Assembly: GCF_963921235.1 (NCBI RefSeq) | Contig: NC_086097.1 | Location: 76,262,001-76,326,000 of the forward strand | Length of the DNA stretch: 64,000 bases | From: Mobula hypostoma | Lineage: Eukaryota | Direction of reading: 5' to 3' | In this document: positions 1 to 64,000 of the stretch, one piece after another | How positions within the stretch are numbered: position 1 is the first letter of the stretch | How the letters are laid out: the number at the start of each line of letters is the position of its first letter | Made by a program: the position numbers and the translations under genes | Notes under the pieces: generated by a model | What the model was told of the DNA's origin: nothing | Database searches by the model: none | What the model saw: the letters and a program-made list of their open reading frames with translations, nothing else

Positions 1-254
1 ATGTGATTTCTAATGTTAAATTTAAATAATGTCCCTAGGGTGTTTTTTTACATGGAAATGTTATGGTGTGGATGATAGAAAAATAATATGAAGGGTACAT
101 TACTGAAGTAGAGTGAATGAAATAGCATTATTTTCACCGACAGAGCAGTTTACCTGCCTGAAAGAAAAGCAGTGCACAGGAATTTCACAATACCTAGTAA
201 TTTGGAGACAATCGCAGTTTTCCAGTTTATATTGAAAATTAGCACATAAAAAGA

Positions 255-2115
255 ACATAAGAATTTGAAGAATTTGAAGAAGTAGTGGGCCATTTGGAAC
301 CTTACTTCTATTCCACCAGTCAATAGGATTATACTTCAGCATCACCTTCAGAACTAAACCTACAGTACGTTATTGATTTGCTTAAAATATTTAAAATTTT
401 TTCCAATCTCTGTCATTGAATATACTCAGCAATGGAGCCTCTACAGACCTCTTGGGTGGTGAATTCTAAAGACTCACCACCCACTAAAGGAAGACATTTC
501 TCATATCTGTTCATATTTTGAGATTGTGATCTCTGCCTTTATGCACACCAGCTAGGAGAAGCATTAACTCTGGATCCACCCTATCAAGTCCCTTAAGAAT
601 TTCTTTACGTACCAATGAGATCATCTCTCAATCTTCTAAACTCAAGAGAGGCCTAGTGTGCTTCATCTCTCCTTGTACATCAAAACTATCATCCTGGGGG
701 TAATCTGGGGAATCTTCGCTGCACTCTCTCTACACTAAAGTATATCCTTCCTTATGTAGGGAGATCAGAACAGGACATAATGTTCCAGATGAGGTCTCAC
801 TAGGAGTCTCCATAATTGGACCAGGCTGTCTCTACTTATGAACACAAATCCTCTTGCAATATAGTCCAAACCACCATTTGCTTTCCTAACAGCTTGTCAA
901 ACTTGCATGCTAACTTTCAGTGATTCATGCATCAGGCACTTGGGTCTGGCTGAACAACAATACTTTTCAATTTATCACTCTGTAGAAATAATCTATTGTT
1001 TCAATCAAAGTGGACGATGCCGCATTTTTCCACATTATATTCCATATGCCATGTCCTTGACCAGTCACAGCCTGACCTTCTCTTCGCCCACCCCTCTGCA
1101 ACTCCCACCTGAATCTTCTCTGCATCTTCCTCAATACCCATGTTGCCACCCAAGTTTGTATCATTAGCAAACATGAACATGTTACAACTAAATGCCTTAT
1201 GAAAATCATTCATATATAATTGTTAACAGTTGAGGTTCCAGCAAAGATCCCTACCTCACTGTACCAGTGAAAACCTCCTTTCTGGAAAATGACCCTTTTT
1301 TCCAACTTTGTTGTTTGTCTCTTCACCAATCCTCAATCCACACCAGAATACTTGCTTTAATTTTGTTTAATAATTTCTTGTATGGCACTTCATTGAATGT
1401 CCCAAGTACACAACATCATCATCCTGCAAATATCAAACTCAAAATCTATGATTTTGTCAGCCATAAATCTATGTTGACTCTGACCAATCCTAATCTTATT
1501 TTGCAAGTGCTCTATTACAACTTCCTTAAAAAAGATTCCCTCATTTTCCTTATGAGGCCAGCCTAACTAGTCTATTCTTCCCTATTTTCTCTCATCCTCC
1601 TCTCTTAAGTAGTGGGATTAAATTTCATACATTCCAATCTGTGAAAACTATTCTAGAATCTATGGAATTTTGTAAGATGATAATTAGTGTACCCATTATG
1701 TACTTAATTTCTCTGAAACCAAGATGCAGGTTATCAGATTCTGGGGATCTATGAAGCCTTCAATTCAATTGCTTTCTCAAAGGCTAGATTTTTACATGTT
1801 AATTTCTCAAACTCTTCACTTGTTCCAAAAATGTATTAACTCTCCACTATTGCTGGAAAATTTTCTATGACTTGATCTGTGAAGACATGCAAAATTTTTG
1901 CTTAATTTCTCTGTCACTTTCCTATTCCCTAATAAGTCAGCCTGTAAAGACCATAAATGAACTTTTACTAATTTGCTCTTGTTTTATGTTACCAGAAGTT
2001 CTTACAATCCTCTTTTATGTTTCTCACTACCTTACTATTGTATTCTATTTTCTTTTCCTATTTGAATTCTTGATAATTTTTTGCTAAGATCTGAAATGTT
2101 TTCAATTCCTATGTT
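255..2115 (-). mobile_element. Old, degraded CR1 LINE (3' UTR and RT remnants)
   Basis: Reverse-complement CR1 tail at ~255-300 (agaacataagaa...ggcccatt). ORF 1001..1213 gives 'MFANDTNLGG...WHMEYNVEKCGIVHF', which is the CR1 RT FADD region. Many stops; boundaries approximate. Confidence 0.8.
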
Positions 2116-3510
2116 CAGACCATAAGACATAGGAGCAGAATTAGGCCATTTGGCCCATTGAGTCTGCTCCATCACTCAATTATGCCTGATCCTATTTTTT
2201 TCCCTCTTCAGCACCACTCCATCCTTCTCCCCGTAACCTTTGATGTTGTGTTCAATCAAAAACCTATCAAACTATGCTTTAAATACACCAAATGACCTGA
2301 CCTCCACAGCTGCCAGTGGTAATGAATTCCACAAATTCACCACCCTCTGGCTAAAGAAACTTCTCTGCATCTCTGTTTTAAATGGGCACCCCTCTATCCT
2401 GTGGCTGTGCCCTCTTGCCCCAGACTCCTCCACCATGGGAAACATCCTTTCCACATCTACTCTGTCTAGGCCTTTCAACATTCAACATTCAAAAGGTTTC
2501 CTTCTAAATTCCAGTGGGCACAGACCCAGAGCCATCAAAAGACCCTTGCATAATAACCCTTTCATTCACAGAATCATTCTTGTGAACCTCCTCTGAACCC
2601 TCTCCAATGACAGCACATGAGGAGCCCAAAACTGTTGACAATACTCAAGATGAGACCTCACCAGTGCCTTATAAAGCCTCAGCATCACATCCTGCTCTTG
2701 TATTCTATGCCTCTTGAAATGAATGCTAACGTTGCATTTACCTTCCTCACCAGCAACTCAGCCTGTAAGCTAGCCTTTCAGGGAGTTCTGCACAAGCACT
2801 CCTAAGTCCCATTGCATCTCAGATTTTTGGATTTTCTCTCCATTTAGAAAATAGTCTGCACATTTATTTCTTCATGTGGCAATGTATTTCATTTGCCACT
2901 TTCTTGTCCATTTTCCTAATCTGTCTAAATCCTTCTGCAGCCTACCTGTTTCCTCAGCGTTACCTACCCCTTCACCAATCTTCATATCATCTGCAAAACT
3001 GGCAACAAAGCCATCTATTCCATCATTTGAATCATTGATATACAGCATAAAAAGCAGTCCCAATACCGATGCGTGCAAAACACCACTAGTTATTAGCAGC
3101 AAACCAGTAAAGGATCCTTTTTTTCCCACTGGCTGCCTCCTACCAATCAGCCAAAACTCTAACCATGCCAGTAACTTTCCTGTAATACCATGGGCTCTTA
3201 ACTTGGTAAGCAGCCTCATGTGTGGCACCTTGTCAAAGGCCTTCTGAAAGTCCAAATATACAACATTCACTACATCCCCTTTATCTATCCTACTTGTAAT
3301 CTCCTCAAAGAATTCCAACAGGTTTGTCAGGCAAGATTTTCCTCTAAGGAAACCATGCTGACTTTGTCCTATCTTGTCCTGTGTCACCAAGTACTCCATC
3401 ACCTCATCCTTAATAATTGACTCCAACATCTTCCCAACCACTGAGGTGAGGCTAACTGGTCTACGATTTCCTTTCTGCTGCCTTCTTCCTTTCTTAAAGA
3501 GTGGAATGTT
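2116..3510 (-). mobile_element. Younger 5'-truncated CR1 LINE nested in the older CR1
   Basis: ORF 2872..3534 is CR1 RT: 'PLFKKG..NRRPVSLTSVVGKMLESII..QHGFLRGKSCLTNLLEFFE..YLDFQKAFDKVPH..FADDMKIG'. C-terminal 'FFSQRVVNLWNSLP' in ORF 2272..2481. Tail gaccataagacataggagcag at 2118. Confidence 0.95.
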
Positions 3511-3769
3511 TTTGTCATTGGCTGTCATTCTCATTGATTTAATACTATTTTAAACTTTTCTCAATGGCCAAAGCTGCACAAATTTCCAATTGAGATTTTT
3601 TTTGCTTTGAGGGATATATATGATGTGTAAATTTTGTAATAACTGTGTGCATCGGTTTGATTGTCATACTGTTTCATGTCATTTCCCTATCTATCAAAAC
3701 CCACTCATAGGTTACACCTTTGCACTTTGAGCAAAGTATCCAGGTAAACTTCCCCTCTCTGATTTATCA

Positions 3770-4470
3770 GAATAGAGTCATAGAACAATACAGCACTAAT
3801 ATAGGCATTTTGGTCCAACACAATACACTCAACTTGTCCAATTTCCTGCATTCAGCCTATATCCCGCTAAGTCCCACCCCTTCATGTACCTATCCCAGTG
3901 CTTCTTAAGTGATAACATAGTACCTGATTTTACTGGCTCCTCATTTTATATTATTATGTTTTATATACTCACCACCTTCTACATGAACAAGTTGCCCCTC
4001 AGGTCCCCTTTAAATCGTTCCCCTCTTACTCTAAATCCATACCCCCTTGTTTTGGTGTTCCCTATTGACTTGTCTATGCTCTTTATAGTTCTAATGAGTT
4101 CATCCCTCATTTTCCTGCGTTCCAAGGAACAAACAACTAGTCTGACCAATACCTCCCGATAACTTTGGCCTCTAATCCTGGCAACATTGTTGTAAATCTT
4201 TTCTGAACTCTTTCCAGTTTAACCACATCATCCTATAATAGAGTGACTAAAACTGTACACAGTACTCTAAGTGCAGCCTAACTTATACAACTGCAACATA
4301 ATGTCCAACTCAATACCCTGACTGATGAAGACCAGTATACTAAGTGCCCTTTTCACCACTCTCTCTACCTGTAATGCCACTTTTAACAAACTCTGCACTT
4401 GCACCCCTAAGCCTTTCTATTCCATTACACTTCCAGTGCCCCACCATTCATAGTACAAGCCCTCTACTGT
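3770..4470 (-). mobile_element. Degraded CR1 LINE 3' fragment
   Basis: Tail 'atagagtcatagaacaatacagcac' and CR1 3'-end motifs (ctcaccacc...aagttgcccctcagg, aactgtacacagtactctaagtg). Confidence 0.8.
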
Positions 4471-6084
4471 TTTTATGTCCAAATCTTGGACTCCAGATCC
4501 TCAGCTCTGAGTTGGCATCCTCTAGCAGCCAGCACTGTTATTTACAACAGATGTCGTTGCCATGGATCCCAATGGTTTCCATCAACTCCTAATTTCTACT
4601 TTGTCCACTTGCGCAAAATCTGTAGCAGTTGATAAATGATACGAATATTTTCAGCAGATTGGAATTTTTCTGTACGAGAGCCAGAATTAAATTTTATGTT
4701 TTGTGCCACTGACTGAGGACAAATTTATTCCTCAATATATCTTACCTCCTGGGTGAAAGCAAGCACAATGAAAAGAACAACGAAAATATTTTTGGAGAAA
4801 TTAATGGCTAGGTGTATTCTCTACTTCAGGTATATCACCTTTTCCCCCTTTAGTGTCCACCCATTAGCTCAATCACTGTAGATACTTGTAAATACTAAAA
4901 GTAAACTTGCTTTAAATGGGAATTTGGAAAGTACAGCTGCAAATCAGTTTATTATTGAATAGTCTCTTTAATGTATACAAAACTCATGAAAAGGTTAGAA
5001 TATGGTTATTTTTGTAAAGTCCCTTTCAGTCAATGTTACAAGTTTATAGGAGGAGACAATTTGTAGATGTCCTGCTAGAGGTTCAGGGGTTTAGCTGCTT
5101 TGATCTCCTTTTGTATTGGTACTGTGGCAAAACAGGATTTCTGTTGCTGCTCAGAGATCAGTATACCCTTAATCTATTTTCTTTGGAAGTGGGGGGGGGT
5201 GGGGTGGGCGTCAGTCCTCGTGGAATGAGGTTCGGGTGATATTCCCACCACAAAAGGGACTTTACTGCTGCTGTTGTTAGCAAATGCAGTCGTGTAACTG
5301 TGCGACTGCCATCACAACAGACTAGAGGCAAGAGACCCCAAATGGACAGCAGATTGAAAAACTTTCTCATTTACGTTGCCTCAGTGAACAGTGCAGGATA
5401 AAGAAATAGTTGGTGGGAGGTGATTTCAATTGATGGGGGAGAGCAGGGAACTTATCCTGGGCCTTGTCAACCATTCAGCAGGCTTCTCAGGAAAGACAGG
5501 CAGGAAACCTACCAGCAGCAAGACCTTGCTCTGGCTGTGGTAGGTGGAAAGATTGATAAGACAAAGTTAATGCCAACTGGTAAGTGCAGAACAGCAATTG
5601 CCCCTTTACATCGTTGTACAGCAGCAGATGGCCAAGGGCTTTCTCACCCTTCACTGCCTGCTTAATTTCTAATCCTCAAAATGAGTCATTCTTAGATTTG
5701 TCCCATTTTCCTTTAGTTTCCGAGGAAGAGAGATTAATTGAATATTTGAATAAAGAGAAGACAAATGCAAAATGGGCTGAATGGCTTCCTTATCTGCTGC
5801 TCCATTCTATGACCTTCTGCCTGATGACACTCTGCAGGTTTGATCCTACCACAGTTTGACAGAAATCACTCAAGCCTTTCATATTTCTATTGAAGTATCA
5901 TTCTGAGACGGTCAGTTCTGTGAGTAACAGGTAATACAGGCATCCCTCTGTCTACTGTACTTCAGTTACAATAATATGAATGCACTGAAGCTGAATGATT
6001 GACTGGTGTCACTTATCCCCCAGAATATTCATAACATCTAACATCTCCACTTCGCTGATAATCTACACTGGATCACCTTAAGGA

Positions 6085-6965
6085 TGTGTGCTTAGCTCAC
6101 TGCTTGACTCTTTTTACACCCATGACTCTGGCTAGATGGTGATGAGAAGGCGTACAGGACTGATATGTATCAGATAGTTGAGCGGTGTTGTAGCAACAAA
6201 CTTGCATTCAATGTCAGCAAGACCAAATAATTGATTGTGGACTTCAGAAAGGGTAAAGTGAGGGAACACACACCAATCCTCATAGAGGGATCAAGAGTGG
6301 AAAGAGTGAGCAGTTTCAAGTTCCTGGGTGTCAAGATCTCTGAGGATCTATTTTGGGCCCAACATATTGATGCAGTTACAAAGAAGACACAATAGCAGCT
6401 ATACTTCATTAAGAGTTTGAGGCGATTTGGTATGTCACCAAAAACACCGGCAAATTTCTGCAGATGGACCGTGGAGAACATTATAACTGGCTGTATCACC
6501 ATCTGGGATAGGAGGACCACTACACAGGATCAAAATAACCCACAGAATGTTGTAAACACAGTCAGCTCTATCATGGGCACTAGCCTTCCCAGCATCCAGG
6601 ACGTCTTCGAGGAGAAATGCCTCAAATAGGAGGCATCCATCAGTAAAGATCCCCATCACCCAGGTCATGCCCTCTCCTCATTGCTACCATTAGGGAGGAG
6701 GTACAGAAGCCTTAAGGCACAAACTCAACAATTCAGGAATAGCTTCTTCCTTTCTGCCATCAGATTTCTGAATGGACATTGAACCCATGAACACTACCTC
6801 AGTATTTTTTCTTTTTTTTCCCTCTTTTTGCACTACTTATTTCAATTAACTTTTAAAATATATCAGCGTACTTACTGTAATTTACAGTTTTTATTATGCA
6901 TTGTACTGCTGCCGCACAACAAATTTCACGACATATGCCTGCAATATTAAACCTGATTGTGGTGC
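6085..6965 (+). mobile_element. Rex1/Babar-type LINE 3' fragment
   Basis: Translations 'LNVSKTK*LIVDFRK', 'FKFLGV', 'LRRFGMSPKTPANFCRWTVENIITGCITIW', 'HPGHALSSLLP'. Tail attaaacctgatt. Confidence 0.85.
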
Positions 6966-7769
6966 TGATATGCTGTACGATTAAGAGAAATGTTTAATCA
7001 GACACAACTCTCCATTTACCTTCATTTGGGATCTGTATTTCTAAGCAATATCTATCTAGAAAAATGCTCTTAACTTAAAAGTAAAAAAGTGAAAGCAGCA
7101 CAGAGAGACGGAATAGTCTTAATTGGTCTGTCTTCACCGAGCGATGGATTCCAAAGTATTGGAAATAATCCATCTAATTACAGTAGGTTGGTTGAGGATC
7201 ATCGTTTTACAAATGCCGGATATATCCTCTCATTTGTTTCAGTGATTGAGTTGCTGTCTTGAAAATGCAAGCGTTGTCTGCTGTGTTGTATTGCAGCTTC
7301 ATTACTGAATTTTGGTGACCTAAGTTCTGAAGTAGGGTGACACCTTATAAGCAGATTACCAGAGGATAGCTTGTTGGATGGGTAGCATTGTATCAGGAAA
7401 GAAAAAAAGTATTGGGCAATGACACAGCTTTTCTTGGCACCAATCTACATTCCATGGTGATGATGCCGATGAAGTTAAGCTTCAGCTTCACCTTTAGTGC
7501 TCCATCAATTGTCTTTGGTTGTCTGTGGGAAAGCGTGTTTGATTATTAAGGACTCAAAATGGGCACTAAATTCACCGACAACCAGGCTGCAGTAATCTCT
7601 GCTTCTGACACCTCCATTATAGCATGCATTGCAAAGCACTGCAGAGAGATCACTAAACTTAACTCCCCAAAATCATGCAAATGCACAGGTGAGGTAATTG
7701 AATTAGCATTAGTGTTCTCTCCCAGGCAAGTACAGTACCCCCTGCAATAGTTACATTCTGTCACCAGGT

Positions 7770-8160
7770 TAGGGAGGCTGAATCATTTGCAGGTTTAACG
7801 TTAGACTCCTGAAATAGACACTCTCTTCCAAGATCTGTCACAACAGGTTATCAGGCAAACAAAGAAAAAGATATAACAATGCTCTCAAGGATTCTTGAAA
7901 ATTGCAGTTATCTCTGGTGACTCCTAAGAATCTCTGGTCCTGGAGAATCCAAATTGGAGGAAGGCCATTTTGAATGACACTGAGAACCACAGTCCACATG
8001 TCTGGAGGACGTGGAAGTCTGACATAAATGGCAGAAGAAGCCCATCAGCTCAAAACTACCCAGTGTCTATTCCATCAGGCCCTTCCCACCTTATCTGTCC
8101 CACAATGGCCATCAGTCACCAGTAAAAGCAAGTCATCTTCAAGAGTGGAGGGACCATCTA
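7770..8160 (+). mobile_element. Old RTE-clade LINE 3' fragment
   Basis: Degraded 'GKQRKRYNNALKDSLK...ESL...WRKAI' typical of the RTE C-terminus, plus 3' end 'agcaagtcatcttcaagagtggagggacc'. Confidence 0.6.
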
Positions 8161-9222
8161 AATAAAATAGTAATCAGTGTACCTTAATAACATGCTGCTT
8201 ATTATTTATGACTGTAGTGTGATTATTTTATTTTTAATCACAGTACAATATGTCACTGTATTCTTCAGTTTTTGATGTGGGCTGATATACCCTTTGAGAA
8301 ACTTAATGTAACAAGTAATTATGATAAGGTGCCCACTGGCTGACATGGACAATTTAGGTCAAATGACTGCTTCCATATGATACAATTCTATGACTCTTTG
8401 ATAGGTACAAGTTGTGTCTATTTCCAGAATGTCAGGTCATGAACAAGAATGTACTTCTGCCTTCAATTTACTGTCAAAGCTATTCAGTACATATCTATGT
8501 GAGGCAGATAACCATAAATCATTGTCATAAATAGGATTCATCTCCCAGCTGTAGGTGGAATTTCAATCAAGCGAATTTTACTTCTGGATTCCATCAATAG
8601 GACTGACCTGTTAGGGCCAACATTTTTTATTCCACTTGAGATTCCATCAAGCCATAGGGACACATTGGCAGATACCCAAATTACATTCATACATTTATGA
8701 ATTAACATAACACATAAAGGTTTAATAAAGCAAGTCCACCATCCCAAAATCCCATTTAATCTATTCTATAGGAAGCAACTGGGACAAACAAAGAGATCAA
8801 TTAAATACTGGCACTGATTTGACAGCAGATTACAAACTATCTTAATAATTAAAGTAAATCATATTAATTGTTATCCTGCATTTAAATCTAAAAGGGGAGA
8901 AAAATCCAGAAAAGCAACTGTTTACCATGAGGATGTGATTGGGATGACAACTGATTATCTGCTAACTAATTCAGTATCCCACTTTGTGTGCCATGATATC
9001 GACCATATTATTGACAAATTATCAATACAATGATTGAATCAAGGATAGTGGCAAAAAAGGAAAATAATAACTTGCATATCATAGAAGCAATTATTATTGA
9101 TAAAGTACGTTGAAGGATATTATAATTTTGGTTTTGTAGCAATTTCCATTTTTCACAGAATTGGAGGCTATATAAGGTTTAGCTCATGCAAATTAATTTA
9201 GTTGTAATGTAAAGTCAACCTA

Positions 9223-9534
9223 GTGGGCACATGGCCAAGTGGTTAAGGCACTGGACTAGCTACCTGAAGGTTGTGAGTTTGAGCCCCAGCCGGGGGAACG
9301 TGTTGTGTCCTTGAGCAAGGCACTTAATCACACATTGCTCTGCGACGACACTATGCCAAGCTGTATAGTTCCTAATGTCCTTCCCTTAGACAACATTGGT
9401 GTCGTGGAGAGGGGAGACTTGCAGCATGGGCAACTGCTGGTCTTCCATACAACCTTGCCCAGGCCTGAACCCTGGATAGTGAAGACTTTCCAGGCACAGA
9501 TCCATGGTCTTGCAAGATTAACGGATGCCTTTAT
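9223..9534 (+). mobile_element. Full-length tRNA-derived SINE with CORE-like body and RTE-like tail
   Basis: A box TGGCCAAGTGG 9232-9242; B-box-like AGTTTGAGCCC 9276-9286; CORE-like tgtgtccttgagcaaggcacttaa ~9304-9327. Perfect 13-bp TSD taaagtcaaccta at 9210-9222 and 9535-9547. Confidence 0.9.
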
Positions 9535-9699
9535 TAAAGTCAACCTAAATCAGTCTAATAATTTATTATTTATAATAATCTTCAACTAAGTGCAAATTGG
9601 CATAATAGCTCGGCATGATGATACCCAGTTAATTCACACCAAGCCATTATGCCAGTTTGCATATTTAGATCAGAAGTCCAGATTAATATTGGAGAGAGA

Positions 9700-11296
9700 C
9701 ACGGGGAAATTCAATAACAATAAAAAGGAGGAGGCTCGCTTCAATGAAATGAGAAGGATAAGGTGAGGATAAAGCTGAATCAAATACCAATAGTTAAAAC
9801 TGTAACAAATCCTTTTAATGAGCAGATATTACAGGTAAAAGCTAAATCTGTTCCCATAAGGAGGAAAGTAAAGGCCACAAACCCAGTGCTCTTTTGGTAG
9901 CAAAGGAAATGGGGAAAAATGATGAAAATGAAAATTTAAGTGTCTTATGTCTGTCTAGTGAATAATTCAAATGAAAACTAGGCTTGCATGTAAAAAGTTG
10001 AGAGAGAAAATGAAAAGGAAAACAGGACAAGCAAAGAGAGATTATATGAAGAGAATAACAGTCTACATAAAAAGGGAATCCAGACATTTTTCATTGCCAC
10101 AAGTGTTAAGCAGGTGAGAAGAAGAGGGATGTCACAAATTAGGGATAAAGAGGAGCAATACTTAGAAGCAAAAAGTACAGCTGGAATGCCAATTCAGGAA
10201 TTTGTAGCGGTGCTTAGCAAAATGAAAAAGAGAGGATACTTTCAAAACCTGGTTAAAAAAAGGCTATTGAAATAATGTATGTGGTGAAAAGTGATAAGGA
10301 GAGGTACATACAATGAATATTGACCATGCTTAAAGTAAAGATATCACCAGGATGAGATGAAGTGCACTCAATGTTTCTTGAGGAAGCATGGCAGGTGATT
10401 TCAGAGATCCTGCCATAACTCTTCCAATTGTCCTTGGATGCAGGGTAGGTGTGGTGCTAATAACCATATTAGAATAGGGATCACCATTTGGAATGTGTGT
10501 GCAGATGATGCAGATCTTGGAAATATGGCAAATAGTGAGGATTGCACAGATTGCATAAATACATAGCCAGGGCAGACAAAAGGGAAATAAAATTTTAATA
10601 CGAGATAGTGAAGGAAACAGCAGAGAAAACATGGCACACCTGCAGAAGAGACAGTACGCATGTGCGTATATCTTTGAAAGTGGAGAGAATAGTTATTGAA
10701 GCATATGTGATTCCTGTGTTCATAAACTAAAACATGGAATCCAAAAACATCAAAGTTATATTGAACCAGTGAAAAACATTCTGATTGCCACTCTTTTGGA
10801 AGAATGTGAGTCTTGGAGAGAGTGCAGAAAATAATTACTGCAATAGGTGTAGGTTTGAGGGATTTCAGTTACAAGGCTAGACAGGAAAAACTGGGGTCAT
10901 GTCACTTTGGAGAGAAAGAGGTTGAAAAGATATCTGACAGAGTTGTAAAACATCATGGCTGGCTGTGATATTGTAAATAGAGAGATATTAATGCCATCGC
11001 AAATGTTCAAGCATCCAGAAACAGAAATTTAAAGTAAAGAGCAACTTATATGAAACGGAATTTGAAGGAAAAATTGCTTGTATTCAAGAGTAAGATCCAA
11101 ACTTCACTGCCTTTAAGGGAGGTGGAAACTAAGTCAATCATTGCCTTCAAAAGAGAGATGGATAAGCACGAGAGAAAATAATTTGTAGGACTCTGGAAAA
11201 GGAGAGGCACCATGATCTCTCTCTCTATAATATATACATATAAGAGAGATGGGGGTGGGTGGGTGGGGAGGGGAGGGGAGGGGGGAGGAAGGGAGA

Positions 11297-11346
<50 letters not shown>

Positions 11347-11457
11347 AAATAAAAATAAATGAGATTGAGTGGGAAAATAAATCAGCCATGATTGAATGGC
11401 AGAGCAGACTTGATGGCATGCATGACCTAATTTTGCTCCTATGTCTTGTGGCCTTAT
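9700..11457 (+). mobile_element. Very old CR1 LINE remnants with a CR1 3' tail
   Basis: Scattered CR1 motifs (ttggagagagtgcagaaa; gccttcaaaagagagatggataagca) and a CR1 tail 'atcagccatgattgaatggcagagcagacttgatggc...cctatgtcttgtggccttat' at 11380-11457. Confidence 0.65.
11290..11343 (+). repeat. (GA)n microsatellite preceded by a G-rich tract
   Basis: Visible GA run; G-runs at 11250-11290. Confidence 0.95.
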
Positions 11458-13037
11458 AGCTTTTCTTCCCTTCTTTTACTCCTGTGTGAATCTGTTACAT
11501 CTGACTGATTCTGTCCTTCAGGTATAATTAAAAATTATATGGATCATATCATTAACTTTGGGACTGGACTTCACATATTATTTCTTAACATATTGAAGGC
11601 AAAATCACTTCTACAGCAAGTCCATCTACTGTATAACAGCAATTAAAGTTTGTAGACATACAGTACTAAAATATCTTGAAAGCTACTGTATGAATTTGTA
11701 AATCTTTAAGTTCAATATGAATCTATAAATTATTGGGAATAAATTTTGGCAATTTTAGTTCCAAAGTGTTCTGTAGACAGTAAGAATAATCTGTTAAAAT
11801 ATTTCTCATTTGCAGAAAAAACAAAGTATGTAAGAAAATCAAACAAATGCTGTTTTTAAGAAATTGTGTGGGGAATAGAGCTAGAACTTGAAACTGATGC
11901 AAAGCTGAAACCACCAAACACATCAGTCTATATACATGGGAACTAATACATATTTTCAGTGAGTATCAGGAACATAAATGCTTTCCGTAATCTAATACTG
12001 GATGCATTTCTGCTGCTATCCAGTTGCAGGCAATATTAAATATTTCATACCTCTAGATGATCTTCTTGCATACCTAAATTATATACGTATATAGAATGAA
12101 TTGAAACATGCTTTCCAATCCATTAAAATTCTGGTTGTCAGGCCTGAAAAATATAGCTTTCCCCTTGCTTTAAAGTATATTCTTACCGAATAGAGTATAA
12201 GCAAAATCAAACAGAACAGGAAATCACTGGATATCCGGCCAACAAAATCAACCCCCCAATATCTCCAGTGGGATAGTGGCTAAACATCCTGGAAAATAGC
12301 AAAGACCCAACTGGTCAGCCATACACCTAAAAAAGGGTTGCAAATACCGTCTGCAAGATAATGAGATGTTCTCCAGTGACATTGCAAACTTAAGAACTGT
12401 CAGAATTGAAGGACTCCGACTGACCATTTGCATTATTTTCATTTCTTATTTCAAATTTCGAGCATCTGCTCTTTCATTACTTTCCAGCAGCATATCTTCC
12501 TACTGGCCCTATCTATGTTCCCTCCTGTTTCTCAAGTTTTTATTGATTTATTACTGTAATGTATGTATGAATGTGTGCTGGCATGCATGTGCATCTCAGT
12601 TAATTCTAGTCAAGGTTACGCCTGAATGTATGTGAGAAAACTTCAAGATTATTTTTATTGCATATAAGATATAAATCAAAAAGAAGGGCATAAATAACAA
12701 TGCAGAAATGTTTGGACTGCTTTATATCAGTTTCTCCTGCTAACTCACTTGAAAAGTGCATTATAAACAAAAATTGTCAGGAAAATTAAATAAAATTATT
12801 TTTTTCTTCCGAAATATTAGATGATGTTAAGGTGCCTGATGTTAAAAAAAATCAGATTTATGTAAAACAAAGTAGGCAACAATGCAAGTCAAGTACCTTT
12901 TCTGTGACTCTTCAAGATGTGTTTCTTCCGCCTCATGTTCATTTTTTGCTGGAAGTAAAATAAAAATATTAATTTACTGTAAAGTTGACAAACTCACAAT
13001 GCATTCTTTAGCCAAAACAGAAACAAATCACAGTTTT

Positions 13038-13200
13038 TTCTTTTAGCGTGTCGCACCAGGCAGTCAGCCATTTTCTCTGGCGTGTGGTGTCAGGATCGGT
13101 CTCCTTTTGGATTAACCCGGTCACAATATGAACGTTCCTGGCTCGATGCTCAACCTGGCACGGATGGAAAGCACACTCGGGGGGATGGCCACCAGCCGGC
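13038..13200 (-). mobile_element. SINE with internally deleted tRNA head
   Basis: Minus strand reads gccggctggtg|ggccatcccccc gagtgtgctttccatccgtgccaggttgagcatcgagc...ggtgcgacacgctaaaagaaaaaa. CpG-rich with an A-rich tail; intact A and B boxes are missing. Confidence 0.6.
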
Positions 13201-14145
13201 CATTGAGCAGTAAGATGAGTTCAAATTCAACAATACAATTTCATGTATGCTTTCAGAATAGTGGTCGATTTTGTGAGCAGTAATTGGGAGAAAAAGACCT
13301 ACTTTTTTTGTTCTTACAGTTTATCTGCCAACTGAACATGATATTCAGAAAACTCACTTCCAACCATTCACAAGCAATTTCTTCCATTTCATGAATTGTA
13401 CCTGATTTCTGCCTTTTATATACATCTGCGAATTGAATACTTACAGCAAACATCTCAAGGCATAGCAAAAATATCACCAGTGCTATCTGCAAATTCACTA
13501 GAGGGATAAGCAAACCAACATAAATGCCCTCTCCTAGGCCAGAATCCCCAGTATAGAGGCCCTGCTTACAGCGGTAGGACATGTCATTTGTATTCCCATT
13601 GTCAGAGTCCTGAAACAAACACACTATTTCCACAGCACTGTCATGCAAATAAATTACAAGCTAGACAGTGGGAAAAATTCTATGCTCAAAAACACTACCG
13701 TAAACTCTAGGGAATCTCTAGCCCCTAGCTCCTCTGCATTTGGTTTGGTACGGAGAACCTTGAGGTGGCAGAAAGGGAGCACATAGAGGCTCTGGCAAGC
13801 AGCAGAAGAATTGGGCTACTTCACAAACTACTCACTTTCTTGCCCTTGGAAGATGCTGTTTCATTAGTCACATCAGAAGCCACAAACTGGATCCTGATTG
13901 ACTGCCTATGAACGAAGGATTATGTAGTATTGTGTGGATAAGGAATTGACATCGTATAAAGAAGTTTTAATGAAAATCAACTTATTAAAGTTTTCCACTG
14001 ATCCAACACTAAGATTTCAGAAAATTCTTGAACAAAAGAGACTGTTTTATAATAATCAATACTTAACACATTATTGTGCTCAGCCAAGCATCAGTACTGT
14101 AGTACTACTGTGTCCAGAGACACAAGGGCAAAATGCAACACACTT

Positions 14146-14700
14146 CATCAAACAACACACATGAAAATTGCTGGTGGACACAGCAGGCCAGGCAGCATCT
14201 ATAGGAAGAGGTACAATCGACGTTTTGGGCCGAGACCCTTTGTCAGGACTAACAGAAAGAAGAGATAGTAAGAGATTTGAAAGTGGGAGGGGGAGGGGAA
14301 GATCTGAAATGATAGGAGAAGACAGGAGGGGGAGGGATGGAGCCAAGAGCTGGACAGTTGATTGGCAAAAGGGACATGAGAGAATCATGGGACGGACGGG
14401 AGGCCTAGGGAGAAAGCAGGGGGGGCCGGGAAGCCCAGAGGATAGGCAAGGAGTTATAGTGAGAGGGACAGAGGGAGAAAAAGGAGAGAGAGGAAAAAAT
14501 ATATAACTATAAAAGATAAATAAATAATGGATGGGGTACGAAGGGGAGGTGGGGCATTAACGGAAGTTAGAGAAGTCAATGTTCATGCCATCAGGTTGGA
14601 GGCTACCCAGACGGAATATAAGGTGTTGTTCCTCCAACCTGAGTGTGACTGCACCTTGACAGTAGAGGAGGCCGTGGATAGACATATCAGAATGGGAATC
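14146..14700 (-). mobile_element. Penelope-like element 3' fragment (GIY-YIG end and pLTR)
   Basis: Minus strand 'LEEQHLIFRLGSLQPDGMNIDF', a pyrimidine-rich UTR, then the hammerhead-bearing terminal repeat shared with the other copies. Confidence 0.85.
14215..14250 (-). ncRNA. Minimal type I hammerhead ribozyme motif, degenerate (G8A, G12A)
   Basis: AGTC-CTGACAA-AGGGTCTCGGCCC-AAAA-CGTC-GATT. Confidence 0.7.
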
Positions 14701-14954
14701 AACTATTTTGTACAATTATAAAACTAGCACTTAACCTCCAATAACATCCTAAATATGGTGAAAATTCCTAATTTACATCGGTCTACTTCCATCAGGATGT
14801 TAGAAATTAAAGCCAGAAATTCCTGGGAAGTACTTAGCAAAGTATAAAGTCTCTACCTAAATTTCTAGTTTATCATAGTTCTTCTAGCAGTGATCTTGGG
14901 ACATCTGGCCCAAAGTAGATTTAGACCTGAAGACTGCAATTGAGCAGCCAAAAC

Positions 14955-15222
14955 GATACAGAATGGAAACAAGCCTTTCCGCCTGCTGAGACCACACTGA
15001 TCATCAATCCCATTTTATTCTTCCTGCTTTCAGTATTCATCTTCATGTTTGAGGCAATTTACAGTAGCTAATTAATTTGCCAAACTGCACATCTTTGAGA
15101 CATGGGGAGGAAACGTACATGGTGACAGGAAGAATCTAGAAACTTCACAGAGATATCATTGAGGTCAGCATTGAATCCAGGCTGCTGGAAATATGAAGCA
15201 GCTGCTCTACCAGCTGAGTCAC
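14955..15222 (-). mobile_element. V-SINE/HE1-like tRNA SINE, degraded
   Basis: Reverse complement of a tRNA head (attgaatccagg...ctaccagctgagtcacta), V-domain-like ggggaggaaac...gtgacaggaagaatctagaaacttc, and a CR1-like tail (atacagaatggaaacaagcc). Confidence 0.7.
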
Positions 15223-15659
15223 TAAGATGCTGGTTTGCATAGCCACATCAACTGCCAATGATCTAAGGTTGCATTCTATGGCACATAAAATAGGCCTTGA
15301 ACATCTAGAGTATAGGATATTGGAAGCTCTGGAATAATTCTTTATTTGCAAATTTTTTTTATTCTTTCAATAGCTTATATCTTCTTCCATCTGAACCTCC
15401 TGCAAGCAATCATTCCAAATTTTAGCTCTTCAACCAAAAATAATTTTTGTCTTTCCTGTATTGCGTTTTTCCCTTTCACCCAAATACTTCTTTACCAATA
15501 AAATGCTGAAGTGTTATAAAGAACATCCATTATCTACTGTTCAGATTTTTCTACTACTTCTCAGTGAATGAATTCACTTGATTGCCATTGACTTCATTCA
15601 GATTGTTCATCTTTCTACCCGATTCAGAACTGTGATGATCAGTAGCAAAGGAATTTTTG

Positions 15660-16150
15660 CACCTAGTGGCCACTTTATTAGGTACACCTGCTTGTTAATG
15701 CAAATATCTAATCTGCATAAAAGCATGCAGATCTGGTCAAGAGGTTCAGTAGTTGTTCAGACCAGAATGAGGAAGAAATGTGATCTCAGTGACTTTGACT
15801 GTGGAACGATTGTTAGCACCAGATGGGGTGTTTTTTTTCTCTGAAACTCCTGATCTTCCGGGATTTTGACACACAACAGTCCCTAGAGTTTACAGAGGAT
15901 GGTGCAAAAGACAAAAAAAAAAATCAACCAGCGAATGGCAGTTCTGTGGGTGAAGATACCTTGCTAATGATAGAGGTCAGAGGAGAACGGCCAGACTGGT
16001 TCAAGCTGCCAGTAACTGAAGTAACCCCTTACTAAAAGAGTGGAGTGCAGAAGAGGATCTCTGAATGCACAACACATCAAACCTTGAGTGGATAGGCTAT
16101 CACAGTAGAAGATTATGAAAATACACTCAATGGCTACTTTATTAGATACA
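15660..16150 (+). mobile_element. Non-autonomous Tc1-like element with N-terminal transposase remnant
   Basis: Terminal motif agtggccactttattaggtaca (15665-15686) recurs at 16122-16150. Translation 'MRKKCDLSDFDCGTIV...' and 'GVQKRISECTTHQTL' resembles the Tc1 paired-like HTH. Confidence 0.8.
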
Positions 16151-17150
16151 GACATTTATGCTCATCTTCCTTGATGAATGTTTCTCTTCACAATGTAAAA
16201 TTCATGCATTATTTTCATTACTTTTTAGTATCTTGATGAACTCTCCTTTCCATCTTTGTCTCAGTGCATTAATTGGTACCTTTATCTGTGTAAGCCTCAA
16301 GCTTGAGAAGGGGCTAAGGTGTATTGCTATCTATAATAGTGTTAACATTCATGGTCATGTGTACACCATACCTTGATGTATGACTCATTAAAAAGCTGGT
16401 TGAAGTGATAACCTGCTGTTGTAATAAGGATGGTGCTCAAGGAGGTATTCAGCCTGGTTTGTTTAAACAATAACTATACAAGTTAAAGGGATGATTGACT
16501 ATATGAGTGACTTTGAGGATCAATGACCGGTAGAGTGAAAAATGCAGAAGTCATTATCATTTTTAAAACACAATTCTTTTGTAGCTTAGACACGGAGAAC
16601 TTTTGCTGTGATATCTGTGATGTATAAAATATATTGTGGTTATCTTTATACTAAATTCCTTTATTACACCTTCTTATCCACCTGACATCAACAATAATTA
16701 CACCAAATTAATGTGACCTTTACAAAACAACAAGGCGTTCTTTCAAAGAAATATTTCAAAGAAAATACCTTTCAAATAAAGACATACTTTCAAGGAAATA
16801 TTTGGACAGATAAATGTTAATTGGACTCGATCATCAAATTTTAACTTGGTCTAATTTTAACTGAATCTCCATATGAATTAACCAAAGGTTCAATGTCCAG
16901 TGAGCATGTTAAAGTTAGTTAAATAGTACCACTATCAATTCTGGAAAATACAAATAATCATGTTAGGATGACAAATAGGCTTACAGAGACTTATAGTATG
17001 TCTGGTAAATACACGAAAACACAAAAGCTCAATAATTAAAGCAACATTGAGATATAAGGTACCTCTGAAGTTCTCTGCATTGAGAAAATTGCAGTAAACT
17101 TGACAGAACTAAAATTAACAAATTCCTGGTTGTATTTCAATAGAAACAAG

Positions 17151-17260
17151 AGTCCTGCTGAAGGGTCTCAGCCCAAAACATCAACTGCATTTTTTCCATA
17201 GATACTGCCTGGCTTGCTGAGTTCCTCCAGCATTGTGTGTGTGTGTTGCCTTGCATTTCA
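17151..17260 (+). mobile_element. Penelope pLTR fragment with degenerate hammerhead (17151-17186)
   Basis: AGTC-CTGCTGA-AGGGTCTCAGCCC-AAAA-CATC-AACT followed by gatactgcctggcttgctgagttcctccagca. Confidence 0.8.
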
Positions 17261-17532
17261 ATATGATATGGCTTGTATTTTAAGAGTTCATTCTCTTGAA
17301 ACCATAAATCCTGCTGCTTCTCTGCCATATATTCTTTATATTCATGACTGCTTGCTGAATCACTGCCTTAACTTCCTGGATCTTGAAGGTTTGATCTACC
17401 AGCTGCTGCAGAGGTGATAGATGCACTGGGCGAGTCAATAATTGCATGGAATACATAAGTGTGATTATGCAGTTAGAAAATATAAGGGTGACTGACTTGA
17501 CAAATGAAAAATCAAATGAGTCATTGGTCACA

Positions 17533-17757
17533 AACAAGAGAAAGTCTGCAGATGCTGGAAATCCAAAGCAACACACACAAAATGCTGGAGGAACTCAGCA
17601 GGTCAGGCAGCATCAATGGAAAAGAGTCAACAGCTGAGAAGGCGGTCCTGAAACATTGACTGTACTCTTTTCCATAGATATTGCCTGGCCTGCTGAGTTC
17701 CTCCAGCGTTTTGTGAGCGTTGTTTGGATTTCCAGCTTCTGCAGATTTTCTCTTGTT
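17533..17757. repeat. Fold-back inverted repeat made of two Penelope pLTR ends
   Basis: Arm of ~100 bp at 17533-17633 is complementary to 17660-17757. The short spacer holds the hammerhead remnant cctgaaacattgactg. Confidence 0.9.
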
Positions 17758-17889
17758 CGAATTTTATGTGATAAAATTTTTTTAATAAATATAGATGAAT
17801 ATATGACTTTTGCTGTATTTTTTGTTGGAGGTTGGCATTACTCTTTGAACCATGCTCCACTCATTATTTAATTAATGCACAGTCACTAC

Positions 17890-18560
17890 TCAATTCTCTC
17901 CACACTCATGACCATGTGGCTAAGCACTGCTCAGACACTACAAATTTGCAGATGACACCTGTATTGTTGGTAAAATTTCAGGTGGCAAAGAGGAGGCTTA
18001 TAGGAGTGAGAGAGATTAGTTGCTTGAGTGGTGTCACAATAGCAACCTTGCATTCAAAGTCAGCTAGACCAAAGAAGTGTCTGTGGACTTCAGGAAAGGA
18101 AAGTTAAAAGAACAAGCCACCAGTCCTCACTGAGGGGTCAGCAATGGAAAGGGTGAGCAGCTGCAAGTTCCTGGGCATCAACATCTCCAAGGATCTATCC
18201 TGGACCCAACACACTGATGCAATTACACCAGCAGTTCTAATTCAATAGGATTTTAATGGGATTAAGTATTCAAGAATGCCACATCCATCCAAAGACCTTC
18301 ATCATCCAGGACCTGCCATTTTCTCATTACCACCATCAGGAAGGAGGTACAAGAATCAGAATATCTGCATTCAACAATTTAGGAAAAGCTTCTTTCCCTC
18401 TATTATCAGTGGTCCATGCTTCTATGAACACTACTTCATTATTCAAGCTTTTGCACTATTTATTTATTTTGTATTGTAATTTTATGTCCTTGAACTGTAC
18501 TGTTGCCAAAAATAAACTACACATCAGATAAGGCAGTGATAATAAATCTGATTCTGATTC
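17890..18560 (+). mobile_element. Rex1/Babar-type LINE 3' fragment
   Basis: 'KFADDT' (aaatttgcagatgacacc) and 'HHPGPAIFSLPPSGRRYK'. Tail aataaatctgattctgattc. Confidence 0.85.
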
Positions 18561-20329
18561 AGAAAGAAATAACCACGAGATGTAGAAGAATCATGAATGG
18601 TTCTAGGTATACATTTAAATTTCTACTGTCATCTTTAATTCTGCATAAGACAAATGTGTTGGAAAGACAATCTGTGAAACTAAATTCCATGTCAAATGCA
18701 ATCTTCCACACTGAAAGAAGACTGGCGCCAAATTTAAGTACCCAGACCTTTAAGAACACAAGGTAGCTCAAAGAGCTGTATTTTGCCATTATGTTTCCTA
18801 ATAGTATTCTTTATAATAAACAAATTCAGATAACAGGACATCAGCTATACAAGTATTATTAATGTGACACATGATACAGTAAGTAATAATGATCAGCAGA
18901 ATATTAAACCTTTCAAAGTTGCAAATTCTTTATTTTTGAAGTACTATCAAGTTTTGGAGGAGTAGGGTTAGGTATGGTTGAGAGAGAAGTTGGCAGAATT
19001 ATTTATTGACAAGCTTCCCTTGTCACAGATTGATCTATAAATATGAATACATTATTTCACAAGTATTATGATCCGCTTTTATTTTTAAAGATGTTTGCTT
19101 ACAACATTGTTGCATTTCAGAATGGATGGTTGAAATTGTAAGAGGAATTGCAAGTACAGATAATATTATACATCAAAATTTAGCAAAATAGTCATGGTTA
19201 GGAGGTAGAATATTTAGCATAAAAACAATTTTGAAGTTCAAATGTAAGGCTAAGACCTTTCCCAATTGATTAACTATTGCACCTACTCTCATATCAAGAG
19301 TTACATTTAACACCTCAGTGTTAATACTGTGACAATAAAGTCATCTGCATATGAATAATACTACTGCTACACTATTAACAATTATTCCAGCAGTAGCAAG
19401 TGCAAACGGAAAATAAACAAAATTAGTTGAGCTGGAAGAAAGTTCAAGCATTCTTAATTGATTTTTACTGATGATTCATGATATTCACATACATAAGCAC
19501 TAATGTTATCTGTTGTTTTTGTCCCTTTCAAAATGAAAACTCAATAATTTGAGATAGAAGAGCTGCCCATGAATTACACATACAGGAGTAACTAGAAAAA
19601 TGGTGCATTAAATTACCAGAGGAAAATCTAGTACAAGGACAATTATGTAATAAATTCTGATCTTGGCACTGATGAATAGATTCCAAACAATAAATAAACA
19701 AATAAAGTTGGTATAACGCAGATAACCCAGTAAGAAACAGACTGAATTAAAAAAAACAAGAATCACAGAAACTATTAATTTAAGCAATACTTCCCATAAA
19801 AAGTTCAAATCTATTAAAAACATCTCAGTATATTTAGTTTGAACAGAACTTAAATGAATAGTGGTTGATTTGCTACAACTTTTTGTTGCCAGCATAAGAA
19901 GGATTTGTTATGTCTAGTACACTGGAGATTATTATTTATTGGGATTTTTAATGCGCAAAATTAATAGGAGACTTTTCTGTCTTAAACTGCAGGTTTTTAA
20001 TCTGAAAGATATATAAACACATACGACATTGGTATTGTTATCATTTTGGATGCATAAAGTTTCTCTCTTTATTTTTAAAATAAATGGCTTCCAGCTCCTG
20101 TTAATTTAACAGAGAGGAACTAACATGAGAATAACTTTTGTTCCATAACTGATACTAATTTCGACAATTTGAATTGTTTAAGTATTAGCACTTCTAGATT
20201 TTTACTCTAAGTGAAGTTACAACTGATGGCCTTTCTCCACCCTCCTAGTTTCACTCAGAAAGTTGTGACAATGACTCTATTATTTTACATTAGGTACATT
20301 TTGGTGTATAACATTCTCTCCTCTCAGTC

Positions 20330-23295
20330 AGATATTGTGGTGGCGAGGGAAGAGGATCGGGTCAAGACAACAGAGGCTTTTGGAGAAGAGAAGTTATAAG
20401 CCGCGTCTCCCCTCTCTTATCATGGGAAATGTGAGATCGCTGGGGAATAAAATGGACGAACTGACTGCGCTTGTCAGGAGTCAGAGAACATTTCGGGAGA
20501 GCAGTATCATGTGCTTTACTGAGACGTGGCTGCATGAGGACGTACCTGATCAAAGTGTTTCCATAGAGGGCTTCCAGACCATTTGAGCTGACTGGAATTG
20601 CACTGAGAGCGGTAAGCGTAAGGGAGGGGGGCTGGCGGTTCTGGTAAATAACAGATGATGCGATCCTGGGCATATTACGATCAAGGAACGGGTCTGTAGC
20701 CCGGATATTGAACTTTTTGCTGTTGGACTCCTGCCATATTATTTGCCAAGGGAAATCTCGCAAGCAATTATGGTTGTTGTGTACATCCCTCCCTCTGCCA
20801 ACCCGACGTCGGCGTGTAACATCATTTACACCGTCATAGCCAGACTACAAACACAGCACCCGAGTGCCCTCATTACCATCTCGGGTGACTTTAACCAGGT
20901 TACCATGGCTAGAACACTGCCCAACCACGCAGTATATGAGCTGTACAACCAGAGGTGAGAGGACTCTGGATTTGATGTACACTAACGTTAAGGATGTATA
21001 CAGCTCCTCTCCCCTCCCCCCACTGGGAAGGTCAGATCACAACCTGGTGCATCTAAAACCCTGCTACGTGCCTCTGCTGAAGAGTAAACCTGCAACCTCG
21101 AAGAGAGTGAGAAAATGGTCGGAGGAGGCTTATGAAGTGCTCCAGGGTTGTTTTGAGGTGACAGACTGGCAGGTACTCTGTGAGCTACATGGAGAGGATA
21201 TTGATCAGCTCACAGAGTGCATCACTGATTACATCAACTTCTGTGTGGACTGCAATGTTCCGACAAGAACTGTCCTTTGTTATTCAAATAACAAGCCATG
21301 GGTGACAAAGGACATTAAGGACATCCTGAATGCTAAAAAGAGGGCGTTTAGAGAGGGAAATAGGGAGAAGCTGAGGGCAATACAGAGGGACCTGAAAGCC
21401 AGGATCTGGGAGGCTAAAGACAGGTGCAGGAGGAAGCTTGAGTGGAAACTCCAGCAGAACAACATGAGAGAGGTCTGGAGGGGGATGAGGACCATCGCTG
21501 GGTTCTGGCAAACTAGCAACAGAGGAGCGGAAGGCAGTGTGGACAGGGCCAATGAACTTAACCTGTTCTTTAACAGATTTGACAGTGTGGCCCCTGCCCA
21601 TCCCACACATGAGCCATCTGTTGTCGGCCCCCAACCAACACATATTCTACTCTCCCATCCTACCCCTCCTCACAGTCCCCCAACCCTGCTCTCATGACTA
21701 TACCACTTCCCCACACAAAACCACCATGGTGGGCTTCAGAGCTGAACAGGTGAGAAGACAGCTGAAACGTCTCAACCCAAGCAAGGCTGCAGGACCGGAT
21801 GATGTCAGTACCAGGGTGCCCAAAGCCTCTGCCCCTCAGCTATGTGGAGTACTTCACCATGTATTCAACCTGAGCCTGAGGCTCCGGAGGGTTCCTGTAT
21901 TGTGAAAGACGTCCTGCCTCGTCCCTGTGACGAAGACGACGCGCCCCAGCGGCCTCAATGACTACAGACCAGTGGCATTGACCTCCCACATCATGAAGAT
22001 CCTGGAGAGACTTGTTCTAGAGCTGCTCCAGCCTATGGTCAGGCCACACTTGGATCCCCTCCAGCTCTCCTACCAGCCCCGACTAGGAGTTGAGGATGCC
22101 ATCATTTTCCTGCTGAACCATGTCTACGCCCACCTGGACAAGCCAGCGAGCACTGTGAGGGTCATGTTTTTTGACTTCTCCAGTGCGTTCAACACCATCC
22201 ACCCTGCTCTGCTGGGGGAGAAGCTGACAGCGATGCAGGTGGATGCTTCCCTGGTATCATGGATTCTTGATTACCTGACTGGCAGACCACAGTACATGTG
22301 CTTGCAACACTGTGTGTCCGGCAGAGTGATCAGCAGCACTGGGGCTCTGCAGGGGACTGTCTTGTCTCCCTTTCTCTTCACCACTTACACCTCGGACTTC
22401 AACTACTGCACAGAGTCTTGTCATCTTCAGAAGTTTTCGGATGACTCTGCCATAGTTGGATGCATCAGCAAGGGAGATGAGGCTGAGTACAGGGTTACGG
22501 TAGGAAACTTTGTCACATGGTGTGAGCAGAATTATCTGCAGCTTAATGTGAAAAAGACTAAGGAGCTGGTGGTAGACATGAGGAGAGCTAAGGTACTGGT
22601 GACCCCTGTTTCCATCCAGGGGGTCAGTGTGGACATGGTGGAGGATTACAAATATCTGGGGATACAAATTGACAATAAACTGGACTGGTCAAAGAACACT
22701 GAGGCTGTCTACAAGAAGGGCCAGAGCTGTCTCTATTTCCTGAGGAGAATGAGGTCCTTTAACATCTGCCGGACGATGCTGAGGATGTTCTACGAGTCTG
22801 TGGTGGCCAGTGCTATCATGTTTGCTGTTGTGTGCCGGGGCAGCAGGCTGAGGGTGGCAGACACCAACAGAATCAACAAACTCATTCGTAAGGCCAGTGA
22901 TGTTGTGGGGAGGGAACTGGACTCTCTGACGGTGGTGTCTGAAAAGAGGATGCTGTCTAAGTTGCATGCCATCTTGGTCAATGTCTCCCATCCACTACAT
23001 AATGTACTGGGTGGGCACAGGAGTACATTCAGCCAGAGAATCATTCCACCGAGATGCAGCACTGAGCGTCATAGGAAGTCATTCCTGCCTGTGTCCATCA
23101 AACTTTACAACTCCTCCCTTGGAGGGTCAGACATCCTGAGCCGATAGGCTGGTCCTGGACTTATTCCATAATTTACTGGTATAATTTACATATTACTATT
23201 TAACTATTTATGGTTCTATTACTATTTATTATTTATGGAGCAACTGTAACGAAAACCAATTTCCTCCAGGATTAATAATGTATGACTATGACTAT
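20330..23295 (+). mobile_element. Young Rex1/Babar LINE, near-complete ORF (APE endonuclease and RT), 5' truncated
   Basis: EN motifs 'MGNVRSL..K', 'CFTETWL', 'VVVYIPP', 'SGDFN', 'LD..Y', 'SDH'; tether 'NNKPWVT'; RT 'DYRPVALTS', 'FFDFSSAFNTI', 'QGTVLSPFLF', 'FSDDSA', 'YKYLG'. Tail (tatgac)n at ~23281-23295. Only a few stops (20584, 20656, 21903) and frameshifts. Confidence 0.95.
21927..23147 (+). pseudogene. Uninterrupted 406-aa reverse transcriptase segment of the Rex1/Babar LINE
   Basis: ORF track; RT palm motifs present. Upstream in-frame TGA at 21903 replaces the Trp of 'LWKTS'. Confidence 0.9.
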
Positions 23296-23329
23296 GGTGA
23301 CAATGCCCAAGCTAAAGGGCGGTGTATGG

Positions 23330-24402
23330 ATACCATACTTCAGGAAGGATCTAGTAGCAATAGAGTACAGAAAAAATTCACCTGGGAAGGAGGTAATTTT
23401 AAGGATAAATTAGATAGGCAGGGTTTATTCATACTGGAATGTAGGATACTGATGGGAGACCTTATATAAGCTTATAAAATTCTGAGAACCAAAGGTGGGG
23501 TTTATAAGAGACTGCAGATGCTGAAATCTAATCTAGATAAGGTTGACTGCCCATTTCCTATGTCCATATTTACTTTTCACTTGATAGTATTAACACACGT
23601 CTTCTCGAACTTACAGTAATTTCACTCCCACCTTCACCATTTCTGTTTCCCTTTCTTACCTTATCGCCTTACCTGCCCATCACCTCCCTCTAGTTCTCCT
23701 CCCCCTTCCCTTTCTTCCATGGTCTTCTAAACTCTCCTATCGGATTCCCCCTTCTCCAGCCCTTTATCTCTTTCTGCTATCAACTTCCCAGCTCTTTACT
23801 TCACTCCTCCCCCTCTCCCAGTTTCACCAATCACTTACCACGTTGTACTTCATCTTCCCCTCCTCCCATTTTCTTGCTCTAACTTCTCATCTTTTTTTCC
23901 AGTCCTGATGAAGGATCTTGGACCAAAATGTTGACTGTTTTCTCTTTTCCACAGATACTGCCTGGCTTGTTGAGTTCCTTCAGAATTTTGTGTGTGTTGC
24001 TTAGATCTCCAGCATCTGCAGATTTTCTAGTCTTTCTGTCCCTTCCCCTCTACAGATGCTGCCTCATTCACTAATATGATAAATAGTCAGAGTCTTCATC
24101 CCAGAAAGGGGAATCTAGAACTAGAGGCCACAAGTTTATGGTCAGATAGATGATATTTAAGGGAGACCTTCTGGGTAGTTTTTCCCACAGATGGTGATAG
24201 TTATTTGGAACAACTTGCCAGAGGAAGTGGTAGAGGCAGATACAATTACATTGTTCAAATTATACTTGCACAAATACTTAGATGGGAAAGGTCAGAGGAT
24301 TATAGGCCTAATGTAGGCAAGTGGGATTCACATTGATAGGCATCACAGTGGACATTCATGAGGTGGGACAAAAGAGCCATTTTTGCTGCTGTATAATTCT
24401 AT
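23330..24402 (+). mobile_element. CR1 3' fragment interrupted by a Penelope insertion
   Basis: 'ggagaccttatataagcttataaaattctgaga' stops at ~23490. CR1 resumes at ~24075 (tagtcagagtcttcatcccaga...actagaggccacaagttta) and ends ttctatga. Confidence 0.8.
23500..24070 (+). mobile_element. Penelope-like 3' UTR/pLTR with hammerhead motif at 23900-23937
   Basis: Pyrimidine-rich UTR, then CAGTC-CTGATGA-AGGATCTTGGACC-AAAA-TGTT-GACTG and pLTR end tgtgtgttgcttagatctccagcatctgcaga. Confidence 0.85.
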
Positions 24403-27400
24403 GACAAATTGTCAAATCAATTTCACATTAGTGTTGGAACTTACTGTGCCTGCTTCTGGGTTGCAAGATTATTTGACTTCCTTAGTGGCATCTGGAAGGA
24501 GACTGGAGAATGTAAGGTCACCTCAGTGTAACCTTCACATAAGAGAAGAGGTCTTATTGAAAAAGCATGACTTCCTTGCTCTGCTCCTCAATCAGTTTGA
24601 GAAAGGTGATCCTTAGCTTGTATACCCTGATGGAGTGTTTGTACCCCCTGCACATTCAAAGTTGTTCAGCAGCTCCTCTCCATCCTCCTTGAATATACAG
24701 CTGGAACACCAGCCACTGTTCTTGTAGGTGTGTTCTCAGAATCTCATTAAAATGTAAAGCAAATTATTACAAGATCAGTGATACATAAAGTACCACGTCC
24801 CAAAACAAGAAGTTCACATATAGCAAAGGAACTAATTCAGCTTTTAGTCCACTGAGGAACAACATTCAGTTGCTACAAATCCAGAACAAAACAACGTATA
24901 TTAATATGCTATTAATATTCCATTAGAACTAACTTTGGGTCATTTACCTGAAATTTGGATTCTGTATTTCTCCCAACGGCTGAGCAAATGACATGCTGAA
25001 TGTTTCCAGCATAGTTCTGTTTACATTTTTAGGCACTATCACCTGCCTTTTTCCCCCCAAAGGCCTAATAATGGGCAAGATATGCTTGTAAAGTAGCCGT
25101 GGAAGTCTTAACTGTATCAAGACAATGATGGCTCTTTACTTAAAAAAATGATTTCAGAACAGTACTGGGAAAAGAAGTGATAGCATTTATTCCTTCCAAT
25201 CTGACCAGTAGATTTTGAAGCATCCCTGCTGCATCTATTGAGCTTAGGAGTCCATTTTATTTGCACAGAATAGCGGCGCCTCATTTTGTCTTGTCTTTGG
25301 AGAACTGGCTCTAGAGTGCAAACCTGCTAAGAGGGTCTGTTGGACCTTCAATTTTTTTGTGGCACTGCCTCAACTTTAGAGAACAAGAATTCTCCAGTTC
25401 TTACATTAAAATCATCTGATTCTTTAATGTGGGAGTGAGCTGGGTACAGGCAGGAATGCATCAAGCTCCATAGTAGACATGACAGTTCATAATTCCAGCC
25501 AGGCAGGAGCCACACATTACAAACAAAATCTCGCCAAGTTGGAAACCAAATGACAGCTACATTGCTAAAGCAGCCTTACTGGACAGCAACATTCTTTCAA
25601 AATATACTAGTTAAATGATTTGTGAAAATCGTATAAGGAGCAAAAAGATTTTGAATATTATATTCAATTTGTATCTGTATGGCTAAGTTGCATGGAATTA
25701 AAACTCATGAGTTGCAAGCAGGCTACACTTCTTCTTTGATTGCATACTTCTGCACAGCAGCCTCAATGAGCTTTAAATGACTCCTCAGAGTGAAAACGGA
25801 AATGAGCTGAGCTTTCTTCACTGTCTATTCATTTCATCAGAAAGTGGTGGGACTGGGGTCAGTCTTCAGTGAAACTTTTGCCAATCGATGGAAAAGCGTA
25901 TTATCTTTGGGAAGTTTTCAACCCATGTCCTCATGGGATACTGCGCTCATTGACTTCTATAGCTCGTACATGAACTCATAATAGTCAAGTGCTAAGATAG
26001 GCCTTCTAAGACCTGTAAAAGGATTTATTAGCAATAGACAAAAATTCAAGGAGGTTCAGTTATCTTCTACAAGAGCTTAGTGTTTCCTCAGGAAGCAAAC
26101 AAACAACATCAACTTTTCCTTCCTTCTCTGGGAGGTCAGGGCAGTGCTCTACTATGGCCTACAAGGACACTACTGTGCCCTTGTAATGCAAGCAGCTCAC
26201 GTTGTCGAGAAGCATCCTGTATATTTGATTGGATATTTGACTTGGGTGAAGCATTGCTAACAGTTGTGTTTGACTCACTTGCACCTGTGAGATCATTAAG
26301 ACTTCAGGTACACTCAGAGTTTATTTAGTTGAATGCATACCAAGGATTATGACAATGGGAAAAGTCATCAGTGATATAAGGAAGCTTGCAGGCAGCGAGT
26401 GAAAGAAAAATAGAGAACAAGTATGAAAAGGAAGAAATTTAAAAGATCTTATGGAAAGTGAGAGCAGCATACAACTTGTCAGTACAATAAGTCAAATTTA
26501 AGAATTCAGAATGATCAAAGACTAAATGGAAACAAGTCAATGGATGTGATTGTTATACAAAAGGCATGAAATCAACCTGATCTTTCGAGTTGCTTACAAT
26601 GGTAAAAAAAATGTGAAAAGTTATTTCTTGTGGTTTTAAAACAACTCCCATATTTGTGCCCAAGGCCAGTTAAGTTTCAAACAGAACCTACAACCGTGAT
26701 CCTAAGAGGTGGGGAAAAGAAATTCGATGGAGTGCTGACAGAATTTTTAATTTCAGAATTTATTTATTTGATTGAATTCTTATAACTTAATGGTCCCGGT
26801 TGGATCTTATTTCATGTCTCAGTTTCATCCAGAATTCTAGTCCAATAAATTAATAATTATGCTACCATATCATCCTAAAGTCTGCTGAAATTTCTATTGA
26901 AGTGTCATTGATCTGAAGTGCTTATGCTATTTCTATCTCCAAATGAGTGTGAGAATGGAGTTTGGAATTATACAATAAAGCCTGTGGTGAATGCCCTATC
27001 TCCTGATTTTTGTTTAAACTTTTGGGTGGGATAACAGACCGCCCCACTGTTTAATAATCCATACAAAATCACTGATAAAAGTATGTGTAACATTGGTTTA
27101 TGTAGTTAAGTGCTTCTGTGGATAGTCCTATTTAAGATGATACCTCAATTTTTACTAATTCATCTAAATAAATTAAATCAAGGTTAAACATTTCTGAAAT
27201 ACATTACAATATTTGACCATTATGAGTAATAAAGGCATAACGAAAATAATTATGGAGGTACACTATCTACATTTAAAACTCATTGATGAGGAAGCTGGCA
27301 TCTCAGGGCTTTCTTATCAGCCAATTGCTTATTCATCTCTATCAGAAAGAATATCGGTTAATAGTTATTTATTGATTACTCGAATACCAAGCTAGTTCTG

Positions 27401-28839
27401 AAAAAGACAGAAAAACTTGGTTGTCAACATTATCTGCAGTATTACTCTCCATTATCTATCATTTTACCTTGGCTGAAACTTTCAATTGTGTTCATATTGT
27501 TACAGATCAATAAATAAATGTATTTACATTCTTCTTGTGTGTCCTATCCTGTGCAGTTTTACAAAACATTTCCAGCACCACTCCTCTTCTAAATGGATGA
27601 GCAAATAACTAAGTGAAATTATACCTTATCAGGTAAAAGTGGTAACAGAAATAGCCTAACATAATTGTTTAATTTGAATTTGTACCTGCAGGATTGTGAC
27701 CATTTCCCTTTCCTGCTTCCACTCTGCATGGTATCTAAATACTTCCCATTTTAATCTTACCACTAATCATGGGAGTTTGGCATTGGGAAACCACAGGCAT
27801 AAACACAGGTAAAATTTAAAAAGAAATGGAGCAGTCAATCAAGCATTGTTTATTTTTGCTTACTGATCCAAACTGCAAACAGGAATAAATTTAGAATCTT
27901 GCTTGGTTAGTTTTAAAGTGCTGAAGCAGAGAGATCATTCTGAGCACTGTGCTGGCATTGCATTTTCAGATTATTTCTTGGCAACGACTAGTAATAATAA
28001 TTTGCATCAACAAGTGTCAGAGTATTACACAATAATGCAGTAACAAGAGATCAGAGACGATAACAATTAAAGCTTGTTTTAGCTTAAAATATACATAAAT
28101 TGCATTTATTTCCTTTTCAACACGAATCTTTATTTTGGGTATTTGCTTTTATTTGTCAGCTGTTTACTTCATGGTTCTTTAGTCATGAGTTTCCATGACA
28201 CTAATCTATGAGATCTTGCCTTGATCAACACGGTAATTTTTTAAAATCCCACACAAATTTGCAGATGGAATTCAGATGTCTGGCTTTTGTTGCGAATCAA
28301 ATCCACTGGTAAATTCAGTTAGTGAGTGGAAATTACCTTAGTTAGTGCAAACCCAAAATTCAGCATGCTTATTCAACATATGTGGAACTATGCAGTTCAG
28401 GGAATCAAAATGCCTGATTTCAAAGGCATAGTAAAGCTTGAGGTACACTATTTTTGAGGATAACCTGAAGTTCAAAGTGGAAGCACTATGTTATTATAAA
28501 TCTCCATCACCAACTCTGAAAATTACAGCTAAGCTCAGAGACAATGATTAATCAGCTGTCAAAGATTCTTTCTTTATTCTTTTTTTAATGGGTAGGACTT
28601 ATTCTCTCTCACAGCATATACACGCGTGCGCAAACACACATACGCACACACACTCTCACAGTAACTGTGCAAGACATTGGTGTTGAGGTTAAGATGTTGC
28701 GCTATTTCACCTTGCTGGTTCCACTAGACAATGGGCTTGTACTACCAATTTAAACGAAAACTGCAAATACTAAGCCAATATGAAGTACTTGCCTAGAAAT
28801 ATGCAACAATAACAACACTAGCATAACGTATGTGATAGA

Positions 28840-29862
28840 AGAATCAGTAGTTAGGGGATGGACAGGAGATTCTGTGCCTGTGAAAGAGACACTAGGATGG
28901 TGTGTTGCTCCCGGTTGCTAGGGTCCAGGATGTCTCCAAGAGGCTGCAGAAGATTCTCAAGATGGAGGGTGAGCAACCAGAGGTTGTGGTGCACATTGGT
29001 ACCAATGGTATAAGTAAAGAGGGGAAAATGTCCTGCGCAATGAGTATAGGGAGTTAGGAAAAGGGGCTGAAGAACAGGACCTCTAAGGTAGAAATTTCTG
29101 GATTTCTCCCAGTGACACTTGCTAGTCAGGGCAGGAATAGATGTACAGATGAATGAGTAGCTTAGGAATTGGTGCTGAGGGCAGCGTTTCAGGTTCTTGG
29201 TTAATTGGAACCTTTTCTAGGGCAGAGGTGATGTGTACAAGGGGGACAGTTTGCACCTTAGCTGGAGGGGAATCAAAATCCTGGCAGGGAGGTTCGCAGG
29301 TGCTGCTCAGGTGGGTTTAAACGAGTTTGGCAGAGACTGGGAACTAAAGCACCAGGTCAGAAAGTGGAGGGATGGAGAGGAAGGTAGATGTCAGGGCCAG
29401 TAATAACACGCAGGAGCAAAGTTATAGAAACAATGGGATGGATAGTTTGAAGTGTGCATATTTTAAAATGAGGAATATTATGGGTAAAAGTCATGAACGT
29501 AGAGCATGGATCAGTCCATGGAACTATGATGTGTGGCCAGTACAGAGACTTTGTTGAGAGAGGGACAGGAATGGATGCTTAATGTCCCAGGGTTTCAATG
29601 TTTTAGAAAAGATAGAGAGGAAGATAAAAGAGGTGGGGAGGTTGTACTACTGATCAGGGACAATAATGCGCTACAGTGCAAGTGGTGCATGCAAGCTCAA
29701 TTTCGATGTTTAAGAGAAGTTTGGATAGGTACATGGATGGCAGGAGTATGGAGAGCTGTGCTCCAGGTGCAGGTCAATGGGACTAGGCAATTTAAATGGT
29801 TTGGCACGGAACAGAGGCACTGAAGGGTCTGTTTCTGTGTGATCATTTTCTATGACTCTATG
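28840..29862 (+). mobile_element. CR1 ORF1 (SGNH esterase-like) and endonuclease start joined to a CR1 3' end
   Basis: 'RVQDVSKRLQKILKMEGEQPEVVVHIGTN', 'DSLHLSWRG', EN 'WNYDV...ET.L.EGQEWMLNVPGFQCFRKDR...RGG.V.LLI'. Tail ttctatgactctatga at ~29848-29862. Confidence 0.85.
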
Positions 29863-31367
29863 ACCTTAAGACTTTTTTGGGATTCATTCTGAAAACTGCG
29901 TAACATAGCACTCTGATAAAAATACTAAATGTAGATGGAAAATTGTCACCTCAATGAAATCACCTTTAATCAGCTTGAAATTTGCTGGTCTTCCGGAGTG
30001 AAAGAGCTGTCCACCATCAAATGTGGAACTCTATAGTGAAGGACATCCTGAAGCTTGGTACTTTAAAAGGAAAGGCCACTGTTTAAGGAATTATTGTCAT
30101 TGCATATTGAGGATTTGGAACTCACGTAAAGTGAAATGTATATAAAGGTGCAAAAGTCGTGCTGAAGTAAATGGAATGATATAGCATGTAATGAGAATGC
30201 TGAAATATGAATGCACTGTACTGTATATTTTTAAATTTTATAGGGTATATATTTTCAAATAATAAAGGCCCAGATTTTGCAACTAGATGACAGTGCTTTA
30301 CATTAACCCAAAGAAAATGATCTTCTACAATCCAGAAATTATTGTAATGTAGTTTTCTCCTCCTGGTCGACAGGGGCTACCACACAGAATCTGGGGTGTC
30401 AAACAGTAATAGCATTAAGCAAATTAAGCAGCCAATCACACCGTAAAATTTTCAAGACAGTAAACCAATAGATTGAAAGGTCTAAACTTTATGCAAGAGG
30501 CTAATAGAAATATTGGGACATACATGTGAGATTAAGGTGACTGATTTTTTTTATTATAAAGTACTATAAAATAATTTAGTGTCAGAAAGCATGGAATATG
30601 AAAATAATTATTAGAGGGAATAATAACCCATTTACAAAAAGTTATTTTGGAGCCAGCTGCTAAACAACAGTGCTAGCTGAGTATGCCACTCAAACACATC
30701 TTATTCCAGCAAGCATAACATGTTCAATGCTATGCTTACTGAAATTAGTTGAAGTTCTGGTCAGTTCACTGATTGCAACAGAGAAAGCTACAGCAACACA
30801 CTGCAGAAAGAAAGTTTGGATGTCAACAATCAAAACAAAATGCAGTTTACTAAAAATGCTTGCTTACACATATAATGTTGAAACTAATTAGCTTGTAGTT
30901 AAAATTAAAAACATGAACACATCATTAATTTCTGCAATCCCAGCAACCCAGTGATTGAAGCATTTTAAAAAAATGCTATAAAAAGATGTATGAATTCCGC
31001 ATTCTAAGCCTGCCATACTCCTGATGGACCAATTTTAGATTATGCTGGGATTATTAAGCTGTACAGTGGCAACAGATGTTTAGATACCACAATTATACAA
31101 AACAGTGATCCCTGAGCCAAACTGGCCAAAATAAGTTTTCAACTAAGTATAATCAATCATGAACAAAGAATTGTGAAAATTACTGAAGACAGACAAAATC
31201 ATTAGATTAAATATATATCTAACATAGGGGAGAGGGGTGGTAATTATTCATGATAAGTCAGATATGTTTAATGCATGATGTAGTTGGGATTGAATTATTT
31301 TCTGATTCTTAAATTAAGTTCTAACTTTATAATGGAATCAAAATGTGGAAGCATAAGCAATTATATA

Positions 31368-31650
31368 AGTTCAAAATTCAAAGTAAATTTTTATTATCAA
31401 AATACATACATGTCAACACATACAACCCTGCAATTCATTTTCTTGAGGGCATACTCAGCAAATCTATAGAATATTAACTATAACCGGATCAATGAAAGAT
31501 CAACTAGAGTGCAGGAGACAACAAACTGTGCAAATATGAATATAAATAAATGGTATTAAATAATGAGAACATTCTATAGCAAGATAAAGAGTCCTTAAAG
31601 TGAGATCATTGGTTGTGGGAACATCTCAATGGATGGGTAAGTGAGCACTT
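31368..31650 (-). mobile_element. LINE/SINE 3' tail remnant
   Basis: Starts ttcaaaattcaaagtaaatttttattatc, the reverse complement of an AATAAA plus (tttgaa)n tail also seen at 59265. Confidence 0.55.
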
Positions 31651-32407
31651 AGCATATGTGACAGAGGATTAAATACTAGACCTTGATGTTCTGTTGCTCT
31701 CCATTGGTAATAAACATGAAAAGCTCTTTAAGTACAGATTGCCACATTTCTTTCTCTTGAAAGAAACCAGCTTAAATTTGCAATAATTATTGGACTTCAA
31801 TTAACAACAAGATTAACAATAATTTTTAAATTTAGGGAAAAGTTGATTCATAGATTGAAATGAAAAATTAGGGGAAAAACACCAAAAGAAACATAGATGT
31901 TAGCAGTATGCACAAGGACTGAAATTCAGACTAGACACAGTCATGCCAAACCTTCAATTTTAATACTGTAATTTCAATTTCTGGATTGAATTCAAAGTAT
32001 ATAGATTGGCATAAAAATACAGACAACATGAAGAGCATGAAGTGTTCATTGTTTCCACATAGGCGTTAGCACTAGGTAATAACCAATTCCTTAGTGCACA
32101 AGATAATAAATGACTCTCACTGATTAAATAAACATCAGCCATCAAAATTAATTATTTATTAGCATGTACAAGCTATATTTGGCTAAATAAAGTTATTCCT
32201 GAATTTATTAATGGATCAAATTGCTGATTCAAGTTTTACAAAGAAGCACGAAAATAACAATGTTATAATTGGAGCAGCCAACAGAAAGTCAGCCTCTAGT
32301 GGAATACTTTGCATTATAATCTGTACTTGTACAAAGTACCGTAACGCAACTTCAATTATGCTTGGATTTCACTAAAGTATAGAAAGGTTTCCATAGTTTA
32401 CTTACGA

Positions 32408-33390
32408 AGTCACAGAGCAATATAGCATGGAATCAGGCCCTTCAGACCGACTCATTCATGTTGACCATGGTGCCCACCAGGCTAGTCCCATTTGCTCCAT
32501 ATCCCTCTAAATCCCTCCTATCTCTGTAGTTATCCAAATGTCTTCTAAATCTTATTATTGTACCTGCCTCAATCATATCCTTTGAGAGCTCACTCCGTAT
32601 GCACCACCCTCTGTGTAAAGAAGTTACCTCTCAGGTTATTTTTAAATTGTTCACCTCTCATCTTAAACCTGTACCCTCCAGTTTTTAGCTCCCCTTCACT
32701 GGGGAAAAAAAGACTGTGTCCATTCAGCCTATCTAAACCCTTCATGATTTTTATACACCTCTATAATGTCACCCTTTGATCTCCAATGTTCCAAGGAATA
32801 AATTCAAAGTCATTTGATATCAACAAGTCCATGAGTGCACAGGTGCAATGAAAAACTAATTTATAGCAGCGACCACTCCCTATAACTCAAGCCCTTGAGA
32901 CCTGGCAGCACCCTTATTAATCTTCGCAGCACTCTTTCCAGCTTAATTATGTCTTTCTTATAACAATACTCCAAGATTCTTTTCACCGATGTCTTGTATA
33001 ACTGGAACATGGCATCCTGACTCTTATAAGTAATGTGCCCTGACGGAATAAGGGCAGTGTCAAACACTTTCGTTACCAGCTTGTCTTCTTGTGACACTGC
33101 TTTCAGCGAACCACTGTTTGCACATGTACTCCTAGGTCTCTTCGTTACATAATACTCCTAACCATTCACTGTGCAACGTTCTACCCAAACCTGACTTCAC
33201 AAAATGCAAAACTTTACTCTTATCCAAAGTGTAAGCCATTTGCCAATTTTTGGTCCACTTACCTTGCTGATCAAGATCTCCCTGAAATTTTTGATAACAG
33301 TTATCACTATGATACATGTATTTTAGAATCATTTGCAAACTTACCAACCATGCCTTGTACTTTCTCATCCAAACTGTTTGCATAAATAAT
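32408..33390 (-). mobile_element. CR1 3' fragment
   Basis: ORFs 32861..33097 'FQLYKTSVKRILEYC..LERVLRRL' and 33132..33383 'LGKW..NWQM'-like; CR1 tail at 32408. Confidence 0.85.
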
Positions 33391-33399
33391 GGAACACCA

Positions 33400-34565
33400 C
33401 AGCACTGACATTCCAGGATGGAAAGCCTTATCCTGAGAAAAGACGCAGTGAAAGGATGGGAACTGAAAACCCTTCCTTTCTCAAAGAAGGGGTTTCTCTT
33501 CCACCACTGCCAATACTGCCCTCACTTGGATTTCTTCCATTTCCCACTTATCTGCCCTCAGTTCATCCTCTCACCACAATAGAGATAGGGTTCCCTTTGT
33601 CATTACCTACCACCCCATGAACCCATGTTTTCAACCCTGTATCTTCCAATATCCACAATCTGATCTTTCCCTCCCCCCACTCACTGCTTTCCATAGGGAT
33701 TGCTCTCCATGTGACTCACTTGTCTATTTGTCCTTCTCTGCTTATCTCCCTCCTGGTACTTATCCCTGCAAGCCAGACAGTGCTACTCCTGCTCTTACAT
33801 CTCCTCCCTCACCGCCAGTCAGGGCCCCAAACAACTCTTTCAGGTGAGGCAACATTTTAGCTGTGAGTCTATCAGGGTCATTTACTAGATCCGGTGCTCC
33901 CGGTACAGCCAACTCTATATTAGTGGTGCCCAACTGGAGGAATGCTTTGTCGAGTACCTTTGTTCTGTATGTCACAAAAGATGGGTTTTTCCGGTGGTCA
34001 CCTATTCCTATTCCCATTCCCATTCTCGTGCGTCAAGCTGCGGCCTCCCTGACTGCCGCGATGAGGCCACACTCTGGCTAGAGGAGCAACACCTCATATT
34101 TTGACTGTGCAGTCTCCAATCTGATGGCATGAACATTGATTCCTCATACTTCTGGTAATCTCTGCCCACTCCCCCTTCTCTATTTTTCCATTCCCCATTC
34201 TGGATCCCCTCTCAGCACGGATCTCCTCCTCACCTGCTCATTACCTCCCTCTGGTCCACTCTCATCAGATTCCTTTGCCATCTGCCCTTTACCTCTTCCT
34301 CCTATCACATCCTGGCTTTGTACTTCACCCCCCCACACCCCATTTACCTTCCTTCCCCCTCACCTGGCTTCACCTATCCAGCTTGCACTCCTTCCCCTCC
34401 TTCTAATTCTGCCTTCTGGCTCCTTCCTTTCCAGTCCTGATGAAGGGCTCTGTCCAAAACTTCAATTGTTTACTCCTTTCCATAAATGCTGTCTGACTTG
34501 CTGAGTCCCTCAGGCATTTTGTGTGTGTTACTCAAGTGTTCTGGCATCTGCAGAAGTTCCTGTGT
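33400..34565 (+). mobile_element. Penelope-like element (RT C-terminus, GIY-YIG, pLTR with hammerhead at 34432-34468)
   Basis: 'DRVPFVITYHP', 'FQVRQHFSCESIRVIY.IRCSR...LYI', 'LEEQHLIF'; CAGTC-CTGATGA-AGGGCTCTGTCC-AAAA-CTTC-AATTG. Confidence 0.85.
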
Positions 34566-35329
34566 TTAGGTTTATGTCATGTTTGTCATTGATCGGGATA
34601 CTGAGTGTAAGATTATGGAAGTCATGTTGCAGCTATAGAAAACGTATAACTTTCCTGCCTGTGCCCAACATCCCCCGACCCTGTCCCATCTTCATGTCGC
34701 TGAGTAAAAGGAATGTTAGCTCATCACATATTAAGCTGAGGCAAATATTTAGAGAGGCAGATTCTGGAATAGCTTAATTTTCTTCCAGCTCAGAACTGCG
34801 AAGGAAAAAAAACATTATCATTAAACTCCATGCTGCCGATACTATTCTATTCTATTGCCCAGCCTGGTCATTCTCTCAGATTCAATCTGACTATTCATGC
34901 TGTTGGTCATTTGATCTCATCCTATGCCTTAACCATATAACTTATCCTTCAGCAACTGCCCATTTTGTCATTCAGAACATCTCTGCTGGAGTAGTTACCT
35001 ACTTTGCTTGTTAAACTTAAAATCCTTCTCTTAAATCCTCATTGACTTTATTCCACCCAATCTTTTTAAGGTTCTTTCATCAAATACCTTTTCTGAATGC
35101 TCTTCCCCTTGAATTCTGACACTCTATTCATTCACTTCTATTTGCCCTGTCATCGTAATAGACTTGAACTCCATTCGGTTTGCTTCTCTGGAGTTCTATC
35201 CTGAAATCATTGTATGTTTATGGATTCTCACAAAATCCGTCTTTGAACCATATCTCCCCATTTAATTTCTTAATGTGCTTTGCCCTTCCACAGTTTTCAA
35301 AATGCCTTTCTGGATTGGCATACTGGGGA

Positions 35330-36115
35330 AGACCCCTGAAATTTGACATTAATGGAATTATGAACAGTGTAGAGGCAATCAATGGATACAGTAGGATATA
35401 GGGTAGATCAGTTACAGAATTGGTGGAGAAATACAAGGAAGTGTGAAGTGATACACTTTAGGAGGTCAAATACAAGGGGAAAGTATACATTTAATCGCAG
35501 GACCCTTAACAGCATTAAGGCTCCTGTGACTCAAGTTCATATCTCACTGAAAGGAGGGAGGGGGGTAAAGATGGATTATGGCACATTTGGCTTCCTTGAT
35601 CGGGACATTAAGTACAAGAGTGAGAAAATCATGTTGCAGCTATATAAAACTTCTGTAGGCCGCACTTGAAGTATTGTATGTAATTCTGAGTGCCTCATCA
35701 TTGGAGGATTTGAAGAAGAGGTTTACTAAGATGCTGCCTGGATTAGCAGGTATGTGCAATAAAGAGACGCTAGATAAACCTAGGTTGTTTTCTCTGAAGT
35801 ATCAGAAGCTGAGGGGAAACCTGAAACGAGTTTATAAGATTATGAAAGGTATTGATAGGGCAGACAGTCAGAATACTTTCCCCAGGGTAGAAGATATGAA
35901 TTTAAGATGAGCAGAGAAAATTCAAGTGAGTAGCAAGTTTTTTTTTACACAGAGAGTACTTTCAACAAGCTGCCAGGTTAAGAGGCCTTTAGATGAATGT
36001 GCAAGGAATGGTGGGGTATGGATCATGAAAAGATTTAGTTAATTTAGCACTATTTTCAGTGCAGTCATTGTGAGCCGAAGGGCCTGTTCCTGTGTTATGC
36101 TGTTTTATGTTCTAT
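35330..36115 (+). mobile_element. CR1 3' fragment
   Basis: 'KCEVIHFRRSN', 'IMLQLYKT', 'KRFTKMLPGL..LRGNL..VYKIMKGIDR'. Tail ttttatgttctat. Confidence 0.85.
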
Positions 36116-37011
36116 TCATTTGTACTACAACAAGCCACTGAGATAGCTAATGTCAACTTTTTGCATTTCCAGAGGGTGATCTAGTAGTACCAATGTACAT
36201 CCCGGTTATTAAGTTTTGTCAGCTGATCTTCATGTTAGTGCCCCAGGTTTGCTGGTTAGTATCTTTTGGAAGCAGGTTTTGTTCACTGGCAGCATCACTG
36301 AGCTATTCTGTGTGTTGCTGATGCTCAGAATACTCAAGAACACTCAAAATACTAAGACTGTGGTTCCAATTGCTGATGGTCACTGATCATAAAACATTTA
36401 GCTGAATTTTGAAAGATAGAATAAAAGTAAAAAGCATAGACGTTAGGCTGCTCCAGACAATATGCTGTACAGTAAATGAAAACCAATTTGGAATTTCAGC
36501 TACAGAGACACAAATGCCATATTTATGAATTATGTGTTTAGCTGGATAATGATTACTTTCCATAGGCCTCTTGATCTGGTAACTAGTGTAGACCCGCCAG
36601 CTGGAGCAGATTATTTTGTGTTTAACAGTTTGTCTAAACATAATAATTGTAAAAAGATATTTTTCGAAACAAAAAAAATCTTCATAATAGTTCTGTTCAA
36701 CATACATTCCTTCTTTCATTACCATCATGCCAAACATGTCAGGAGTTAAATTGGTGCATTAAGGCCCTTTTTATTGAAGTGCAACAGGGTCAAGTGAAAC
36801 TGAAAAAGGGGGTCTGAGAAACATCTGCACATTTTCAATGGGAAGAATCTAGGTTTATGTATTGTAAGCTGGTGTTGCAATGCATGCAGTATGCAATGCA
36901 CTAAAATAATCTTGTGATTTAATATGCATAGTTGATTTGAATCTGTCTCTACTATTTTACAAATTAACATTCCAGTAATTGTTGTGTTAATAATGCAGAG
37001 CTGAACATGTA

Positions 37012-37895
37012 TACCTGTTTACCTCAGACTTTAGATATAACACTGAATCATGTCATCGGCAGAAACTTTCTGACGACTTAGCAAAAGTTGGGTATATAAA
37101 GGGAGGTCAAAAGGATGCATACAGGGTCCCAGTGGAGAAATTTGTTGGATGGTGCAGGCTGAATCATCTGCAGCTATACATCAGTAAGACAAAGGATATG
37201 GTGACAGACTTTAGGAAGACCAAACCTGCACCGCTCCCTATTACTACTGATGGTGAGGACGTGGATGTGGTGAGGACCTACAGGTACCTGGGTTGTACCT
37301 GGATGACAGACTTGACTGGAGCACCAACACAAAGGCTGTGTACAAGAAGGGCCAGAGTCGCCTCTACTTCCTGAAGAGACTGAGGTCCTTTGAAGTATGC
37401 AGGCCTCTCCTTCACATGTTCTACCAATCTATTGTCCACCAGTACAATCTTCTATGTAGTGGAGTGCTGGGGCAATGGCATCAACACGGATGATGACAAC
37501 AGGCTCAATGATTAGAAAGCTGGCTCTGTTATAAGAATCAAACTGGACACACTGGAAGCGATGCTAGAACAAAGGACCCTCTGGAAAATCCTGGCAATTC
37601 AGGACAATGTTTCTCACCCTCTGCATACCACCTTGGCTGAACAGAGGAGCACTTTAGTAGTAGACTAAGACAACTGTGCTGCTCCAAAGAGTACCGTATG
37701 AGGTCATTCTTACTTTTGGCTATTAGGCTCCATTATGAGTCAACCTACAGCCGGGGAAGTGATGACCCTCTCCTGTTAGAGGTAACTTATTTTTTATTCT
37801 TTCTTACTTTTCTAACATTTGTATATCTGTGCACATGTAATGCTACTGTGGCACTGTAATTTCCTTTGGGGTCAATAAAGTATCTATCTATCTAT
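37012..37895 (+). mobile_element. Older Rex1/Babar LINE 3' fragment related to 20330-23295
   Basis: 'ESCHRQKLSDD', 'LDDRLDWSTNTKAVYKKGQSRLYFLKRLRSF'. Tail aataaag(tatc)n. Confidence 0.9.
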
Positions 37896-38189
37896 GTAAA
37901 TTGGAATGATGTGACCGTATCAATTCACGGGATCTTAACAATTTTATAGGAGAGTGACAGGATCTTTCTGGCAACTGCAGATATTTTTGGAAGGCTTCTA
38001 TGCTGGAAAAAATGCACAAAAATGGACCTTGATTAATCAAATTTCCAGATCCATTTTCATGGATTTATGATTTACTATGTTATTTTTTATTTATTTTCTT
38101 TGAAGATACGTAGGTTGAACTTGGGCTTCAAGTTTAAGCAATAGTTCAGAGGAATTGTAGAAGGTGTTCAGAAGAATTCAGAAGGTGTT

Positions 38190-40780
38190 GTCTTTGCATG
38201 CAACCAGTATACTGAATAAGGTAGATGAATTTGTAGCACACTTACAGATTGCCCTGTAAGATGTTGTGGGCATCACTGAATCAAGGCTGAAAGAAGATTA
38301 TAGCTGGGGCCTTAATGTCCAAGGATACACATTGTGTAAAAAGGACAGGAATGCAGAGATGGTGGGGTGGCTCTGTTAGCAAACAAAATGAAATCAAATT
38401 ATTAAAAAGAGGTGACATAGGATTGGAAGGTATAGGATCAATGTGGGTCGAGTGAAGAAGCTGCAAAGGTAAAAAGATCCCGATGTGAGTTAAATACAGA
38501 CTTCCAAATGGTAGCAGAGATGTGGTTTACAATTTACAATGGGAGATAGAAAATACATATCAAAAGCACTATGTTATGATAGTCATGGGGGATTTCAACA
38601 TGCAGGTCGTTTGGGAAAGTCAGGTCGGTGCTGAATCCCAAGAGGAGAAATTTGTGGAATGCCTAAGAGACGGCTTTTTAGAACAGCCTGTGCATCAGCC
38701 CATTAGGGGATCAGCTATTCTGGATTGGCTGTTGTGCAATGAATTGATTTGAGAGCTTAAGGTAAAAGAAACCTTAGGAGATAGTGATCGTAGTATGATA
38801 GAATTCACCCTGCAGTTGGGACAGAGAACTAAAGTCAGATGAATCAGTATTACAGTGGAGTAAAGGGAATTACAGAGGCATGAGAGAGAACCTGGCCAAA
38901 ATTGATTTGAAGGGAATACTAGCAGGGATGATGGTAGAGCAGCAACGGTTGGAGCTTTTGGATGCAATTCGGAAAGTGTAGGATAATTACATCCCAAAGA
39001 AGAAGAAGTTTTCTAAAGGCCAGATGACACAACCATGGCTGACAAGAGAAGTCAAAGCCAACAGAAAAGCTAAAAAGATGGAGTTGTTTATTAAGGATGG
39101 GATTTCACGATACTTGGAGCACATGACAAAATAGGTCAAAGTAAATATGGGTTCCTTAAGGGAAAATCTTGCTTGATAAATCTGTTGGAATTCTTTGAAG
39201 AAGTAACAAACAGGATAGACAAAGGAGAGTCAAGATGCCACACATGAGGCTACTTAACACGCCAACAAGGATTACAGGAAAGATACTAGCATGGATAGAG
39301 CATTGGCTGATTGACAGGAGAAAAAGGGTGGGAATAAAGGGAGATTTTTCTGGTTGGCTGCTGGTGACTAGTGGTGTTCCACAGGGGTCTGTGTTGGGAC
39401 CACTTCTTTTTACATTACTTGTCAGTTAGTTGTATGAAGGAATTGATGGCTTTGTGGCCAAGCTTACAGATGATACAAAGATAGGTGGAGAGGCAGGTGG
39501 TATTGAGGAAGCAGAGAGGCTACAGAAGGATTTAAACCGATTAGGAGAATGGGCAAAGAAGTGGCAGACAGAATATAGTGTCAGTAATTGTATGGTCATG
39601 CACTTTGGTAGAAGAAATAAAAGTATATACTATTTTCTAAATAGAGAGAAAATTCAAAAATTTGAGGTGCAAAGGGAGTCCTCATGCAGGATTCCCTAAA
39701 AGTTAATTTGCATGTTGAGTCAATGGTGAGGAAGGCAAGCACAATTCATTTTGAGAGAATTAGAATATAAAAGCAAGGATGTAATCTTAAAGCTTCGCAA
39801 GGCACTGGTGAGGCCTCACCTGGAGTACTGTGAACAGTTTTGGGGAAGAAAGGATGTGCTGACATTGGATAGCATTCAAAGGAGATTCATGAAAATCATT
39901 CTCGGTTTGAGAGAGAGACAGAGAGATAGAGACACAGATGGAGACAAAGACAGAGACAGACTTAGAGATACAGTTAAAGAGTTAGAGTGAGATAGAGAGA
40001 GAGAGTTTGAGATGCTGATCTGTTGGGATGCACAATTGTTCTTTGATGGAACTAGATCATGGTCTCTGGGGAGCTTTGCTATTGCTTACATGGTGGTTGG
40101 TGGGGGTTAATGCTTTTGCTGAAGCAAGTAGGGGGAGGGAGGGTTAATGCTTGCTGCTGCTTGTGTGTGGGAAGGGGATGGGGAGCTTTGTGTTTCTAAC
40201 ATTTTCTGTCACTTATCCTTTGGGGTTTTTCTTCTGTTTCATGGATTGTCTGTGAAGAGTAAGGATTTTAACTTGTATACTATAAACATTCTCTGATATT
40301 GAATTGAACCATTGAAGCACTGAAAGGTTTATTGTGAAAAGCATTTGATGGCTCTAGTCCTGTACTTACTGGAATTCAGAAGAATAAGGGGGGATCTCAT
40401 TGAAACGTATAAAATGTTAAAAGACCTCAATAGAATTGATGTGGAGATCATGTTTCCTCTGGTGGGGGAGTCTAAGACCAGAGGACACAGCTTCAGAATA
40501 CAGCGATGTCCATTTACAATGGAGATGAGGGTGAATTGCTTTAGCCAGAGCGTGGTGAATCTGTGGAATTCATTGCTGCAGGCAGCTGTGGAGGTCAAAT
40601 CATTGGGTATATTTAAGGCAGAGGCTGACAGTTTCTTGATTAGTCAGTGTATGAAGGAATATGGGGAGAAGGCAGGAGATTGGGGCTGAGAGGGAAATAT
40701 ACCAGTCATGATGAATGGCAGAGAAGACCTGATGGGCCGAATGTCCTAATTCTGCTCCTATATCTTACTGTCTTATGGTT
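38190..40780 (+). mobile_element. CR1 LINE (EN, RT and 3' UTR) with an internal deletion and a nested insertion
   Basis: EN 'IVMGDFN', 'AILDWLLCNE', 'SDR'; RT 'VTSGVPQGSVLGPLLF', 'TDDTKIGG', 'VRPHLEYC'; C-terminal 'FSQSVVNLWNSL'; tail tcttatgg. Deletion near 39080. Confidence 0.9.
39908..40320 (+). mobile_element. GA-rich tract plus non-coding retroelement tail inserted in the CR1
   Basis: CR1 reading breaks at 'ILGL' (39908) and resumes at ~40321. The insert ends attgaattgaaccattgaa. Confidence 0.6.
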
Positions 40781-41929
40781 TAAAACATGTTAACCTGAAT
40801 TTCCTCCATCCGTTGTTCCTATGATCTTTCATATATACTGTATCTCAGAAAATATTACATAATTGTGCATTCATCACTCACACTGTAAATATTAAAAATA
40901 TAACTTATAATCTTTTTGTCTTTCTAATGTTGGTGGTCTGTAGAGATGATGATATTTGTATTAGCATATCTTGTAATTCACTGATCTTTTTCATGTGAAT
41001 TAGATCTCACTGAAGTTTAAAGGCCTGCTTTTAAAATCAATTGAATCAGTTAAGTACATATAATTTATATATTATCGTGCAAAATGTCTATGTGATATTG
41101 TACCTATTTATGAACAATATTTATACTTTGTCATTTGGTACCTAGGAAAGCTACAGCCCACTTGCTACCTAACAGCAGGTAACATTTTCAATATGTGAAG
41201 GAAGATGATTGTGTATTTGCCCATCACAGGACAGATACATGGTTGCAGGCACAAAATCTGTGATGCAGTAGTAAATGCTGCCTGTATTTTATTTCTGAAA
41301 GTTGTTTTCAATGAAGTCAATAGGGAGTGGAACTGAATACACAAACATTATTATTAACGTATGCATTTAAAAACAAATTTCTATTAAGCAGATTTAAAGA
41401 GTTATATTAGTTAAATACCAGAAGGATCCTAAGCCAAGAATGTCAGCAAAACACCAGTGACTGGTACTCTGGGCAAATACATTAGAATTAGTTTTCTGAA
41501 GCTTCTTGGCCAACAGATGTGATGGCCATTAGATCTGGTTTTGTCATTTTGCCATCTGTATTTGAAGTGCTAACACAGTTACTGATTTTATGAGTCTCGA
41601 AAATATTTTTTTAAGTTTGCCATTGCTTTATCAGCACTTTCATAACTGGGGAAATCAGAATTATTTCATTGTCAAGGTGATTAATCAGAATCGGAATCAG
41701 GTTTAATATCACTGGACAGTATATGATCCAGTAAAGACTATAGAACCAGACAATATACTGTTTGTAGTGTATTCCAGAATTAGTGCCTCTGACTAAACAA
41801 TTCCACTACATCTACAATATGGCATCCAGCTAACAATGCAGCTACGTTACATCCTCAAGAGTGATCAGAAATCCCATCCAGCTACTAAACATTTTAAGAA
41901 CGTAGTCAATCATCTGTAAAGTGGTGGAA

Positions 41930-42395
41930 AGTGAGTGGACTTGCCAAGTGGCACCTACGCACAGAGAGCTAAGTCAACAGCAAGATGGAATGCCTTTCAC
42001 TTAGCTGGATGCGTGCAGCTCAGATGACATTTAATAAACTCAACAACATTCAGGACATATTTGATTGCTACCTCATTCACCATGCTAAATATTTATTCTC
42101 TCTTCCACTGGTGTGCTAAGGCTACAACACACACCACCTACAAAATACAGTGTGCTCACTCATCAAGATTAGCTGGATCGCACCTCCCAAATCCACACTT
42201 GATCATCAGGCACCACCTGTGAGACACTTGCCATCTTGATTAGAAAATGCATTGCCATTTCTTCATTGTACCCTCACCAGAAGGACAGTTATCAGACTGT
42301 TTCATTAAGGCAGCTCATCAGCACTATCTCAAGGCCAATTAATAATGAGAAATAAATGCTGGCATTGCCAATGGAACTCATATCTCCTCCCCAAA
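41930..42395 (+). mobile_element. Ancient CR1/L2-group LINE 3' end
   Basis: 'aaggcagctcatcagcactatctcaaggccaatta...aataaatgctggcattgcca'. A reverse copy of this tail lies near 42975-43100. Confidence 0.55.
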
Positions 42396-44137
42396 GAAAG
42401 CTGCCAGCCATATGAAAATTCAGTTAGGTATAATGTCATGGAAGGAAGACATCAGGAATGGCTTGCAATCCTGTGCAGGGTCTTTATCACAGATCCTGTG
42501 GTCAGGAATTACTGGTGGACAATGGCAGGATGGTCTAAGCATCATTTCTGCAAGCTGCTGGTACAAAGTTAAGTATAATTTAAGTCTATTGTAAATGCCT
42601 CAGGGCTGATAAGCAAGGGGCTCAAGACAGCAGGTGACCATACTTCTGTATTTACCAAAGAGAATGCTTCGTGGGAAGGAGAGTTTCTTTTACTTGTACT
42701 TTGGAGGAGTTTCACTGGTGAGGTACTTACAGCAGGGTAGGAGCAGATTTAAATATTATGGGGGCCCACGTACTTATGCGATGTAGGTCCAAGGACATAA
42801 ACACAGCATTGGTTCTAAAGCTGAATTGAAAAATAAAACTAAAAGTTACCTTGTGCTGCTTTTGGATTCATCATGTGTTCTTCTGACTGGTTGTTCATAT
42901 GAAACAATGTTATACTTGAATTATGATCATAACTTTAAATGTTACCTTTGTTAACGTATGTACTGGAAAAAGCTGTTACTGGCAAGGTCAGCATTTACTG
43001 GGCACCTTTAAATTCCTTTAATTTTGCTGCAAGTCATCTGCTGAAGGTACTCCCAAATATAGTTACGTCTCAGAGCTGGAAATTTCAGGGATCTGTACCA
43101 GGCTTCAAGGCCTGATGTTACCACATCCAGATCTGGTGGTTGATTTTGCTGGCTGAGACCGTCCAGGAGTCAGATGGTGAAAGTCCTATGTGGTATGTCT
43201 TTTGATATAATCAGCCTGGGTGATCTAGACCTACCCAGTAAATTCGTTTGGAATCAAATGATGGGAAATAAAATTAACTTCGCCATCTATCAATGCTTCA
43301 TATTTTTTTCAAAGCTTCTGAATGTTCCTGACATTCTATAAGGTTTAAAAATATTAAAAATGAAATAAACAAGAAAACTTGAAATCTTAAAATTAAGCAC
43401 CCAAGAATGTTTTTACATAATTAAAACATTAAAGCAAACACAAATGACTGAAGAAATAAAACTTACCTTTTTTTAAAAAAATTCTTCCTTGTGGCCATGC
43501 AAACCTCATTTGACTGGTGCAGAATCTGAGAATAGATTCCCCAGTAAAAGTGCTGGCGAACATCTGCCAATTCGCGCTTCACTGTTGGACAGCAGTGAGG
43601 CACAGCTGGGATATTGCTGGCAGTGCTCAGAACTTCTGAATTCGTAAGTGGGTCCTGAAAGTTGCAAGCATTTGTTTGGGTAAATGTGAGCAGTTCCATG
43701 TGGAACTGCCAGAAATAAAGAAAAAACTCGAACAAAATCCAGGCAATAATCTATAACAATTGTAGAAACCAATGAGGACTTTCTAACTTTCAATTTTCAG
43801 GTCCAAAATGCCACACTGAATATGGAAATTTGATTTATATTTCACTACATAAGTTGTGCAAAAATATACTTGCCATTTTGAATAAATGCTTCCATTTTTT
43901 CTTTGAAAGGCTGGAGTTCTTGCTCTGATGAATGTTGGCATACAAGGAGTGTTTCTTTCTCACATGCTGAAAATACATAAATTACCAAAAGAAAGTCTAA
44001 GTTTTCAAAACACAACCATTTATCAAGTTTACAATATTTACTCTACAACTCACAAACTTATTAAAGGTATGTTGAACAGGAGTCCAAGAAATATTAAACC
44101 CATAGCCAGAAGAATTAAAACCTGAGTCTTTATTAAT

Positions 44138-44570
44138 AAACACAGAATGCTGGAGGAACCTAGCAGGTCAGGCAGAACCCAGGGAAATGAATAAACAGTT
44201 GGAAAAATCCATGTTCATGCCATCAGGTTGGAGCTACTGAGATGAAAAATTAGGTATTGCTCCTCCAACATGAAAGTGGCCTCATCATGGCAGAAGAGGA
44301 GGCTATGGACTGATACGTCTGAATGTGATAGGGGTTAGGAATTGAAATGGTTGACCATCGGGAAATTCTGCTTTTTGCAGATGGCGCTGAGTTGCTCGAT
44401 AAAGCGGTCCCCCAGTCTATGACAGCTCTCCCAAATGTAGAGAAAGCAGCATTGGGAGCACTGAATACAGCAGACAAACCCAACAGATTGGCAGGTGAAG
44501 TGTTGCCACACCTGGAAGGATAGTTTGAAGTTCTGAATGGAGGTGAAGAAGGTGAATGAACAACTGTAGT
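44138..44570 (-). mobile_element. Penelope-like GIY-YIG fragment with pLTR end
   Basis: ORF 44335..44625 'SFQVWQHFTCQSVGFVCCIQCSQCCFLYIWESCHRLGDRFIEQL..HFNS'. Confidence 0.85.
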
Positions 44571-44805
44571 ACTTAATTAATGGGGTGTTATTAATGTATA
44601 ATGCAATTTTTAATAATTTGTACAAGTAGTTAAGCTACGTGATTATGGTTTCTAAAGCCAAAAAGGGTAAATTTTACCTTGCTGACTAAAGGTAAGTTTC
44701 TTTGTGAATATCATTACCAACACTGCATGTATTTTTACCAAAATAACACACACAAAATGCTGGAGGAACTCAGCAGGTCAGGCAACGTCTTTGGAAAAGA
44801 GTAAA

Positions 44806-44843
44806 CCGTCAATGTTTCAGGCCAAAACCCTTCTTCAGGAGTG
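44806..44843 (-). ncRNA. Minimal hammerhead motif (CUGAAGA and GAAA intact; stems eroded)
   Basis: CACTC-CTGAAGA-AGGGTTTTGGCCT-GAAA-CATT-GACGG. Confidence 0.7.
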
Positions 44844-46348
44844 AAAGGGAAGGGCGGAGATGCCTGAATTAAAAGATGGAGGGGAGGGGAGAGAGGTTAG
44901 CTGCAAGATGATAGGTGAGGCCAGGTTGGTGGTAAAGGTGAAGGGCTGGAGAAGGACGAATCTGATAGGAGAGGAGAGTGGACAATAGGAGAAAGGGAAG
45001 GGGGAGGGGTCCCAGGGGGAAGTAATAGGCAGATGAGAAGAAATAAAAGTTCAGAGTGGGGAATAGAGGAAGAAGGAGGAGAACTTTGTTCACTGGAAGG
45101 AGATATCGATATTTATCCCATCATGCTGGAGGGAATATAAGGTGTTGCTCCTCCACCCCAAGCAACATGAGGAGGCCATGGATCAGCATGTTGGAATGGG
45201 AACTAAAATGTTTGGCCACCGGGAAGTCCCGCTTGTGGTAAATTGTTTGGAGGTGCACAAAGAAGCTGTCCCCCAACTTACAATGGGTCCCACCAATGTA
45301 GAGGAGGCTGCTTCGGGAGCACTGGACATGATAGATGACCCCAACAGATTTGCAGGTGAAGTGCTGCATCACCTGTTTGGCGCCCTGAATGGAAGTGAGG
45401 GAGGAATTGTAGAGGCAGGTGTAGCACTTAAGCCGTTTGCATGAGTAAGTGCCCAGAGGGAGATTAATGGGGAGGGACGAATGGACAAGGGAATTGAAGA
45501 TCCATGCAGAAAGCAATAGGGGGTGGGGGAGGTAAAGATATATTTAGTGGTGGGGTCCCTTTAGAGATGGCAGAAGTTGTGGAGGATGTGTTGGATGCGG
45601 AGGCTGATGGGTTGGCAGGTAAAGACAAGAGAGGCTCTATCACTATTGTGACGGAGGGAAGATGGGGTGAGTGCAGATTTACGGGAAATGGAGGAGATGC
45701 AGGTGAAAGCAGCATCAATAGTAGAAGGAGGGAAATAAAATCTTTTACAGAAGGAAGACATCTCTGATGTCCTGGAATGGAAAGCCACATCCTGAGAGCA
45801 GATATATGGAGGCAAAGAAAATGAGAAAAAGGAATAGCATTTTTACAGGAGATTGGGTGGGAAGAGGCATAGTCACGATAATTAGGGAAATCAGTAGGTT
45901 TATAAAATATGTTGTTCGACAGATTGTCTCCAGAGATGGAGACAGAGAGATCAAGAAAGGGGAAGGAGGTGTCCAAGATGGACCCAGTGACTTCAAGTGC
46001 AGGGTGGAAGCGAGAGGCGTATAGGGACTGAACATAGTGAAGATGGGGAGGTCACCTTATATTCTGCCTGGGTACCTTCCAGCCTGAAGGGATGAATATC
46101 AATTTCTCCTTCTGGTAAACAAAATTCCCTCCCCCACCCCCCAATTATTCTCCACACTGACCTTTTACTTCTCACCTGTCTATTACTTCCTCCTTCCCTT
46201 TCTCCTATTGTCCACTTTCCTCTCCTATTAGATCCTTCCTCCTCTAGCCCTTGACCTTTCCCACCCACCTGGTTCCACCCATCATCTTCCAGATAACATC
46301 TCTCCCCTCTCCCCATCTTTTAATTCAGGCATCTCCCCTCTTCCCTCT

Positions 46349-46386
46349 CAGTCTTGAAGAAGGGTCTTGACCTGAAACACCGACTG
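46349..46386 (+). ncRNA. Minimal hammerhead motif (C3U; U16.1 mutated)
   Basis: CAGTC-TTGAAGA-AGGGTCTTGACCT-GAAA-CACC-GACTG; stem I CAGTC/GACTG is perfect. Confidence 0.7.
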
Positions 46387-46862
46387 TTTACTCTTTTCCA
46401 TAGATGGTGCCTCACTGACTGAGTTTCTCCAGCATTTTGTGTGTGTTGTTTTGGATTTCCAGCACCTGCAGACATTCCCAAATTTACATTTTTATCATAT
46501 TCTTTTAAATATGTATTGCTTAAAAAAACTAACAATGTTGAATTGTTCAGTACAAATTACCCACATTTGCAACTTTCAATCAGGCAAAAAATTTACTAAC
46601 AATTTTTACAGTTGTAAATACTTTAGATGTGTAAGAAACCTTCATCTTTTAAATACCTCACTTTTGTGGATACGTGAGGGCCATCTATCTGTTATTAGAT
46701 CATTAGGTATAGGAGAAGAACTAGGCTATTTGGCTCACCGATTCTGCTCTGTCATTCCATCATGGATGATTTATTATCTCTCTCAACTCCATTCTTCTGC
46801 CTTCTGCCCATAACCTTTAACCCCCTTACTAATCAAGAACCTAACAACTGCCCCTTTAAATA

Positions 46863-47593
46863 CAGACAATCCCCGAGTTACGAACGTCCGACTTACGAAC
46901 AACTCGTCCTCATGAACAGCCTGCCATAAAGCCTATTATATTAAAAATTCATTGGCATCCGCCATTTTAAGTCAGATCACGTTGCTGTTAACACTGTATT
47001 GAGTGTGTAACTTTGTATTTGGATTAACTATTTCTTAGCAAGATTCACCCTGCCCAACCCCCCCCCACCCTTTTCCAGTCAGCACTGTCCCCACTTGTCC
47101 CATTTAACCTGTCTCAGTGTGGGTGGACTTTAGGACCCAGGGGAGCTTGGGACCTGCCACCCGCGGCTGCTGCTGAATCTGCAGTGTTTCTGTTCCGTTG
47201 ACGGAAAACGATCAGGATTGAAAATAAAGTGGAAATAATAAAGCCAGCGGAAAGAGGTGAAACGCCATCGGTCACTGGAAAAGCGTTAGGCTACAGTCAG
47301 TCAACGATCGGAACAATTTAAAGGATAAACGCTAAAGTGAGAATAATGGAGCATGTGAAAGGCCCTGCCTCGATGAAAGCTACAATTATTACTAAGCAAC
47401 GCAGCGGTTTAATTATTGAAATACATATATTTCTTAAGTGTTTTAGAAAGGTAAAATATATACTATATACTAAGACAAATGTTTGACTGACTGACGCTAA
47501 ATAATACCGATGTACCTGTTCCAACTTACGTACAAATCCGACTTAAGGACGGATTCAGGAACGGAACTCGGTTCGTAACTCGGGGTCTGCCTG
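46863..47593 (+). mobile_element. Tigger/pogo-like non-autonomous DNA transposon
   Basis: TIRs cagacaatccccgagttacgaac / gttcgtaactcggggtctgcctg; TA TSDs at 46861-46862 and 47594-47595; CENP-B-type HTH remnant 'RKTIRIENKVEIIK..ERGETPSVTGKALGYSQSTIGTI'. Confidence 0.92.
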
Positions 47594-47691
47594 TATACTC
47601 AATGATGACCTCCACAGCTGTTCGTAGCAATGAATTCCAGAGATTCACCCATACACTGGTGAATGGGTGTCTAAATGAGTGTTTTCTATCC

Positions 47692-47752
47692 CAGGGGTTT
47701 CTAACCTGGGGTCCATGGAATTCATTGCATAAAAAAAGGAGGCGAACCCCTG
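47692..47752. mobile_element. 61-bp hAT-type MITE
   Basis: TIRs caggggtt / aacccctg; diverged 8-bp flanks ttctatcc / ctcttttc (5/8 identical); interrupts CR1. Confidence 0.7.
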
Positions 47753-50700
47753 CTCTTTTCTGTGGCTGTACCCCCTGGTCCTAGACTCACCAACTAGAGG
47801 AAACATCCTCTCCACATCTACTCTATCTAGGACTTTCAATATTCAATAGGTCTCAATGGGAGCCCTCCTCATTTGTCTAAACTCCAGCTGCTACAGACCC
47901 AGAGCCATCAAACATTCCTCCTATGTTAACCCTTTCATTCCCAGAATCATTCTCATGAACCACCCTCTGGACCCTCTCCAATACTAGCACATCCTTTCTT
48001 AGAAAAGAGGTCCAAATCTGCTCACAATACTCCAAGTGTGGGCTGACCAATGCCTTATAAAGCCTCAGCATTACATTCTTGCTCTTGTATTCTTGTCCTC
48101 AAAATTAATGCTAACCTTGCATTTGCTTTCCTTACTAGCGACTCAACCTGCAAATTAACCTTTGGGGAATCTCCTACACAAGGACTCCCAAGTCCCTTTG
48201 TATCGCTGATTTTAGAATTTTCACTCAGTTTGGAAAATAATCTACACCTTTATTACTTCTACCAAACTGCATGACCATACACTTTCTTACACTATATTCC
48301 ACCTGCCCATTCTTTGCCCATTCTCCCAATCTGTCTAAGTTCTTCTGCTGACTCTCTGCTTCCTCAACACTACTTGCTCCTCCACCTACCTTTGTATCAC
48401 CTGCAAATCTGGCCACAAAGCCATCAGTTCTGTTATCCAAATCGGTGACATATAATGTGAAAAGAAGCAGTCCCAACACTGACCTCTGTGGATTACTACT
48501 GTCACTGTCAGCCAAACAGAATATGCCCCCTTTATTTTCACACTTTGTCTCCTGCCAGTCAGGCAATCTTCTATCCATGCTAGTATCTTTCCTGTAATAC
48601 CATGGGCTCTTATCTTTCTAAGCAGCCTCATGTACAGCACCTTATCAAAGGCCTTCTGAAAATCCAAGTAACAATATTCACTGACTCTCCTTTGTCAATC
48701 CTGCTTGTTATTTCCTCAAAGGAATCCAACAGGTTTGTCAGGCAAGATTTCCTCTGAAGGAAACCATGCTGACTTTGGCCTGCTTTATTGTGTGCCTCCA
48801 AGTATTCTGAAGGTAAGGGTTCCCATACCCTAAGCTCCCTAATCATTATCATCCTAAATATTGAATTCCAATATTAGCCCAACCAATGAAGTCAGGCTAA
48901 CTGGCCTGTAATTTCCTTTCTTCTACCTCCCTCCCTTCTTGAAGAGTGGAGTGACACTTGCACTTTTACAGTTCTCAGGAACCGTTCCAGAATCTAGGGA
49001 TTCTTTAAAAATCATTATTACTACTTTCAGAAACCTGAGTTATAGTCCATGCGGTCCAGCTGATTTATCTTCCTTCAGAGCTTTCAGCTTCCCAAGCAGC
49101 TTCTCCTTTGTAATAGCAACTACAGTCACTTGTGCCCCCGACAGTCTCGAATTTCTGGCATACTGCTAGTGTCTTTCAAATGAAGACATTCGCAAAATAC
49201 TTATTAGGTTTGTCTGCCATTTCTTTGTCCCCCATTACTATTACTCCAGTGTCTTTTTCCAGCAGTTCCATATCCACTCTCATCTCTTTTACTCTTTATG
49301 TATCTGAAAAAAAAACTTTTGGTACCTTTTTTATATATTATTGGCCAGTTTACCTTCATATTTCATCTTTTCCCTCCTTATGGATTTTTAATTGCCTTCA
49401 GTTGGTTTTAAGAGTTTTCCAGTCCTCTAACTTCCTACTAATTTTTGCTATATGATATGCCCTCTCTTTTGCTCTTATGCTGTCTTTGACTGTACTTATC
49501 CGCTACAGTGCCACATCCTCCCTTTAGAATACTTCATCTTTGGGATGTATGTATCTTGTGCCTTCTGAATTGCCTGCAAAAACTCCAGGCTTTGCTGTTC
49601 TGCCATTATCCCTGCTAGTGTTCCCTTCCAATCAACTTTGGCCAGCTCCTCTCTCATGCCTCTGCATTACTCCATTGTAATACTGATATATCTAACTTTA
49701 TCTTCTCCCTCTCAAATACCAGGGTGAATTCCATCATATTATGAGCACTGTCTTCAAAGGGTTCCCATACCTTAAACTCCTTAATCAAATCTGGTTCATA
49801 ATACAATACCCAATCCCGAAATGCCTTTCTGCTAGTGAGGCTCAACCACAAACTGCTCTAAAAAGCCATCTCATGGGCATTCTACAAATTTCCTCTCTTT
49901 GGATTCAGCACCAAACTACCTGCCTTTTGAAATCCCCCTTAACTATTATAACATTGCCCTTTTTACATGTTATTTGTCCCCCATTGTAATTTATATCTGA
50001 CATTCTGGCTACTGTTCAGACACCTGTATAATACTCCCATCAGGGTCTTTTTACTCTTGCAGTTTCTTAACTCACAACTTTCTATGGATTTGATCTCATT
50101 TTGGCCCATACAGCCACCTCCACCCCCACCTACCTGCCTCTCCTTTTGGTACGATGTATAAGAAAATACAAAACTCCAAACTATGATCTTCTTTCAGTGA
50201 TACCCACAACGTCATACCTACCAATCTCTAGCTGTGCTACAAGATCACCTATCTTATTCTACACACTGCGTGCATTCAAATATACCACCTTCAGTCCTGT
50301 ATTCATTATTATTTTCAAGTTTGCTCCCATGTTACACTTTAACTCATCCCACTGACAGCAATTTTGCCTTTTCATCTGCCTGTCTTTCGTCACAGTCTTA
50401 CTACACAATGCATTGACTCGTTGCATTGACTCGTATTCCAACTATCCTATCGTCAGCCTTATCACTCTGGTTCCTATCCTGCTGCCAAATTAGTTTAAAT
50501 CTTTCCCAACAGCTCTAGCAAACCTGCTCAAAAGGATATTGCCCCCCCACACTCCCACCCCCCGGTTCAAGTGTAACTAGTCCTTCTTGAATAGGTTATA
50601 CCTTCCCTAGAAGACATCCCAATGAGATAGGAATCTGAAACACTGCCCCTTGCATCAATTCCTCAGTCCCTCATTCACCTGTACTATCATCCTATTTCTG

Positions 50701-52599
50701 CCCAGAATAGCACATAGTAATGGGAGTAATTCAGAGATTACTGCCTTGGAGGTCCTGTTCTTCAGCCTCCTCTCTAATCCTCTAGACTCACTGTGCAGTA
50801 TCTCTTCCCAGTTTCTACCTACATCACTGGTGCCAAGGTGCACCATGACCTTTGGCTGCTCATCTTCCCTCTTGAGAATCTTCTGTAGCCACTCTGAGAC
50901 ATCCTGAACCCTTTCTGGAAATCTCCTGTTAAAACTCATGAATAACCTTAGATGGGGTCCTCAACTGACCAATTTTAAGTTAATGATTCTTTGTTTTATC
51001 TACCAGACTAAAGAATATAGTATCTTTTTGTTTCTTCAATGAAAATCAAAATGATATCAAATTTATTTTAAAAGTGCCCATCTAAGGGAATAATCACAAT
51101 ATTTAAGTCTAAATTTGTATTTAATTTCCTGGCAAGTTCAATGTTCTCCATTGGCTTTGTGTCTTTTTAAATTTAGGGTTCTCAAAATTACATTGAGACA
51201 GCTTATCTATGAGACACCCAATGTACACTTATAAACATAATTTTTCCCTTTTATTTCTGGACTGATTCCTAAACTAGGAAATTCTCAAAATCTTTTAACT
51301 TTCTTTCTCAGGATTATACATTTGATTGGAAAGGTAAAAACAGAATGCTGGAGGAACTCAGCATCTATGCTGGGAATAAACAGTCCACATGGATAGGGTT
51401 CACAGAGGTGGCTTCTTGGAGACAGCACAAGCAGCTCCAATATACAGCAGAATATCTTGGGAGCAGCACTAATTCAAAGGATTGAACTGCCTCCTCCAAC
51501 TGCAGACATACTCTTCTACAACCATCTGGCGCTATTGATGATTAGTGATGTAAAATATTAGTCCATAGGAACCTAGGCACCAGAAAAGAACATAAGTAAA
51601 TCATCTACCCCAATAGTGTTGCCTGTGTCTGCTTGTGCTGTAGTTGACAAAAGCCTCATCCACGCTTTTGGTCCCTTGAAATTCAATTGCACGAATTGGC
51701 ATCTTAGTGACCTCACAATTTTTACTTTAAGATCACTGAAAACCATTTCCTGCATCCCATTCAATGCAGCTTTGTTTACCAGGTTACATTGACCTAGGTT
51801 CTCATTCTTTTTTTTTGCTTATTGTATCATGTAAGTTTGCACAATGTAGGTTAATTTAAGGTTACAACATTTACACTATGTTTATTACATTTGTAACATA
51901 CCATGTTGCTGAAGCAAAAAGCTAATTTTCACGGCATTCATACCCCAGGTATGTGGACCTGTGTTAACAAACTTGAACTTGTGCTACAATTCCTCAAAAA
52001 CCACCCCTATCCTCGAATCTTCTTCCAAAAACTCTGTGATACTCAAATCTGCATTCGCCCTTCACTTCCTCATATGCCTGAAGCTGCTACTTTCAGCTCT
52101 AACACTTTCACCTTCAGCCTTCATCTCTTTTCTCCTCACCTCTTCACCCTTAAGAGCATCGCCTTGACCAAGTGTCAGATTAGCTATCCTCTTTTTCACT
52201 CTTTCGCTCAGAGTCAAGCTTTGTCTGAAGATAATCCTGTGAAATGGCCTGTGATGTTTTAAAATATTAAAAAGTACTGAATAAATGCAAATACTTGCTG
52301 TTACTGTCTTCATATACATGTCTACAGCTATCAGTATCTGGCCAAAAAGTAAGGAAACATTTCATGTCAGAGACCCTCCATAGCCATCTGAAATGTCATT
52401 CCGCCCTCACCCAAAGTATGTTGTACACCACTGCAGAAGAGATTACCCCAGGCTCCCTAAGATAAGAACACCAGGAAATGGAACAAGGACAGAGCTCTTG
52501 GTCCATCAACATGATCATGGTCAATCTATTTTCAAACATTTTCTATCATTATCCCCACATCAGTTAATTATTTTAATGCATATTAGTCTCATTTTGAAT

Positions 52600-53310
52600 A
52601 GAACCAGTGATTGAGCCTCCACAACTCTGTATTTTCACCCTTTCAGTGAGGATATTTCTTCTTATTTCAGTCCTAAAAGTCTAGTTATAGATGCCAATGC
52701 CAGGGGAATCATCCTCCCTGCATCCACCTTGTTGAGACCTTGAAGAATTTTGTCAGTGAAGTCGTCTCTCTTTCTTCTAAACACTAAAGGAGAGGCTTGG
52801 CCAATTTTTTCCTTTATGACAGACCTATTACCCTATTAACCAATTTGGTGGTTCTTCACAGCATTCCATTTAGAATGCAAGTACATCCTTGAACAAAAGA
52901 CCAATATTGTACATTGTACTCCTAGTGTGGCCTCACCAAAGCCTCATATTAATAAAATATATGTACTCAAATTCTTTCATAATAAAGACCATCTTATGAT
53001 TTGCCTTTCAAATTATCTACTGCACATGCATGTTGCCCTTCAATAACTTGTATAAAAGAAAACACACACATTTCAAAAGTAATTGTAATTGCTGTGATTT
53101 TCTTCCCACCTAGATAACCTCATTTCTTTCCCCATTACACTCCATCTGCCATGCTGTCATTTAACTTCTCTAAATATATGTAAAGCCTCTTTGGAATCTC
53201 AGCAATACTCACAGTTTTACTTTGTATTACCTCATCAGCAAAGAGAGAACATTTCATATGTCCTGCATTGGTATAACTGAGGACTAAGTACTGAATCCAT
53301 TGTTTATAGC
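52600..53310 (-). mobile_element. Old CR1 3' fragment
   Basis: 'gagcctccacaactctg', 'acattgtactcctagtgtggcctcacca', 'cattacactccatctgcca', 'tcatcagcaaa' (reverse complement of FADE). Confidence 0.7.
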
Positions 53311-53801
53311 CTACCGATTGTGAAGCACTATTTATTTATGTATTAAAAAATTAACCAACACTACAACCCACATCTATGTATCACCGCCCCCCCATTCCAA
53401 GAATATTCAAATTTTGCATAGTTTCATGTTAGAAGCTTTCTAAAAATCTAAATTTGTCACATCATCTAGTGATTTACTCCAATTAGATACGTTCACAAGG
53501 AATTCCAACATCATAACTCCTCGGTAATCCTGTCCAACTATGTTATTATTTTCATACCTGGATGAATGTATGCAAGTACGAAAACAATTGGAATGAAGGG
53601 GATGAGCTGCAATCCATTTACCACTATCTTTCTGACACTTATCACTAACTCTTTCTACGCATTCATTCATTTAATACGCAGCCATGCCACCTTCAAACAT
53701 TCTCGCCTCTGACCATAGGCAAATGAACAATTTAAAACTGTAGCAGGGAGAATTGTTGCAAGTAACAAATATATTTAACAGATTGCATTCTTAAGTATTT
53801 A

Positions 53802-53891
53802 CTAATTTTCCCTGGACTGGCAAAGTCAATCAGAATTCATTCACAATGCTGCTGCTAGAGTCCTTACTAAGACCAAGGATGTAGAACATAT
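53802..53891 (+). repeat. Left copy of a 90-bp direct repeat (putative long TSD)
   Basis: Matches 54493-54582 at 88/90 positions. Confidence 0.95.
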
Positions 53892-54492
53892 CAGCCAATA
53901 CCTGCCAAAAGAACATCTGCAGGCATTCTGACCTCTGCAAGGGACTGGCAGCTGTTGGTGGACCTCGAAGGGCAGCTGAAGTTCCCCAACCATATCGCAG
54001 CCACCACCAGACATTGTCCTAGTGTTTGAGTCTACTAAGCAAGTGGTGCTGCTGGAGCTGACAGTCCCATGGGAAGATAGCTTGGAGGAGGCCTTTGAAA
54101 GGAAGCTCTCCAAGTACACAGGACTAGTCAGCAACTGTCAGCAGGCTGGATGGAGAGCGAGGTGTCTCCCAGTGGAGGTTGGTTGTAGGGGATTCATAGC
54201 CCGTTCTTTAGTTAGAGCCTTCAGCATTTTGGGCATCGAGGGAGAGAGGAAGAGGAGAGCCATCCGCAGTACCACCGATGCGACAGAAAGGGCCTCAAGA
54301 TGGCTGTGGCTCAAAGGAGGGGAGCCATGGAGTCATAATTAGCTAGCCATCTGGACACAAGCTGGGGTCTGATCAGCCCCGGTTGGGTCACCTGGAGGAG
54401 GTTGTATGATGTTGAAAGACCTGAAACACCCGATGATTCCAGGAACATCACTGAAGATGTGTCCAGAAGCATCAATAGATGTATGTACACAG
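53892..54492 (+). mobile_element. 5'-truncated HERO-type (R2-superfamily) non-LTR retrotransposon: RLE domain and structured 3' UTR
   Basis: 'WQLLVDL..QLKFP.HI', then 'PDIVLV..STKQVVLLELTVPWED..EEAFERKLSKY..L...C...GW.....PVEVGCRGF', a PD-(D/E)xK restriction-like endonuclease. Stop at 54340-54342. Confidence 0.88.
54350..54467 (+). ncRNA. Candidate non-circularly permuted hammerhead ribozyme with kink-turn
   Basis: Core CTGAAGA 54451-54457, GAAA 54423-54426, GTA 54404-54406. Stem I TGATGTT/AACATCA; stem II GGGTC/GACCT; stem III GGTTGT/ACACCC. Closing helix TCTGGACACA/TGTGTCCAGA. K-turn at 54391-54401 / 54430-54443. Confidence 0.65.
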
Positions 54493-54582
54493 CTAATTTT
54501 CCCTGGACGGGCAAAGTCAATCAGAATTCATTCAGAATGCTGCTGCTAGAGTCCTTACTAAGACCAAGGATGTAGAACATAT
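54493..54582 (+). repeat. Right copy of the 90-bp direct repeat
   Basis: See 53802-53891. Confidence 0.95.
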
Positions 54583-55066
54583 TACCAGTTCTCAGATTGC
54601 CACATTGGCTTTCTGTCCATCATTGTCTTTAAAATATTACTACTGGCTTATAAAGAGCTGAATGGTCCAGGGCCTAAATACATCTCTGATCTCTTGCCGC
54701 ATTATGAACCTTCCTGAGCTCTCGGGTCATCTGGGAGCGGGTCTGCTTACCGTCCCCAGGGTCAAAACTAAACATGGTGAAGCAGCTTTTGGTTACAATG
54801 CTCCACATATCTGGAATAACCTTCCAGATGACCTAAAGTCTAACCCAACTTTCAGCTCTTTTAAATCAAGGATTAAAACTTCTCTTTCTGCTGTAGCTTT
54901 TAATTAGAATCCCCTGCACTGTAACTTCCATTTATCATATCTACTTCTTGTGTGATTTTATTCTGTTGTATATTGTCTGAATTTAGTTGTTTGATTTTTA
55001 TATTTTCTTCTTTGGACTGCCTTGTATTTAAAAAGTGCTATGCAAATAAACTTGCTTGCTTGCTTG
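54525..55066 (+). mobile_element. L2-clade LINE 3' fragment (the target of the HERO insertion)
   Basis: 'IQNAAARVLTKTK..EHIT', 'HWL', 'FKILLL.YK.LNG', 'VPRVKTKHGEAAFGYNAPHIWNNLP'. Tail aataaa(cttg)n. Confidence 0.88.
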
Positions 55067-55134
55067 TTACTTTGGGAAACAATATTTGTGGTTATTGAGT
55101 GAAAATTAAATTGCTGCTTTAATGCTGTTTCACC

Positions 55135-55520
55135 TTAGTCAGTTAGTCAGTGGGTGCCGTCCTGAATCTGGGGTTGGTGGCTATGCACCTCCATTTTCTT
55201 CGATCTTGCACTCTTTTTCTGGCCTCAGCATAACTCAACCCAGTCCATTGCCTCACATTATCGTACCAAGTGGTTCGCTGCCTTCCTCTTTCCTTCTTTC
55301 CTTCTATCATCCCTTCCAGTAACAATTTCTGCAGTCCACTACCTCTTAACAAGTGCCCGGCATATTCCAGCTTCCTTTTCTGCACATTCTTCAGCAATTC
55401 CTTTTCTCTCCTCACTCTCTTCAACACTTCCATATTACTGACCTTCATCACCCATCTAATTTTCTGCATTGTCCTTAAACACCACATTTCAAATGCCTCC
55501 AGTCACCTTACTCATTCTGA
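55135..55520 (-). mobile_element. RTE-clade LINE 3' fragment
   Basis: ORF 55143..55487 'MWCLR.M.KI.W..KVSN.EVLKR...RKLEYAGH..R....LLLEG.IEGKK.RGRQRTTW.DN'. Tail (ctgactaa)n. Confidence 0.88.
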
Positions 55521-55679
55521 TGTTGTTCTGAAGGACTGTGCTTTTAAGGGAATGATTTCTTGTCTGCACTGGGAACAAGAGGAGACCTGTTCCTGAGACA
55601 TATACACAGATATTTCACACAGTATTTGATGCAGGTATTTATAATGGTTACTAACAAGAATTCTACTAATGCAAGATCA

Positions 55680-57670
55680 AGATTGGCATCATCAGTGGCG
55701 AGGACAAAGGAAGTATGTTTAAGGGAGGCACAGGAATGTTCACAGGACTGCCTTATGTTGGTGGACTGGACAATATTTAGGGATTCATCTTCAACTCTGA
55801 ATAAATACACGACAGTTGTGACAGACTTCGTCAAGTCTTGTGTAGATGAGTGTGTGCCTTTGAAAACATACTGGACATCCAAATCAAGAGATGTTTGATG
55901 AACCAGGAGATTAATAGTCTGCTGCAAGCAAGATCTGTGGCATTCAAGATGGGGATCAAAAATTATATAAGAAGTCCAGGTATGATCTCGGAAAGGCTAT
56001 TTTAAGAGCGAGGAAACAATTCTGATTAAAATTAGAGACAGAATTGAATTCATGTCACTCTGGCAGGTTTTGCAGGCCATCACTTCCTAACATCATGAAT
56101 AGCTGTGATGTTTCACGCCCAGATGAGCTCAACGACTTTTATGCATGCTTTGAAAGGGAGAATAAGACTGCACCTGTGTGAATCCTTGCAGCATCTAGTA
56201 ATCTTGTGATCTACGTGTCAGAATCCAATGGCAGAACATCTTTCAAAAGGGTGAACCCTTGCAAGGCGACAGGCCCTGATGGTGTATCTGGTCGGGCACT
56301 GAAAACCTGTACCAACCAACTTTCGAGAATGTTCAAGAACATCTTCATTCTCTCATTGCACAAGTTGGAGGTTCTCACCAACTTCAGAAGGCCGACAATC
56401 ATACCAGTGCCCAAGAAAAGCAGGGTGAGCTGCGTCAATGACTATCACCCAGTTCCACATATATTTACTGTAATGAAGTGCTTTGAGAGGTTAGTCATGG
56501 TCAGAATCAACTCCTGTTTAAGCTAAAATCTGGACCTGCTGCAAATTGACTATTCCCACAATGCAATTTCACTGACGCTTCACTTGGCCTTGGATCACCT
56601 AGACAATAGCAATACCTACATCAGGCTGCTGTTTATTGATTACAGCTCAGTGTTAAACACAATTATACCCTCAGTACTAATCAACAAGCTCTGAAACCTG
56701 GGTCTTTGTACCTCCCTCTGCAACTGGATCCTTGACTTCCTCACTGGGAGACCGCAGTCATTGCGGACCAGAAATAACATCTCCTCCTTGTTAACAATCA
56801 ACATTGACGCACCTCAAGGATGCATGCTTAGTCTACTACTCTACTCTCTCTATACCCATGATTGTGTGACTAGGCACTGCTCAAACACCACCTACGGATT
56901 TTTCATGCCACACCTAGTATTGGCAGGATTTCAGAAGTTGATGAGGAAAGGTACAGGAGAAAGATAGATCAGCTGGTTGAATGGTGTCACAACAACAACC
57001 TTGCACTCAATGTCAGTAACACTAAGGAATTGATTATGGACTTCAGGAAGGGGAAATCGAATAAACACACACTAGTCCTCATCAAGTGATCAGCACTTTC
57101 AAGTTCCTGGATCAGTATTTCTCAAGATACAATTACAAAGAAGGTACAGCTATATTTCATTAGGAGTTTGAAGAGACTTGGTATGTCATCAAAGACACTC
57201 GCAAATTTCTACAGATGTACCATGGAGAGCATTCTAACTGAGGTGCCATTGCACAGGATTGGAAAAAGCTGCAGAAAATTGTAAACTCTGCCTGCTGCAT
57301 CATAGGCATTAGCATTTCCAGCATCCAGGACACATTCAAAAGTCAACGCCTTGAAAAGATGGCATCAAGGACCTCCATCATGCAGGACGTGCCTTCCTCT
57401 CATGCTATCACCAAGAATGATGTACAGGTGCCTAAAGATACGCACTCAAAATTTCAGGAGCAGCTTCTTCCTCTCCACCATCATACTTCTGTATGGACAA
57501 TGAATCCATGAACAATTCTTTTGGCTCTGTTTTTGTATTACTTATTTAATTTAATTTTTAATATACCTATTGCAATATATCATTTTATTATGTATTGCAA
57601 TGTACTGCTGCCGCAAAACAATGAATTTTACAACATATGCCAGTGATATTAAACCTGATTGTGATTCTGA
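55680..57670 (+). mobile_element. Degraded Rex1/Babar-type LINE (tether, RT, 3' UTR)
   Basis: 'VNPCKATGPDGV', 'PVPKK..NDYHPV', '[13 protein letters not shown]', '[18 protein letters not shown]'. Tail attaaacctgattgtgattctgatt. Confidence 0.88.
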
Positions 57671-58132
57671 TTGGTGGCGTAGTGGACAGTGAAGAAGATT
57701 GTTCAAGGTAATGGTCACATGGGAAAATGGGAAAAGGAATGGCAGATGGAATTTAACTCAGTGTTCCTTCTTCAATGTTTGGCCAAAGTGTCTAATTTCC
57801 TAACCAGCCATATTGAAAGTCATAGAATTAAACAGTATGGGAACAGCCCTTAGGCCCGTCATGTTCATGATTTCTGCTCCACCCATTCACACTCATGCCA
57901 GTTACTACAATTCGATTGCTTGTCTCAGTGTTTCATCACTATTCTGGGAATATCTGAATTCACTGACACTTCAAGCAGAGTATTCCAGATACCAATCACG
58001 CTTTGTATGAAAAAAGCCCTCAGATCCACTCTAAACTTCCTACTGCTCACCTTACACCTATGTCCTATACACCACCCACAAGAGAAAAATTCTTACTATT
58101 TTATTTATCCCCTCATAATTTTATATAGTTCT

Positions 58133-59148
58133 TGTAATGAGCTCATTGGTCCTGTGTGGGGTGCCGAGAGTATTGGGTTCTGAGGTTTTTAACAGCACCT
58201 GAAATGGTTAATGGTTGTTTTACAAGAGTCACTAATCATATGAAGTTCCTTGTGCTTTTTTTTTGAGCAACCTGATTAATACGGTTTCCTGGTGCTTTTG
58301 TTAGGCTCGGGGATCCTGTGTTACTTGCTACTTGCGTTTTGACACTGGTCGGGTTTAGGTGAGAATGCCATTCTGAGTTTCTCAAGTTTATGTTCCAAGC
58401 GTTTTAGTCTAGGTTTCAAGGTTCTCAAGTCCACATTCCAACCTACTCTAATCTACTTTCTGAGTTTTCCGAGTCTAAGTGTCTCTGCCTAAGCATCCAA
58501 GGTTCTTAAAGTTGTCAAAGCTCTCCAAGTTTCTCATGGCCCTCCAGGTCTCCATGGACTTTTTAAGATTTTCAAGGTCTTTTTCAAAGTTCCCAAGGTT
58601 TTTTCAATATTTTCCCTGTCTTGAGGACTCCCAAGTCTCTCCTGAGGATCCCCAGGTCTCTCTCATCATCCCTGAATCTCGAGTTTTTAGGTCTCCCTGA
58701 ACCATCAGTTGCCAGCCATAGGGAAGGGGATACTGTAATAACCTCTTTGGGGCTGTGCAGGGCACTGGGAGCTTTGGGCTCTGAAGTTTTTAGAGCATTT
58801 GAAATGGTTAATGTGAATCGTTAATCCTTTGGAATTCCTTCTGTTTTTCTTGAGCGACTAGCTGTTTGAAATGCGGTCTCCTGGTGCTTTCTATTTAAGC
58901 TTGTTAAAATTATTTTGATAGGCTCAGGAATTCTGCATTACTTGTTACTTGTATTATTTAAGTGGATGCTTTATTAGCGCTAATCGTGGGGTCCCAGATT
59001 TGAGAATGTTACTTCTCACAGTGTCGCTTGGCTGAGCCACAGATGTTCATTCGGAATCATTATGAATAAACCCTGGTCGCTATCCCTACATTGGAGTCTA
59101 TCTTTCCTCCATACTTGCATGCCGATATGGCCAGTGCACACCATGACA
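58133..59148 (+). mobile_element. Internally deleted LTR retroelement (two diverged LTR copies and PPT)
   Basis: 5' copy begins TGTAATG at 58133. PPT agggaagggga 58720-58730 precedes the 3' copy, TGTAATA at 58734, which ends CATGACA at 59148 with AATAAA at ~59065. Both copies share ttggg.tctga.gttttta..gca..tgaaatggttaatg and ctggtgcttt. Confidence 0.7.
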
Positions 59149-59264
59149 CCTCTAGCTGGTCACTCCTCTGCCTCAGAGAAAATAAATTGTGCCTACCTAG
59201 ACTGACGTAATAACTATAATGTTCTAGTCTGTGGAACATCCTGATGAATCTCTTCTGCATTCTC

Positions 59265-59740
59265 AAAAGTTCAAAGTTCAAAGTAAGTTTATTATCTAGG
59301 TACACATATATATTACAGTAAATACAAGAAACACAACAGAAACAATGAAAGACCACACCCAACAGGAGAGACTACCAAGCAATGTGCAAATGCAAAAAGA
59401 AAGATAATAATAAATAAATAAACAATAAATATCAAGAGCATGAGATGATGAGACGCTGAAAGCCCACAGGTTCAGCGATGGGCCGAATGAAGTTATCCCC
59501 TCTGGTTCAAGAGCCTGGTGGTTGTTTCTCAGTCTGGTGGTGTGGGTCTTGAGGCTACTGTAGCTTCTTCCTGATGGCAGCAGTGAGAAGAGAGCATGGC
59601 CTGGATGGCGGGGGTCTGTGATGATTGATGCTGCTCTCCTGCGACTGTACTCTGTGTAGAGGGCTCTACCTGTGAGGGACATATCTACTACATTTTGAAG
59701 GCTTTTCTGTTCAAGGACATTGGTGTTTCCATACCAGGCT
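59265..59740 (-). mobile_element. Rex1/Babar-type LINE 3' fragment
   Basis: 'AWYGNT...LQNVV..RAASIITDPRHPGHALFSLLPSGRSYSSLKTHTTRLRN'. Tail (tttgaac)n. Confidence 0.85.
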
Positions 59741-60218
59741 CTCCAGCACCATCTCGTTTTCCTAAGTGCTGTGACCAGAACTGGCCTAACCATTATTTTA
59801 TAAAGTTGTAACATGACATTTTAAGTCATATATTCTATATCAGGGCTAATGAAGGCAACTCCCATATATCTTCTTCACCACCTTGTACATTCTGCAACTT
59901 TCAAGGATCTATGGGCTCATACCCTGACATCCCTCTGTTTATCAATATACCTCTATGATTTACCGTAAATGTCCTTCCCTTGATTGCCTTCTCAAAATGA
60001 ATCAACCTGCACTTGACAGTAGAGAGCATGCTCATTCCACAAATCACAGTCTACTCAAAATAAAGCTTGTAATTAGAAACAAGTGCAAGTATGAACAAAA
60101 AATAGAAAAGAAGGCTGCGGCAGTTCGTTGCTTAATGTTCATGAGCTGGCAAATTCCTATCAATAGCATTTCCAGTGCTCAAAGATCACGTGCATTTTTA
60201 ATGAGGTTAATACTAGAA

Positions 60219-62689
60219 CAATGATTCCCAAAGTGGGGGATATTACCCCGCTGGAGGCAGTGTGGGTGATAAAAAGATAAAGGGGGTGCTTGCTAGCAAG
60301 GGAGGCAGCTGAGGGATTACAGGCTTACATTAAGAAATTAATTATTTTTAATAAGCATTTGATCCTTAGTGCCTCACAATTGATTATAATATTCATGTAA
60401 TCACCTCATCTCTTGCTAATCCATTGTTCTCTTAGACTTTGCTCGAAACAAGTTATAGTCATTAAGAAGCAATGTGACACTTCTGTATCTGTCATACCAT
60501 GAGAAACCTGGACTGAAAAAATTGTGTTATTTCCAGGCTCAGCCCATGCATTCACTACTGTAGTACAGTGAAAGCTAGTACGATTCCTATACTCTATTCA
60601 CTCAGTGACACAATTCCTGTGAATAAGAGTAAGGCGTTCAATGGGGTGAAGTTCAGAACCTGCCCTTTTGAACGGTCTTGATCACATTACTCTACCCACG
60701 GCCCACTTTTTGTATTTTCAGACAGAGAGTCAAGATTTGCCTGAACTATCACAACATCATAACTTCTCCTTTATTGATCACGGTGCTTGAGATTGGACTT
60801 AAGCAATAGGTGATTGACTGTGGTCGTCACTCCATAAAGAAAATGACAAAAGCAGATCAAATAAAAAAAGTGTGGACAGAATAATGTGGTGTATCTGAAA
60901 TGTAGATTTATACCAGCACCAAGCAACTAACAGCAGCCAATGTGTCTTGTGTGAAAAAGTTTTTTCACATGAGGAAGTGAAACAGTCCAGGCTCCTTGAA
61001 CACTTGAAGAGAATGCACTCTGATAAAGCAAACAAGAACTTGGCTTATTTTCAGTCACTTTGCGAAAACTTCCAGAAATGGAAAACATTGCAAAACATGT
61101 TTGCCAATACTTCACACCAAAACAATGATGGTTTGCGTGCTTCATACAATGTTTTACTGCTAAATCTGAAAAGCTGCATACAATTGGAGAAGAACTGATT
61201 CTGCCAACATTAATCGAGGTTCTGAGTACAGTTTTACATGAGTTACCAAACCAAATAATTAAAGTGATTAATATTTCAGTTCATTGGGCAATTGTTCAAA
61301 GAAAGGGAAATTCCACTCAGTATCCTTGCTTGGGCAACAGATGGGCATCATCAATGACAGATTGCTACTATGTGTTTATTACTTTCTTGAAGAAAACTGT
61401 AACAAACATATTCATCATTCACTGTGTAATTCACAGACACCTTGACAGAATATAAACCTGCGATTGGCTGCACAAGTCATTAAATACTGTTATTACAGTG
61501 GTAAATAAAATCAAGTCCTATGCACTGAATTCTTGAGTATATGGAGAGCTTTGTATTGAGAATGATGAACAGTTTGAACACTTGTTGTTGCACACAAAAA
61601 TAAGATGGCTGTCAAAAGAAAACTGCCTGAGATGCTTTTATGCACTTTTTGAATCTGTGATAAAAATCTTTGAAGATTCAAAGGCTTCATTCAGTAATAA
61701 ACTCAAGAATATATTGCATAACATTGCTTATTTGTCAGAATTATAGTATTTGCAAAGTTCCATGAAATTAGTCTTCAATTGCAAGGAACTGATGTGAACC
61801 TTATCAATGTCAAATCAGTCGTCTCCATGTTTCTGTCCAAGTTAGCCCTATTTAAGTGCAACACTGGCCACTGTGACCTTTTCCAATTCCTGAGCTTCTC
61901 AGAGTTGGAAGAGAAAGAAAGAATACCAGATGATGATCTTCAAGTATATTGTGCCCACCAGTGCGAGCTGCATAGAGACATGTCAGGCAGCTTTCAGGAT
62001 CTTCTCTCGATCCAAATTCCAGATTGGGAAATAAATCCATTCCTTTAGCACTTGTAATGAGGAAGTAGGATGGATTTATCCCAAGGAAAGGAAGGATGGA
62101 GGAAGAACTGATCTTGCTACAAAGTGACTTTGAGCAGAAGCAGAGGTTCAAAAAATCATATCATGACTTTAGGTTGCAGAAAGAATTCTCTGAATGCTAT
62201 ACTGCACTGTGGAAAAATGTCAAGATGTTCATTATTGTCTTTCCAACAATTTAGTGGAGTGCAGTTGCTCAAATTCTTTCAAAGCAATGAAACAGACAGC
62301 AAATTACTGAACATGGGGATCTGAGACTCCTTCTGAATGACATTGTCTGATGTTGAGAAGCTGATGTCACTGCCCCAAGCCCATCCACCTCATTGAAAGG
62401 TGAAAAAGCAATGAAGTAGTGGACTACTAATGTACACTCTAAAATAGTTGAGAAAATTGTATTTATTATGATTAAAGAAATAATTTTATTTGCAGCTTTA
62501 AATAGATTTGAATATTTTTTGCAATTATTTGTCACTGCTTTGAATTTGCAGTTCCTATTTTCTTTCACTGTGCATCACAATCAAGATTCTTTATAGCTTT
62601 TATGTAATGGCCAGAAATGGGGAGAGGGGCACTGGGGATGTTGTTTGGAAGCCAAGGGGGCAGTAACCAAAAAAGTTTGGGAACCACTG
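60219..62689 (+). mobile_element. hAT (Charlie/Buster-like) DNA transposon with degraded, internally deleted transposase
   Basis: TIRs caatgattcccaaa / tttgggaaccactg; 8-bp TSD tactagaa / ttctagaa. BED-like 'PMCLVCEKVFS..LLEHLKRMH', 'TDG'-like, 'IHCVIHR', 'LLLHTKIRWLSK', 'LQLQG'. Confidence 0.92.
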
Positions 62690-64000
62690 TTCTAGAAGAT
62701 GCAGAGGAGATTAATGTTGTTGAATGGAGGTCCTAACTAAGGATAATGCCTCTATGGAAAATCCAGACTACAAAGCGAAACTGCAATAGACAGGATCACC
62801 ATAGTAGTGGGTCCTTTCAGGTTTCACTGGAAACATGGTTTTCTGTAGCACCTTTAAAAATACCACTGTTAAATCTGAAACACTGTCTTCTAACACTATA
62901 ACATTATTTTTTTCTGACACCCAATAAACCAAAGCCATAAAATGTTGAAATTATGCAGCCCCTGTCTTCTACTGCCATGGCAACAAATAGATTTCACATC
63001 ATGTTCAGTTTCCAAGCTATTTATGATTTCCCTCGTGTACCTATCAGAGTGAAGATAGTGCTTACCTCCTACTGAGCTAGCTCGGAATACTAACGGCTGA
63101 GAATAATTAAACAGCCCGTGGTGGACTACTGACATAATGTATCTTTAGCACGTGGCTCCAGTATGACTACATATACATAGTACTCCATATATTGAAAATG
63201 CTCACATTTTCTTGCTCAACTCTCACACTTTACTACAACTCACAATTTAAAACACCATATACTTCAGACTCAAGTGCATAGCAGTTTTTACCCTGTGTGT
63301 TCATTTTTACAGGTAAATCAACTAACTGGGACTGCATAAAGTTACATTCCTTTCATCTGTGTAAAAAGAGAATATTCTAATATCAATCTGTAAGGAACAT
63401 ACAGCCACGGATATTTTTAAAAAGTATCTGGACAAGTTTCAGCAAGAAAAAGTAGTGTGTTAGAAATGTCTATTAATGTAAGTTATTATTCTGTCTGTAG
63501 TGTTTTGAATTTAAAAAAAGTTACAGAGAGCTGAGCTTAATCAGGCATACTAAGTAAACATTGACACTGACATTATATTTTAACTTTGTAATGCTTTTAA
63601 AGATATTAACAATGTATCCTAATATACAATTAAATGTTAACATGCTGTTATGAGTGCATCTAACATTGCATTGCATAATTTGTCTGGTTTCTGGAAACTG
63701 TAGTCCTGCAGTCTCTCTTAATCCTTGAGAGTTGTATATTTTCAATTAGCATTTTGGGGGTTTGTTGGTTCAGACCAGACACAGTATTGATAATAATGAA
63801 GAAGACGCCCAGATGTTCATTTCCAATTAACCTATACTCTGTGTAACTAAGTCACATGGTAGCAACTTCCTGTAGTGTAATAGATCAATCAGGTGCATTA
63901 AAGCTTTTTATTGCCGTCACGCCTTTTGGAAGAGCTTATTTCAATTGTTACTTGCAGATCCACTGGGATAGCAGTGGGTGAAACACGAGCAGCAATAGTG

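What the first reader, a model, noticed from the sequence alone, without database searches (positions are those of the whole stretch)
54350..54467. Non-circularly permuted hammerhead ribozyme hidden in a HERO retrotransposon 3' UTR
Seen in sequence: every hammerhead core element is present, each next to the correct helix. (i) G-T-A at 54404-54406 is followed by TGATGTT (54407-54413), which pairs 7/7 with AACATCA (54444-54450) immediately 5' of CTGAAGA (54451-54457); this gives stem I plus CUGANGA. (ii) GAAA (54423-54426) is followed by CACCC, pairing with GGTTG-T (54400-54405; 5 of 6 pairs); this gives stem III with A15.1-U16.1. (iii) GACCT (54418-54422), directly before GAAA, pairs with GGGTC (54385-54389); this gives stem II, and its G.U closing pair fits CpG decay of CCCGAAA. 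The strand order is NUH strand, GAAA strand, CUGANGA strand, the reverse of type I/II/III circular permutations. The A9-G10.1 step is bridged by a perfect 10-bp helix (54350-54359 / 54458-54467) stacked on a hairpin (54360-54384). Established: hammerheads tolerate an extra nucleotide at A9-G10.1, and natural non-circular permutations have been reported. R2-group elements are known for 5' HDV-like ribozymes; I do not know of a 3' hammerhead in HERO. Inference: this is a ribozyme or ribozyme-like RNP scaffold for processing or recognition of the 3' end, with predicted cleavage between 54406 and 54407. The integrated copy extends past that site, so cleavage would have to be regulated, reversible or bypassed by RT template jumping.
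Basis: partly seen in the sequence, partly recalled or inferred. Interest (0 to 1): 0.93.

Follow-up and report, generated by a model that had tools for sequence, protein, structure and literature searches.

The report
Split hammerhead in HERO retrotransposon tail
The tail of a very abundant fish-type jumping gene folds into a rearranged form of the hammerhead self-cutting RNA that is kept, letter for letter in its catalytic core, across very distant relatives, which adds a new shape to this ribozyme class and places one at the 3' end of a LINE element.

Summary
Window 53892-54492 is a 5'-truncated copy of a young RT + restriction-like-endonuclease (HERO-like) LINE. At least 1,708 copies in this 3.48-Gb genome carry the exact site sequence.

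I fetched 80 metagenome loci that encode relatives of its C-terminus (30-88% protein identity). A covariance model found the same about 120-nt domain just after the ORF in 54 of them, and in 46 of the 53 loci with 200 nt or more downstream.

Across those 54 plus the window (55 sequences), the best-conserved columns are the hammerhead core: C3 U4 G5 A6 G8 A9, G12 A13 A14, A15.1-U16.1. N7 is free, and H17 is G only once. Stems I, II and III, the closing helix P1, hairpin P2 and a brace helix Px all covary: 91% of cells are paired, against 63% when shuffled and 34-43% when slid.

The topology is the published type-SGC hammerhead, circularly permuted and opened between A9 and G10.1 at a gapless four-way junction. 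That break was assumed not to occur.

Self-cleavage after A54406 is untested. Genomic copies show no scar there, and I found no paper describing this. I rate it a new variant of a known kind, with high interest.

The parts
53892..54492 (+). 5'-truncated copy (601 bp) of a HERO-like non-LTR retrotransposon: the last ~150 codons of the ORF plus the 3' UTR
   Evidence: All 30 genomic copies align up to or within 3 nt of 54492. The frame ending at 54342 reads the endonuclease end of the ORF. Full-length relatives carry RVT_1 (E 9.1e-17).
53802..53891 (+). Left copy of a 90-bp target-site duplication (right copy at 54493-54582)
   Evidence: Direct repeat of 90 nt, 98% identical, flanking the element exactly.
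54493..54582 (+). Right copy of the 90-bp target-site duplication
54340..54342 (+). ORF stop codon (TAG), 8 nt before P1
   Evidence: In 32 of 48 relatives the first in-frame stop lies inside P1 or P2.
54350..54359 (+). P1 5' strand. It pairs with 54458-54467 and closes the domain.
   Evidence: 10 of 10 pairs here. All 10 pairs show changes on both sides, with 93.2% of cells paired in 55 sequences.
54360..54384 (+). P2 hairpin (9 bp) with the palindromic apical sequence CUGAUCAG
   Evidence: All 9 P2 pairs (helices 2 and 3) show changes on both sides, with 96.3% and 90.4% of cells paired. A perfect palindrome of at least 6 nt sits at the apex in 39 of 55 sequences, against 8.0 expected.
54385..54389 (+). 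Stem II strand 10.1-10.5 (GGGUC). It pairs with 54418-54422.
   Evidence: 96.2% of cells paired. 3 of 5 pairs change on both sides. The 10.1-11.1 pair is G-C in 46 sequences and G-U in 3. This helix was not in the covariance model.
54391..54397 (+). Px 5' strand. It pairs with 54437-54443 and ties the far ends of stems I and II together.
   Evidence: 6 of 7 pairs change on both sides, with 82.6% of cells paired.
54398..54399 (+). GA of an internal loop between Px and stem III (opposite NNUGA at 54432-54436), kink-turn-like
   Evidence: A is present in 49 of 55 sequences and G in 34 of 55. On the opposite side G is present in 46 and A in 44. The kink-turn reading is inference.
54400..54405 (+). 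Stem III strand 16.6-16.1 (GGUUGU). It pairs with 54426-54431.
   Evidence: 97.7% of cells paired. U16.1-A15.1 occurs in 50 of 53 and G16.2-C15.2 in 52 of 53 sequences. 3 of 6 pairs change on both sides.
54406..54406 (+). H17 (A). The predicted scissile bond lies between 54406 and 54407.
   Evidence: This column is U 27, C 16, A 11, G 1 across 55 sequences. Cleavage itself is not tested.
54407..54413 (+). Stem I strand 1.1-1.7. It pairs with 54444-54450.
   Evidence: 7 of 7 pairs here. The three pairs nearest the core are 96.2% paired and all change on both sides. This helix was not in the covariance model.
54414..54417 (+). Short linker (GAAA) that joins the far end of stem I directly to stem II
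   Evidence: The linker is 0-8 nt, mostly 2-5 nt, in 36 parsed sequences.
54418..54422 (+). Stem II strand 11.5-11.1 (GACCU here, GACCC in the family)
54423..54426 (+). G12 A13 A14 and A15.1
   Evidence: G in 47, A in 54, A in 52 and A in 52 of 55 sequences. Six of the seven G12 changes are G to A at a CpG.
54426..54431 (+). Stem III strand 15.1-15.6
54432..54436 (+). GAUGA: a 3-nt bulge plus GA, opposite GA at 54398-99
54437..54443 (+). Px 3' strand
54444..54450 (+). Stem I strand 2.7-2.1
54451..54457 (+). C3 U4 G5 A6 N7 G8 A9 (CUGAAGA)
   Evidence: C in 52, U in 53, G in 54, A in 54, G in 53 and A in 54 of 55 sequences. N7 is U 33, A 15, C 5, G 1.
54458..54467 (+). P1 3' strand. It follows A9 with no spacer.
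   Evidence: No unpaired base at any of the three joints of the junction in 26 of 34 parsed relatives.
54469..54492 (+). 3' tail: a small hairpin (54469-54482), then UAUGUACACAG, the end of the element
   Evidence: Relatives show a hairpin followed by UGUAU at the same place. Copies end at 54492.

Best explanation
Window 54350-54467 is the hammerhead-type catalytic domain of the 3' UTR of a HERO-like LINE.

Shown here:
- The RNA has three helices (I, II, III) around the eleven-nucleotide hammerhead core, plus three further helices. P1 closes the domain. P2 is a hairpin with a palindromic tip. Px joins the far ends of stems I and II.
- The 5'-to-3' order is P1a, P2, IIa, Pxa, GA, IIIb, UH, Ia, short linker, IIb, GAAA, IIIa, NNUGA, Pxb, Ib, CUGANGA, P1b.
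- This is the published type-SGC hammerhead with its ends joined and the chain reopened between A9 and G10.1. P1, P2, stem II and the G.A-paired core helix meet there in a four-way junction with no unpaired bases.

Inferred chemistry: as in other hammerheads, the 2'-OH of A54406 attacks its 3' phosphate, with G12 and G8 acting as base and acid. This leaves a 2',3'-cyclic phosphate on A54406 and a 5'-OH on U54407. The two products stay held together by 28 base pairs (P1 10, Px 7, II 5, III 6), so the cut should be reversible rather than releasing.

Inferred role (about one chance in three):
- The same fold is the handle that the element's own protein grasps for target-primed reverse transcription.
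- The ORF ends next to or inside P1 and P2, so a terminating ribosome keeps the ribozyme unfolded.
- RNA captured by the new protein is copied intact. RNA that is not captured (read-through, host co-transcripts, tandem multimers) cuts itself 86 nt before its end and loses the priming tail.
For: Relatives:
- 80 metagenome loci encode 30-88% identical C-termini.
- A covariance model built on P1, P2, Px and III only finds the domain in 54 of these loci plus the window. All 55 matches are on the coding strand, within 260,002 bases searched on both strands.
- 46 of the 53 loci with at least 200 nt downstream have the domain.

Core columns in the 55 sequences:
- C3 52, U4 53, G5 54, A6 54, G8 53, A9 54.
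- G12 47, A13 54, A14 52, A15.1 52, U16.1 54.
- N7 is free.
- H17 is U, C or A in 54 sequences and G in 1.
- G10.1 53, C11.1 48.
- These are the most conserved columns of the domain.
- 40 of 55 sequences have all twelve positions intact. 6 of the 15 broken ones have G12 to A at a CpG.

Covariation:
- 91.0% of 2,166 cells are paired, against 62.9 +/- 0.7% when shuffled and 34-43% when slid.
- The covariation score is 0.653, against 0.189 shuffled.
- The MAFFT alignment of 31 sequences gives a similar picture.
- Stems I and II were not in the model. In the 22 sequences outside the seed alignment they pair at 110 of 138 and 99 of 107 cells.

Other structural points:
- The junction has no spacer in 26 of 34 parses.
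- The stop codon lies inside P1 or P2 in 32 of 48 relatives, and 8 nt before P1 in the window.

Published type-SGC hammerheads have the same four helices and a short stem I to stem II linker. They cleave at the predicted site with a rate enhancement of more than six orders of magnitude (PMC10085705, sections read).
Against: - No cleavage assay exists, and I could obtain no read-level RNA data. All 22 runs offered are kept as contigs.
- Contigs bridge the predicted site in four runs, one of them a declared RNA library. Uncleaved RNA or DNA is therefore present there.
- The genome holds 1,708 seamless junctions. Only 1 copy begins exactly at 54407 (with four unlike bases upstream), and 0 copies end at 54406. 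Whatever is reverse-transcribed is intact.
- Interrupting the chain between A9 and G10.1 has no tested precedent. [quoted passage not shown]
- A protein-binding fold could conserve the same nucleotides without turnover.
- Selection bias: the 31 seed sequences were chosen with a descriptor that demands pairing. The hit rates, the reverse-strand and shuffle controls, and the 22 non-seed sequences address this but do not remove it entirely.
- The life-cycle role is inference only.
Confidence: 0.75

Rival explanations
1. The domain is a hammerhead-shaped but catalytically silent scaffold. It is kept because the element's reverse transcriptase recognises this pseudoknotted fold to start target-primed reverse transcription, as R2 proteins recognise their structured 3' UTRs. 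The core nucleotides are conserved for shape and protein contacts, not for cutting.
For: - The domain sits where RLE-type LINEs carry their protein-binding 3' UTR. A pseudoknotted R2 3' UTR bound by its protein is described in the abstract of PMC12222951 (search listing).
- All genomic copies are seamless across the predicted site: 1,708 intact junctions, 1 copy starting there and 0 copies ending there.
- Contigs bridge the site in an RNA library.
- The break at A9/G10.1 has no tested precedent.
Against: - The conservation pattern is the catalytic one in detail. N7 is free. H17 is any base but G in 54 of 55 sequences. G10.1-C11.1 and C15.2-G16.2 are kept.
- Copies that have drifted break at exactly these positions, mostly by CpG decay.
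- The two readings are not exclusive. The best explanation already includes protein recognition.
Confidence: 0.2
2. The motif is a box C/D snoRNA-like or kink-turn RNP element. AUGAUGU would be the C box, CUGA the D' box, GAUGA the C' box and CUGA the D box. It would have been captured in the UTR and bound by L7Ae-family proteins.
For: The only Rfam match near the site is SNORD78 at 54402-54458, with 16 bits against a threshold of 38 and E 2.8. A GA/NNUGA internal loop between Px and stem III is common among the relatives.
Against: - The E-value is at chance level.
- The supposed C box is the stem I strand, and it covaries freely in relatives (CUGGG, GUGGU, CCAGG, CAUGA).
- The supposed D box is part of the invariant CUGANGA.
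- The spacer before D' is only 8 nt.
- No terminal stem flanks the supposed C and D boxes.
Confidence: 0.02
3. The match is a chance assembly of short motifs in a structured UTR, with no shared ancestry of the hammerhead features.
For: The core motifs are short. One minimal chance hit occurs on the other strand of this same window at 50535. Block-shuffled sequence gives 3 core hits per 1.96 Mb.
Against: The same arrangement is found at the same place in 54 of 80 related loci and never on their reverse strands. Of the 44 pairs, 38 change on both sides.
Confidence: 0.01

Closest known systems
Type-SGC hammerhead ribozymes (HRIMA-1 motif and variants; Eckert, Friedrich, Weinberg and Weinberg, NAR 2023, PMC10085705)
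   Same: - Site block, then GAAA block, then CUGANGA in 5'-to-3' order.
- A linker of a few nucleotides joins one side of stem I directly to one side of stem II.
- A fourth helix ties the other sides of stems I and II (Px here).
- The core nucleotides are identical, and the core is pseudoknotted (sections read; anatomy).
   Different: - There the stem II strand follows A9 directly, and the ends lie at stem III and the fourth helix.
- Here those ends are joined by GA, and the chain is opened between A9 and G10.1 and capped by P1 and P2 in a four-way junction. That paper assumed this block could not be interrupted.
- Host context differs: metatranscriptome RNAs found beside hairpin ribozymes there, the 3' UTR of an animal LINE here.
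- Common descent is not shown.
Type I and III hammerheads of Penelope-like elements, retrozymes and satellite repeats
   Same: A hammerhead core carried by eukaryotic retroelements that occur as partial tandems, with the ribozyme lying in the repeated terminal part. Sources: abstracts of PMC4209133 and PMC7229834 in the listing; dimeric action of the Penelope-like variants appears only as a title in the reference list seen. Here, 8 of 14 full-length loci have an abutting upstream 3' fragment.
   Different: - Those are nested three-way junctions found by standard models. This one is pseudoknotted, split, and missed by Rfam.
- Those hosts are Penelope-like or non-autonomous elements. This host is an autonomous element with a restriction-like endonuclease.
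HDV-like ribozymes at the 5' end of R2 and other non-LTR elements
   Same: A self-cleaving ribozyme built into an RLE-type LINE RNA (abstract of PMC3774820, listing).
   Different: - The fold is different (nested double pseudoknot).
- It lies at the 5' end and cuts at its own 5' edge, so it frees the element from a co-transcript.
- The HERO domain lies at the 3' end and would cut 86 nt before the end of the element.
R2 3' UTR protein-binding fold
   Same: A structured, pseudoknotted 3' UTR just after the ORF of an RLE LINE, at the place where reverse transcription starts (abstracts of PMC10499050 and PMC12222951, listing).
   Different: No hammerhead core is reported there, and I did not compare the folds. 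Protein binding by the HERO domain is inferred, not shown.
Discontinuous hammerhead in mammalian Clec2 3' UTRs (recalled, not looked up)
   Same: A hammerhead in a 3' UTR whose parts are far apart in the chain.
   Different: As I recall it, that one keeps the ordinary strand order with a long insertion in a loop. It is not a non-circular permutation and has no break at A9/G10.1.

Membership tests
Hammerhead ribozyme | Conserved core: C3 U4 G5 A6 N7 G8 A9, G12 A13 A14, A15.1-U16.1, and H17 not G | tested here: met
   All are present in the window. In 55 sequences each fixed position is kept in 47-54, N7 is free, and H17 is G once. 40 of 55 sequences are fully intact.
Hammerhead ribozyme | Three helices I, II and III abut the core at the standard places and are kept by compensatory change | tested here: met
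   Stem II is 96.2% paired, stem III 97.7%, and stem I 96.2% for its first three pairs. Changes on both sides occur in 3 of 5, 3 of 6 and 7 of 7 pairs respectively. The result holds in the 22 non-seed sequences.
Hammerhead ribozyme | Chain connectivity is one of the six orders of three uninterrupted blocks S, G and C (PMC10085705) | tested here: not met
   Block C is interrupted. CUGANGA is followed by P1b, and the stem II partner lies 66 nt upstream, after P2. Apart from that break the order is the SGC/GCS/CSG cycle.
Hammerhead ribozyme | Site-specific self-cleavage 3' of H17, giving a 2',3'-cyclic phosphate and a 5'-OH | not testable with these tools
   Only contigs of public runs could be laid, and these cannot show RNA ends.
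Hammerhead ribozyme | Match to a curated hammerhead covariance model (Rfam) | tested here: not met
   0 matches at gathering score in 64 kb. No hammerhead family appears up to E 10 in 54200-54600. This is expected, because nested models cannot represent this order.
Hammerhead ribozyme | A contact or tether that brings stems I and II together | tested here: met
   A linker of 0-8 nt joins Ia to IIb. Helix Px joins the other sides and covaries, with 6 of 7 pairs changed on both sides.
Type-SGC hammerhead (PMC10085705) | Stem II 5' strand directly follows A9, with the ends of the chain at stem III and the fourth helix | tested here: not met
   Here the ends lie at A9/G10.1, and the SGC ends are joined by GA. 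The domain is a circular permutation of that type, not a member as defined.
HERO clade of RLE non-LTR retrotransposons | A single ORF with reverse transcriptase followed by a zinc knuckle and a PD-(D/E)xK endonuclease | tested here: met
   RVT_1 scores E 9.1e-17. zf-RVT scores 21-25 bits, below its cut-off of 27.5. The C-terminal alignment keeps PD..ELTVPWE..ERK, read by eye. An open frame of 1,166 codons exists.
HERO clade of RLE non-LTR retrotransposons | Placement within HERO, and not R2, R4, NeSL or CRE, on an RT phylogeny | not tested
   No named reference set was on hand. The closest named proteins are fish and amphioxus 'uncharacterized' or 'reverse transcriptase' entries. The clade description comes from PMC4640811.
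HERO clade of RLE non-LTR retrotransposons | Insertion is not specific to one target sequence | tested here: met
   The 30 copies have unrelated flanks. 18 of 30 flanks begin with CT.
Box C/D snoRNA | Conserved C and D boxes brought together by a terminal stem, with guide-length spacers | tested here: not met
   SNORD78 scores 16 bits against a threshold of 38. The 'C box' is a covarying helix strand. The spacer is 8 nt and there is no terminal stem.

The most novel reading that the evidence does not exclude
HERO elements would be autonomous LINEs that use a retrozyme-like RNA cycle. The split hammerhead would cut and re-seal read-through or tandem transcripts into unit-length RNA, possibly circular or dimeric through the palindromic P2 loop. 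Copying of such templates would explain why full-length copies are so often preceded by an abutting 3' fragment. The hammerhead would then be a working, reversible RNA nick-and-seal device in the life cycle of thousands of vertebrate and invertebrate LINE copies.
Probability: 0.12. Interest if true: 0.97.

Novelty: new variant of a known kind. Interest (0 to 1): 0.9.

Why it matters
1. It shows a hammerhead core whose chain is broken between A9 and G10.1 and bridged by a gapless four-way junction. The study that defined hammerhead permutations assumed this interruption could not occur. Search descriptors that keep the CUGANGA block whole will miss this class.
2. It would be the first hammerhead-type ribozyme built into the 3' UTR of an autonomous endonuclease-bearing LINE that I could find. 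This contrasts with the 5' HDV-like ribozymes of R2.
3. The domain is abundant and old. At least 1,708 copies in this genome carry the exact site sequence, and the domain is present in relatives down to about 30% protein identity. A large population of unannotated hammerheads may therefore sit in animal genomes.
4. It gives a concrete, cheap test: one transcript, with two predicted products of 64 and 86 nt. It also gives a defined RNA handle for work on how HERO-type proteins choose their template, which bears on current efforts to use R2-like elements for DNA insertion.

Tried and rejected
- **Rfam.** At curated thresholds on the whole window there was nothing. With permissive thresholds on 54200-54600 only SNORD78 (E 2.8) and a lncRNA fragment appeared. 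I followed the C/D-box lead and dropped it because the 'C box' covaries as a helix strand.
- **Nested folding**. The minimum-free-energy fold contains P1, P2 and Px, but the z-scores are only -1.8 on either strand. A nested folder cannot see stems I and II, so this says little.
- **Divergent lineages in the window's own genome.** Two protein searches with 50-60% identical fish proteins returned the same young family. Copies there are 95-98% alike and carry no covariation.
- **An alternative stem II made locally.** U plus GUGUC directly after A9 could pair with GACCC at 4 of 5 positions. This exists only in this family and competes with P1, and relatives do not keep it. GGGUCU inside P2 (54365-70) can also pair with AGACCU, but relatives lack it.
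- **Scars of cleavage in the genome.** 1 copy starts at 54407 and 0 copies end at 54406, against 1,708 intact junctions. Upstream fragments before full-length copies are 30, 45, 88, 136 and four of at least 193 nt, with no peak at 86. The idea that the upstream hammerhead routinely makes the 5' end of the next unit therefore finds no support, and it would not be heritable.
- **Public runs.** All 22 offered are contigs, 21 of them only guessed to be RNA. Laying four of them gave bridging contigs and no information on RNA ends.
- **A known ribozyme in the 5' UTR.** Rfam found nothing.
- **Earlier findings of this scan.** Three look-ups returned nothing.
- **The Tetraodon 'Zebulon' tandem-element paper.** It was not held under the two identifiers I tried. 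What I say of it is recalled.
- **Literature.** Searches for a hammerhead in HERO or other RLE LINEs and for permuted hammerheads found no such report. Subscription journals and bioRxiv supplements are outside that library.
Full report
**What is at the site.**
- GUA lies at 54404-06.
- A 7-bp stem I (54407-13 with 54444-50) leads into CUGAAGA (54451-57).
- GAAA (54423-26) leads into a stem III of 5 pairs in 6 positions (54400-05 with 54426-31).
- GACCU (54418-22) pairs with GGGUC (54385-89).
- A perfect 10-bp helix (54350-59 with 54458-67) encloses everything.
- A 9-bp hairpin (54360-84) sits between that helix and GGGUC.

**The element.** The frame ending at TAG 54340-42 reads the C-terminal endonuclease part of a LINE protein.
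- The copy is only 601 bp (53892-54492) and is flanked by a 90-bp target duplication.
- The window's genome is 3.48 Gb in 200 contigs. A DNA search gave 2,134 first-look candidates, and the 40 scored were 97-100% identical.
- 29 of the 30 fetched copies align to within one base of 54492, and one stops 3 nt short.
- Full-length units are about 3.64 kb. They have RVT_1 (E 9.1e-17) and a weak zf-RVT match. At least one frame of 1,166 codons is open.
- The nearest named proteins are from many teleosts and from Branchiostoma.
- I call the element HERO-like. The clade was not tested by phylogeny. Its description as the mostly non-target-specific RLE clade is taken from PMC4640811 (passages).

**Within the family.** Thirty copies differ too little to test pairing.
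- They show that 54422 is C in 18 and T in 12.
- T54402 is in 30 of 30 copies, so the stem III mismatch belongs to the family.

**Relatives.** Two protein searches of the same genome returned only this family. I therefore aligned the C-terminal 334 residues with eight fish, amphioxus and metagenome proteins and scanned the metagenome collection. That gave 80 loci with 30-88% identity to the query. Reading the DNA after their ORFs showed the same arrangement with different helix sequences.

**Descriptor and controls.** The descriptor demands exact CUGANGA, GAAA and UH, stems I and III of at least 4 pairs with at most one mismatch, and stem II of at least 4 pairs with no mismatch.

| Sequence scanned | Result |
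|---|---|
| 80 related loci, coding strand | 36 hits (34 also with P1 and P2) |
| 80 related loci, reverse strand (196,002 bases) | 0 hits |
| 1,960,020 block-shuffled bases | 3 core hits, 1 also with P1 and P2 |
| 587,976 bases of own-genome loci, outside the family UTR | 2 distinct places |
| Window, + strand | only 54406 |
| Window, - strand | one minimal hit at 50535 |

**Covariation.** A MAFFT alignment of 31 parsed domains has GU, GAAAC and CUGA-GA invariant. With the full pseudoknotted structure, 89.3% of cells pair, against 64.1% when shuffled and 34-42% when slid. 37 of 44 pairs change on both sides.

To reduce selection bias I built a covariance model with only the nested helices P1, P2, Px and III and searched all 80 loci and the window.
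- It gave 55 matches, all on the coding strand.
- 46 of the 53 loci with at least 200 nt downstream have the domain. The 7 without it have the lowest identities, 33-39%.
- On this alignment 91.0% of 2,166 cells pair, against 62.9% shuffled and 34-43% slid. The covariation score is 0.653 against 0.189.
- Stems I and II were not in the model. Stem II is 96.2% paired, with G-C, A-U and C-G alternating at 10.2-11.2. The first three pairs of stem I are 96.2% paired, with four pair types each.
- In the 22 sequences outside the seed alignment, stems II and I pair at 99 of 107 and 110 of 138 cells.

**The core.** In the 55 sequences the most conserved columns of the domain are the hammerhead's.

| Position | Kept in (of 55) |
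|---|---|
| C3 | 52 |
| U4 | 53 |
| G5 | 54 |
| A6 | 54 |
| G8 | 53 |
| A9 | 54 |
| G12 | 47 |
| A13 | 54 |
| A14 | 52 |
| A15.1 | 52 |
| U16.1 | 54 |
| G16.2 | 55 |
| C15.2 | 53 |
| G10.1 | 53 |
| C11.1 | 48 |

- N7 is U 33, A 15, C 5, G 1.
- H17 is U 27, C 16, A 11, G 1.
- Forty of the 55 have all twelve fixed positions. Of the 15 that do not, one is cut by the contig end and 6 have G12 to A at the C11.1-G12 CpG. That is how dead genomic copies decay.

**Topology.** The order is P1a, P2, IIa, Pxa, GA, IIIb, UH, Ia, linker, IIb, GAAA, IIIa, NNUGA, Pxb, Ib, CUGANGA, P1b.
- Eckert et al. (PMC10085705; sections 13, 15 and 18 read) divide the hammerhead into blocks S, G and C. They describe natural type SGC with a linker of about 3 nt between stems I and II and a fourth helix tying their other sides.
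- The HERO domain has all four of those helices, with Px as the fourth.
- It is what results if the ends of a type-SGC ribozyme are joined (here by GA) and the chain is reopened between A9 and G10.1.
- Here the break is capped by P1 and P2 with no unpaired base at any of the three joints in 26 of 34 parses. This amounts to a perfect four-way junction in which stem II can still stack on the G.A pairs.
- I recall, without having looked it up, that a viroid hammerhead tolerates one extra base at this step.

**Further features.**
- The loop between Px and stem III (GA opposite NNUGA) fits the kink-turn pattern in most lineages but is absent in two sub-lineages. The kink-turn reading is inference.
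- The tip of P2 is a perfect palindrome of 6 nt or more in 39 of 55 sequences, against 8.0 expected. At least eight different palindromes occur. This suggests loop-loop dimerisation.
- The first in-frame stop lies inside P1 or P2 in 32 of 48 relatives, and 8 nt before P1 in the window. A terminating ribosome and the folded domain therefore exclude each other.

**Does it cut in cells?** I could not tell.
- All 22 public runs offered are contigs. Laid on a tandem junction, contigs of four runs bridge the predicted site (L037 1143|1144), including one from a declared RNA library. Contigs cannot show RNA ends.
- The genome records no cut. There are 1,708 exact intact junctions. One copy begins at 54407 with four unlike bases upstream, and no copy ends at 54406.
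- Eight of 14 full-length loci have an upstream 3' fragment abutting at the same junction. Their lengths are 30, 45, 88, 136 and four of at least 193 nt, so they do not peak at 86.
- In other lineages at least 6 of 45 loci show the 3' UTR followed within about 120 nt by a 5'-UTR-like hairpin motif.

**Reading.**
- I hold with high confidence that this is a conserved hammerhead-fold domain.
- I hold with about three chances in four that intact versions self-cleave after H17.
- The products would stay joined by 28 base pairs, so the cut should be reversible.
- I put the role at about one in three. The fold would be both the protein's handle for target-primed reverse transcription and a self-destruct for RNA that the protein has not captured, gated by translation termination.
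- A silent scaffold remains the main rival.

**Novelty.** Seven full-text searches found no report of a hammerhead in HERO or any RLE LINE, nor of a hammerhead opened at A9/G10.1. Papers outside that library cannot be excluded.

Noticed in passing
window 53802-53891 and 54493-54582: The insertion made a 90-bp target-site duplication. Among the 30 copies, others show 53 bp (L007), 17 bp (L029) or none detectable, so the staggered cuts of this element vary widely.
   Followed up: partly
window 53802-53891 and 54493-54700: The copy sits inside another interspersed repeat whose frame reads ...IHNAAARVLTKTKDVEHI.... I did not identify this repeat.
   Followed up: no
L034, L037, L040, L041, L043, L044, L046, L047 (own genome): 8 of 14 full-length loci are preceded by a 3'-end fragment of another copy (30 to at least 193 nt) that abuts at the same junction, CACAG|YTTACACCC. 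This is a partial-tandem structure like the one I recall for the Tetraodon element Zebulon and for Penelope-like elements.
   Followed up: partly
L037:1230-1474, and downstream of the 3' UTR in L064, L066, L068, L069, L075, L081: The ~245-nt 5' UTR is built of repeated small hairpin units (CCAGGAAAGACUGG followed by GUGAC). These units recur in very distant lineages. Rfam finds no known ribozyme there.
   Followed up: partly
window 54369-54376 (tip of P2): The hairpin tip is a palindrome (CUGAUCAG). Relatives carry other palindromes at the same place (UGGCCA, UUGGCCAA, UGUACA, UCAUGA, GACGUC, CCUAGG). This occurs in 39 of 55 sequences against 8.0 expected, which hints at RNA dimerisation.
   Followed up: partly
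window 54469-54492: After the domain comes a small hairpin followed by UGUAU and a short tail. Relatives keep a hairpin plus UGUAU at the same place.
   Followed up: no
window 54340-54372: In this family a TAG stops the ORF just before P1. In other lineages the ORF runs on through P1a and P2 and ends ...W-T-Q-(A/V)-G. The first helix strands are therefore also coding sequence there.
   Followed up: partly
proteins P0002-P0013; runs X1-X22: C-terminal parts 77-84% identical (E-values 1e-167 to 1e-182) occur in teleosts of distant orders (flatfish, conger, pipefish, herring, hake). Words of the 667-nt stretch occur in runs of ten coded organisms. This suggests horizontal spread or unusual conservation.
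   Followed up: no
3' flanks of L001-L030: 18 of 30 copies are followed by CT, mostly CTA. This could be a target preference or one to three extra templated bases.
   Followed up: no
window 50535, - strand: This is the only other descriptor hit in the window. It has minimal stems of 4, 4-5 and 4 pairs. I take it as the chance background.
   Followed up: yes
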